A stretch of 64,000 nt of DNA from Lepidodermella squamata (taxonomy: Eukaryota; Animalia; Gastrotricha). Both the position numbers and the translations under genes were made by a program. The stretch lies in contig JBLDXI010000024.1 in NCBI GenBank assembly GCA_047495785.1, forward strand, positions 2,976,001 through 3,040,000, written 5' to 3'. Shown here in pieces: positions 1 through 64,000 of this stretch (positions are counted from its first letter, which is position 1; each line of letters starts with the position of its first letter). The notes beneath the pieces were generated by a model. That model did not search any database. It had not been told where the DNA came from and saw only the letters and a program-made list of their open reading frames with translations.

Positions 1-1992
1 TTATTCTCAAAACCGCATCGACGCTTATTATCGATAGCTTGTCATTAATCATTATTGTTTACTAAACAATTGTCACTATAAATAGCAGTGAATTTGAAAA
101 TAAACTTAACTCGTATCGTCATAAAACTGGGACTTATACTCTGCTTACCAACATTGGTTATGGGCCCAGGTCGTTGCAACTAAGCTATATATTCACCGCT
201 GCATTTTTCGCTCTATTTTGTCGTAATTTCGCTACCTACATTTTTGTGGTCATATTCATACGATGACTGACAACCACCACCACCTTAAAAGTGATCCTAT
301 CACTCTAACTGGCGCTGATAACTGGACAGCATGGTTCAAGCAAGTTCGCATCAATCTCGTGTCGGCTGATCTCTGAGGTGTTGTTGCTGGAACCGACCCC
401 GAACCCGACTGGGACCGCGTGGCTGCGCCGACGGTAGAACCGGCCGCGCACGTCGCTTGGTCGAAGAAGCACCTCCGCGCAACTGGTCACATGATTTGCA
501 GTATTTCCGCGTCGATTCTAGGGCTGTTGCCTGACTCGGACAACGCTAAGACAATCATGACCGCACTCAAAGCTCGGTTTGAGAATCCTTCGACTGGTAA
601 CGTGATGTTTTTAACTCAACAGCTTTTCACTACAACGCTGCGTGAGGGTGAATCGCTTACGAATCACCTCCATCGTCTGAGGCGAATTCGCGATCAATTG
701 ACCGCGTTGAGCTCGAACCTGCCGGATTCTCAATATATTGTCATTATTTTGAATAGTCTTCCGGCCAGTTATAACCAGGTGGTAACGGCGCTGCGAATTA
801 CGAAATCTCTCGATTTAACCGATGTCGAAGCTGCTTTGGCAACCGAGGATCTACGACGTCTTACGCTGAAATCGAACAAATCTAATGGAGCGAGCGGTAC
901 GAGTTCAGACGTGGCTTTGAAAACCGGCCACGGTAAGTTCCGTAACAATAAGAAGGCCACCATGGCATGTAGGAACTGTGGTCGGCTGGGGCATTTCGAG
1001 CGCGAATGCCGGTCTCCGAAGGAACCGCAAGCGAATTCTGGCGGCAATGGTCGTCAAAACGGCGGTTACAACGGCTACAATCGCAACAATGGCAACTACA
1101 ACAACGGGCGTAATCCAGGCAAGTCGTCGGGTGGCTACTACGGTAAGCCGCGCGCCAAGATGGTGACGGACGACTACGAGGAGCACGGCGAGCGTGTCTA
1201 CAGCCTGATGGTGCACTACGACGACGAGTACGAGTCGAACGAGCGATGGGTGCTCGACTCCGGCGCTTCGCAGCACATGACGAACCAAATCTCGATGTTC
1301 TGGTCCTACGAGGAGTTACCTGAGGACAGCGAACCGGTCCGTGCGGCTGATGGAAAGCCGATGGCATGTCTTGGCATTGGTACAGTTCGGCTGGCAATGC
1401 AAGAAATCGTTTTGCTGCAAAAAGTACTGTTCGTCCCTGATTTAAAGTGCAGTTTGTTCTCTGTAGGTGCAGCCATTAAGAGCCAGGAATGTCGATTAAT
1501 TTTCGACGAAAATCGTTGTGACATTTTTGATAAGAGCAACGACAAGTTGATCGGAGCAGCTTACCTACTACGCAAGATCTTCATTCTTGATGCTGACGTG
1601 ATCCGGCCAACGAAATTCGCGGCCATCGCGGCCGAACCGATTTCTCTGTGGCACCGTCGTTTGGCGCATTGCAACGAGCAAAAATTGCGTACTATGGCGA
1701 AGCAAGTTGATGGTTTCAAAATCGACCCGAAATCGCAACTTGGTTTCTGCGAACCCTGTGTTGCTGGCAAACAGTCACGTGAACCTCATTTTTCTGTGAA
1801 GATTCGGAGCAAGCGCGTGCTGGAGCGCTGTTTCATCGATCTGTGCGGGAAATTCAGCGTCGAATCGTTCACGCGCAAGTTGTACTTCGTTTTAATTATG
1901 GATGATTACAGCCGCTGGACTCACATTCAATTTCTGGCCAAGAAATCCGACGCTATTGATGCTTTTAAACTTTTTCATACTCAGATAACCGC
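1..1992 (+). mobile_element. Truncated Ty1/copia LTR retrotransposon (3' part of 5' LTR, PBS, gag-protease-partial integrase)
   Basis: LTR-like end ...CCAACA at 153 with upstream TATAAA and AATAAA. Gag zinc knuckle CRNCGRLGHFEREC, protease WVLDSGASQHM, GAG-pre-integrase LWHRRLAH...CEPCVAGKQ, integrase start FIDLCG...MDDYSRW. Similarity ends at about 1992; no RT, RNase H or 3' LTR follows. Confidence 0.93.
156..169 (+). promoter_or_regulatory. Primer-binding site GGTTATGGGCCCAG (copia-type, internal tRNA-iMet fragment primer)
   Basis: Starts 3 nt after the LTR-terminal CA and matches the PBS of Drosophila copia-like elements. Confidence 0.85.
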
Positions 1993-2059
1993 ATATTTAA
2001 GCTCCATAAGCATTTATGCGACAGCTGATCGGAGACTAGTTTTGAAGTTCGTTTGTTAA
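263..2059 (+). pseudogene. copia gag-pol polyprotein, defective
   Basis: ATG at 263 (MTDNHHHLKSDPITLTGADNWTAW) is in frame with ORF 419..2059, but there is a TGA at 374-376 where Trp (LW) is expected. Truncated within integrase. Confidence 0.85.
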
Positions 2060-3011
2060 AAATTCATTTCACATCCATTACCTATATGCGAGCCTTAGGG
2101 CAAGTTGGTTATTAACAGGGAAGTAACGCGTAATAACTGTTGACTCCTGCTTGATGATTGGTCCTCGATTGTACAACAAAATCATGCCGAATTTTACAAC
2201 AAAAACTCATCCTTGTAAGCTGCAATGAGCGAAGCTTGTACATTCCGTGCCACATTCCGTGAGGAATGTTGATGGCTGATCATCCTTGCCATCGAAATCT
2301 AAGAATATTATATTATAATTATATTATAAATATAATATAAAATATAATATATAAGTATATGTCGTAGTCTAATAAGCAATTTAGTCGGATTGGGAATCCA
2401 ACTAGTTTTTTCCAATTTGCTCAAAAACCTGTAATATACCGTGATAATTGATCCAGTACCAAAAGTTGGGGTTAAATAGTAAAATGTTACGCAATTCCCC
2501 TAAAATTCAGAGAAACTAACCCTGAAGAAGGTCGCGGAAGTGGTTTTCTTGGCCGTTCCGTCTCGTTTATTTCGCCGAAATGGCAATGGCCCTACCATAA
2601 CAAAATGTAATTTTGTAAATTGAAATTGGGCGCAAAAATAGCCAAAAATGAATTGCTAACATTGCTTAGCGCTATCAATCGAGAGATTCCAGATTCTAGA
2701 AAATAAGCCGTGATATATAAAACGACCAACGTAGCATTACGCCGCCGTTGACATGACACATATATGATGAAAAAGCTTTAAACAGTTACAATGCCGAAGA
2801 TATCAAACACATCTCAATTATCGATGAGGAGAGAATTTTCGATCAGCTGGCTGAAGCTCCGATGATTGTATTCCTTATCTACTATGATCGACTGTGCAGT
2901 TAATAGAAATTAAAGAGGTGCAACAATAACGACAACGGATAGTATCTTTGGTGTCAGCTATTCCTAGTTGTATTTCTCAGCATCTCAGCTGTCGTTGCCC
3001 GTTGCTCGTTT

Positions 3012-3402
3012 TCAGGCTACTCTGTTTCCACGTCTCAATGTCCCAAGCAGATTTCCCATAAAGTTTTCGACGAAATTAAAGAACATTTCAGCATATTTTG
3101 GCTTGATTGTCTGCACGACGGTTGAAACTAGCTCTCCAACCGAGATGAACACACTGGAAATCCTGCGAACGGAAGCAGGCTCTATCGACGGGGATCCGAC
3201 ACTCCAGAGTGTAACATCCAAGATAGATATCATAGCTGGTACATAAGTCACCAAATATATGAAGAACAGAGTGAATGAGATTTTGAACAAGTAAATCTCA
3301 TGTTTTTGCCACGCAGCTTTGGCACTAATGACGGAGTCTCTACTACCATTGCTAGGAATCATGGCGCTGCGGTGTTGGCCAAGGAACTTGAAAATTGCCA
3401 GA
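3012..3402 (-). pseudogene. C-terminal half (end of TM5, TM6, TM7) of a class A GPCR interrupted by the DNA transposon
   Basis: YLAIFKFLGQH...FKISFTLFFIYLVTYVPAMI...RISSVFISVGELVSTVVQTI. Joins in frame to 12857-13665 once the element and one TA are removed. Confidence 0.85.
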
Positions 3403-3404
3403 TA

Positions 3405-3653
3405 CATGCTGTCGGCAGCGTCATCGGTGCCCATATTGCAAGCCGAAAATCCGCAACGACTGTCACGTTTATTTTTAATTGTTTATTAAATATATTATAT
3501 TAAATAATAATATTGTTAATCGGAATACAATGAAAATATTAAATAGCAACCCCTTCAACGTTCAACACGTTGCTAGGGGGCTCGGATGCGGTTTTTTTTC
3601 CCTAAAGCGGCAGCTGCTTCTAACCACTTGACGTCGTTATTCGCGCCAATCTG
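3405..3653 (+). repeat. Left terminal inverted repeat (249 bp)
   Basis: Reverse complement of 12612-12856 except for three small indels in simple-sequence tracts. Confidence 0.97.
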
Positions 3654-3931
3654 AATATCCCTGTATTGTGACTGCTGATAGCATTGCTTTCGCTTTGCTT
3701 AAGGAATGACTAATTATGTTGATATACCTCGCCCTGCTGTTACGCTAGTTTCGCCAGTTCAGAGTTAGTTCTGCCATGAAGCATTTTCTTATCGGATGGT
3801 TGCTTATAGGTGTTACAAATTAATCACAGATCAAAGTTAATCACAGAACCATACATGATGCATTTCAAGCGGGCATGATGTGTTTACCTCTTTGTTTCAA
3901 CTTTTTAAATGTATCTCTAGATTTTTACTTG

Positions 3932-6639
3932 ATGTCAAATCACAGTCTTGGGTCGGCAGGTTTGTTGAAGAAGTTAATGCTTCCAACTGCAACTACTGAC
4001 GATGCAAGTACCCCTCGTGTTCTTGGAGGTTTCCTTCGATTTCTTTGAAAAAAACTGTGAGTCTCCTTCCTATATTATTTTTCAGTCCTCAATGGTGCCT
4101 CTGCGATTCGGAGATCTCCTATGTTGCCTCTTTCGCCTTTGGTTTTGTCTATTGTCTCTACTCCGAAAGCTGTATTGTCGCCGTATATCGGTATTCTTGC
4201 CATCGATAAAAAAATAGTTGCAATTTACAACTTTATTTCTTACTGGTATTAGCAAACTCTGCTAGTTCAGTTTTGACTGCAGTCACACCGCCTAGAATCG
4301 CCCCCAAGCGGTCGTTAGGCGCAGAAGCTGCTCCTCCTATTGGGCTAACACCGGCTAAAACCGTCCCCAAGCGATTGCTAGAAGGGAAAGCTTTGGAAGA
4401 CTACAAAACAATCCGTTCATTAGGTGAGCATTTTATCTATTATGCCAGAATTTCCCTAATAATTGATTCTCAGAAGCTCAACTTGCTGCTACCAAGAGCA
4501 ATCTTGACGAATGTCGCCGTGAGAGGGACATTTTTAAGACTTTTGTACCTCAAGGATTGGCCCTCAACGTCAAGGAACAAAATCCATTAGCTTTATTGAG
4601 TCGCCAAAAACGATGCGATCGGCACAAAGGGCAGCTAATCAAGCCCTTGAATGCGCTGTTCGGGAGACTATCGAGCTTCGGTAGTTTCTATCCTGTCACC
4701 TCCCTGTCTGTACAAGTTAGTTTTTTTAATTATTGCTCAGAATTCATCTACACCTCACTCGTTGTCTAGGTGAACTTTAGCCATGGTGTTGCTGCAAAGA
4801 AAATTTGGGTTGGTGACGATGAGGCTAGGAAAACAGCCCTTAGAAGGTAAGATTTAAACTATTGCTAGCAATTAGTAGCAACTGATGACTTGTTTTAATC
4901 TAGTCTCGTGCGAGATTACTCCACGAAGTATTGGTCCATGAGGACGGTGTTTAAAATACTAAAAACCTCAACATATCAAATAACTCAGCGCGAATTCGAA
5001 CAAGAAAAGAAAATCCTAGCAAACATCCTGCCCATCCAGGTTGTTGTCGTTCCGGAGGGTAAAGACGTGACCAGTGCTGCTTTCGTGCTTCCTAGTCGTC
5101 AGATACCTTACCTTTTTCGCAATGGAATCGTTCCGAAGCCCGTGGCTCCAACTGTCAACATCCGTATTCAAGGCAAATACATTTTAAACTGAAATTTCCA
5201 ATATTTATTTTTATTTCTTTTCTAGGCGATGGTACGATTTTCCGGACGGGCAAATTTCCTCATTACCGACTCAATTACGGCTTTTTTCATCAGAAAGTCG
5301 CCGTCTCAACTGTAACCGAATACACTGCGGGCGTGTTTTTCGGCAAGGAATCGCGAGAAAACCTGGAATATTTATTGCCAGTATTCGATGATTTTAACGA
5401 GCTGAAAGTTACAGGCCTAACACTTGATGATGGTGTCAAATTAGATGTTACACTGTAAGTTGCCTCAGGCTTTTTCCAGAAGTCATTTATTTCAATATTC
5501 TTTAAATATAGTTCCATTTGCGCTGATCTACCGGCTATTGGCAAGCTGGTTGGAACTAGCCACACCGACGCGCTTGGCTGCCCATGTTGCGTCTTCAATT
5601 TTGTTGACGACGCAAAGCCTTTGAATGTTCTCATCGACGAAAACGATCGCAAGCCGAAGCGCGATCTGCCTTCCAGCCTCGTTAAAATCGACGCTGACGA
5701 CATTTACTGGTGCTCTCTTCACTGTGCCTTGCGTATCGCGTTCCTTGTTCTTCGAGCGGTAAGATCGTCATATCTATTCTCATTGCTCTTATTATATTTT
5801 ATTTTTTTTTATAGTTTTTTCTGTTTATGAAGGAGTCCGTGGTGGATTATGAGCTACGCATCTCCCAACTCGTCCAAAGTTACGACCGAAAGGCAGTTGT
5901 CAGCTTTGAAAAGAGCGAGGTGAAAATCAGCAACATGAATCACCACACGCTTTTCAAGCTGCTATTCGATGCTGACGAACTGTGGTCGCCGATGTCGGTC
6001 TGCAGGGGTGGTTGGGAAGTCGATTACGTCCTGAAGCAGCATCGCGGCTCGAAACCATTTAGCGACTTCCTCGCGCAAAAGCAGATTTCCGCCAAGTCTC
6101 TCACTCGCAAGGAGCTTGCTAGCGCAGCCGTTGACCACGGCTTTTTGGTCGAAGGGTCCCCGATTCAGGCCAAGTTGGTCCAGTTCGCTGAAGCCAAGAA
6201 GCTCTACAAAAAGCTATTCGCTCTAATTCGCTGTAAAGATCAGTCTATTCCGATTCCCGATTCCGACGCAGATTTTCACGCTTTCGCGAACCTCGTCCGT
6301 CGGCTTTCGGGATGCTATACCCCCTACCTTCACATATTTCAATTCCACACTTGGGATAGACTTGAACGTCTTCGCCTCGCTGGAACCTATCTTGCCGCCA
6401 TTTCGGGTGAAAATGTCGAAATCCTGCACAAGATCGGGAAAGAACAGCTTGCGCATCAAGTCTGTCTTATAGGCGGTCATGAGAGTCAGCAGATTATGGA
6501 ATTGTGCAATGTCCGTTTGGCCTCGGATATTGGTGCGAATAATGCTTACATCGAATCTCAGCCAACTGTAGTTACATCAGCTGTCAACTTCAGCGATTCT
6601 AATGATTTCGAGCCATTCGATTTCACGTGCGATTGTTGA
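3932..6639 (+). CDS. DDE transposase of the RAG1-core/Transib/Chapaev (CMC-related) type, about 753 aa, 9 exons
   Basis: Phase-consistent exons 3932-4028, 4086-4190, 4253-4423, 4474-4715, 4770-4846, 4904-5172, 5226-5454, 5512-5758, 5815-6639. Motifs in RAG1 order: IRIQGDG (D1), GKESRENL, ICADLPAI (D2), CPCC, WCSLHC, YTPYLHIFQFH (HxxxxH), ISGENVE (E). The 5' exons are less certain than the core. Confidence 0.85.
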
Positions 6640-7874
6640 TTTTTCTTATTTCAATACGACTAATATTTTGAGTATTAATCTGAGTCTTTCAATGGATGTT
6701 TTGCATGGCTTTGTTGACTAAAAATGAGTATTCGTTCATTACTTTCATTTTTCGATGGCGATCTCGTTGTAGTTATAATTCGCAAAAAATCTTGTTTTCA
6801 ATCTTGACTGAATGATAATTATTTGTGGTCTTAGCTAGTCCCACTAATCGATGGGCAATATATTTGTTTAATGCCGCCTTAATAATTGCTTGTATTACTG
6901 ATTAGAGGATACGTCTCTGAAAATACGTTTTTCAAATAGGAATAATTGTGGTTTCATATATTCATTTTGTATAAAATTGACTACGCCGCTTTTCAATCAA
7001 CACTATGTCTCAGCCGATTAATTCCTCTTTTCTTCGTGACTATTGATCGTTCCATATGTTGTTAACCCGTGCAAACCGACATCGGTGATCAGTTCATCAT
7101 CATCGAATAGCTGTTTGAAAATCGTGTGTTTTATTCTATTTTAATTATCACGTTCTGAGACGTCAACCGCCTTAATGATTTGGGGTCTTACCCAGTCCTA
7201 CCGGTATTTCGATAATTCTCCACCTTAAATAATTACAAAAATTATAATTATATTATTGGAAAAATCTATCCGGTGGAATGTCGGTTTTATGGCCATATAA
7301 AACCGCCTTGATATTGTTTAATAATGTATATTTTCTTCTCTGAGTTCGTTTTTTATAACGAAATCTCGTGCTTGATTAATATGGCGAATTCATTATTTTA
7401 TTATCATCGGCTGGTTTCATTGATATACGCTTTCCGATTTTCGATGAATTCGTATTAATTTAGCTCGACTTTCGTTTTCAGCTATCTCAATATTTTTTGT
7501 GATATTATTCGATAATTTCAAAGTTTTACGCCGATAATGTATAGCGGTATACAAAGCCACCTTAATAATATTTATGAGCTCCTAATTGGAATTATCTCCT
7601 GATTTGCTATAAAATAGCATCCTCTCATTGAAACTCAGCTCTTTCTAAGCCGTTCTGTTATCTCTGCACCGACCTATTAATGGTATTGTTCGATCTTCCG
7701 AGCTAAAAATCTTCACTAATTTGCCATTCGGTAATAAATAAACAGGAAACAAATAAAAAGCATGCCATGCGTGTGTTTTATTACGTGTTAAAAATTGCGA
7801 TTGTACAATATTGCGTTGAAGCAGCCATCATTCATTAGACAAAAAGCAACGAGAAAATCGGACAATTAAATGTA

Positions 7875-8312
7875 TCACTTCTTGAACAAGCGCTTAGGTT
7901 TCGGCGCTGGTTGTATTTTGCCCAGCCTCGAACAAAAGAGCCGAAATAAGATCCGGCGTTCCTGCTTGGCAGCACTGCTGTTGCGATCGTGATCGGGGTA
8001 AAGTCGGTATCGATTGCTCATAAGCACGCGAGGCTCGAGATCGAAATAGGCCGCCACCTCCTCGTCGGTTGTAGGTGTTGTAGGGTGGATACGATTATCA
8101 GGATGCTAAAATATAATATAACATAGAGCCAAATAACAAAAATGAAATTAGACTAAAATTACCTCTTCAGCGGTTTTGCTTGGCGTCGTCTTCTGACGAT
8201 CAGCCACGATTCGGGGTTGTCGCCGTTGTTTCGGGGTACTGGGAGTAGCCTTAACTTTTCGCTCCATGATATCTACCTTACGACAGGGGCGCTTATGACT
8301 TGTTGATGACAT
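7875..8312 (-). CDS. Transposon accessory gene: small basic protein, about 126 aa, with S/T-P sites and C-terminal KRLF
   Basis: Exons 8312-8163 and 8105-7875 with a canonical GT-AG phase-0 intron: MSSTSHKRPCRK...TPSTPKQRR...TTPSK...PAPKPKRLFKK. May instead be the 3' exons of the 8354-8944 gene. Confidence 0.6.
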
Positions 8313-8353
8313 GTTAAATAAAATGAGGTTCTAAAATAAATAAAAAACAGATT

Positions 8354-8944
8354 TTAGAATCGAACTGAATTTATACGAATTATAGCCTTGCAAATGGCTT
8401 GCGGCGAGTTTTCAATAATAGGTTTTTTCATAGAAAACGAGACGTTATTTACAAGGCTAGTTCTAGTGTTTCTTTTCACGGCAAACAGCGAAACGGCAAA
8501 GTCGAAACGGCTGAAAATTTCGGCGAGATGTTCGGCCGATAGTTGAATGTAGCGCTTTTTCTCGCTACAAAATTCAAACATTTTACTCGATATCACATAT
8601 TAGTCACTGTTTACCCACCTTTTAAAAATTTCCAGCTGAGCCAACTTACCTACGGGAAAAACGCAATGACGGGCTACGACCTTGAGCTGATTCAGCATTG
8701 GCTTAGCTGCATCGCGATTAAGCTGGGTTTCGAGTGCTAGAGCCACTTGGTTAGCCAGAAATAGCATTTCTTTTCGGCGATCAAAAACAGCAAAAGGATC
8801 GAACAGCTTGAGTTCAAGGACGCGTACTAGCCGCACTTGTTGCTGTTTCTTTAAGTAATCGTCGACGCGCCGAAATTCAGTCACGGCAGAGCCATAAATC
8901 ACAGGCTTCTTCAAAGTTGCGCGCTCTCGCAAACAATAGGCCAT
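8354..8944 (-). CDS. Transposon accessory gene, unknown function, about 178 aa
   Basis: Exons 8944-8619 and 8564-8354 join ORFs 8600..8944 and 8354..8596 through an AG|GTGGGT...TTGTAG intron. Confidence 0.55.
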
Positions 8945-9755
8945 AATTAAGGTGTATAATTAGTTAATGACAAAACTAAGGATCAAAAATATTCAATAGT
9001 ATTAAATAGGTAGATATATACAGAAATATCGAACAAATTAAGGTGGCTAACTGATGCCCAAACAAAATGAGCAATTAATGAGCGCGCAGCTGGATCAATG
9101 CGTAGAATATAGAAACGCTTGGATGAGAAAAAACTAATGCCGCAATAATTATTATAATAATAGCACCAAGCCGCGGAATAGGCGCACTTTCCGCCTTAAG
9201 TAAAAAGATTTTTAAGGTGGAGAGCGCAATATATGATAAGTCTTATAATAAGTGGTAGAGTTGTAACTGGGCCAAAGTAAAATATTTCGCGAATTTTTGA
9301 TATATGTCACTCAAACCGACCGATGCCGCGAACACATGGAAGATTGAGATCGCTATTTCGACCGATCGTACATCAGAGAGACACACCGTGAATTCACGCC
9401 GCCTTAATAAACGCCGGGCGGCGGGCGCGTTACTGCTTGGAGCGCGCGCACGCATATATAGCTTTACCAGGCACCTTCTAGGCACCAACAGGTGCGCTAT
9501 ACAACCTGAATTTCGACCCTTCCGACCACGGAATGACCACGGAATGACCACGGAAAGGTGTCAATATTTGAGAATAAAAGAATTCAATACGCGCGCAGAA
9601 GAATGGCATACGATCGAACAATCGCACACCTTTCAATGCGCTGCGCGCGCGCATTCGAGTGGATAGGCGCTAATATTATTACGAATTGAAGCAAGTGGGA
9701 AGAGGATGAAAAAAATTAAATACGCCTAAACCGCATAACTGAAAAGTAGCAAAAA

Positions 9756-10367
9756 ATGGGCAGGCGCAGAAATGCAGAGCAACTGGCTCAACATCGCGAA
9801 CAAATGCGGTTGATACGCGCAAATAGGACTCCTGACGAAATAGAGAAAGTTCGTGAGCGCGATCGGCGCCGCAAACAAGCCAAAACTGCGCTAATTCAGT
9901 CCGTCAAATCGCAAGGTAATTTTTGGTGAATTTTTAAGGCTGTTATAAATATATGAATAAAAATGCAGATCAGTGTGGCGCGGTAGCATACTTGCCAACG
10001 GGATGCAACTACTCAGCGCGGACAATAAGCGAACGCGACTTCTTGCGAAAACAAGCATTGATGGCAGAAACGTTCGAGGCGGATAAAATTATTGGTAAAT
10101 TCAAGTTTATTATATTTCCAGCCATATTCATCGCATTAATTTTCAGGGCTGTGCGATTTATCGCCGCTCATCGCCAACACACTGCCTCCACTCTCACCTG
10201 GCGAAATCACGCCACTGCTGGCACCGGACGATGCCGCGCAAACGTGGTGGCAAGAAATTAAAGACGATATGAGAAGCAGCTACCTTTCGCCGCCACTGGC
10301 ACGTTTTCGCATAGCGATTCTACCTAACTGTACTCAAAGCAAAATTCCGGCCATTGAATTTCCATAG
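9756..10367 (+). CDS. Transposon accessory gene, about 168 aa, with a basic charged helical N-terminus (STPR-like, putative DNA binding)
   Basis: Exons 9756-9915, 9969-10094 and 10147-10367 are phase-consistent. N-terminus MGRRRNAEQLAQHREQMRLIRANRTPDEIEKVRERDRRRKQAK. AATAAA lies just after the stop. Confidence 0.65.
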
Positions 10368-10618
10368 AAATAAAACAGAGATATAATAACGCCTTCTTTT
10401 ATTTCAACCGCGCTTTTTCAATCGATCATGAAAATATACCAAAGTTTGAGAAAAATTAAAGATATCGAAATTGCAGCAAGCCATTTGAGGATCAATTCAA
10501 TTCTACTTTGCGAATAAGATCATTCATTATTATACATAATTATTACAAAAATCAGTTCAGACTTTTTCGGCTGTTTCGAACATAGAGAATAATTAGAAAA
10601 AGAAATGCAGTATAATCA

Positions 10619-12293
10619 CTACTGCTGAATATTGCCACGACCAGTCAACATGAGATCACCATTAGCAACAGTGGTTATATTAATTTTATCATTTTTTACA
10701 GCCAACAACAGGCCAAAAAAAGCTTTAGAAACGTCCTTACGGTCTAAATTTTCTACAACGTGACTGAAGCAAACATCCTGATTTCTACACAAAACGCTGA
10801 GCTGATTTTGACAAAAGCGATCGTTGTCATCGACAAAACTTAAAATTGAAGAGCTAATTAAATGAATAGGCTGAGATGAGCTATCTAATACAACATCTAC
10901 CGCACCTACACTAATTTCTTCAGATTGGGCATCGGCTGATGATGATTCAACACAACACATGAGACTCTTCTTGGCGATCGGGGTGTATTTGTCCAAAATC
11001 GAGGTTGCTTTTCGCTTTGGTGCTGACAGACGGTCAAGAGGAACTCGCGATATCGGTATTTCTTCGTCAATCTGTTCCGGCTGCAAAGCAGGCTGCTGAA
11101 GGCGGCTTATCGAAAACTGAGTTGTCGGAATGATATCGCATCCGTCTCGATCTATAAATGAATACCGATATTTTCAATTCAAAAATTAGTCGTTGTAAAT
11201 ACTTACGGGGGTAATTTATCAGCCGAACTTCCTTGGAATATGCAAGACCATGAATCGCTGTATATAAAAATAAATATCGATAAGAAGTGAGACCAAATAA
11301 TTATAAAACTAACCTTCGCAGTCAGGGTAGGCAGACGAATCATCCAAGATATTCGTGAATGGTAAAGTATCTAAACAAATATAGTAGATAACGCTAACGA
11401 ATTAATGAAAATCCCAACCTAGAATGCTGAAAATGTTAGTCCTTAAACGAGAAGAAACTTCGATAGCAGGCCTTCTGATGAGAACGTCAGCTGGGATGAT
11501 GTGATCACTTCTTAGGCCACCAATGCGATCCAAAGCTATTGAGCGACTGAAGAGTGGGGCAAACCAGAAGTCGAATTCCTTCTCTTCATACTCCAGCGTC
11601 GTGGCGGAGTTGAGGTGCTTTGCGGTATCGAAAATAGCAGCACGATCATCCCATTCAGGCACGTCTTTCAAAGTCAAGTACGACGCATGCTCTTCTTTCA
11701 TCTCCTGAGTTAACAGATCAAAGATCGGGATGGTTGAATCGATGTCTCCGTTAACCAAGAGTCCAAAGCCATCGTCAACGATGGGTTCAGAATCCACATC
11801 AAAGTTGCAATTAGTACCGATCAACGGGGCACAAGGCAGCTCAAGCTGGTGCGAAGCTGACTCCAAGTAGACCACATCGCATAGCTGAAAGCAACATCAT
11901 AGTTGAAAAAAACAAAAATAACAATCTTGGGTATATAATTACCGAACGAATAATGGGCACATCACAGGATGGCAAGCGGCACCCCAGCTGCTCGAGAGCT
12001 TTCGACACGTAGGTGTTGGTATCGATAGTCTCGACGCGCTTAACAATATCAACCTGCAAAATGCAAAGGGAGTCATTAGCATCATGAAACAGCCTGCTGA
12101 CTTTCAGGCTGTAAATAGTACTAAGAACATAAATTAGCTGGCCGTAAGTTCGAAGCTCGAGCGTAACTGCGGAACGAGCAAGATCACAAAACTGCTTAAC
12201 GTCAACGGTGGCAACGATCGACGACAGCAGCGGCTGATTCGCGATAACACGGCGATAAACATTGCTACGGATAAAAGTCGTCAAACTCTCCAT
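10619..12293 (-). CDS. Rad21/Rec8-family alpha-kleisin (cohesin subunit), about 485 aa, 5 exons, carried inside the transposon
   Basis: Exons 12293-11943, 11884-11419, 11370-11314, 11257-11207, 11151-10619 (1458 nt, open). N-terminal LELRTYGQLIYVLSTIYSLKVSRLFHDAND resembles Rad21 [30 protein letters not shown]. C-terminal CFSHVVENLDRKDVSKAFFGLLLAVKNDKINI...GDLML resembles the Rad21 winged helix ([23 protein letters not shown]...SDII). Acidic linker contains DDGFG. Confidence 0.88.
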
Positions 12294-12611
12294 CTAATAA
12301 TGACAAAGCGGACTTTCAGGTGAGATTAAAATTGCAAGCCGGTGAGTACAAACTATAAACCAAGCGTTGCCTTAAAGTGATAGACGCAATAAAATCTAAC
12401 AGCACCAAGGAAGTCGTAAATAGCTGGCATGTAATCAAACATCAGTTACTTAAAATGCGGTTTGCGTTCTACCCTCGAGCTAACCTATATCTCCGACAAT
12501 TATATGAGACATCGCAAGCAAGCACCAAGAAGCACCATAAGGGACAAAGTTTCTAAGTGTTTGCTATCAACAACATATTAGGGCATTTAGCAGTCTCAAA
12601 TCCAACACGGG

Positions 12612-12856
12612 CAGATTGGCGCGCGAATAACGACGTCAAGTGGTTAGAAGCAGCTGCCGCTTTAGGGAAAACCGCATCCGAGCCCCCTAGCAACGTTGAA
12701 CGTTGAAGGGGTTGCTATTTAATATTTTCATTGTATTCCGATTAACAATATTATTATTTAATATAATATATTTAATAAACAATTAAAAATAAACGTGACA
12801 GTCGTTGCGGATTTTCGGCTTGCAATATGGGCACCGATGACGCTGCCGACAGCATG
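12612..12856 (-). repeat. Right terminal inverted repeat (245 bp)
   Basis: Reverse complement of 3405-3653. Confidence 0.97.
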
Positions 12857-13665
12857 TAGTTGTAAGCCAGCATTACCGTAGATACCCCGAAAATTCCATT
12901 CATGACAAATATTTGAATTGTGAACGAATCGAACCCGGCGAAGTAGCTGTAATCCCACTGGCCGCAAATCGGAACTGCGGTACCATTAGTCAGTCCTTCG
13001 ATCACGATGTAGCGAACCGAAAACGAATACCACGGCCAGTAAATGTAAAAAAATGCGCTGCCACAGCAAATCACCGTTGCAGCAACGATCATTGAAGTTA
13101 TCTGGAATAATATGAAATCATCAAATTTCGCTTGAACGATTGCAATGTGACTTACTTTCTTCGTGTTGCCGTAATAGTTTGGGCTGTTTGAAGTTATGCA
13201 AGCCCGTCGTTCGTAGCTCAAAATAGCCGTCAGAGCCATTCCCATACCGCCGATTCCCCACATTATAATATAAGAAATACTGCATGAATATTCATCGAGG
13301 CGCCAAAATCCATCGGGCACTGTCGAAGATATGCCGTAGGTGTAGGCAAAATGGACCAGAAAGTTTCGAAGTTGCAGGCAGATGTTGATAGCGAAGAAGT
13401 GAACCTTGATTTTACGTTGCTTGTACACGTATATATTGACAGCCGAAGCGACAGTAGCGCTGTAGAAGATGATGTGGTACAAAAGGGGCCATGCGAGTCG
13501 TTCACCGAGAGTTTTATGGGACAAATCATGGAAAACACCGATGTAGTACGGCCGAGGGCCGCCGTAGTTTCGATCGGGTAGGTGAAGCATCAACCAACCG
13601 CTGTTGATGATCGTGGCTGTGTACTCTTGAACTCGCTGACTACCTGCTGAATTGTTTTGAGCCAT
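12857..13665 (-). pseudogene. N-terminal part (TM1-TM5) of a class A (rhodopsin-like) GPCR, disrupted by the transposon
   Basis: ECL1 FWRLDEYSC, TM3 end ILSYERR (DRY equivalent), ECL2 Cys, TM5 VMLAYNY. Probable 54-nt in-frame intron (GTAAGT...TTCCAG). Confidence 0.85.
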
Positions 13666-14665
13666 AATCAAAATTTTATCCTATGTCGAGAGTGAAAGAA
13701 GAAGCTGGTTGCGGAACTGTCGTAGTTGCACCAACAGATACTGCTTTCCTCGCCAGCAACGCAGGTTGGAACTTGATATTTTTTTTCAAAACTAAGCCTC
13801 AACGGCTCTTCCTTAATTCGGTAGTTGAAACTACTTTCCATTTATATCATGCGCGTGCGTGACAGAATGCTGATTGCAGCGAGAAGCTCAAGAAAATGCT
13901 CACATTTAACGCGCAGCTGTTTCGATTTAATACACTCAATCTTCAAGCATAACTGTAAGCGCGAGAATGAGATGTCGCTCACGTTTTGCTAACCCTAATT
14001 GCCGCATTCTCGGGGATACATGATATCAGGAAAGAATCACAGTCGCCCTTAGCGTCAAAACGTGTTCGCAGTGTCAGTTTTTATCAATTATCTATTTATA
14101 CAGCAGGGTGCTCAGGGTTATTGACTAAAATCGGCACTGATGTACTAATTACTAATGCTCAGGTAAGATTGACCGATTGATACTGGAGCTATTCATTCTT
14201 CAATAATAAGATGGTATTCCGGATGATCCAAGTTAAAAACTGGTTTCTTTTGTCTAATTGAAATCGAAATTAGGTTGCATTTTCAAGGATTATTCTTCTT
14301 GTTTAATTCAGCATGATTACCGCTTGAAAAGATGTAAGCAACCTTCCAATTAGCTATATGTAAAAATCATAAAACCTGTGATGTCTATAGAATGTTGGCA
14401 GTTCGAATTCATTTTTTTATTTTATTTTATTTTATTTTATATCGGCTTGCAATCAATCTCAAGGATTATTAGCAATCAAAGTATGTATACGGATGCCTAA
14501 ATTTTTTATTACCGGTTCGGCCGAAAAGTTGAAACTGTTACTCATAGAGAACGGAGTGATCTATGATGTTACTGCATGCCCAAAGTCATTTTTTATCAGG
14601 TGGGCGTAGATTTATTAATTGAGTTTAAATAAGTGGCATTTCGCGATTCATCTATCTATCGACAT

Positions 14666-16899
14666 CTACTTCACAGAAGTAACACACAATATGGGTAAAA
14701 AGAGAATTCCAGAGACCGACGCAGAAGCAATTAGGGCTGCAATGGCAGCTGTTACTTGCATCGAAACGGGCGAAGCTTGGAAAATGACCAGTATTATTTC
14801 TGTCGCTACCACGATGGCCGCCAAGTTGAACATTGCTATGCCAAGAACTTTATCAGCGAGATTCACGCGGAAATAGCGAAGCCTGAATGCGAGAAAGCAG
14901 CCGAATAGCATAACGAGAAAATTCAATCCAGCCAATGCTTGGAAATAAGTCTCCTGAGTCGCAGAGTAGCAGGCTGAATCGATGATTTGAGTCAGAATGT
15001 CCCTCTTCAGATCATATAATACTTTATCATCGCTAACTTTTGTCTCGGCTATCGGCCGATCTCGAGCCATTAGGACAAACAGAACTAAGAGGTTCACTAT
15101 AGGCCAAACAAGAGAAGTAAGTAAAGTTCTAATTTCGTTTCTAGTTTTAGCCAATATCGGAACTGGCCGTTTATGAATTTTCCGTCTCGGACGGACAACA
15201 GGTCTTTTAGGATGCCGAGTGAGATTGAGAAGGAGAGAGAATATCGAACCATCAGTCAAAGAAATTCCCAAAGTGAGAAATACTGATCTTGCTGAACAAG
15301 CCCAATCGCCAACTTCGTTCAGATTCATCGCGAAGAGAAGTGATGACACGTTCATAAAGAAACAAGCAACCAAAATAGCTAAATATCTCGCTATAGACCT
15401 TCTCGGACTTCTTTTGAGTTTCATTACTGAGATTGCCTGCACTAGGGTCAGAGCAGCACATAATGTAAATATGGTGATTGAAAACTGCGGACTCAGGCCA
15501 TCAAAAAACGTGATAAGGATTGCCGAGTCTCGCGGCGGCTCGCTTGATTCTGTTTTCCAGCTAATGTTGCGGACTTCAGCCAATTGATAAGAACCATTTT
15601 CAGAAACTGGTATCCCCTCGTAGTTGATTAAAAAGCGATTTGCGGGGTTCCATGTATGAATGGACATTATTTCATCGTCGTACTCCAATTGCCGTGAATA
15701 TTTCATCCTACCTCTTAGTCCTATGAAATTGCTCTCTGCAACACTCTCATTCGCGACTCGCATGATGAGCTCCGGGAATGATTTGAAATCTCGAAGCGTT
15801 TTGTCATAACTCGCCAGTTTTTTCTCAGTATTGTCTAAAGCGAGGATGGCCATTAGGGTCATGTCGTAGCACGCAAATCTATCAGCTAGGTCCACTAACG
15901 TTTTGGAATTTTTTGCTTGATAAGGTAAAAACTTTCTGTCAAACCCATCCAAGTCATATCCGAGTAGTGTTGTGTTACCATAATTCCGAGCGGGAAAGGG
16001 CGATGTGCCGAACTTCCATATTGCGTGATTAACATTTCCCTGGTGCAATTTTCCAGTATGATGCTGGGCATGGCCATGGGATCCAGCGCCGATAGGGCAA
16101 GTAGCATGAATACATAGCGAGGACCCAATATCCCAATAGCATGAGTGTAGCATAAAAACTGGTTTACTGCACTTAGCTCAGCGACAAAAATCACGAAAAT
16201 CCGAGCATCGCTTCGCTTCATCGATTCGACAGTGGCATGTGAGAATCCTGTGCCAACATCAATCCAAGCTAGTCCAACGTTAAATCCAGCCATCTCTCTA
16301 AGGAAGTGAGTGGCAAGATTGATGTTGTAGGGATTGTCGGCGTTTGCGTACATAGCGACCTTTAACCAGTTGTTCTGCTTGAGGAATGATAGGCAGATGA
16401 AATTTCCTAACTCAGCTGAGCCTCTGATCCTGTAGAGGTTTGGATAGATCTTGCGATTGGCGGTATGGATCGGATTATTGCAGACGAAAGCTATTGCAAC
16501 ACTGCTAAGATGTTGCACCATAGCTCCATACGATTTACATCCAAGCGTGTAGGTTCCGCCAAGAATTATCGGAGATTGGTAGGTAGTAACGACGCCTTTA
16601 TCCCTGCCCTTCCGAAAAATCTCGTCCATTTCTTGAGAGAATCTGATGGCGATATTCACCGATTGAATTCCGTTCTTTCCATCGTCAACATCGCGAATCA
16701 AGATGTTGTAGTCTTTGAGAACATCACTGCGCTGGTTGATTGTATCGGCGATAAACCGGGCCGTTAGGCTGCAGGTTGTTTCTGGCACCGACATACCGTT
16801 GATTATAGTTGCTAACCGCAGAATGGTGAGATTGTAAGGTTTCACCGCAGCACAAGGTTGCATCGAACCAACAATGAGGATGATTAAAATTGCTAGCAT
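14666..16899 (-). pseudogene. GABA-B-like class C GPCR, frameshifted near 16015
   Basis: Signal peptide, Venus-flytrap domain and 7TM split over ORFs 15895..16962 and 14666..16153. Relative to the paralog's QYEHSFFFGSS there is a net frameshifting indel. Confidence 0.85.
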
Positions 16900-17799
16900 C
16901 CTAATGTTCTCTGAATTAAGAGACGGAATCGAAGTTTGAGATATCTCGCCTACTACATCCACGTCTTATATACTCAAGCCTTCCTCTAATTTGCTGATAA
17001 TTAAATGTCGCGAACAAGGACATCTTTCAAGGGAATTAGCTCGCATTGCCCGAACAAGCGTATCAGCTTGCGTGGTAAATCAGCGCACAGATAAATTGGG
17101 CTGAATTCCTGGTTTAACTCATAATTATACCCCTCGACTTATACTGGAAAGATGAAGTCAAATTGTTAAGGCACAGTTAGCCCGGCGAGCCCACCCCGCA
17201 GATCGACGAACCATATGCTTATATTAAGGCTTGCATTAAGGCCATAGACTCTAAGCTGTACTCTTTCCCAGCCCATGGTGACAGTTGCGAACCATAGCGT
17301 CATCATATGGGCGGGATCTAAAATTTCACGTGGGGTCAGGTTACACGCCTGCTTTATCCCTTGGAAAAGCTACACGAGTAGAGAAATCAACATCAGGTTT
17401 GTAGCGATAATATCCATTACAATTGGTGCCGTGGTGACGAAAGTGACGAAATTTATGAAAAACGACTCATTAGACAATTCCGGACTCACTAAGAGATGCT
17501 ACTGATATGCTACACAATCAGCTCAATAAGCAGACAGGTTCTGCGATAGATCAAAATTACTTCTGATCAAACCGTACAGTCTGTTCAATTATACATATTA
17601 AATTCCTAGCCGTCGACTAGTGTCTAAAAGACTTGAAATGGCGTAAAAGATGAAAACTAAAAGCCGCGTCTTGCTTGTTGCTTCAAGGTTCTTGAAGAAG
17701 CTGCCCTCTCATGCACGTTTAGTTTATAATAAAAAGTTCAGATGATAATTGGGCAGAGGCTGGATTACTGTTGAACGCGACCCCTCGTCTTTCGATATC

Positions 17800-17905
17800 G
17801 CTGATCATTCAGAAGTTGTAGCAATCAGCTAACGGCAACCCATGATGATCAAAGGAGCGAATATTGTCAGGCTGAATTCAGCATAGTTTCGTGCGATTTT
17901 TGTGA
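17800..17905 (-). pseudogene. Relic of the 3' region of a class C GPCR paralog
   Basis: Contains AACTATGCTGAATTCAG (NYAEFS), as in the 29035-31545 gene. Confidence 0.45.
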
Positions 17906-18253
17906 GATGAAATGACGTAGAAATTGAAATTTCTATTTTTTTGTAATAAATTGGATGAAATTAGGAATTTTATTCGGCCTCAAAAATTGCGGTTCCACAT
18001 ATCTGTTTCCTCTTCAAGTGATTTTGGCATTTATCACTAAGATACCGACTACTGCTAGTTCGTCTTCTTAGACAGTTTTCTAGGGTAATTTATTTTTGAA
18101 TTTACATCACAATTGTATTAAACATTTTAAATTGTTATTAACGAACAGCCATAATCCAACCCTGTCATTCATGAGTGAATCGGCTCGAGCTGCTTTAGCG
18201 GGAATTGCCTCGCTCGAGACTCGCACATGGAGGACAGGCAAGTCCCTAGGAAA

Positions 18254-20566
18254 CTAAGCCATAGTACTCTCCAATAATATTGGTAGAAAGAGAATTCCAG
18301 AAATCGACGCCGAAGCAATGAAGGCTGCGATGCCAGCTGTAACTTGCATTAAAACGGCAGAAGCTTGGAAAATCGTCAATATTATTACTGTCGCTACCAC
18401 GATAGTCGTTAAATTGAAAATCGCTATGCCAAGAGCTCGGTCAGCGCGATCCACGTTGGAATAGCGAAGCCGGAATGCGAGAAAGCAGCCGAACAACATA
18501 ACCAGCAAATTCAATCCAGTCAATGCTTGGAAATAACCATCTTGGGCCGCAGAGTAGCAGGCCGAATCTATGATTTGAGTCAGGATATCCTTTTTCCAAT
18601 CGTAAAATATTTTATCAGGGCTGATTATCATCTCGTATATCGGCCGATCTCGAACTATAAGCACTGTCATAACTATGAGGTTCAATAGAGGCCAAACAAG
18701 GGAAATGAGCAAAGCTTTCATTTCGTTTTTTGGTTTAGCCAATGTTGGGACAGGTATCAGTGTTTCAGAAAAAGTTTGACTCCTCAGTCTCGTGACTGAT
18801 GGTATCTCAGAAAACGCAGCATGGTTCGTCCGTCTTGGCCGGACAGCAGCTTGTTTAGCCTGTCGAAATATATTAAAAAGGATGGAGAATATCGAGCCGT
18901 CAATCAGAGATATTCCCAAGCTGAGAAATACAGATCTGGCCGAACAAGGCCAATCGCCAAATTCTTTCGGATTCATCGCGAAGAAAATTGATGACAGATT
19001 CATGAAGAAACATGCGACCAAAATAGCTGGAAATCTCGAGTTAGATCTTCTACATCCATTTTTGATTTTCATAAATGACAATGTCTGGGCCAGGGTCAGA
19101 CAAGCTGCTAATGTGAATATGGTTATTGAAAACGTTGGACTCAAGCCGTCAAACACCGTGATGAGGACTGCCGAGTCTCGTGGCGGCTCGCGAGATTCTG
19201 TTTTCCAGGTAATATTGCGGATTTCGGCCAGTTGATAGGAGCTATTCTCAGAAGCTGGTATTCCTTCGTAATTGACTATAAAGCGATTCAATGGATTCCA
19301 AGACTGGATAGACATGATCTCACCTTCGTACTCTAATCGCGGTGAATAGACCATCCTACCTCTGAGGCCGATGAAATCAGTTTCCGTCACGCTTTCATTC
19401 GCCACTTTCATAATTAGTTCAGGGAAGGATTTGAAATCCCGAAGTGTCTTGTTGTAACTTGCAAGTTTCTTCTCTGTTTTATCGAGGGCGAGGATAGCCA
19501 TTAGAGTCATGTCGTAGCACGCGAATCTATCAGCAAGATCCAATAAAGTTCTGGACATTTTCGCTTGATAAGGTAGAAAATTTCTGTCGAATTCACCAGA
19601 GTCATATCCTAGCAGTGTGGTGTTACCATAATTCGCACCAGGGAAAGCCGATGAGCCGAAGAAAAATGAATGTTCATATTGTGAGATTAACATTTCTCGC
19701 GTGCAACTATCCGATAATATGCTGGGCAGTGCCATGGGATCCAGCGCCGATATGGCTAGCAACATGAATGCATAACGGGCACCCAATATTCCAATATTAT
19801 GAGCGTAACACAAAAACTGGATGATTGCAGATAGCTCAGCAATATACACCACGAAAATCCGGGCGTCGCTCCGCTTTATCGATTCAATCGTGGCACGCGA
19901 GACTCCTGTGCCAACGTCGAACCAAGCTAGTCCGACGTTGAATTTGTCCATCTCACGTAGAAAGTGTGTCGCGAGATTAACATTAAAGGGGTTATCCGCA
20001 TTTGCGTACATAGCGACTTTCGACCATTTGTTTTGCCTGAGGAATGATAGGCAGATGAAATTTCCTAACTCAGCTGAGCCTCTGATCCTGTACAGATTCG
20101 GGTAGATCTTCCGATTGGCAGTATAGATTGGATTATTGCATGCGAAAGCTATGGCAACACTATTGAGATGGTGCACCATAGGTCCATACGATTTGCAACC
20201 GGGCGTGTAGGTTCCACCTAAAATTATCGGAGATTGGTAGGCACTAACAACTCCCTCATCTCTACCCTTCTGAAAAATCTCGTCCATTTCTCGGTTGAAC
20301 CTCACGGCAACATTCGCTGATAGCACTCCATTCAGTCCGTCGTCAACATCGCGGATCAAGATGTTGTAGTCTTTGAGAATATCACTGCGTTGATTGATTT
20401 TTTCGGCGACGAACCGAGCCGTCAGACCGCATGTCATTTCTTGGGGCGGAATATTTGTGATTATGACTGATAGGCGTAGAATGGTGAGATTGAATGGCTT
20501 CTTTGCAACCAAATGTTGCATCGAACCTGCAGTGAGGATGAGTAAAAAAGCTCTGATCTGAATCAT
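18254..20566 (-). CDS. GABA-B-like class C GPCR, intronless, 770 aa
   Basis: Signal peptide and Venus-flytrap domain (INQRSDILKDY, YPNLYR, FIGLRG), WKTESREPPRDS linker with no Cys-rich domain, seven hydrophobic segments. Ends right after TM7. Confidence 0.9.
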   Translation of the reverse strand: MIQIRAFLLILTAGSMQHLVAKKPFNLTILRLSVIITNIPPQEMTCGLTARFVAEKINQRSDILKDYNILIRDVDDGLNGVLSANVAVRFNREMDEIFQKGRDEGVVSAYQSPIILGGTYTPGCKSYGPMVHHLNSVAIAFACNNPIYTANRKIYPNLYRIRGSAELGNFICLSFLRQNKWSKVAMYANADNPFNVNLATHFLREMDKFNVGLAWFDVGTGVSRATIESIKRSDARIFVVYIAELSAIIQFLCYAHNIGILGARYAFMLLAISALDPMALPSILSDSCTREMLISQYEHSFFFGSSAFPGANYGNTTLLGYDSGEFDRNFLPYQAKMSRTLLDLADRFACYDMTLMAILALDKTEKKLASYNKTLRDFKSFPELIMKVANESVTETDFIGLRGRMVYSPRLEYEGEIMSIQSWNPLNRFIVNYEGIPASENSSYQLAEIRNITWKTESREPPRDSAVLITVFDGLSPTFSITIFTLAACLTLAQTLSFMKIKNGCRRSNSRFPAILVACFFMNLSSIFFAMNPKEFGDWPCSARSVFLSLGISLIDGSIFSILFNIFRQAKQAAVRPRRTNHAAFSEIPSVTRLRSQTFSETLIPVPTLAKPKNEMKALLISLVWPLLNLIVMTVLIVRDRPIYEMIISPDKIFYDWKKDILTQIIDSACYSAAQDGYFQALTGLNLLVMLFGCFLAFRLRYSNVDRADRALGIAIFNLTTIVVATVIILTIFQASAVLMQVTAGIAAFIASASISGILFLPILLESTMA

Positions 20567-21284
20567 CTTTTTTGAGGGTTATCTATGATTTAAGATATTT
20601 TCCCTCTTCTTCTTCCTTGCCGATAATAAACAATCACGAGGAAGGGCTAGCATTGATTTAACGAAATTAGCTCAACCTTATCTTAACTTGCGTATTGCAG
20701 CTAGCGTGGTATATCGGTTTACAACATACACTCTAATTGGCTGAATTTGTCGGAATTTCATGTCGGTTGTAAAACTTCAGTGTTTTCTATGCAAGATTCG
20801 TCAAATCAAGTGTTTATGAAACAGTTCAATGCAAGTCAACCCCGCACAACAACGCACACGTAATCATTCGTCAATCATAATTTTGCAGTTAGGATTATGC
20901 CTTGAGCTGACGAGGGGATTTATCATTTCATGTAGGGTTAGGTTTCTCGGGTTTCTCAGGCTAGCCCCCTCGTAAAGAAAGTGCGAGTCAACGAAAAGGC
21001 ATCATAGCTTGGCATAATGATATCCATTTATTGGTGCCATGCGGACGCAATAATGAGTTAAAGATACGGAAAAGGAGTCGTGACTAAAATAATAACAAAA
21101 ATAGGTTTTGAAATGACCCCCGATATCAGGTTACAGTCTTCGCTATATACTAGCACTTGATGATTGTAACTCCCCTCCCATTGACGTACGTAGAAAAAAC
21201 TTGAAATGAAAGCTTGAAAATTCAAAGGATAAGCGCCGCTTCAAACTAGAAGAAACGAAGCTTTCAAGCCTGTTCACTTGCAGA

Positions 21285-21458
21285 TGAGAGGTTCAGATCC
21301 ACTCTGCTGGACGGATTGGCGATTAGTGATGAATCACTACGCATAGCAGCTTGCTTAAGAAAAGGCATAGTGGCGCACAGTGAATTCGCAAATGAGAATA
21401 TCGAAGAAATAAATGTGACCACCATGTCTTGCGATATTGTAGACTCATCGATAATTAG
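21285..21458 (-). pseudogene. 3' fragment (TM7 and tail) of a class C GPCR paralog
   Basis: Clear nucleotide similarity to about 29075-29243 (…ATGTCTTGCGATATTGTAGAC…GCTTGCTTAAGA…). Confidence 0.7.
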
Positions 21459-21912
21459 GGTAAGGTTACCTAAATCTGCAAAAAAAAATTCACTTTTTTC
21501 AAACGCCTTTCATTCTATAACCATGAGGTTCTCCCGGCTCATATTTTGACCATAAACAGGCAGAACCCAGAACCCATTCCAGTAAGCTCACAAAATCTCA
21601 TGAGCCAATTCCTCAGCGTTAGAGAGCCATCGTTGGTGAAAGTCAAAAAAGGCAAAAATTCAAAATCGCTCGAGAGTGCCATAAATTTGCATAAAAGCTT
21701 CACTTCTGAACCTAAACTGCATCTAAGCCAGGCAAAAATGGTCTCTGAATAAATTCGAAGCCCCTCCCTGATATTACGCTATATAAGGTATACCAACCAT
21801 TATATCAGGGCTGGATTTTCCTTTTGATTCAAATGTTCAGCTAATTTTAAGGCTAGCAATGTGACTGGAGTCAGGAGTCAAGTTTCTTTTTTTACAAAAT
21901 ATCACCTCTACC

Positions 21913-22506
21913 TCGTCGGTACCGCGAGATAAAGGGCCAAGTGCATTTTTCAAAATTGTTCAGGAAACGAAAAAAACGGGACTGCGCTTCAAGAAAGCAG
22001 TATTTTTTGTAACCGTTATAGAACTAGGGTTAGTTTACGATGGGGATCACGAGTATCAACTCCAATTTCCCCCAAAACACCTGTAACACCTATTTTTCTG
22101 CACTTGGCCCTTTTAGCCGCGAGACGCAAGCAAAAAATGATGACGCAACAATGCAAGAACAATGCCTCACAAACTTGAATTTTAGTTTTGACTCGGAGTC
22201 ATTTTATTTGCTAATATCCAGGCTTTTGAAGCGCGAATCCCACGCGATGTAGTTGACTTCTTCATGAAATTACGACGGAAAGGAATTGGGAATATCGTAA
22301 GAATCATTTTGGTGTCACAATTTTGTTATTTTGGGAAAATTTTTGTTAAATTTACACTTGGCCCTTAATAGAAAAGACAGTTCCGGGCAGAATTTAGAAA
22401 AACGGAGAACGCCATTAGATCCGCCGTATAAATATTAGTAAGGATTCGTCAAAAAACGAATTTTGAAAAAAGTGTCACTTGGCCCTTTATCTCGCGGTAC
22501 CGACGA
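21913..22506. mobile_element. MITE / non-autonomous DNA transposon
   Basis: TIR TCGTCGGTACCGCGAGATAAAGGGCCAAGTG at both ends, with internal CACTTGGCCC copies. TSD unclear. Confidence 0.8.
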
Positions 22507-23009
22507 CCTATTAACAATGGCTTCCTAATTGCTGGAGCTATTCGGTTTCGCAAAGTTGGAATATTAGCTTTACTGATTAGACTTGCAAATTACTTGCATT
22601 CAACTCAAATCAGCTGAATCTTACAAAATGGCTGAACTCAGCCCAGTGCATATGCAAATCAGTCGATTCGCTCGTAAGCGCTGCTGCATAGAAAGGCCTC
22701 TTTGCAAAAAAAAGGATCTCAAATCATTTATTTACATTGTGCAATGAAAAGAAGGAAATTAAAATAATGTTATTTTTCGGATAAGTCGAAGAAAGGCTTC
22801 ATCGATCAAGTCAGTATAATTCTGGCTAGAATGGCCGTGATGAAATATCAGGGTCAGAAAGATATGACGGAATTTAGCTTCGACTTGGCATTTGAGAAAG
22901 CCCAGCTGTACCTTATTGAATTCCGAAAATGCCAAGATCAGTAAGACTTGGAGTTTGGAACGGCTACGGCATTGCCAGTAGGCCGTACGAGTTTCAGTTA
23001 GCTGTAGAT

Positions 23010-25090
23010 GAGTCAGAGTGCGAGGTGTTCTTCGGGGTAGAGTCGTGGTTCCGACAGCGGAACGGCACAGGCGAAAACGTAGAGTGGATGGCGTTGGATG
23101 TAGCATGCTCGGGTCAGGAGACGGTGACTTTTGTTACAGTCTACGTCCCTAACGGCGAGCGGGCCTTCGATGCAACCTTTCTGCGTGAGCTGGTGTTGCA
23201 CGGGCCGGTGGATGTTTGTGGTGATTTCAACTGTCACCATAGACGACTGTGGGCAGGAGATAAGCGGGACAATGGGGCGGGTAGAGAAGTGCTCAAGTTG
23301 GTAGAGGATGGTTCGTTAAAGCTCATCAGCGCTGGTGTACCGACGCACAAGCACGGCGGGCAGCTAGATCTATGGCTGGCTTCGCCGGACTTGGCCGGTC
23401 AGTTCGGTGTACCCGATGTGGGCGGGTGCTACGCGGCAGTGACCATAACGTGGTTGCGGTCGACTTCGAACTTAGCGCGAGTCGTTCTCCCTATCCCAAG
23501 GTGAGGTTCGACTACAATAAGATGAACGAAGGATTCTGTCAGGCAGTTGTTAAAGACAAGCTGCTGAAGATTCCGCTGCCTGCAAGAGCGAGTGTAGAAG
23601 AGGTACGAAGGTTCGATGGCGAAATCACTAAGGCCATGCAGAAGGCACGAGATAGATCAGTTCCAACGGTGTTAGCAAAACAGCTGAAAAAGTACAGGTC
23701 GACACCGCAGATGGCTGCGTTGATCGAGCGTCGACATAAAGCGTTGCGACAGTACCGTTCTACGGGAAACCCTGTGTTTCAGGCCAGGGCGGACGCGTTC
23801 TATGCTCGTTTCAAGGAGTTAGCAGCCATAGCTGAAGAGCGCAAGCACACGCGTAACCTTCAGCGGATGGAAAAGCGTAGAAGAGTAGATTCGGGGGCGC
23901 TCTTCCGGGCTTTTCGTGAGATCACAGCTGAGAGTGGGTCGGCACCAGGACCAGCGATCCGCACCCTGACCAACGAGGCAGGTGATCTCAAGGGCTGAGA
24001 TGAGAAGCGCGGTTCGACGTTTGAAGCTCAAGGCTCCAGGCCGTGATGAGATTTCGAATATTCTCATCAAAAAGGGCGGTCCAGTCCTTTGGGCGTATCT
24101 GCGCCATTTGTACAATATAGCCTAGCTTGTGGGTTCGTGCCGGAGAGGTGGAAGTTGGCCGTTATTGTCCCGCTTCCGAGGTCAGTGAAGGACTTGTCGA
24201 AACCGTCAGGTTACCGTCCCGTGTCGCTTCTTCCGACAGTCGCGAAGCTGCTAGAGCTCATTTTGGCTACTAGGCTAGCTCTTCTTTTCAGGTCAAATAA
24301 TATAATCCCTGATCATAAGTCTGGTTTTCTGGGTCTCGTCCTTCCTGACCGGCCGGACCTTTACAGCCAAGGTGAGTAGTTGCTTGTGAGTGAGACGGCG
24401 GATATCGGCTCAGGGGTTCCACAAGGATCCTCATTGAGCCCTATACTCTTTGCCTTATTCACAGCGGACTTGATGCCGGATAACAACAGTGACGAGCGCA
24501 AGGCCTTCACCGCCTCGTTCGCTGACGACGTGCTCTTGTTCGCTGTGGCTTGCTACACTGGGATGGCGAAGCAGCGGGTGCAGAAGGCGCTGACGCGGGT
24601 CTCTCGTTGGAGCCGACTCTGGAAGTTGCCGCTTAGTCCGCCGAAGTGTCAAATGCTGCGGTTTGGCGGACAAGTCAACGACGACGACAGGCTGTTTGTG
24701 GGTAACGAGAAGCTGCCGAAGGTTGCAACGGCGAAGTACCTGGGTGTCACGTTTGACGCGATCGGGTCGTGGAAGCCGCATTTCGACAACATCGAGGCGG
24801 ATGCGCGATCTCGTCTCGGGGCTCTTCGCCGGGTCTGCTTCCCTGGTTCGCCGCTTGGCTTTGCCTCGCGGAAGTTGCTGTATCTGACGATCGTGAGACC
24901 GGTTCTTGAGTACTCTTGCGTGGCCTGGTTGGATGCGTCGTATGCGCAGAAAAAGCGCTTGATCGTGCTGCAGAACAACTGTTTGCGGGCGATCATCGGC
25001 TCGTCTATTCTGGACAAGCAGGACGAATCTGAGCTCTACCGTCTAACTGGAGTGGAGCCGCTGGAACGCCGCTGGCTGAAACTAGCAGTC
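23010..25090 (+). mobile_element. Decayed non-LTR retrotransposon (APE endonuclease and RT), frameshifted and internally deleted
   Basis: APE: VYVP, CGDFNCHH, GSDH. RT: WKLAVIVPLP, YRPVSLLPTVAKLLE, GVPQGSSLSP, FADD, KYLGV. Spread over four ORFs. Confidence 0.9.
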
Positions 25091-25776
25091 GTCTCAGTGA
25101 GTTATCGAGGCGCGCCGGCAGGTAGTTTCGGAGGCTGGTCAGTTTTTGCAATACTTCATAGAGCTTGATTTTGCCAACCTCCCACCTAGCAACGCACCAG
25201 GTCTACCCGCGACCAAAAACAGCTTTGAATGCGTTGATCAAGAAAATTTACACGGTGCAAGAGCCTTTGCACAACTTTTCAAAAAAATATAACAAATAAC
25301 GAAAACAGAAGTTTGTTTGTATTTGAAAAGCCTCAAAGAGTGCGTTTGCCCAACTTTGAATGGTTTCATTCGCTTCATTAGCTTCATTTCGTTCAATTTA
25401 CACTAGATTAAAGCAGTTTTTTGACCTGCTTTAATGTAGCGTAACTGCGAAGACTGCGACGACGAGGCCATCCCAAGGCCACCCAGTTCGCCTTACAAGC
25501 GCAACCGGGTGAGGTTGGGGGTGGGTTGAGGGTGGCTAGATAAATCCTTCTAGATAAATCACGACCTGACCATACTTGAATATTCATCTAATTTATTTTT
25601 TCAGCATCTAATATCTCTTTTCGCATCTAGGCATTTTTCTCGCTTCTAATTTAAAAATAGCCGGAATTACTTCAGCTTGTTTAACAGAGAAGAGAGAAAG
25701 AAACAGCAGTGCCCGCTAGAGGGTAACTCTGTTCCTCTGTTCCGGTGAATCTCTGCTTAATCACTGTTATTGACAA

Positions 25777-28020
25777 CTACGTCATAGTACTCTCGGATAT
25801 TATGGGCAGAAAGAGGATGCCAGACACCGATGCGGAAGTTATGAGGGCTGCGATAGCAGCTGTTAATCGCATCGACGCAGCAGAAGCCTGAAGAATGACC
25901 AATATTATCACTGTCGCTACCATGATGGTCGTTAAATTTAACATTGCCATGCCAAGAGTTTTATCAGCGCGATTCACATGGAAATAGCGCAGCCTGAATG
26001 CGAGAAAGCAGCCGAATATCATAACCAGCAAATTAAATCCAGTCAATGCTTGGAAATATGTTTCCTGAGTGGCAGAGTAGCAAACTGAGCCGATGATTTG
26101 AGTTAAGATATCCTTTTCCCAATCGTAAACTACTTTATCAGCGCTTACTTTCATCTTGGCTATCGGCTGATCTTTAGCCACCAGGACTATCAGAGCTATA
26201 AGGTTCAATAGTGGCCAAACAAGAGAAGTGAGTATAGTTCTGCTTTCGCTGTTTGATTTAGCCGATATTGGGACTGCCGGTTTGTTATGATTTCTCCGTC
26301 TTGGGGGAGCAGCTGTTTTAGCCTGCCGAGTTAGATTAGAAAGGAGAGAGAATATCGAACCATCTGTCATAGATATTCCCAAGGTAAGAAATACAGATCT
26401 GGCAGAACAAAGCCAATCGCCAAATTCGTTCGGATTCATCGCGAATAGTATTGATGACAGGTTCAAAAAGGAACAGGCTATCACAATCGTCACATATCTA
26501 GAAAATAATTTTTTATAAGTAATTTTAACTTTCGTAACGGATATTGACTGCATTAGGGTTAAAAAAGCGGCGAGTGTGAATATAGTGATTGAAAACTTCG
26601 TAGTCAAGCCATCCTGCAGTTTGATAAGTACTGCCGAGTCTCTCGGTGGTTCACCAGATTCTGTTTTCCAGCTGATATTGCGGATTTCAGCCAACTGATT
26701 AGAACGATTCCCGGAAGCTTTAATCGCCTTGTAGTTGACTAGAAAACGAGTTCTGATATTCCACGACTGGATAGACATGACTTCATCGTCGTACTCTATT
26801 CGCGGCGAATACTTCATCCTACCTCTCAGGCCTATGAAATCAGTTTCCGTTGCGCTTTCATTCGCAATTCTCATCACTAGCTCTGGAAAGGATTTGAAAT
26901 CTCGAAGTGTCTTGTTGTAGCTCGCCAGTTTTTTCTCGGTTTTGTCTAAAGCAAGGATAGCCATTAGAGTTATGTCGTAACACGCAAATCTATCTGAAAC
27001 GTCCACCAAAGTTCTTGACATTTTCGCTTGATAAAGTAAGAAATGTCTGTCGAACTCATCCGAGTCATATCCTAGCAGTGTGGTGTTCCCATAATTCACA
27101 GCAGGGAAGGGCGATGATCCGAAGAAGAATGAAATTTCATGTTGCGAAATCAATATTTCTTTGGTGCAATTTTCCATTATAATGCTTGGCATGGCCATAG
27201 GGTCGAGCGCCGATAAGGCTAGCAACATGAATACATACCTATCACCTGATATTCCAACATTATGAGCGTAGCATAAGAACGGGATGATGACAGTTATCTC
27301 AGCGACATAAATCACAAAAATCCGAGCATCGCTCTGCTTCATCGATTCCACCGTGGCACGCGATATTCCCGTGCCAACATCGACCCAAGCAAGTCCGACA
27401 TTAAATTTATCCATCTCCTTTAGAAAGTGAGTCGCGATGTTTATGTTGAAAGGGTTGTCCGCGTTTGCATACATCGCAACTTTTGACCATTTGTTTTGCC
27501 TGAGAAAGGACAGACAGATGTAATTTGCGATCTCTGCAGAGCCTCTGATCCGGTATAGGTTCGGGTAGATTTTGCGATTTTCAGTATATATCGGATTATT
27601 GCATGCGTAAGCTATAGCAACACTATTAAGATGGTGCACCATAGCTCCATACGATTTGCATCCAGGAGTGTATGTTCCACCAATAATTATCGGAGATTGG
27701 TAGGTACTAATAACTCCTTCACGTCTGCCCTTCTGAAAGATATCGTCCATTTCTCGAGAGAAACTCACGGTGATGTTAGTCGATAGAATCCCACCGGGTC
27801 CGTCGTCAACATCGCGCATTAAGATGTTGTAGTCTTTCAGAACATCGTTGCGCTGGTTTATTTCATCGATGACGAACCGGACAGTCAAGCTGCACGTCAT
27901 TTCTTGAAGTGGCAGGCCTATGACCATGGTTGATAGGCGTAGAATGGTTATATTGAACGGTTTCCTCGCATCTCCTAGCTGCATCGAACCTATAGTGAGC
28001 ATCAGTAAAACTGCTATCAT
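25777..28020 (-). CDS. GABA-B-like class C GPCR, intronless
   Basis: Close paralog of 18254-20566. Likely start MIAVLLMLTIGSMQ at 28020. Confidence 0.9.
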   Translation of the reverse strand: MIAVLLMLTIGSMQLGDARKPFNITILRLSTMVIGLPLQEMTCSLTVRFVIDEINQRNDVLKDYNILMRDVDDGPGGILSTNITVSFSREMDDIFQKGRREGVISTYQSPIIIGGTYTPGCKSYGAMVHHLNSVAIAYACNNPIYTENRKIYPNLYRIRGSAEIANYICLSFLRQNKWSKVAMYANADNPFNINIATHFLKEMDKFNVGLAWVDVGTGISRATVESMKQSDARIFVIYVAEITVIIPFLCYAHNVGISGDRYVFMLLALSALDPMAMPSIIMENCTKEILISQHEISFFFGSSPFPAVNYGNTTLLGYDSDEFDRHFLLYQAKMSRTLVDVSDRFACYDITLMAILALDKTEKKLASYNKTLRDFKSFPELVMRIANESATETDFIGLRGRMKYSPRIEYDDEVMSIQSWNIRTRFLVNYKAIKASGNRSNQLAEIRNISWKTESGEPPRDSAVLIKLQDGLTTKFSITIFTLAAFLTLMQSISVTKVKITYKKLFSRYVTIVIACSFLNLSSILFAMNPNEFGDWLCSARSVFLTLGISMTDGSIFSLLSNLTRQAKTAAPPRRRNHNKPAVPISAKSNSESRTILTSLVWPLLNLIALIVLVAKDQPIAKMKVSADKVVYDWEKDILTQIIGSVCYSATQETYFQALTGFNLLVMIFGCFLAFRLRYFHVNRADKTLGMAMLNLTTIMVATVIILVILQASAASMRLTAAIAALITSASVSGILFLPIISESTMT

Positions 28021-29034
28021 CGTGTCTGAATTGAGAGTGATCAAGTAGTCGAACTATTGAGATACTCCCTTGACTTATGTACTCCAGCCTACCCACTCCA
28101 GGGAAATCGATAAGTGGTGGAGAGGTAGGGCGCAGACATGTTTTTTGCAAAATTAGCTCCACCTGTTCACAACTTTGTAACGTAGCAAATTGATCCATCA
28201 TGTCAATTTTCGCAGGAATTTCGCAAGATTAGCTGAGTTCACGCGGGGTTAGTAAATTTCCATCCCGCAGAGCGATACACATGTTATCGATGATTTGCAA
28301 TTATTAACTCACAGTAAGTAGGACGTTTTCAAAACGTGGTCATCAGCGAATGATCGTGTCATCAGCATGGACTCGCGAATTGTATCTTTTCACGTGGAGC
28401 TAATGTCTTGCAATTTGCCCAGTTTGCTTACTTGCATAGCTGCCGCCCCGCTCAAAATGGCTGCGCCCCTTATCAATGAAGCAGCTCATTAGCATATTTC
28501 ACTTTACCCAATCGTGAACATTATTGATTATTGACATGGGGGAAAGTTACAGTGATATAGTAGGCAAAATGGTCTGGTTTAGGGAAAGTCCGATTTGATA
28601 TTAAATTCTATATTCTGTGAAGTCCATTTTCGAGCCTCAGAAACTTGGTCAGGTTCAGTAAAAGGTCAGTGGTCAGGATTAAACAACGTTCATTAAATGA
28701 AGCATCAGATTTGATGATATAATATTCATTTCTCTTGCGACTTGAGACGAGAATGGTTTAATCTACGATATGGAATATTAATATTTTAACAAGATTCTAG
28801 TGTCACTAGGAGACAGCAGACAGTATATAGAGACAACCAACATCATAACTTGATCGACATTACCCCTGATATCATATTGAAATGAAACATCAGGTACCGT
28901 ATTTGTTGCTATAGCAGCCCGGGCTACTAAAATTGCAACCTCGAAATTTCGAAAAGTTATAAAAATAATTTTCGCAAAATCGTTCATTTTTTCGAACCGA
29001 CTTGACCCCTCAACTCATCTCAACTCGAATGTGT

Positions 29035-31545
29035 TCAGTTCTCTGTTTCTCGGACGTTTTCAGTTGCTAATGACAAATTCAGATCCACTGCGTTGGAAGG
29101 ATTAGCAATTAGCAATGCTTCACTACGGATAGTAGCTTGCTTAAGAGCAGGTATAGCCGCGCAAAGCGAAGTCACAACTGAGAATGTCGAAGCAATGAAT
29201 GTGACCAATATGTCTTGCGATATTGTAGACCCATCGATAATTATGGCAATCAGCACGGCGACCCATGGCAAGATCGCCGCGTTCAACGCACCGAATCTCA
29301 ATAGACTAAATTCAGCATAGTTATGAGAGATTTTTCCAGGCAGAAGTCCGATTTTGTAGCTGTAATAACATCCGAAGATCATTGATATCAAATGACTGCA
29401 AAGCAGAGCGAACATCCATGCTATCATGTTATCTGAGCTGCAGTTCACGGCATACGTTTTCGACAAAATGTCTGTTGCCTCGGAATAGAATGATCCAATG
29501 ACCTTGAAGGAACATTTCAGCGGGTCAGCTAACATCCAGCTCATTAGATAAATAACTACAACAATCATCACAATTGCAGTTTTTGACGTGATTGCATGAT
29601 CGATTTTCTCCCATTTTTCGCTGGGAATGTTCGCCATGATGTTCGCGATACGGTGTTTTCTAGCGGCATTTTGAGTATCGTTCGTGTTCCCAGCCAACGC
29701 AGAGCTGCTTCCAGCTCTTGTGCTTCTACGAACAGGCTCTAAATTGGGTCTACCTTGTTTCCGAAACAAACCATGCAGCTCCATCATTCTTAAACATAGA
29801 GTGAAACTAGCGCCAAATATCCCGAAAACCAGACTAGTCAGACGGGCTAAGGATAGGTTGAACGCAGTTTTCAGCGAATCCTGCATCGGTACGGCAAAAA
29901 TCACCGATGAAGCGTTCAGAATCAAGCAGCTTATTAAAAGGAATGTTCTCGATCTTGGATTATTCTGGAGAAATTCTGAATTCCTGCGTCTCCTCGTGAG
30001 AAAAATACACGAAAGTGTCGAGGTAACTACAATCGAATTCAGGATTGAGATGGTTGCTACAACACCCAATACCGAAGTTGGAACCTTGCCCGTAACATTC
30101 GCTATCGTGATTGAATCTTTTGGCGGTTTGCCATCCAGCGTTGGCCACCTGAAATTTGCGGTCACTTCTTCCGCCATGGAGAAGGCGCTGAAAGAAGCTG
30201 ATGCTGGAATTACTTGTATCATATTCGCAATTGGAAGAGCTTTGCCGGACTCTGGGGTCCAGTAGAGAACTGCTTGAATATCATTATCAACCTGACCGGA
30301 ATCGCCGTAATACAGCGGCTTAGTAAAACCTGTCAGATTCGTCCTAAGGACCGATTCGTTAGCGATTTTCATGACAAGTCGAGGGTTTTTGCTGAAATCA
30401 GCCAGGGTCATGTTGTAATCCCGCTTCAGTATTCTCTCCGTCCTATCCAAGGCAAAAGTCGTAACTAGAGTTTTGTCGAAACAGGTGTATCTCGTGTCGT
30501 AGTCCGCTAACCTAGGGCCGGGTTGGTATTGATCTAGCAATCGATCGAATTCCATGATGTTTAGTCCAATCTCAGTTCTGCGATAGATATCAGTGTTGCC
30601 AACAAAATTGAAGCCTATGAAAAAAGCTGATCTCATTTGCTCAATGATCATCGCTCGGGTACATCCCGGGTATATGACTTCCGGCAGGTCTTTTATAGGG
30701 TCCAAATACATCGTCGTTGTGAAAAGGAAGATGTACCTGGACCCTTTGATCCCACTGTAATAAGCATCGCACATAACTCGCCTCGCGAAATTCGGGATCG
30801 ATGAGAATACAACAAAAACTCGCATATCGTTCGCTTTCATCAAATCCCATAAATCGGAGGAAACATCCATCGACACTTCGTAGACGGGAATAGTCAAACC
30901 CTGTTCAACCCCGAGGCCGTAGATCAGCTGCGAGGCAAAGTTGTCATTCACGAAAAGAGGATTGCTAATAATGGCAAATCGCCTCCATTTCCCGAAATTT
31001 TTGATGAAATGGACAAAAGCGATTGACGTAACTCGACTCGTTGAAAGGGATAGATACAAGTTGGGATACTCAACGTGATCGGCCAACTGAGGCCATGAGC
31101 AGCCTCCACTCAAGGCAACCAAGTTATTCGGATGCAGCATTTTCCCAATAGATTTACAACTGGTAGAGAAGTTAGGGCCAAGGATGATAGGGGATGGAGT
31201 TGTTCCACTCCCTGAAAGGGTCTCTAAATCTCGAATGTAACCAGCGACCAAGTTAGCAGCTTTAGTCCCTGGACCTTCGTCCGCAAATTGAACGTCAAGG
31301 TAGTAGCCTGGTAGAATGTCTGACCGATTGTTGATCGAATCGTAGACGATTTTCGCTGAGTTCTTGCAAGTCTCATACGTTCGCGGTGGGAAACCTGAAG
31401 TGAAACATTGGATTGAGTGATAAACAATATAAAGGCGCTAGAAAGTACCAGTGAATGGTTCAATATGCAGTAATCTCAAGGGATGTAATTTCCCTGAAAT
31501 TGCCTTCGAAAGAATCAGCGCAGTTAAGATTCGGTTAACGATCAT
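29035..31545 (-). CDS. GABA-B-like class C GPCR (second subfamily), 2 exons
   Basis: Exon 31545-31449 (signal peptide) splices in phase to exon 31394-29035. Venus-flytrap domain, WPTLDGKPPKDS linker, 7TM. Confidence 0.88.
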
Positions 31546-31875
31546 CGCGATATCTCATAAGCTATGGGATTGACGCTATTTCAGTAACAGTGACATTGAA
31601 ACTTAGAAAAAGCTTTTTAGTGCTATGACGGTGACACATTTCCTGCCTTTTTCGTTTTAACTTTAGCCAGCGGCTTCCTTGCTGTCAATTTCGCCCCCTC
31701 ATTTATAATAAATTTGAACAATTCCCTTGACAAAGGGCGCCAACAAACTTGAAGACTAGTGTAAGTATCTTGATGTATTATATCCGTTTTAAGCCAGACG
31801 TAATATGACACTGCACACGCAAGATTATTGGTCAAAAACTGATTTTTTCGAACAATTTTTTCAAAAAAGGATGCG

Positions 31876-33182
31876 TCATGATCTTTTCGTTTCAGCCGGT
31901 TTCTTGCCAGCAAATTTCTCCTTCACCTGAGCTGCAATTCGTTTGACTTCACTCGTCTCCTTAACTTCTTCCTCCCCAGAGTCTTCAGTAGTTTCATCGT
32001 AGGAGCCATCCGTATCAGTGCAGTCAGAACTTTCGGTAACCCAATCGTCGTCATCAGCTTGTTCATTCGCATCTTCCTTAGCAAGAGGTTCGTAGACAAG
32101 CGGTCCAGCGCCCTGATTCGCCATTTCTTTCAATGCGGCTTGTATTTTAGGATGCTCAATGATCTCATCGAAAAATGGCCGTTTAACGGGGTCCTTTGCC
32201 AGCAGCTTGTGAGCAAGTTCATACAGCTCATTGCTGTACCGCTTCGATATTGGAGGTGAAGGCTTGTTGCTGAAAATTAACAATGAACTAGTTTAATCAA
32301 AAGTTACAGGGTGAGGGCTTACTATTGAATAGCTTTGATAAGTGAACCAGTCGATTTGCTATCAAACTGAAAGAAAATTTGAGTAGACAGTCATAAGACC
32401 GCGAGAATCGCACAAACCGGTAGTGAAAGCGTTGCAATGTGATAGAAAACAACGCCATAAGTCCAAACTTCAGCTTTATAATCGAAACCAGCGTCATCGA
32501 ATAGCTCAGGCGCTGAATGGGTAATAGTGCCCCATCCTGTGTAAGCTGCTTCGCCAGTCCACTCCAGCTCCTTCGCTATACCAAAATCGCCAAGTTTCAG
32601 ATAGAAGCCGAATGAAATGAAAATGTTTTCAGCCTTAACATCGCGGTGCAGGACCTTGTTTTCATGAAGGAACTGGAGGGCTCGGCCGAGTTGAGCTGCC
32701 CATAACCAGATGACAGATTCTGGGTACAGTTTGCCGTTTCTTGACTTGATTGCATCTGAAAGTGACTCGGAGTCACAATATTCCATCACTATATGAACGA
32801 CATCTCCGACTAAGAAGATGAATGTATGGTCAAACAGTTGAAAAGGATCAGAAAGGAGTCCTTACCGGAATAAATTTCGAGGGCCCGAACAATGTTAGCG
32901 TGCTGGAGACGCTCCATCACTTCGAACTAATAAATTTTGATTGAAAATGAAATTAGAGGAATACTTTGTAAATACCTCTTTGTAAGCCATTTCTCGGTAC
33001 TTCTCTCGTTGTTCCTTTGACGCTTTCTTCCCGCAAACATCGTTTAGGTCGATTTCTTTGACTACTATTGTGTCACCTTCGGCAACCCTATCGGCCCTGA
33101 ATGCCTTTCCGAAAGCACCCCGAGCTAGGTATTCAACTTTGGTATATTTCTCGCTAGCGATGGCTAATTTGGACGGAGGCAT
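31876..33182 (-). CDS. NEK/NIMA-like Ser/Thr protein kinase, multi-exon, with acidic C-terminal tail
   Basis: LARGAFG, VVKEIDL, IVMEYCD, LHRDVKAENIF, LKLGDFGIAK, APE, DPVKRP. ORF pieces are joined by short GT-AG introns. Confidence 0.88.
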
Positions 33183-33846
33183 GATTGTCAAGGTACTCAA
33201 CTGTTATAATGAAGTTGAAGAGTTTTTATTCAGAAAAGAGCAGCTAAGCGATCTTTAATTGCGTGCGCTAATATCATTAAAATGCTAAAATTATTGCATA
33301 AACACGAATCATAGATGCAAGATCATGACAAAATAATCAGACCTAAAGAAATTAGTCACTATATTTTTCAGTTCTCAGCGCTTATCCTAAAAAAGTTGAA
33401 AATTATTTGCCGAAGGAATACTGTTTATTTTTAAGCCGGAATTGATCAAGAGAAAGAGAGCTACTGCAACATCAAATATCGGGCAAATCAAAATACAGGC
33501 CGAAAATGCGGTAGCCTATTCAGTCGCATTGGACATAAGTGGATTTTACTGCACTCAAACGCGGTGGATTTTACTGCACTCAAGGCTAACAGCAGCATTA
33601 GTCATTAGTTATCCTTAATTATGTGCACTAGTATCAATTAACATCCGAAAATTATAAAATTATAAAATTCTACAAAAATTATTGCCTCTGCTGAAGCCAA
33701 AAAAACCGACGGCTATTCAAGGTCCTCAAACCCCTAGCATCGCTGACGAGAGCTAATTACTGACTAATAAGAGCACGCGCTGATTATGCGTAGCAATCGA
33801 CGCTAAGAAATTACATTCTCGAAATATTCTCTCTTTAATACGAACC

Positions 33847-34787
33847 ATGAATTTTATAAATTTATTGAGCGTCGTCTTCATTGGTTTGCCTTCTTTGATA
33901 GAATGTTGGCACATTAGCTATGTGTATCATCTTTCTTTCAGCGACCTTGTTTTACGATGCCGCAACAGCAAGACGACGACCGAAGTCCAGCAGATGGCTC
34001 AGCATTGACATTGATAATTCGAATGTTAATTTGAATTTGAACAGACTTGAAGAACAGGCTCCTTCGTATCCTTCGTATAACATACCATGGTGGATCCATT
34101 ATCACCAAAAATCAACGAGTACGTCGACTACAACGACAACTTCGAGAACAACTACAACTACAACTTCGACAACATCGACAACAAAGACGCCGACCACAAC
34201 GACAACAACTACAACAACGACAACAACAACAACGCCGACAACAACGACAACGGCTTTGGTAAAATTTATTGATTTTCTTGTTTATTGCAGAAAATGTAAC
34301 TGGATAATGAATTTCTGTATGACAGGTCATTCGATGCCTTGGGCCAGGAGGTGTAGTTACATGCCGACCGACAGCTTGCCAGGCTAACGAAAGGCCATAC
34401 CCAGCAACATCTTACGCTAGCATGTCTGCATGCCAGAATGCCGTCAAAACGATAACTTACTACGCTATCCCTGACCTAGTAGTAACTCTTACTGAAGCTC
34501 AAGCTACTTGTGCAGCCACGGGCGGACTGCTGGCGACAATCCAGACATCGGCGGACCTCGCCACTGCTTCGTCTTATCTTGGCCCATTGGATTATGCTTG
34601 GATCGGCTTGTCACTGGTTTCCGGGCAATGGACGTGGTCGGATGGCGCCCCGTATGCCAACTTCCCGCCATGGTCTTCGGGCAGGCCACTTGGTGGCTAT
34701 AGCTGCGTTTGGCTGTACCTGACTGTACTCGAAGACACTGATTGTAACTCGTCGGCACCTGCTTTTTTCTGTGAAAACTATAATTGA
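33847..34787 (+). CDS. Secreted C-type lectin domain protein with Thr-rich stalk (copy 1)
   Basis: Signal exon, poly-Thr exon, and CTLD exon (AQATC...WIGL...WTWSDG...C...C...FFCE). Confidence 0.88.
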
Positions 34788-35589
34788 TGAAGTGTAGCAT
34801 CTGATATAAAAATTTTCAATTTTTTCAATTTTTGATCTTCAGTCGTTATTACTATGATTTTCTGGAGGTGTTTTTTGAAAAAATGAATCAACAGATTGAT
34901 CTAAACTTGTTCGGCCCCGGATTTTCAGAAAGATATCGTTAGCGTGATTTAATATTTACGGTTCACATGTTATCAGACATTTGTATGAGTCATTCATTTT
35001 TCAGTTTTCGGTATATATCCTGAAGTAGTCGATAATTTGTGGTCGAAGGAATACTATTTTGCTGCAGCCGGATATGATCAGGAGGCAAAAAGCTATTGCA
35101 GCATATCGGCTCGAGGAATCATCCAATATCTTACAAATCAAAATACAGGCTGGTAGCCCAATTCATAATGCGAAGTCGAGTCCTAGTGCCGAATGGGCCG
35201 AATGCATGAGTGGATTTAGCTGCAATCGAACGGAAGCTTTGGCGCAAGACTAACAGCAAACAGCAGCATTAGTCATTACCCATATTAATCCCATTAACCC
35301 ATAAATCCCATTAAAGCCCAACGACATCTTTTCCTGCCACCCTATACCGTATTTCATCAAATAATAGCCATGGCTACTATTTTTTCCGTATCTCCGAAAA
35401 TAGTCCAAAAAAGACGCAATTATTCAAGGGGGCTATTATTTATTGGCAATTGGCAAATTTCGTCATCGCAAGTCGTTTGCGCTGTTCAATTCTCTGTTGC
35501 CTGACCCACGCTGCTAATTAATCATCGACATCCACAAAGAAAAAAAAGAAAGCGACCGTAGGTTGCCTTTAACAATAACTTTATTCGTA

Positions 35590-35627
35590 AGCGTCGTTTC
35601 GGCCCTTGCGCGGACCATCATCAGGCT
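35590..35627 (-). ncRNA. Penelope-type minimal hammerhead-ribozyme-like motif (probably degenerate)
   Basis: Minus strand reads agc-CTGATGA-T-GGTCC-GCGCAA-GGGCC-GAAA-CGAC-gct followed by AATAAA. The cleavage-site U is replaced by A. Confidence 0.6.
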
Positions 35628-35716
35628 ATAACAAAGAAAAACCATAACAAGAATTAGTACAGCAAAAGGACGAAATCACAACAACCATACACGGGTATTT
35701 ATCTCATCACCAACAT

Positions 35717-38700
35717 TTATTTATTTATTTATTTATTTAAGTGGGTCCCCTACAGAGCAGCAGGCTTCAAAGCAGGATAAACTCAAAAAGCGGTGTAAAC
35801 GCCACGCAACAATAAATCGAATTAATTACGATAAAATTCGGCGTAGTTTTCTGAATATGAACTCATCATAACTTTAGTAGTCCGGCTTATGAATTTTGAA
35901 AAAATTTCGAAAAACGACTTTTTCGACCAAAGTGAGGTCTGAGTCACATTACGGAGTTTTGATGACTTATGTTCCTCAATTTTTGGTGTGAAAAGCTAGA
36001 ATAGCTGACCATCATGTTAGTCCATTGGTTGAAAATCAGAGGCTAAGCCTGAGCGCCTGCTGAGAGGACTGTTTAGTGCGTTTTCCCTGCTTTGAAGCCT
36101 GCTGCTCTGTGGGGGACCCATTTAAGTGCATTAATCCCAAAGTTGAGAGCACGATAACAAAAAGTTTCAAGTGGTATAAAAGTGGCAGAAAATTCGAGTC
36201 ATGTTTCAATCCGTTTCAAAGTTTCATAATAAAAAAACAGAAAATTGTAAACAAGTTGTCGGCAAGAGTGAGCATTGTAACAGATTTTGAAGCCGCAATC
36301 GCATCGTGGGGGAAGGCTAGTATAGGAAGTAATATCAACTGGGCGATGATGAGGACAATGAAAGTGGAGTGGTAAATTGTTAAACAAGAGAGGCCCTGCG
36401 TAACTAAGAGAGGCCTGGCCGTAGTCAAGTCTCATAGTAGGAATTTTGAAGCTGAGACGTGAAGAACGAGTAGAAGATGGAGGATTAGGAACAAAAATAG
36501 ATTTTATAACATCGGGTGCATCACCAGCAAGACATCTGTACATTAAGTTGGCAATGTGCACGTTTCGCTTGCCCTGAAGGTCAAGCCATTTGAGCTCGTC
36601 GCGTAGAGGAGAAGGGTCGGCACAATCCGGCGCATTCATGACAATTCTGACAGCCTTATCCTGCAAAGATTGTAGTTTTTGAAGAGAAGTCGGACAGGCT
36701 TCATTTATAATAATATCGCAGTACTGTAAGTGCGAAAAAATCAAGCAATTTGCCATTGATGATTTCAGGCAGTCCCTATTCAAGCCATTCTTTGCCGCTA
36801 ATTGAAGCGCATAAATACCTTTTCGAGCCTTAGAGCAAGCTTTCTCGATGTGTTCCTTGTAGAGCAGTTTTTCGTCTAAAGTGAAGCCTAATAAACAAAT
36901 CGAATCTGTCTGTTCAATTGAGACCCCGCCTATAGTAATATTAATTTTGCCAATTGATTTCAGTGTAACGATCATTAGCTGGGATTTTTTGCCGTTAACT
37001 TTGAGACAGTTAGAACCTAGCCATAGTACGAGATTGTCAAGGTCTTTTTGAAGAACGCTTTCAATTTCAGTCACATTTTTAGCCGAGAAATAAATGGTGG
37101 TGTCGTCTGCATATTGAATAACAGTAGACTTGAGTGATGTCAGAGGCAGTTCATTAACGTAGATCGTAAATAATAAAGGGCCCAAGACGGAACCCTGAGG
37201 TACTCCGAATTCTAAGCTTGCAGTCTGAGATAATTGTCCATTAATTTTGGTAATTTGCTTGCGATCCGTAAGATAACTAGTTAAAATCTCGATTGCCGCT
37301 TCATCAAAACCCGCACTGCGCAAGGAGGACAAAATACCGGTCATGCTGAGAGTATCAAAGGCCTTGCTCATGTCAATGCTGACTACAACCGTCGTGAAGC
37401 CCTTATCAATAGCACATCGCCAATCATTTGTCATTTTCGCAAGACAAGTCTCGGTTGAGTGATTTTTCCTAAAACCGAACTGAGAGGGTGAAATGAACTG
37501 AATCTTACGTAGATAATCCTTAATTTGAAATGAAAGACAACGTTCGAATGTGCGAAAAACAGGAGATAAAATGGATATCGGCCGATAATTTCCTACGATG
37601 TCTTTAGAGCCATCTTTGTACAAGGGCGTAACAGTCGCCTTTTTCCATATTTCCGGAATTTTCCTTTCTTCAATGACCTTGTTGAAAATTAAAGCTAGAT
37701 GAGGAGCGAGAAAGTCAGACGCTATTTTCAGTACGCATTCGGGAATACCATCCGATGCTGTTGTAGGCTTACGAGGCGATAACTTGCTAAGGCATTCTTT
37801 GACGATGGCAACTGAAATATTGCCAAAATGAAAGTGATGATCGGTTGAATAATTCCTATCGATATTTTGAGGAGTATCGATGGACTCAGCGGTTTTTCTA
37901 CCAAGATTTGCGAAGTAGTTGTTAAAATCGTTTGCTTTCGTCGTCGACTCTTCTGAATTGAAGTGAGAGAAATTTGAGCCCTTATTTTTCTTCTGTCGAA
38001 AATTTTCTATAACTCGCCACATTTTACCGGGATTTCTACCGGCATCAGCTACTTGCCGGCAATATCTAGCTCTTCTTATTTTACGACGATGGCGTTGATC
38101 AGACCGTAACTTTTCTCGAGATGACAGTAATTTATCGATGTCGCGTTCTCGGGGTTCGCAAGTTGGCGTCTTCTTCTTAGAATTGCCTTTTCGATCTGGC
38201 ACTGTTTCCGATATGGCTTCCTGAATCGCACTATTAACCTCTGCTAATAATTCTTTAGCGTTCTTTTGTGATGCGAATGGGTAATTCACGCGTTTTCTAA
38301 GCGCATCTATGAACCTGTATTTGTTCATTTTGCTAAAGTCTTTCCCAGTGATGTTGGGCATCGAATAGGTGGCAACTTTGTCTGCCCGTGTGATTCCTCG
38401 ATTACGTGATTCCTCGATGATCGCTAATACCCTCTGTAGCCCCAGTTAAAGCGACCTTCTCTGGCGGATACGAGGTGCAAAAATAATCCAACATGGTTTC
38501 AGATTCAGGACGCGTGATAGTCTTCCTAAAGGATAAGTCTAGTCCATGAGCGCGAATCAAATCCAGAAAATTGCTCTCGTTCACCGAATTCATGAGATCA
38601 ATATTGAAATCTCCACCGATGACATAGTTTTGCGCGTTAGGAAATCTCGCTTTTAATTTTGTAAGAAAATCATGCATCAAAAAGTAGTCTTCATCCGGGG

Positions 38701-39700
38701 GTATAGGGTCGAATTTAGGGCGGTATAGGCATGTCACGGCAATTGTAATGCCTTTTTCGTCCCTGGCTAAACATGTGATGTTTTCTAGATATCCGCACGG
38801 AATACTGGCTTTGTCAATAACCTTTAGCGACTTGTTTACAAGTACGGCCACCCCACCTCCGACATTGCTATTAGAACTGCCCGGCTTAAGGGGTCGAAGG
38901 CTCCAAGAGCATTCGTGAGCGGGAAAATTCGATTCAATATCTTGCGCTACTGAGCTAGTTCGACCTTTTTCGGGTTGGCTTATATCAGGTAAATTGACTT
39001 CAGAGAATAGTAGAAAATCAGGTCTAATGACGTCAAGAAATGTGAACATATAGCAACAATTTTGCTTCTCAAACCACGCAAATTAAAATGTTGGAACGAA
39101 TAGTACGAGTCATTAGATCGAATGAGCCTGGTGATGTCGGAAAAGGGCACAATATTATCATCGGGACCAGGGTTAAGACTAACATCACCACATCGCATAA
39201 GAAGTAACAAAAATAAGAACACGTTTTTACGTGTGCTGTTCGATTTTGATTTCGGGTCGAGCGGGGCTGCTGTGAAAAAGATCAGCAAGTCTTGGCCATT
39301 TGGTTCCGCTGTCCGTGGTACTACGATCAGTGGGTGTGGCATTGCAGGTCCGAGGTCAGCCGATGTCGACGTTGTGAAAAACTCGGCTATCCGGCTTTAA
39401 GCTTGAAAGAGGCACGTGCCGTTTCATCATGTGTTGACACGAATGGCAGCGTAATCGCTTTTGAATTTGAAAAATTTTCAAATTTTGTTGACCTCATTTC
39501 GTGGACAACCATGTCTATCGACCAGTTTCGCATCAAGATCGTCGATACCAGAACCAGCCAGAGGGGGCTGAACGCAGCCACGGATCACCGATCAACAGCG
39601 ACCCAGTCGCCATGGTGAAAATAATTAATAAACACAAACAGCGCAAGTGCTATGAGCAAAATGCCTGCCGTCCCCTATCTCAGAAAATTTAATATTCAAT
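35717..39700 (-). mobile_element. CR1/L2-like LINE (2A-like peptide, APE, RT), frameshifted, with (TAAA)n tail
   Basis: APE: HFNLRGL, LFSE, LYRP, GGDFNID, SDH. RT: YRPISIL, QFGFRK, DMSKAFD, GVPQGSVLGP, YADD. Frame breaks near 39050 and 38400. TAAA repeats at 35717-35740. 5' end approximate. Confidence 0.9.
35741..36121. mobile_element. MITE with TTAA TSD (Kolobok/piggyBac-type target) inserted in the LINE 3' end
   Basis: TTAA|GTGGGTCCCCTACAGAGCAGCAGGCTTCAAAGCAGG ... CCTGCTTTGAAGCCTGCTGCTCTGTGGGGGACCCAT|TTAA. Confidence 0.88.
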
Positions 39701-40454
39701 CGCAGATATTTCCACATCCACAACCTCCACAACATCCACAAACAATGGCTTACATCCACCACCTTTAATCGCTTAGCAGTTTAAGGCGACGCAAGTAGGA
39801 CAGCTTTTTCCCTCCTCCAGCGCGCCACCTGCTTCGGACGAGGCATGGCGTGGCTATTATTCGAGGGGGGCTATTATTTATTTTTAAATGCTCAAAATAG
39901 CCGAAAATTTCGGGCTATTATTCAAGGGGGCTTTTATTCGAGGGAGGCTATTAATCCATGAAATACGGTATTTACAAAATCCTGTAGCGTGAAACTACAA
40001 CCTCAGGGTGTCTAAAAGGCATATCTCCGCGCTGTGAAATCGCATAAATTCGGGGAAAACGGATAAATTACCAGTGTCTCGTAGGCTTGGTGATGAGCTA
40101 GGAGCCGTTTTTTGGGACTGTCACCAAACTGCACTAAAGTGTCATCAAAATCTATTTTGCACGAAATATCACCTATGACCCAACTAAATGCATTTCTAGA
40201 TAGATCTCATCACGCTGATGAACTTGTTCTTTGAGAGCGACTTCCTAGCTACCACCGTTCTTGAGATAATCGTCCAGGTGTGACAACAGGTAAGGTCACG
40301 TGACATTTTTACACTGGAATATCTCAATAACGGTAGACGATAAAAATATGCGGTTTTCAGATTCTTAATCCTCGAATTTTTCTCTATCGGAAAAACACGT
40401 GTCATTAGCCAAAGAAAAATAAACATATTTTCAGAAAACATTCTGAGCTTTAAT

Positions 40455-41422
40455 GGGCGCTTCTCGAAACCAACCAAATCGTAACCAAGAGACGTCACTC
40501 CATTATTTTCAATAGGCGCAGACAGAGATCCGAGATAGAACACTCTTTTCGTCTGGTCAATCAGGGCCGTTCTAGGGCAGCCGGGTAAAACCGGGTCGGG
40601 AAAATTCATAGGATCTGTGAAGAGAGATGGCGAAGTTATGATGACATACCTGCTTCCTTTGAAGCCGAAATTCCAAGCTTTACATAGAAACTGGACGAAA
40701 GCAGTTATTTGCACATCAATAGAGAGGATCCTGATATCAGCAGCAATAATGGCTTTAACAGTCTCGTCAGTTACCTCATTTTCTGCATCAAAGCTGGCTA
40801 TCGTTAGGTTGGCAGCTGTTGCGATATCGAAAAACTTCCTCGATACTTGAAAATCGAAGGGGTTAGATGGATTTGTGTATATGCCTATCTTGCTCCAACC
40901 TCCAATTCTCAGAATGAAAGTAAGACGGGGATAGATGATTGTTTCTTGGGGTAAGCGAGTTCGCCACAAATTTGGCCAACTCAACGGATTTGCTGACGAA
41001 GAAGGAGACAAGCAGCCTATAGTCAGCATGGCCATGTTTAGATGTTTGAGAAATGTCCCTCCAGCAGCTAGGCAGCCTTCAGTATACCACCCTCCTGAAA
41101 CAATCGGAGATTGATAGTAAGGCTGGTCATCTTCGAATCTTTGGCTGTACAGCTGTAGGCCTTTCGCTGTGTTGGCCGCATTTTCGCCTTCGTCTTCAAC
41201 AAAAAGCTCAACCTTATAACCGGAAATCAGATCAGGACGTCGATTCACTTCGTCTACCACGAGTTGTTGGGTGGCTGGACAAATTTTTCCGTCAAATAGA
41301 CCTCCTCCAGTTTTCATGGCGAATGTCATTACCAAGAGGCGCTTTTTCTTCTCTAGGTTTGCACCTGAATGCAAATCAAGAAGCCAACATAGGAGAAATA
41401 AAGACGTAAAATTCATTTTCAT
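40455..41422 (-). pseudogene. Truncated class C GPCR (signal peptide and N-terminal Venus-flytrap domain only)
   Basis: VNRRPDLISGY, SPIVSG, WPNLWR, TSLGYDL match the paralogs. Similarity stops after YDLVGFEK and no 7TM follows. Confidence 0.8.
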
Positions 41423-42077
41423 GGCTGTGAAAGGCAGAAACACTGGCTCTTGCAAGGGGTACAATTTTATTGTCGCTCCTACCCCGCTTATTTTTCAGGA
41501 AAAATGATAGCGCTGACAAGCCGGTCCGGATGTTAAACACTTAAGGTGTCTAATGAATTCGTTTTTTCATCTATTCAAAAGTCCGCTAATGCTTCAATAA
41601 TGAAAATCAATCTGTTGAAGTAAGAAATGCTGAAAGTCAGTGTTCGCCTCTGCGATTTGAGGCGCAATCCAGCTCATTTCCAGCTTTACATAAACATTTA
41701 AAGTATCAAAATGGGCCAGAATACATTCGTGGAATAATAGCTCATATTTTCTTTACATCGCACTCTACATGGTTAAAAATGGAGGATTTTTGTTCGAGTC
41801 AAAGCTGTTTACTAATTCGATAAAGCCATCAGTTTTTCTAACGAAGATCACCAGGTAATCAATGAATCAAAAAGATTTATAATCGCTAATGAATTCCAAA
41901 ATATTTGATTAGTCGGCTCAGCTTTATATCCAAAGGCTATTCGAGGGCTGCTATTAGCATCGCTGAAGAATGTTTCAGAGATAATTAGTGACTACTGCCA
42001 CCACGCGTTATCCACGCGAGCCAATCGATATTAAGAAGTTAAATTTTTTTAAATATTCTGTTTATTTTATACGAGCC

Positions 42078-43650
42078 ATGAATTTGATAACTTCATTGAG
42101 CGTCGCCTTCTTTGGTTTGTCTTTTGTCTGAAATGCTGGCGCAATAGCTAAAAGCTAAATGTTGCATTTCCCATTCAGCGATCGTGTTTTGCGAGGCCGG
42201 AATTCCAACTGCTAGACGACGACCGAAGTCCAGCAAATGGCGCCGCATCGTCATCGATAATTCGAATGTCAACTGGAATTTGAACAGACTTGAAGGTAGC
42301 CCGTTCTATCTCTACTATGCGTTAGAAGACACCGTGGAGGTGATGCCTTCCTACTTACCATGGTGGATCTATTATCACCAAAAATCAACAAGTACAGCAA
42401 CAAGTACTGCAACTTCGACAACAACGACGCCGATAACAACGACGCCGTTAACAACGACGCCGACTACAACGACGCCGACTACAACGACAATTGAAGTTTC
42501 GGTAAACAAATTTTATTTTGTATCTCGAAAAGCTTTTAACCGCCAGAAAAATATATGGATATGCTTGCGAAAAATTACAGAAAATATAATTGCTAGGACA
42601 TTAAGGCATTAATAGCAAATCAGCTAAATTGTTCTATAGCCTGAAGACTGATTTCCAAATCCAAATGTTTGGCTGCCACAAAATATTTAGCAATAGTTCG
42701 AGCGCAATATTGCAGACAAATTAATTTTCTATTTGACCAATTTGCAAGCCAAGGTAAACAAACGCAATGTGAGTTTTCAAAAAAATTCAGCATTATTAAT
42801 CAGATTACAAAAACTGGATGCAGGTAAACCATAAGATTCTTAAGATTATGCTCAAAGATTTGTTTTAGTATGAGAAGGCAAAATAAAAATCCTAGCTTCA
42901 TAAGCATAGAATCGAATGAATAATGTAAGAGACCGATTTACAAAGTACTGAGTAACAGCCTGTATCTGGAAGGAATAAGGAATGCTCAGACCCGTATATT
43001 AACAGACCAAAGGACTCTCCGGATTTTCTTGTCTGGGCCTCTGTTCCACCCTGTACTCTCTTCTCTGGAATAGCCATTTTCAAAATTGGCGTGAAAACAT
43101 ATTATCCCACTGCACGGCGATATTATAATTGAATTCGAGTTCGCAAAAACATACATTATATAAACTGTTAACGATATTTTAACAGGTAATCTTTCGGTGC
43201 CTTGGGCCAGGAGGTGTAGTTACCTGCCGACCGACAGCTTGCCAGAATAACGAAATGCCATACCCAGCAACACCTTACACCAGCATGCCTGCATGCGAGA
43301 ATGCTGAGAAAGAGAAAATTATCATCGTTGACACAGCAAATTTTGTAACTCATGCAGAAGCTGAAGCAATGTGTACGATGTATGGGGCCACACTGCTAGC
43401 AACAATCAAGACATCGAAGGATCTCGAGAATTATTCGCCGTATGTATATAATTATAATAGTTGGATCGGTTTGTCCCTGGTTTCCGGGCAATGGACGTGG
43501 TCGGATGGCGCGCCGTATGCCAACTTTCCGCCCTGGGCCCCGGGCAGACCTGTTGATGGCAATAGCTGCGCTTGGCTGCACCAGTCTGAACTCGTAGACA
43601 CTGATTGCAACTCATCGGCGCCTGGTATCCTCTGTGAAACCTATCTTTGA
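42078..43650 (+). CDS. C-type lectin with Thr stalk (copy 2)
   Basis: Paralogous exons; CTLD in ORF 43255..43650. Confidence 0.85.
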
Positions 43651-44133
43651 TAAAATATCACTTCTCTTCATCAAGTTTTCGATCAATTTCCTGTTAAATA
43701 AAATGTATGATCTTCATACTTTATTACTATGATTTTCTAAAGGTCTGTTTCGGAAAGAATGAATCAATAGAATAGTATAACCACTCATAAGTTCAATTTC
43801 CTTTGCGCACGCCTATTGGTCAATTGGAACAGAGAACAAATGGAGGATTTTAATTCGAGTCCCAGCTGTTTACCAATTCGATAAAGCCATCGGTTTTTCT
43901 AAAGAAGATCAATCAGGTAGCCAATGAAACAAAAAGATCTTTTATCGCTTATCAATTCCAAAATTCGATTAGTTGGCTCAGCTGAAATGCTTTATAATCA
44001 ACGGCTATTCTAGGGCTCTCATTAGCATCTCTGAAAAATGTTTCAGAGATAATTAGTGACGACTGCTATCCACGCGATCCAATCGATATTAGGAAGATAT
44101 ATGTTTGAAATATTCATTTGAAATATACGAACC

Positions 44134-45516
44134 ATGAATTTGATAACTTCATTGAGCATCGCCATCTTTGGTTTGTCCTTTGTCTTGATTTGCGAGGCGG
44201 GAGTTCCAACTGCTAGACGACGACCGAAGTCGAGCAGATGGCGCCGCATCGCCATCGACGATAATTCGAATTTGAACAGGGTTGAAGGCAGCCCATTCTA
44301 TCTCTACTATGAGTTTGAAAAAGACTCCGTCGAGGAGGCGCCTGCCTACTTACCATGGTGGATCTATCATCACCAAAAATCTCCAAGTACTACAAGTACA
44401 GCAACGACGACACCGACAACAACGACAACTGCAGCTCCGGTAAGCTATTTTGATTTTGTATCGGCAAAGACTTTTAACCACAAAATATGTCGATAGGTGG
44501 AGGAAAAATTACGGAAATTTAATCCCTAGGACGACACATTAAGGCATTATTAGCAAATCTGTTAAATTATAAAATCTTATTATAAAATTTAAAGCATAAA
44601 ATCGAATGAATAATGTAAGAGACCGCTGTACAAAGTAACAGCCTGAAGCTGGAAGGAATTCTCAGACCCGTATATCAACAGACCAAAGGGCTCCCGGTTT
44701 TTCTTGTCTGTGCCTCTGTTCCATACTTTACTCTGTTATCTGCACTAGCAATTTTCAGAATTGGCGTGAAAACACATCGTTAGCAACGTTAAATAACTCG
44801 GATTTAGGCTTGTTTACATCCGTTTCCAAGCGAAAGGCGACAAGTAACAAGTCTTTTGTTTTGACTCATCATTCACGTTTCAAACGCCGCTTTTTATTTG
44901 TCAACCGTCGCCTTGAAACGGATGTAAACAAGCCTAAATCCGAGTTATTCAACGTCGCTAACGATATTATCCAACTGCCTTGGCAATGCAATTAAATTCG
45001 AGTTCGCAAAAACAGACATTTTATAAACTTTTAACGATATTTTAACAGGTAGTCTTTCGGTGCCTTGGGCCAAGAGGTGTAGTTACCTGCCGACCGAAAA
45101 CTTGCCGGAAATACGAAAGGCCATACCCAGCAACACCTTCCCCCAGCATGTCTGCATGCGAGAATGCTATCAAAGGGATAAATGTCAGAATTAACACAGT
45201 ACCCCCAGTGACTCATGCTGAAGCTGAGGCAACGTGTACGGCCACAGGCGGACTGCTGGCAACGATCAAGTCATCAGAGGAACTCGCCTTTATTTCTCCG
45301 GATCTTGGCTCTAATTATGGTTGGATCGGTTTGTCGCTGGTTTCCGGACAATGGACGTGGTCGGATGGCGCGCCGTATGCCAACGTTCCGCCCTGGGCTG
45401 CGGGCAGACCCGTTGGTGGCCATAGCTGCGTTTTTCTTTACCAGTCTGAACTCGTAGACACTGATTGTAGCTCGTCAGCGAGTGCTTTTCTGTGTGAAAA
45501 CTATGTCAATCAGTAA
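44134..45516 (+). CDS. C-type lectin with Thr stalk (copy 3)
   Basis: Fused signal and stalk exon from 44134; CTLD in ORF 45148..45516. Confidence 0.85.
44776..44965. mobile_element. MITE in the intron of lectin copy 3
   Basis: About 55-bp inverted ends (ATCGTTAGCAACGTTAAATAACTCGGATTTAGGCTTGTTTACATCCG). Absent at the paralogous site near 43095. Confidence 0.8.
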
Positions 45517-45720
45517 AAGTTTGCTTCTCTCTTTATCAAGTTTTCGATAATTCCCTGTTGAATAAACTTTATGATCGACATGCCTTATGATTATTTAATA
45601 GTGAATAAATTGTGTTAAGCTATACATCTGAGTCTAAATAACTTATAAAACCTAACGTAAAAGTCAGTCTATATGCATCTGACTCTAAATTATTAAAGTC
45701 ATTTATGTCTGATAACTTCC

Positions 45721-47029
45721 AACTGCTAGACGACGACCGAAGTCGAGCAGATGGCGCCGGATCGCCATCGAAGATAATTCGAATTTGAACAGGGTTGAAG
45801 GTAGCCCGATCTATCTCTACTATGGGTTTGAAAAGGACACCGTCGAGGAGGCGCCTCTCTTCTTACCATGGTGGATCTATCATCACCAAAAAAAAACTTC
45901 GACAACAACGACAACGACAACTGAAGCTTCGGTAAGCAATTTTGATTTTGTATCGGCAAAGACTTTTAACCGTCGCAAAATATGTCGATAGGTAGAGGAA
46001 AAATTACAGAAATGTAATCGCTAGGACACATTAAGGCATTATTAGCAATCGGTTAAAAAGTCGTGAATTGAAGGGGTTGTGGGGGTATCGGCCAGACCGG
46101 ACAAGAAAATGAAATTTTAGCCCGCTTTTTCGTCCAATTTGAGAGGTTTTGCAGCGTTTTTGTTGCAAAATCTTCACAATTTCCTTGCTTCGCTCGTTAT
46201 CTGTTTGAAATTACTAATCGTTTTGGCAAATACAGTATAACAAATTTTCCATTCCTGGCAGCTCCAGGATCCAAGATCGCACCCTGCTCTGTTCCATTCT
46301 GTACTCTGTTATCTGTGATAGCTCGAACATTTTCATTTTCAAAATTGGCGTGAGGAACAAATTTTCCCTCTGTCATGGCAATATCAATGAATTCTGCTTC
46401 GCAAAAACATACATTATACTGTTACTGTTAACGATATATTAATAGGTAGTCTTTCGATGCCTTGGGCCAGGAGGTATAGTTATCTGCCGACCGACACAGT
46501 GCGCGAAGTAGGATGCTCGAGTTGGGGGTACTTTCAGGCATTTTCTGGCCCGAAATTTCAGACCAAAGGGTCCCCCCTGTGGTCTGAAATTGTGTGGTCC
46601 CTGTGGTCACTGACAGCTTGCCAGAATAACGAAATGCCATACCCAGCAACACCTTATACCAGCATGCCTGCTTGCGAGACTGCTGAGAAAAAGAGAGTTA
46701 TCATCGTTGACTCAGAAAATTATATAACTCTCGCAGAAGCTAAAGCAATGTGTACGCTGTATGGGGCCACACTGCTAGCAACAATCAAGACATCGAAGGA
46801 ACTCGAGAATTATTCGCCGTATCTTGGCTCTTATTATGGTTGGATCGGTTTGTCGCTGGTTGCCGGACAATGGACGCGGTCGGATGGCGCGCCGTATGCC
46901 AACTTTCCGGCCCGGGCCACGGGCAGACCCGCTAGTGGCAAGGCCTGCGCTTGGCTGTATAGGTCTGAACTCGTAGACACTGATTGTAACTCTTCGGCGA
47001 ATGGTGTCCTCTGTGAAACCTATCAATGA
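45721..47029 (+). pseudogene. C-type lectin copy 4, 5'-truncated and frameshifted
   Basis: Lacks the signal exon. A 116-bp insert at 46497-46612 (CAGTG...CACTG, flanked by ACA) shifts the CTLD exon frame. Confidence 0.8.
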
Positions 47030-47339
47030 TAAAATTTAACTTCTCTCATCAAGTTTTCGAATAATTTCCTGTTAAATAAAATTTATGATCTTCAAACTGT
47101 ATTATTATGTATTACTGTATTATTATGTATTACTATGATTTTCTGAAGGTTTGTTTCGAGACGAATGAATCAACAGCATGGTAGAACCACTCAACAGTCC
47201 AATTTCGATGCGCACGCCTTGGTCAATCGATTGTTGCTATGACTCTGGGATGGAACATTCAGTCGTACGATCTATAGGATTTTTTGCAACATTTATTTTA
47301 TGCCGCCGAAATCACCATCAACCCATTCAGGCGGAAATA

Positions 47340-49147
47340 ATAGCACTCGCACCGTACTGCTGGCTGCTGGCACGGTCAACTACGGCGCTGATGCGTTGCC
47401 GGTACCGCCGGTCATCTACGGCCCCGTAGCGGTTCCGTAACTTCTTGAAAATTCCCCCTGACTTCAAATTCATGAAATCTACATGAAAAAAAGAAACAAA
47501 ATATCATAACACCTATCAGGGACTCGGATAAGCCAATAAGCTTAACATGAGCCGGTGATAAAAGGTCACGTTAACAGTAATGAAAAGTCAGGTAACTGCT
47601 TCAGATAACAGTCTCGCGGTTGAAAACGTTTGAAAGTAAGTAAAACCGTGGAACCATGTACTCAATAACTACCTGGAGGCCAGCAGTAACAAGGCGAAGC
47701 AGAGAATGATGCATTTGCTACGGTTCATACTGACCAATGGGCCCTTGAAGTAATTACACTTGTGATGTCGAGCGGCAATTGGCTGATTTCAGACTAGAAA
47801 ATGATAGGCCGATTTCACGGGTTCCTGAAACTAAAATCCCCATCGCGGGTAGCGAAAGGGTTTCCTGGGATCCCAGCTGCTAGTTGCATACCCTGGAACC
47901 CGCCCGCCATTCACCTCCTGGTTACCCTGGGTTCCCAAAGTTCCCCATAACATAGCGTTCCGGCTGACTTCAAAGATTAGTTTCCAGCCTGATTTCACTG
48001 GTTCCGGAGACTCCCATTCCTCTCGCAGGTTGTCAACATCTTTATGTTGTATAACACTTCTTTGTAAACAGATCGCTGCAATCAGTATTGAGCGCACCTA
48101 TCACTAGGGATTCAACCGATATACATTCAGCCTATTTCATATTTCATTCAGTTGGCTACATGCTGATTTTTGAAAGTTTTTATCCTAACTGTGTTTTTCA
48201 GTTTTCGACTTGTTTTAAGGTATCCTACCACCTATCGACGGAGTATTGGAAAATTCTTGAGAATCCCATTACGGTTTTGATGTTTTAATAAATGTTTTGA
48301 GCTGGCCGTAGCAGCCAAAGTGCTAAAATCGCTGACATTGTCCGGAAGCAGGAAGAGGAGGAGAAGCCTAGTGTGCTAACTGATGCCGAGCTACGTGATC
48401 AATCACTGGAATTCGCGCGCAAACACGCTAACAAGCAGGAAATCACATGCTCGCACTGCAAGGCCGCTTTCTGCCAGTTCTGTTTGTTCGTGCGCAATGA
48501 GAAAATGAAGCAGCGATTGAAGCCACTTCAAGCTGTATTGCTAAGCACCTATTCCAGCACGGCTAGCTTGGAAGTTTGAAAGAAAGTTGCTCGAAACTTT
48601 GACCTCCAGGTTGCTGGAGTTCACGGGATCGCATCTGCAGCTGTAAAAATGATAAGGTGCGAGGTCGATGAAATTCTGGGCGATAAGCTTGGTCAAATAA
48701 TGCGGGAAGCTCAGCTCATGGTAGATGAAAAAACAATTAAAACGCAACGGGAGGCTGTTGAGCTTTCAAAAGGTTTGACCAGCCGCGATGCAAGCAGATT
48801 GAATCGGCGAATCGATGTTGTCCTTTCAAACTCGGTTCTCGGCACCAACAGCGATAACCTTTCCGAGCTGCTGATGGAGGCTGAGAAAGCTTGCCAAACG
48901 GTAAACCATCGAAGATTACGTAATCTCTCTGAATATGTTTGGTCTAGCTCGATACTGCGCCTGGTTTAGACATCGAATTTACACCGATATCGGAAGAATT
49001 CAATAGTGTTCTGGATCGTTTGCGTCGGGATTTGACTCTGGGTTTGCTGTCAGGCGCAACTATGTACTTAGCACTGTAGTAGCGCTGAAATAGCAGTCGC
49101 CGTAGCGCTACCGTAGCGGCCCCGTAGTTGTGCCATTTGAGTGCTAT
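47340..49147. mobile_element. Probable non-autonomous DNA transposon with degraded internal ORFs
   Basis: Inverted ends ATAGCACTC / GAGTGCTAT and subterminal CTACGG/CCGTAG repeats. Interrupts spacer sequence that is contiguous in the paralogous lectin unit (about 43805-43860). Confidence 0.55.
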
Positions 49148-49489
49148 ATTTTCGTATACTGGCCGATGGACAATTTTGTCCTTCTCGCCAGCGAACAGAA
49201 AACAAAAAGGAGGATATTAATTCGAGTCACAGCTGTTTACTAATTCGATAAAGCCATCAGTAGTTTTCCTGAAGAAGATCAATCAGGTAACCATTGAAAC
49301 AAAACGATCTTTAATCGCTTATAAATTCCAAAATTCGATTAATTAGCCCAGCTTTATAACCAACGGCTATTCGAGGGCTCTTATTATCTGAAAAATGTTT
49401 CAGAGATAATTAGTGACTACTGTTATCCACGCGATCCAATCGATATCCAATCGAAGTGAAATTTATGAAATATTCTGTTTATACGAACC

Positions 49490-50447
49490 ATGAAATTGAT
49501 AGCTTCATTGAGCATCGCCATCTTTGGTTTGTCCTTTGTCTTGATTTGCGAGGCGGGAGTTCCAACTGCTAGACGACGACCGAAGTCCAGCAAGTGGCGC
49601 CGCATTGCCCTCGGCGATATTTCGAATGCCAACTCGAATTTGAACAGGGTTGAAGGCAGCCCGTTCTATCTCTACTATGAGTTTGAAAAAGACTCCGTCG
49701 AGGAGGCGCCTCCCTACTTACCATGGTGGATCTATTATCACCAAAAAACAACTTCGACAACGACAACGACAACGACAACTGAAGCTTCGGTAAGCAACTT
49801 TTAAATCAGCAATGTAGACTTTTAACCGTCAGGACCTACTATGTCGATAGGTTGAGGAAAATTTGAGAAATTAAAACATTAGAGAAGGGCCTCCCGGTTT
49901 TTCTTGTCTGGGCCTCTTTTCAAAATGTATATAAAGCACACATTATATAAACTGTTAACTGTTAACGATATATTAGCAGGTATTCTTTCGGTGCCTTGGG
50001 CCAGGAGGTGTAGTTACCTGCCGACCGACAGCTTGCCTGAAAAACGAAAGGCCATACCCAGCAACACCTTCCCCCAGCATGTCTGCATGCGAGAATGCTG
50101 TCAAAGTGATAACGGTCAGAATTAACACAGTACCCCCAGTAACGCATGCTGAAGCTGAGGCAACGTGTACGGCCACGGGCGGACTGCTGACAACGATCAA
50201 GTCATCAGAGGAACTCACCTTTGTTTCTCCGGATCTTGGCTCTAATTATGGTTGGATCGGTTTGTCGCTGGTTTCCGGACAATGGACGTGGTCGGATGGC
50301 GCGCCGTATGCCAACGTTCCGCCATGGGCTGCGGGCAGACCCGTTGGTGGCTATAGCTGCGTTTTGCTGCACCAGTCTGAAATCGTAGACACTGATTGTA
50401 ACTTGTCGGCGACTGCTTTTCTCTGTGAAAGCTATAGTGATCAGTAA
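49490..50447 (+). CDS. C-type lectin with Thr stalk (copy 5)
   Basis: Close paralog of copy 3; CTLD in ORF 50079..50447. Confidence 0.85.
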
Positions 50448-51066
50448 AATTTAGCTTCTCTTTATCAAGTTTTCGATAATTTTACTGTTAAATAAAATTT
50501 ATGATCGTCATGCTTTATTACTATGATTTTCTAAAGGTTTGGTTTCGAAAGAATGAATCAAATAATAGATTTTGTTAAGCTTGTTCGACCCCGGATTATC
50601 GGACCAATAGGTAACCTGTAGTTCTTTTTGAATTTTCTTGTCTGGACATGTCGAGGTGGGTAGTACGATGGCTATATCTTGAACAGTCTCAAACCCCGAC
50701 TTTCCGACCTCAAGCGGCCGGAGAGCCTTAATTTTGCAGCCTGCAGAGGGCAAGGGTCTGCCAAGCTCTTGCGTTGCGTGCGGCCAGATGGCCCTTGCCA
50801 TGGCATAAGGTCAAAGTTGATTTTTCATAATTTTAGTATGACTTGAAGCGAAAATAGAGCCGATAGAAAAATCATATAAAAATTGAACCGAGGCACAAAT
50901 TTGGCTTTGGGTTATAATTTTATTAAAATAACCACCATTTCTCGCCATGATAATCTTCATGTATCATAATGTAAATGTCAGTCTACTTGGATACTTATAG
51001 AAGTCATTTATATCTGCAAACTTGCGTCAATTACAAAATTCTCTTGAGTGTTGGAAACGCTCAATT

Positions 51067-53436
51067 TTAGTGTAAGCCTCTGCGATTTTTCCAGATCGGT
51101 ACAATCCAGCTAACTGAACCCATAAGAGATTGGCCCAACGCAATAAAAGATATAGCTGTTTGCTGTTCGGAAATGCTTCGCCCCAGCAATGCAACGATAA
51201 CAACAGCGACAAACATCATAACAATAGCATTGTATAGCCCGAAAACCATGAATGAAAAGTCGCCATACGAATGCATCTTTAACTGCCGCATTTTGTAAGA
51301 TACGTAGCAGCCAATCAAAGCCGGTACCAGCTGACCAGCCAATAAGATTCCGATCCATATTCGGAAACCCGAAGAAGTACAGATCGTAGCGAAAGTTTGA
51401 CGAAGAACGTCATTCTCATCGTCGTAAAAACTGCTCATTATGGGGGATTCGCAAATTAAAGGATCCGCTCCCAGCCAGACTGATAGGAAGAAACCGATGA
51501 GGAACGCAGCTGAAAAAACTTTCTTAGATATGCCGTAGTCAGCTGTTGCCCAGTCAGCAGCTGTAGCTTCAACTTTCATCGTCATAACCTTAGACGTCCC
51601 CGGAGCTCCTGCAGCGTCGCCCGATTCAATGCTGAATCCGACGGATTGAACAGTATTTGCTGTGATTTGTTGAGTTGAGTTGATACTAGAATTCCGGCTA
51701 GATCTGCGGCTTGATGATGCCCTTCGATTCCTGTCCAAAGGCCTGACTTTATGTTTGGAAAAGAATTTATACACCAGGAAGATTCTTAAGTACAATACAG
51801 CTAGAATGCTCCCACTGCCAATTGATAACGAGACAATTCTTGAAATCCATAGCAAGCGAGATGTATTTGGGATTTGCGGAGTCTCAACCGCGAAAAGTAC
51901 AGCCGTAGCATTCAATATCAAGCAGGCGAGTAATCCAGCCAATTTTGTCACAGGGTTTGACATAATGACGTAATTATGATGCTGCTTCATCATGAAAAGG
52001 ATGAAGACCATGGATATAAGTTGAAATGCCGTTAGGCTGGATGATATCGATGTGATTGCAATGAATAGACTCTCAGGGACTTGGTCTTGTAGGTTAACCA
52101 AGCTTTTTTCATCTCTAGGAGGGCGACGGTCTTTCGTGAGCCATTCAAATGGCTTTTCATTCGGTCTTTCGTTGTTACTTAGCATGTACCCATCAAAATT
52201 TGAACTTGCTGCAGACGGGTTTTGCGTCATGACGTAGATGTACCTGATCCCTGTCTCCCGCCTCCAATAACCGATGACTTGAACATCGTTATCAACTTGT
52301 CCAGACGTTTTACCATAAAGCATTCTGCCAATCCTCAGGCCAGTAACATTCGACTCGAAGACTGACTGATTCGCCACTTTCATCACTAATTGCGGGTTCG
52401 CCCTTGAGTCCCGAAGTGTCAAGTTGTAGTTTCGTTTCAAGACTTTCTCAGTTTGGTCCAGGGCCATTATTCCACGCAAAACAACATCATAGCATAAGTT
52501 TCTGTTCTCATAATCGGCTATCTTAGTGCCATTCATGTATCTGTCCAACATTGATTCGAACTCAGGTATGGTATGTCCTAGTTCAGACCTGAAATCCGGC
52601 TTAGGATTGTCGATGAACAAAGTTTGACCTATCCAGAAGGTGAACTTCATCTGTTCAATAATCATCGCCCTAGTGCATCCGGGGTAGATATTTTCCGGGT
52701 AGCCAGTTAAGGGATCAGCGTAGACTGACATATTGATAATGAAGACATAACGAGGCCCAGTCATTCCGGCTTTGAAAGATTCGCAAAGTAGCCGCCGAGC
52801 GAAGACTAAAGGAGCTGCGTAGAGAACCATGATTCTCATGTCGTTCCTTTTCAGCGATTCGATGTTTTCAGTAGAGATGTCTAAGACAATGTCAAACCAA
52901 GGGACGGCGATGCCCTGTTCAGTTGCCAGGTTCTGAATTCCTAGGGCTGTTGAGTAGTCATTGACATTTGCTGCGTTAGAAATGATCGCAATCCTGTTCC
53001 AGCCACCGATTTTCTTAATGAACTGCACATTCGCCATTGCAGTCACCCTGCCAGTGGAGACCATGAGGTACAGATTCGGGTACAATTTCCGATCAGTCAG
53101 CAACGGAGCAGCGCAATACGTACTGATGTCCACGAGATTGAAATGGTGGAGTAAAGTGCCTATCGCTTTGCAGCCAGCTGAAAAATTCGGCCCCAGTGTG
53201 ATAGGAGAAGGGTGGTTGATGTCTGTGTTACTTCCGACTTCGAAACGGCGCCCGTATGATGTCATGAGGCTTGCCGCTCTAATACCGGCAGCTTCATCTT
53301 CGAACTGCATCCTGATGCGGTAATCGGGTAGAATGTCGCTCCGGTTGTTGATTGTATCAGCGACAATTTGTGCGGCAGCTCGGCATGTTTGACCGTTTTT
53401 TGGCTCAGCCCCTGTATGTAAAGGAAAGTTATTCAT
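51067..53436 (-). CDS. GABA-B-like class C GPCR (second subfamily); 5' end and signal peptide uncertain
   Basis: 789-aa ORF paralogous to 29035-31545 (INNRSDILPDY, LGPNFS, YPNLYL, WLTKDRRPPRD, 7TM). Confidence 0.88.
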   Translation of the reverse strand: MNNFPLHTGAEPKNGQTCRAAAQIVADTINNRSDILPDYRIRMQFEDEAAGIRAASLMTSYGRRFEVGSNTDINHPSPITLGPNFSAGCKAIGTLLHHFNLVDISTYCAAPLLTDRKLYPNLYLMVSTGRVTAMANVQFIKKIGGWNRIAIISNAANVNDYSTALGIQNLATEQGIAVPWFDIVLDISTENIESLKRNDMRIMVLYAAPLVFARRLLCESFKAGMTGPRYVFIINMSVYADPLTGYPENIYPGCTRAMIIEQMKFTFWIGQTLFIDNPKPDFRSELGHTIPEFESMLDRYMNGTKIADYENRNLCYDVVLRGIMALDQTEKVLKRNYNLTLRDSRANPQLVMKVANQSVFESNVTGLRIGRMLYGKTSGQVDNDVQVIGYWRRETGIRYIYVMTQNPSAASSNFDGYMLSNNERPNEKPFEWLTKDRRPPRDEKSLVNLQDQVPESLFIAITSISSSLTAFQLISMVFILFMMKQHHNYVIMSNPVTKLAGLLACLILNATAVLFAVETPQIPNTSRLLWISRIVSLSIGSGSILAVLYLRIFLVYKFFSKHKVRPLDRNRRASSSRRSSRNSSINSTQQITANTVQSVGFSIESGDAAGAPGTSKVMTMKVEATAADWATADYGISKKVFSAAFLIGFFLSVWLGADPLICESPIMSSFYDDENDVLRQTFATICTSSGFRIWIGILLAGQLVPALIGCYVSYKMRQLKMHSYGDFSFMVFGLYNAIVMMFVAVVIVALLGRSISEQQTAISFIALGQSLMGSVSWIVPIWKNRRGLH

Positions 53437-55049
53437 CCTTAGACAATTCTGGGGCTGACAAGGTCACTTTTCCAAAATAGTACAAGTTCATAAATAAATG
53501 AATGCATCATAAAAAAAGAACGTAAATTATTGGCGACCACGCGCTCTTCTTACCCGCCCGTCATGAGCGCGAATTTCTCCCATTTGTAAACAGCCTTAGC
53601 ACTTTACAGATGAGCTCAAACTTTGCAAATCGGCTCACCAGGCTCCCAAATAATAAAATAAAAAATAAAAATTGAAAATATCCGAACATTGAATGTGGTG
53701 GCCTCGGAGAATCGAACCCTAGGCGCCCGCAAACCACGGTTTCGCGTGAAAAACGCGATGTGCTATGTTTATTTTTACCTGTGGCGCAAAGAGCTCGAAT
53801 CCTATTACGAAGAAACGGTCAGCATCATTCAAAAAAGCGGGGTCGCTAACCACTCCTAGATCACTCCTAGCTAGGATGGCTGCAGAAATTTCGATGTTGC
53901 GGAATTTTCATAGATTATGGGAAAATACCGAAAAAGAGTAGAATTTGCGCGCTATTTATTTTGAATTTTCTCCAATAAATTGAAAATCAACAGGTTCTGC
54001 AATATGCAAATTAGGTTCAGTGTAAAATTTAATCAGGCCAATTTAAAAAAAATTGAATTATTTATTAATTTCCCAAATTTCAATCGATTTAAAATAAAGC
54101 AATAATGTTAAAAATGTGAAACCTGTGAATGGAATCATGTGAAGTAGATCCATATTGAATGGCTTATCGATAGCAGCTTGAAGGCCATTGAAAATTGCCA
54201 TCATTTCCAACGCGATGAAAGACGTAATAAATCGCATTTTAATTTTGCTGGAAAATTCACGAACATCAGGGTTTTGAACAAAGGAAAAGTGTAAATTTGC
54301 AATGTTTGTTGCACTATTACAGTCCGCCCCAGAAGTCCCAGAAGTCTACTTGGGGCGGAACAGAAAACGGAAAATCGACAAGACAGCTTTTTTCGAACTT
54401 ATTCTTTTAAACTGAAATAAACAGTTTTCGCTGCAGTTTCAATTTTGACGCGCTGAGTAATTAATTACTTCGGGGATTTTTTGAATAAACATTATTCGCA
54501 GAAGAAGTATCATTATTTGTGTAAAAAGCGCGGTCAGAAAAAGTCTTATCGATTTCGCAATTTTTTTAAGAGCCACATTTTGCCTGGTCTTGCACCAGGA
54601 TCGCCCATTCAAATGTTTTCAAGACTTAAATTGTGCACTTTTCTTCCGATAAAAACCCTGGAGGTTGGGTAGAAAAATGACAACTACGTATTTCATTTCT
54701 TTTAAAGCAATTTCCATCAAGGATAATGGAATCTATAATCTAGTTTTAATCAAGTTAATTTCCGAACCTCCGTAAAACTTTTGTCCAAGCTTATTCTTTC
54801 AGCCTGTCTGCGTCGTATGTGAACTCTATTTAAATTAATTGATTCAAGACATTCTAACACCAATCAACTCTGAAAGCTTTCTCGGCAATGTTCAAATTTT
54901 ATTTTGTCCACCTGATGCTATAGCATTCATACAAAAAGGAACGTTATTTTCCACAAGAATTGAGTAAAAAAATGCACGTAATTATTTTGATTTTGATTTT
55001 TAATAATAATTTTTGTGGGTGAAACAGTCAGCTTTAGGTGGAATACTTA

Positions 55050-56700
55050 TTATTTTTCATTAGACGCCGCCTCCTCCTCGTCCTCGACCGCAGCTGAGTT
55101 CATTTCGAGGTCCTTGCGGAACCGGTACCGGCGCCGAGCCGCTGCCGCTGCTGCGGCGCTGTTCAGTGCCGGATTCGCCGCAGCTGCCCGCACTCCGCCG
55201 GTATTTCGCACGCCGGCAATAGCTGGCCCGACTGGAACGGCAGCCACAGCTACTGGCGTAACTACTGCGGCGGTGGCAACCGGGGCGATATTTTCGACAA
55301 TTGCCGGCCTCACGACTGTTTGCTTCTGGAAGGTCTCGACGATGGGCTATGGAAATAAAGAAAAATTTGAAATAATTTACTAGCACATTTTAGAAACTTC
55401 ACTAAGAATATGAGAAATTTGACATTGAAAAAATTGAAATTTGGAAAAAATTTGAAAATTTTTATTATTGTTTTTTTATTATTTATATAAAATTTAATTT
55501 TAAAAATTGAATGGAAAAATTGAATGAGTGCAAAAATCGACCAGAGGAAATTCAAATGCTGAAAATGAACTTTCAGCGACAGATTCAAATATCACTGTTC
55601 AGCTTACCAATCAATTTGAATTTTCATCAATGTCAATAAATTATTTAATTTCCTCATTCGAAAAATTATAGCAATTATACTGAAGACAATTGAAGTGAAT
55701 TGAGGTTGGATTGAGGTTTCTAGGTCATCGCCACGCACCTATTAAAAAAGTGAACTGACTAAAATATAAACCTGCAAAATTTTCTCCTGTTGAATGGTTT
55801 GAATAACGGGTTGAACGATGGGCTGAATGATGGTTGGCTTCTGGATGGCTTGTTCGATGATTTCAGCCTGGTAACGCTCGGGGTGGAAGGCGTTGTTGAT
55901 GAGGACACCCTCAGCCAGGCCTCCTCGATCGACGACGGTGGCTTCGACTACGGCAGGCTTGACAATGGTCGGTCCAGTCATGGATTGAACGATCGGCTGC
56001 AAGATACGCTGCTGTTCCACCCTAAAAATAAATTAGTCATTAAATTAACGGAGAAATTTAACAAATTTCTTGATAAAAAATTTAAAATTTAAAATTTAAA
56101 ATAAAAAAAAATTAAAAATATTGAAATTTAAAAATATGAAATTTGCGCAAAAATTTAACAATTGAAATGAAATATTGAAAAATTGGAAATTATAAATCAA
56201 ATTTTAGAGAAAATAGTCATGAATTTTTCTGTATTAAAAAAAACGGATTTTTGAATTTTAAAAAGTTGGTACAATTCTGAAAAAATTAGACGAACCTCTG
56301 AATGACGGGTTGAACAATGCGTTGAACGATCGGGCCTGATTAAAATTATTAAAAAATAAGAAAGAAATGAATTTTCGCAATTTTTACTTTGGCTGATGGC
56401 TGGTTGAATGATTGGCTGTTGAATTTGAGCGGAAACAGCGCCCATGGGTACGGCCATTGCTGGTACCGCCATTCTGGCGCCACCGCCCATTGCGCAGCCA
56501 CCGCAGCCACCGGCCTGGCCAGCCATAGCTAGTTCACTGGCAGCGGCCATTTCATTAGCAGCCGCCACTTGATTTGCATTGGCAGCATTCGCCAATTGAT
56601 TGGCAGCCGCCGCAGCCATAGGATTGCCGCCGCCGAGTTGCCCGAAAGCGCTGTGAGCCGAGGATAATACAGCAACAATGGATAAAATCGCAACAAACAT
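55050..56700 (-). CDS. Secreted low-complexity structural-type protein (Ala-rich with QPIIQP/QPIVQ repeats), 4 exons
   Basis: Signal peptide MFVAILSIVAVLSSAHSA. Exons about 56700-56388, 56335-56296, 56021-55772, 55347-55050 splice in phase across AT-rich introns. Confidence 0.75.
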
Positions 56701-59700
56701 GTTTGTAGATATAAAAATGTGTAGATAAAAACGATGGCTAAATCAGATCGGATGCTTTGAAACCGGCCTGGAACGGGCTTATAAAGCGCTGGAGCATTGC
56801 GTCATCGACTCAATAATTAGGAGATCGAAGTGCGTGTTACAAAACAAATCCCACCATCAATGAAAAACTTGGTTATATTTCATTGCCATTTTTTTATTTC
56901 TATCAACAATCGAATCGAATTCGATCAAATACAATCGATATCGTTTTACTTTACATACACTTGAAATAAGTAAGCAGCAATAAAACGGGGGAAACAAAAA
57001 AATGACTGCGGGGATTCTCTTTAGCGCTGAGTTCTCCAGGAAGATACTCACTTCTTCTCTAAAATTTAAATTTTTAAAAAAAGCTGATATCGATTCGAAG
57101 CGTTGATTTCAGAAATTAGGATTATTTCCCGATAAATATCCGCATCTTTTAAAACGAGCACGACTAGTTGTACCGAGTACATGGAAAATGGAAGACATCA
57201 GAATATCTTTCAGCGGAACCCAAGTCGAAATATGCCAATGGTCACTTTTTGAATATAACTCTACGAATTTTAGGCGAAGCATAAGTTCGGAATTGAACAC
57301 TCAGTCTTATAGAGATTCTCAAGCTGAGAATTTTGTGAAAATTTCATTGAAATTCGCGATTTTCACCTCACTGGTTTGCTTCATAGAGAGCGTAGTGCGT
57401 GAAAATTCAAAATTTTACACAAAAAACATTTTTATGGTGGATTTTTTACTCCGTATTTAAAATTAATTCGTTGCCATTACGAGATAGGAAGTGTCCTCTT
57501 CGATCACTACGTTCTCTTTGCTCGACAGTAAATACGAAAAATGACTGGATAAAACTTGAAACATTCTCCTCAAAGCCAAAACAATGAATTTCTATCGTGT
57601 TCAAAGTAGTACTTTTAAGTGTTCAAAGTTGTACCGGCTACCCTTGCAACTTTGAGCGCATGCCACGCGAAAACCACTCTATAGAAGGGCGTGCCTTTTT
57701 GGCTACTTCTTCAGAAAGGTATTCGCTTAGATTCGCCAATTTGGACCGCGCGGATATCTGCTATGGTTATCGCAGGGCAGCACTTCACAGTAGACCAAAA
57801 AAGCTGTTTTTTTGAGAATTTTTAAGGCAGAGACCGTGGCGACTATGGCGATGAAACTTAGCAAAATGTTAGATCTCAACGATATCTATATTCAGTAAAA
57901 TTCCCAAGTGATAGATCCCCATGGTTTCAGAGAAAAGCTGATTTGCGTGAAATGTTCAAACTTGTACCGGATTACGGTATCCGAAAATTGATTTCAGGCG
58001 CTAGAAAATTTCAAAATGTGTTTCCGCTACGGCAAATTAGGTTCTGCTCACCGTAAATTTGGTTCCGGTAAAAGGAAGACCCGAAAAAAATTCCATTGGC
58101 ATCGAGCAAGAAGCGACGTAACCGAAATTGCAAAGAATAAAAAAGAATTGATTGCCAGGGCGTTAGGAAAAAATGGTGCTATGGTGATTTCAATTAACAG
58201 CACAAATCTTCATATCATTTGAGTAGCACTTGCGGAAATGCCAAAAAATAAGTTAACAATTATTATTATAATTTTTTTAATTTCCATAAACTCGAAATAC
58301 ATGACAATTCTCAAAGTCATAGATACGTGGCTATGTTATCATTCTTTTTATCTGAATCAGCAGTGTAGATACATATATTGATATTGTAACTTAGAACATC
58401 GGACTTAGACATTGAGGCCCATTGAGTTTTATTGCATTTTTAATCGCATTTACAAGATCATCGGACTGAGACATCAGGCCCATTGAGCTTTATTGCATAT
58501 TTAATTGCATTTACGCTTAGGATAGAAATGTTCTCGTCGCGACAGACTTTTTCGATGACCAAACTGACAGGTATCATCCCGTGCTGTCGAAATTCGCACC
58601 CGGCTAGATTAATTAGTACAGTAAATTGCCGACGCGGAACGCATGTTACGGGGTTATATTAGCATTAGGTATAAAAGTCAGGGCATCCGAACGGTTTTAT
58701 ATCGCAGCGAAAATTTTCGTAAAATTTACTATTTGCGACAGAAAGGGAGACCAATCAACGCCATGATTAGAGCTCAAGCAGTTAGCCGGATTTTACTAGC
58801 AATCATATCAATGTATCTTTCGTTCGATTGGAGCGATGGTAAGGTCTTTATTGGCTTTTCGCGTTTCTCATATTACAGCAGTAATAGGAATTCACGATTT
58901 GGGGAAAACCTTTTTCATCCGACCAATGTCTTATTTCTTCCGACTCCGAAAATACAGTAAAAAAGTGACAATTCGGATCGCCATAAATCTTTCACCATAA
59001 AATTCTGCCGATTTAGGTACCAAAATAGGGTGCATAAAAGGGGTATGTCCCTACGGAAAATTGAGAAAATCGATATTTTAATGTCGAATGATTTTAGTCA
59101 CATTTTTGGTTGTCGGATAAAAATAGACATTGGCCGGATGAAAGAAGTCACGCCCCATGATTTTAACACTAATCGGGGAAATTGCCTAGAATATATTTAC
59201 ACGCACTGTAAATAAGCCGTAAATATATAGATTTTTATCATCGCGCCAATAACCGATAGCTAATTTTTATATTGATCTATAACAAATCACTTATAAATCA
59301 AGCCGAAAAATAATTATCGATTTCGATGAGGCCGTTGCAAAATTTACGCAAAAAATGGAGGCCGACAATTCTGCGCCGAAAATTGGTAGGATTAATTTTA
59401 TCGCGGAACAATTTCGAAATTCGAGATTTTCATGCTTCAGACGCAAGCCTGTTCGATATTATTAAATTTCATAATCATTTTGGATTAATATACGAAATTC
59501 TGCGAATTTTCACCCCTGTTTACATTATCAGATTATCCTAATTCGTGATTCGTCACACCTTCCAGGTTGAACCCGCCGTGGGGAATTATTATTTTTCTTC
59601 GAAAATTGAGGGCGCAAAGGCGCAGAATTCCGAACTGATAATTAGATTCCGCCTCTAATCAAGGATAATCCCATTATAAAAAGTGTTGACTCAAAATGCA

Positions 59701-60218
59701 CTTTCAGTGAATTCGCTGTAATTTCAAATTCTAGCTAGCCTTATGACCGACGCTTTGATGAGACAAGACAAGTTGCATTTGGTGAAAACGCTTGCGTCAA
59801 TGACTCGAAATGACCTCAGAGCTAATTACGCGGCTTGCATGACCGTATTTCGATCTGATAAGGTGTGCCGCTTCACTTCGGACGCCTACATTTGGGCGCA
59901 GCGCATCGCTGCACACGAGGACGCGTCTGGCCGGCGATTCAACATTTTGCCTCTATCGAGTAACAAAAGTAAACCTTGAAACTAGAAAACATCAAGTTTT
60001 CATGCTTTATGTATGACTTTTTTGAGATCAATAAAAAAGGAAGAAACGAAAGAATTTGCAGAAATGTGAAAGATATGGCGAAAATAGGTCAATTTATGAA
60101 TGTGATGTTCCTGGGAAAAATATTTCGTAATTTTTTTTCAAGCGCTCAATTTTCCAGGGCGCAAATGCTGGCAATTTTTTTTCACGCAAGTATCCCATAT
60201 TCATTACCGTCCAAAGGT

Positions 60219-60285
60219 TCCAAGGTCACCCCGTCCAAAATTACCATGCGTTACGCATGGTAATTTTGGACGGGGTGACCTTGGA
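60219..60285. repeat. Perfect 67-bp palindrome (33-bp arms)
   Basis: TCCAAGGTCACCCCGTCCAAAATTACCATGCGT-T-ACGCATGGTAATTTTGGACGGGGTGACCTTGGA. Confidence 0.9.
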
Positions 60286-61058
60286 CTTGACGGCTTTGCA
60301 GATCAATATATTTGTAAGGTTGAAGGATAGGAACACAGGGTTTGTTGCTTACAATTCCCCGTATCGGGATCAAATTCATATCGGGATCAATTTGGGACGA
60401 AATTCGGCATTGGCGTTCCCACAGCGTTGCTCACTCAGTTATCGAAAGAGAAATGAAGATCTGACGATTGGTTTTTGCAGGGAATTCACCTCCAGGGAAA
60501 ATGGCTCCAAAACATCCTTCAATTTTACCTTAGTCTTAGGTGTGGAAGTGTGTGTTTGTCAGGGTCCAAAGCGGATGTTGACTTCACAGTCGCTTTTCGC
60601 CAACTTCTAAAAATACTACCTGGGCAAATTTGGGATAAAAAATCCGCCGCCATACAAAGTTAAAGTGAATCGACGCTCGGCTTCGGCTCTAGCAATCGAA
60701 GCGAGATATCGAGCGATAAATGCAATCGATCGAATTGTAATAATTAGTTTAGCTTTTTTCCCCAGGACAATGAGTAATCCCCTACCATAGATAAATAAGT
60801 GAGAAAAGATAGGAAACTCCTGCATGAGCATTGTTCCGAAATTCGGCGTCAGCTGTGACCAATCGTTGAACTCTCGTCCATTTTCGTTTAATCAAAATTT
60901 TGGCAATTTTTCAAGCCTCACTTCTCACTCTTATTGCACAGCCCACCTGGCAAACGCTGCGCAAGACCTCAGCCTGAAGTGAGGGACATCTTGCCTAGAT
61001 TCCGTACATCGTTGTTATCCTTGTTATTCAACAATAAAGTAATTACTATCAATTACCA

Positions 61059-62239
61059 CACTGTAAAAAAAGTTCGCTATTTAGCACTTGGCATTTAGGA
61101 CGATCGGTTATTTAGAATAAAAATTAAAACAATTTCGAATCGCTTAATACCGTAAGGCGGTCTTACTTCGGACAGGGTAACTTCGGACACTTTTGACTTT
61201 GAACTGGAATTTCTCCTCAACCCCGGTGAATATAGAGACCGATCAAATTGCAAAAGATAGCCCTGAGTCTTGGCTTTCAAATGACACCAGAAACATTGAA
61301 AACAGATAAGTATGCGAAGAATAGTCCAACTTCTTGGCAGTCATGTCCCGCGACCCAAAATTGCTAACTTTCACCAGGTAGGTATTTTTTGCTGGAGAGA
61401 AGCGGAAAAGATAGAGCATCATCGATTTAGTAATGCTGTCATGTTCAAACCAATTTTTAACAAAAATTTTGATCAGGAAATGCTTTAGAAAACAAATGTT
61501 GTCCCGGGTAAGTTCGGACAGCTTCAAACTACGGAAAATTCAAAAAGATGTCAATTGACCTTGACATTTTTTAAACTCCATATTTTATTGAGAACAGCAC
61601 TAAGCTGCGTTGGGAGCACAATTCAATATTGAGGGTTCGAATCCCTCATCATGCATTTGGGTTTTTTTTAAGTTTTTTTTTCTTAAATCTGCTCACAAAT
61701 TTTATCTCGCTTTAATGTGAACTTTGACCCCTATCTAAATATTCACATTGAGCTGTCCGAAGTTACCCCAGTTGTGTCCGAAGTTAGCCGGACCAGTTTT
61801 CCTTTAATACCTTTACGGGAAAAATTAATTTTTTTCCGGAGTTGATACTAGAATATGCAGTTTTTCAAGGCGCATCTTTTGACATAAAGCCCGTCATAAA
61901 ATTCGTGCACCTCGAAAAACTAAGCCCCAAAAACACGTTTTTGTCCGAAGTAAGACCGCCTTACGGTACCAGAAAACTATTTAGAATAACCGGGGGTTAT
62001 TTATCCTGAGTAACATAGAGCAAAATGGAGTTTAGGGTGTTCAAAAATAGATTACTAAGAAAGCCCACCTTTTTATACTTTTTACCTAAAATTAGGTATT
62101 TATCGCCTCGAATTTCAGTTTTCGGTAATTAGAAGCTTCAATTGAAATTTTTAGGCTAAATGGGAGGCTCCCAGGGTCCTAAATGCCCGAGTAAAATTCG
62201 GTTATTTAGCGGCTAAATTGCGAACTTTTTTTTATAGTG
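61059..62239. mobile_element. CACTA/EnSpm-type non-autonomous element (2-bp CA TSD)
   Basis: CA|CACTGTAAAAAAAGTTCGC ... GCGAACTTTTTTTTATAGTG|CA. Confidence 0.75.
61150..61966. mobile_element. MITE with TA TSD nested in the CACTA-type element
   Basis: TA|CCGTAAGGCGGTCTTACTTCGGACA ... TGTCCGAAGTAAGACCGCCTTACGG|TA. Confidence 0.88.
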
Positions 62240-62343
62240 CATCTTTTTATAGTGCATATAGTGCATTTACCATTCGCATAGTAGTAGTGTAAAAGGGGCT
62301 TATGTCCCCTACCATCTGTTGCCCATAACGTTCCACCCTATTA

Positions 62344-63178
62344 CATCTTTTTTCTTTTGCAATTTCATTATTTTTATTAAAGAAACACGTGATTATATTT
62401 TCATGATTCTCAGCTTATTCATTTTTTTACTTTTTTCTACCTAAGGATTTACTCGATCTTCGAAGGTTCGCTGTATGCGAATACGAAACCCGAATTGGAT
62501 GAATTTGATATCAAATTGAAGCTAGAGATCTGATCTATCTAGCTGTGAAATTAGAATACTGGATGCCATTTCATTCTTGAAGGTATTCAACGTTTTAGCT
62601 GACTGGCTGTTCGGAAAGTTTCTTCTGATTTTACCTACGATAATGTTTATTTTTCAACAAATACCTACTAAGGAATAATTATATTACTTAGTCTTCGCTA
62701 ATTTCATCATTTCATGATGAAACCAAAGCAATATTTGTGAAAACTACCTCAGCTTAGGGTAAGCTATTGCCCTAAATGCTACTAAAGCTCAATTTTTCGA
62801 GGTACTATCGCTTCTACTCGAGATATCAACTCCGCCTGATTGTTCTAATCATTTTTGGGGAGGAGGGAGGGGCCTTATACCTATAAAATATAAAAACTAC
62901 CCAAGGAAAACATCTTTGCAGTTAATTCTACTTACTCCTTAGTTTTTGCGAAACACATAATAATTTTGTCGATCTGATCGCATGTTTGAAAAGATTATAT
63001 ATCTAGCTTCAATTTGATATCAAATTCATCCAATTCAGGTTTTGTAATCGCTTACCTTCGAAGATCGAGTAAATCCTTAGGTAGAAAAAAGTAAAAAAAA
63101 TGAATAAGTTGAGAATCATGAAAAAATAAACACGTGTTTCTTTAATAAAAATAATGAAATTGCAAAGGAAAAAAGGTG
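62344..63178. mobile_element. MITE with long (about 190 bp) inverted repeats, TA flanks
   Basis: 62344-62530 is the near reverse complement of about 63000-63178 (e.g. CCTAAGGATTTACTCGATCTTCGAAGGT). Confidence 0.85.
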
Positions 63179-64000
63179 TAGAGATGATAGATTGCTAAAA
63201 AATTAATTAAGACGATTGTAGAATTTTCAGACCTCTAGGATCCTCACATCCTCCTTGAAACAGGGAAAACCTTAAGACCCTGATGAATATCAACCCCTTT
63301 TTTATACCACTCGACTCCTCATTGATAGGTCTTTAAGTTAACATTAATAGATCTTAAAATTGGCATCAAAATCTCACAATGTTCAAATTCAATGCTCAAA
63401 TGGCATCAAAATTTCGCCACACCCCACTTTTCACTAGTTTCCAGTCATTTTCTCTTTTTGCTAACATAAAAAGCCCTTAATATGCAATGCAAGATTTTCA
63501 TAAATAGGTCACTGAGCAACCTGAAGTGAGCATGCCAACGACCAGCCAACCTTCATTAGTCCAATCAATTGCTTTTTGTACACGTGAAACTGTTGTTTTC
63601 AATGTTTCGCGACTTTTGGCACAATAATCAATTTCACTTGAAAACAACTCGAAATGTCTTACCCCTAAAATGTCTCTGTCGAATGTCAAAATGGCCACCG
63701 CTTCTCTCTCACTGGCTATTAAGCGATGCAGGCTGAATACCACTTTTATCGAGTGTTTTTTCACACAATGTGAGCAAAGTGACTTCGCGATAGCGTCAAA
63801 TGCTATGCAGTTTCCAGGCAATTACAGCGATGGCAGGGCTAGCAAATTGACAGCGACGTTTATCATCGCGCTCCGACATTTTGCTGCCGTTGAATTATTT
63901 GATAATTATTCAGCTTTCTTCAAAGGTGCGAGAGGATTTATCATTAATTTAAATGAGACGATTCAAAAATTGAACAACGAATTGTCTATTATTGAGTAGA

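Follow-up and report, generated by a model that had tools for sequence, protein, structure and literature searches.

The window, the whole 64,000-nucleotide stretch of DNA that we analysed, contains a 9.45-kb mobile element (positions 3405-12856) in which a putative transposase gene and two further genes are accompanied by an alpha-kleisin (Rad21/Rec8-like) gene that is intact, spliced and transcribed and has a predicted product of 485 aa. We interpret the element, with a probability of roughly 60%, as a young cut-and-paste DNA transposon with four genes and few copies, from a family restricted to its lineage, which inserted into a coding exon of a membrane-receptor gene with duplication of a TA dinucleotide and which carries the kleisin gene as cargo. 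No paper on a kleisin as transposon cargo was found in our literature search, in line with the first-pass annotation, which knew of no kleisin as standard cargo of DNA transposons.

The ends of the element were placed by complementarity, tip count and blastn, giving a left terminal inverted repeat (TIR) at 3405-3653 on the plus strand, with the tip CATGCTGTCGG, and a right TIR at 12612-12856 on the minus strand. The arms are 100% complementary between 3403-3566 and 12695-12858, between 3567-3595 and 12668-12696, and between 3596-3646 and 12621-12671; over approximately 250 bp the TIRs are 96.8% identical by blastn, with two small indels as the differences. The window contains exactly two occurrences of the 40-nt TIR tip, where none is expected. 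The tip begins with CATGCTG and is flanked by a 2-bp target site duplication (TSD), TA, at 3403-3404 on the left and 12857-12858 on the right (neither assigned a strand). The host gene, identified by its open reading frame and by restoration of the frame, encodes a multi-pass membrane protein on the minus strand and is split into a 5' half at 12859-13671 and a 3' half at 3012-3402. Deleting the element together with one TA in silico yields an uninterrupted multi-pass membrane reading frame of 404 codons on the minus strand, which supports both TA copies, the right one also by reading of the flank. The element sits in a coding exon of this gene, which we take to encode an animal membrane receptor.

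An empty version of the same site was found in X1, a public DNA run, which, like X2, a public run labelled 'RNA?', was read as Logan contigs. One X1 contig fuses the left flank to TA and the right flank, again consistent with the two TA copies. Because this contig differs from the flanks at 3 positions, it could derive from a paralogue rather than an allele. No X1 contig joins the element to a flank of the present locus, although by the tool's own caveat an absent contig proves nothing. Within the window, we found no second copy of the element and no Rfam family, which rules out RNA genes there. The complementary arms, the TA on both sides, the restored host frame and the empty site bear out the earlier description of a 9.45-kb element bounded by TIRs and a TSD, whose TIRs differ by tiny indels only. 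Its reading as a recent multi-gene element with an intact kleisin is likewise supported.

The kleisin transcript lies at 10394-12349 on the minus strand, as judged from X2 contigs, Pfam, a protein-language-model atlas and the open reading frame. Its coding sequence (12293-10619) consists of exons 12293-11943, 11884-11419, 11370-11314, 11257-11207 and 11151-10619, separated by four introns of 58, 48, 56 and 55 nt, all GT..AG. All four introns are seen as joints in X2 contigs with 0 mismatches at a depth of 74-100, so that the full spliced kleisin of the first-pass annotation stands. The representation of the gene in X2 is strong and far above that of the neighbouring genes of the element. In Pfam, Rad21_Rec8_N (PF04825) matches residues 27-92, encoded by exon 1, at 27.2 bits (E 4.4e-6), above the cut-off of 23.1, whereas Rad21_Rec8 (PF04824) at the C-terminus, encoded by exon 5, reaches 13 bits (E 0.066) where 22.7 would be required. 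In the atlas, the N-terminus falls with clusters that are 89-99% PF04825 (score 0.92-0.94, 195-205 shared features), and the best clusters for the C-terminus are 91-96% PF04824 (0.94-0.95, 195-196 shared features), followed by condensin kleisins. The claim that both SMC-binding ends are recognisable thus holds by Pfam for the N-terminus; the C-terminus stays below the Pfam threshold, though the atlas recognises it. An AlphaFold prediction of the C-terminus from the single sequence gave an unusable model (pLDDT 48).

The two domains sit at the extreme ends of one 485-aa polypeptide, and we take them to be the parts of Rad21/Rec8 that bind the SMC3 neck (N-terminal) and the SMC1 head (C-terminal). 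Together with Rad21_Rec8_N, the long low-complexity linker rich in acidic residues and serine and the winged-helix-like C-terminal end resemble the known alpha-kleisins (Rad21/Scc1, Rec8, Rad21L and COH-3/4), and in size the protein comes near to the meiotic kleisins. It differs from them in its location inside a mobile element, in its C-terminal domain under the Pfam cut-off and in its strong divergence: no relatives were found by phmmer against the PDB with either end, by a word-indexed search or by a metagenome scan. The predicted protein is far from canonical kleisins, yet it keeps both end domains, which suggests long-term constraint somewhere.

With nearly an even chance, the kleisin and the small gene next to it are a host locus that was taken whole by a Pack-type capture, keeps its own promoter and is of no use to the element. 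X2 coverage does not extend beyond approximately 12349, leaving about 260 bp up to the right TIR, so the kleisin promoter would be internal and unique, as such a capture predicts; for the same reason we dropped the TIR as a common promoter of the genes at both ends. A diverged sister copy in X1, which also has the gene convergent with the transposase gene (hereafter the partner gene), departs from the present copy at 8960, as would be expected if the remainder was captured. Copies of the element in X1 differ by at most 1 base per kilobase, with no listed difference within the kleisin coding sequence, leaving no time for decay to show; with such near-identity among all copies seen, the intact state of the gene does not speak for selection. 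Against a passenger origin stand the retention of both end domains in so divergent a protein and the picture in X1, in which no parent gene is visible at 90% identity or above. Word depth in X1 is approximately 313-352 in the element interior and 73.6 for the empty-site contig (about 4.5-fold), Logan contig depth not being copy number by the tool's own caveat, and the depth of the kleisin region matches the remaining interior (compared over 6950-12949). Because of this equal depth, and because no X1 contig is 90-99% alike to the kleisin region, so that no diverged or separate host copy is visible, the data suggest, short of proof, that the kleisin gene travels with every copy of the element.

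The lack of a separate host copy in X1 would also fit a kleisin that works for the host, such as a rapidly evolving meiotic paralogue of the Rec8/Rad21L type, whose only copies lie inside the element and are under selection at the level of the host. The strong presence of the kleisin in X2, far exceeding its neighbours in the element, agrees with this explanation, as does the fast divergence of meiotic kleisins and their multiplication in some animals, as described in PMC10497282. We nevertheless consider it unlikely, because the present insertion is absent from X1 and the position of the gene hence varies between samples, which would be odd for an essential host gene.

Returning to the transposon with kleisin cargo, we infer that the protein of approximately 739 aa read inward from the left end is its transposase. 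The gene (4002-6639, plus strand) was modelled with nine exons, 4002-4056, 4086-4190, 4253-4423, 4474-4715, 4770-4846, 4904-5163 or 5172, 5226-5454, 5512-5758 and 5815-6639, which give an open product of 736-739 aa, as had been proposed, with the reservation that the first two exons are unsure. X2 contigs contain 18% of the sampled words of this gene. Candidate catalytic residues are D308, D388 and E667, accompanied by a CxxC at 406-409 (C406/C409), an HxxxxH at 638-643 (H638/H643) and K671. In RAG1, a CxxC that follows the second D of the DDE triad and an HxxxxH that precedes its E make up the zinc site. The pattern here, D, D-x17-CxxC, HxxxxH-x23-E-x3-K, has the RAG1/Transib-type order and spacing, which recurred in 8 of 20,000 shuffles in a test that was devised after the motifs had been seen.

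Homology searches were run exon by exon. Exhaustive HMMER among 1.84 billion proteins retrieved only two relatives of the last exon, P0001 and P0002, both short; the last motif block is kept in two relatives (P0002 and L001). Their contigs, of 1.5 and 0.6 kb, come from other samples and lack context, and their genes are likewise split by introns. There was no Pfam match to any exon (E up to 10 on most exons and up to 1 on the largest), no PDB match by phmmer on two exons or with a profile of three sequences, and nothing in the atlas, a JGI metagenome scan or a word-indexed search of the exon with the second D. AlphaFold on the last exon with a 3-row alignment gave an unusable model (pLDDT 42). 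The RAG1-like label of the first-pass annotation is therefore not borne out by homology: no search links the protein to RAG1 or Transib, neither a TSD of 2 bp nor a CATG tip is canonical for Transib, and the label derives from the motif pattern only. On this pattern, we slightly favour a place in the CMC/Transib (RAG1-like) supergroup, as a DDE enzyme that binds zinc.

The TA duplication is a hallmark of Tc1/mariner elements, and the element could instead be a non-autonomous Tc1/mariner- or pogo-type transposon moved in trans, in which case the 739-aa protein, having no detectable homology to any transposase, would be a captured or orphan gene. This is improbable. The TA duplication is the only feature that fits, no Tc1/mariner/pogo DDE/D transposase model in Pfam matched the transposase exons, chance seldom produces the D, D-CxxC, HxxxxH-E-K pattern, and the relatives of the protein are also intron-split genes on short contigs from other samples. 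Moreover, three X1 contigs run out of the right tip into different flanks, and since these three insertions seem to share only T after the tip, the TSD may not always be TA.

A 2-bp TSD is also known on the side of the family that we favour. Canonical Transib elements have a 5-bp TSD and a CAC heptamer-type tip in place of TA and CATG, but exceptions occur within Transib, as Oriex is a Transib with a TA duplication, and Transib transposases give no InterPro match (bioRxiv 10.64898/2026.08.26.747230), so that a blank in Pfam/InterPro is shared with the present protein. Further likenesses to Transib/RAG1 are the size of the transposase (about 700 aa) and its candidate residues D, D, CxxC, HxxxxH and E-x3-K, which match in order and spacing; the transposase exons show no detectable sequence similarity to the RAG1 and HzTransib PDB chains, and the TIRs of 250 bp, the intron-rich transposase gene and the three further genes depart from Transib. 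The CMC group (CACTA/Mirage/Chapaev), which current classifications place as sister to Transib, has TSDs of 2-4 bp (bioRxiv 10.64898/2026.08.26.747230), a range that includes the 2-bp TSD seen here and in the Mirage branch, and large CACTA elements with extra genes are common. The present tip, however, is not CAC, and the comparison is one of features, not of protein homology.

Beyond the transposase stop, a stretch at 6950-7750 (no strand assigned) is covered in X2 and is either a 3' UTR or a separate RNA; it includes a segment of 66 nt (7065-7128) that repeats transposase codons 5944-6009 in antisense. The orphan partner gene, convergent with the transposase gene, lies at 7878-8944 on the minus strand, and its four-exon model of approximately 320 aa includes two very short introns. 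Its exons have no Pfam match and no homologue, X2 shows no depth across the coding exons 8150-8944, and X1 contigs 90-95% alike represent sister copies. The small gene, at 9756-10367 on the plus strand, is convergent with the kleisin gene and encodes a basic protein of 168 aa in exons 9756-9915, 9969-10094 and 10147-10367, with introns of 53 and 52 nt (GT..AG); it left only traces in X2, and its first exon has no Pfam match. Two of the 2-3 further spliced ORFs that had been announced are thus accounted for, but not every frame is open, since the partner gene contains an in-frame stop, which could be spliced out only with an intron of 33 nt. Similarly, the kleisin gene does run on the strand opposite to the transposase gene, but because these two genes lie between them it is not the direct partner of the transposase.

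The analogy drawn with ProtoRAG (RAG1L and RAG2L) is accordingly a loose one. As in ProtoRAG, there are TIRs, inward-facing genes at both ends and a second gene convergent with the transposase gene; that gene is an unrelated orphan and not the kleisin, has no Pfam match and no kelch or RAG2-like domain that we could find, the TSD is 2 bp, and the kleisin forms a third module. The basic element probably consists of the transposase and the orphan partner, and 8961-12611, with the small basic gene and the kleisin gene, looks like a module that was added to it and is now carried along. A nested element as the source of this module was rejected, as 8900-12700 contains no internal TIRs. Transposons with whole host-type genes include KDZ elements with TET/JBP dioxygenases (PMC12730594) and giant cargo elements (PMC6431247); in these, too, a complete gene related to chromatin or DNA travels with the transposase of a cut-and-paste element. 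The present element differs from them in its small size of 9.45 kb, its animal host and its cargo, a cohesin kleisin, for which we found no precedent.

Most likely, the kleisin product would form a variant cohesin by closing the SMC1-SMC3 rings of the host. The copy number of a cut-and-paste transposon rises only when the gap left by excision is filled in from a sister or homologue bearing the element, and cohesin keeps this repair template close. That the kleisin benefits the element, for instance because the gap is more readily repaired from the sister, is speculative and rather doubtful, and a tolerated passenger is at least as likely. The first-pass annotation suggested in the same speculative vein that the kleisin may serve synapsis of the ends, gap repair from the sister or a bias in segregation. 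Less probable still is a selfish transposon whose own kleisin hijacks host SMC1-SMC3 and thereby holds the donor sister chromatid for copy gain, joins the transposon ends or blunts an SMC-based host response; this would be the first known eukaryotic mobile element with a working subunit of an SMC complex, on a new RAG1-like family with 2-bp TSDs.

The transposase family has almost no public relatives and may represent a new lineage close to the base of the RAG1/Transib/CMC group. An element with its own kleisin would make the link between cohesin and copy gain directly testable and would provide a natural private cohesin variant. Even if the kleisin is a passenger, a whole working gene of chromosome biology has been moved around an animal genome and has probably been multiplied there, and kleisin cargo would be one way in which the kleisin paralogues of meiosis, present in many animals, could arise.

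The element (3405–12856) is bounded by terminal inverted repeats (TIRs) of approximately 250 bp, which are 96.8% identical by blastn and resolve into three blocks (164, 29, and 51 nt), each 100% complementary, with two small indels between them. The window contains exactly two occurrences of the 40-nt TIR tip, with none expected, and a 2-bp target site duplication (TSD), TA, lies on either side, in agreement with the first-pass annotation of a TIR- and TSD-bounded element whose arms differ only by tiny indels. A nested element as the source of the kleisin module was rejected, with no internal TIRs in 8900–12700. One minus-strand ORF is split between the two flanks, and in-silico excision of the element together with one TA gave an unbroken 404-codon frame with several hydrophobic spans. 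The element has moved as a unit.

Two public sequencing runs contain the element, X1 (2024, kind unstated, taken as DNA) and X2 (2015, labelled 'RNA?'), and their contigs were compared with the window over 6950–12949. An empty site was found in X1, where a single contig (word depth 73.6, three flank positions differing from the window) passes from the left flank to TA and the right flank. The window's version of the right flank is covered by no X1 contig over this range, which is why none joins the element to that flank; other sequences adjoin the right tip in three X1 contigs. The element interior in X1 is 99.9% identical to the window at a word depth of 313–352. Read with the tool's caveats, under which contig depth is not copy number and an absent contig is no proof, these contigs indicate that the insertion is polymorphic and that X1 has the element elsewhere in more than one copy. 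The three X1 contigs exit the right tip (12857) after T, not after TA, and therefore the 2-bp duplications of other insertions may differ from TA. Because X1 depth over the outermost 100 nt of the TIR is approximately 6.5 times that of the interior and one contig matches that part alone, shorter derivatives or sister families have the same tip. A small indel inside the element differs between the samples: an 8-nt deletion at 7009–7016 in X1 relative to the window, where X2 has loose ends.

The window is of animal origin, and outside the element it contains at least six tandem, intronless class C receptor genes, some truncated (14666–53436, minus strand, ANF_receptor and 7tm_3), a copia-type gag-pol ORF (419–2056, plus; Retrotran_gag_2, zinc knuckle, Pol_BBD, and gag_pre-integrs), and an ORF with a C-type lectin domain (46457–47026, plus). 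Two LINE-type retroelements with AP-endonuclease and reverse transcriptase lie at 22929–25165 (plus) and 36202–39049 (minus), the former accounting for the G+C-rich block at 23–25 kb (55% G+C).

The transposase gene (4002–6639, plus), noted earlier as open and spliced, has an open nine-exon model of 736–739 aa, with seven introns of 50–62 nt and a doubtful first intron of 29 nt. A search of 1.84 billion representatives with its largest exon found just two relatives, at 42–46% identity, both on short contigs with likewise intron-split genes. A related transposase gene from a different sample (L001:1–1475) carries two additional introns where the present gene has one uninterrupted exon. The protein carries a GDG-ending strand, a second D followed 18 residues on by CxxC, then 229 residues to HxxxxH, and E-x3-K 24 residues further. 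The mouse RAG1 residues are D600, D708, C727/C730, H937/H942, and E962, and the order and spacing of the motifs correspond. Designed post hoc with the motifs already seen, a loosely written regular expression for the pattern matched 8 of 20,000 shuffled versions of the protein. The RAG1-like label is putative and draws on motif order and spacing; the Pfam, PDB, atlas, and metagenome searches gave no matches, and the AlphaFold model, with a pLDDT of 42, was unusable. A 2026 preprint (bioRxiv 10.64898/2026.08.26.747230) reports variable Transib TSDs (5 bp, 3 bp, or TA), TSDs of 2–4 bp for CMC elements, and a Transib transposase without an InterPro match. Given the motif pattern, this TSD range, and the precedent of a Transib lacking an InterPro match, we would lean slightly toward placing the transposase in the CMC/Transib supergroup, with no branch specified. 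At 7065–7128, approximately 450 nt beyond the stop codon of the transposase and inside an X2-covered stretch, lies a 66-nt antisense copy, 83–87% alike, of the coding piece 5944–6009, which could pair with the transposase mRNA.

Two further genes are an orphan partner of approximately 320 aa (8944–7878, minus), whose model requires two introns of 33–35 nt, and a 168-aa basic protein gene (9756–10367, plus). The kleisin is on the strand opposite to the transposase, as described, but the convergent order differs: the transposase faces the partner, and the kleisin faces the basic protein gene. Contigs 90–95% alike to the partner occur in X1, one diverging at 8960, just upstream of the gene start. 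Together these observations point to 8961–12611 as an addition to a basic two-gene element.

X2 contigs cover the kleisin gene over 10394–12190 (minus) with no mismatches and skip four GT..AG introns (11885–11942, 11371–11418, 11258–11313, and 11152–11206); the five joined exons give the 485-aa ORF reported at first pass. Pfam Rad21_Rec8_N matched exon 1 at 27.2 bits (cut-off 23.1), and Rad21_Rec8 reached only 13 bits in the last exon, below its cut-off. When each end was queried separately in a language-model atlas, the N-terminal end retrieved clusters that are 89–99% Rad21_Rec8_N (score 0.92–0.94, 195–205 shared features), and the two best clusters for the C-terminal end are 91–96% Rad21_Rec8 (0.94–0.95, 195–196 shared features), all scores exceeding the tool's guide values. 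Sequence searches of the PDB, word-indexed searching, and scanning of metagenome data turned up no relatives, and the AlphaFold model of the C-terminus (pLDDT 48) was unusable. From these sequence comparisons we accept the product as a probable, very divergent alpha-kleisin with both ends recognisable, as first claimed. The gene itself is intact, and X2 contains its spliced transcript at a contig depth far above that of neighbouring genes.

The X1 depth of the kleisin region equals that of the rest of the interior compared (6950–12949), and no X1 contig 90–99% alike to it was found; hence X1 gives no indication that the host has a separate copy, or that full-length element copies without the kleisin exist. 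That the kleisin is a host gene now living in the element we consider improbable. The element copies are too similar for a selection test, and a passenger gene is a serious alternative at a little short of even odds. No description of a kleisin as transposon cargo was found in the literature searched. The putative product would close host SMC1–SMC3 rings, and we give a probability of roughly one in four that the kleisin contributes to the spread of the element itself, for which sister-templated repair of the excision gap would be the most plausible route.
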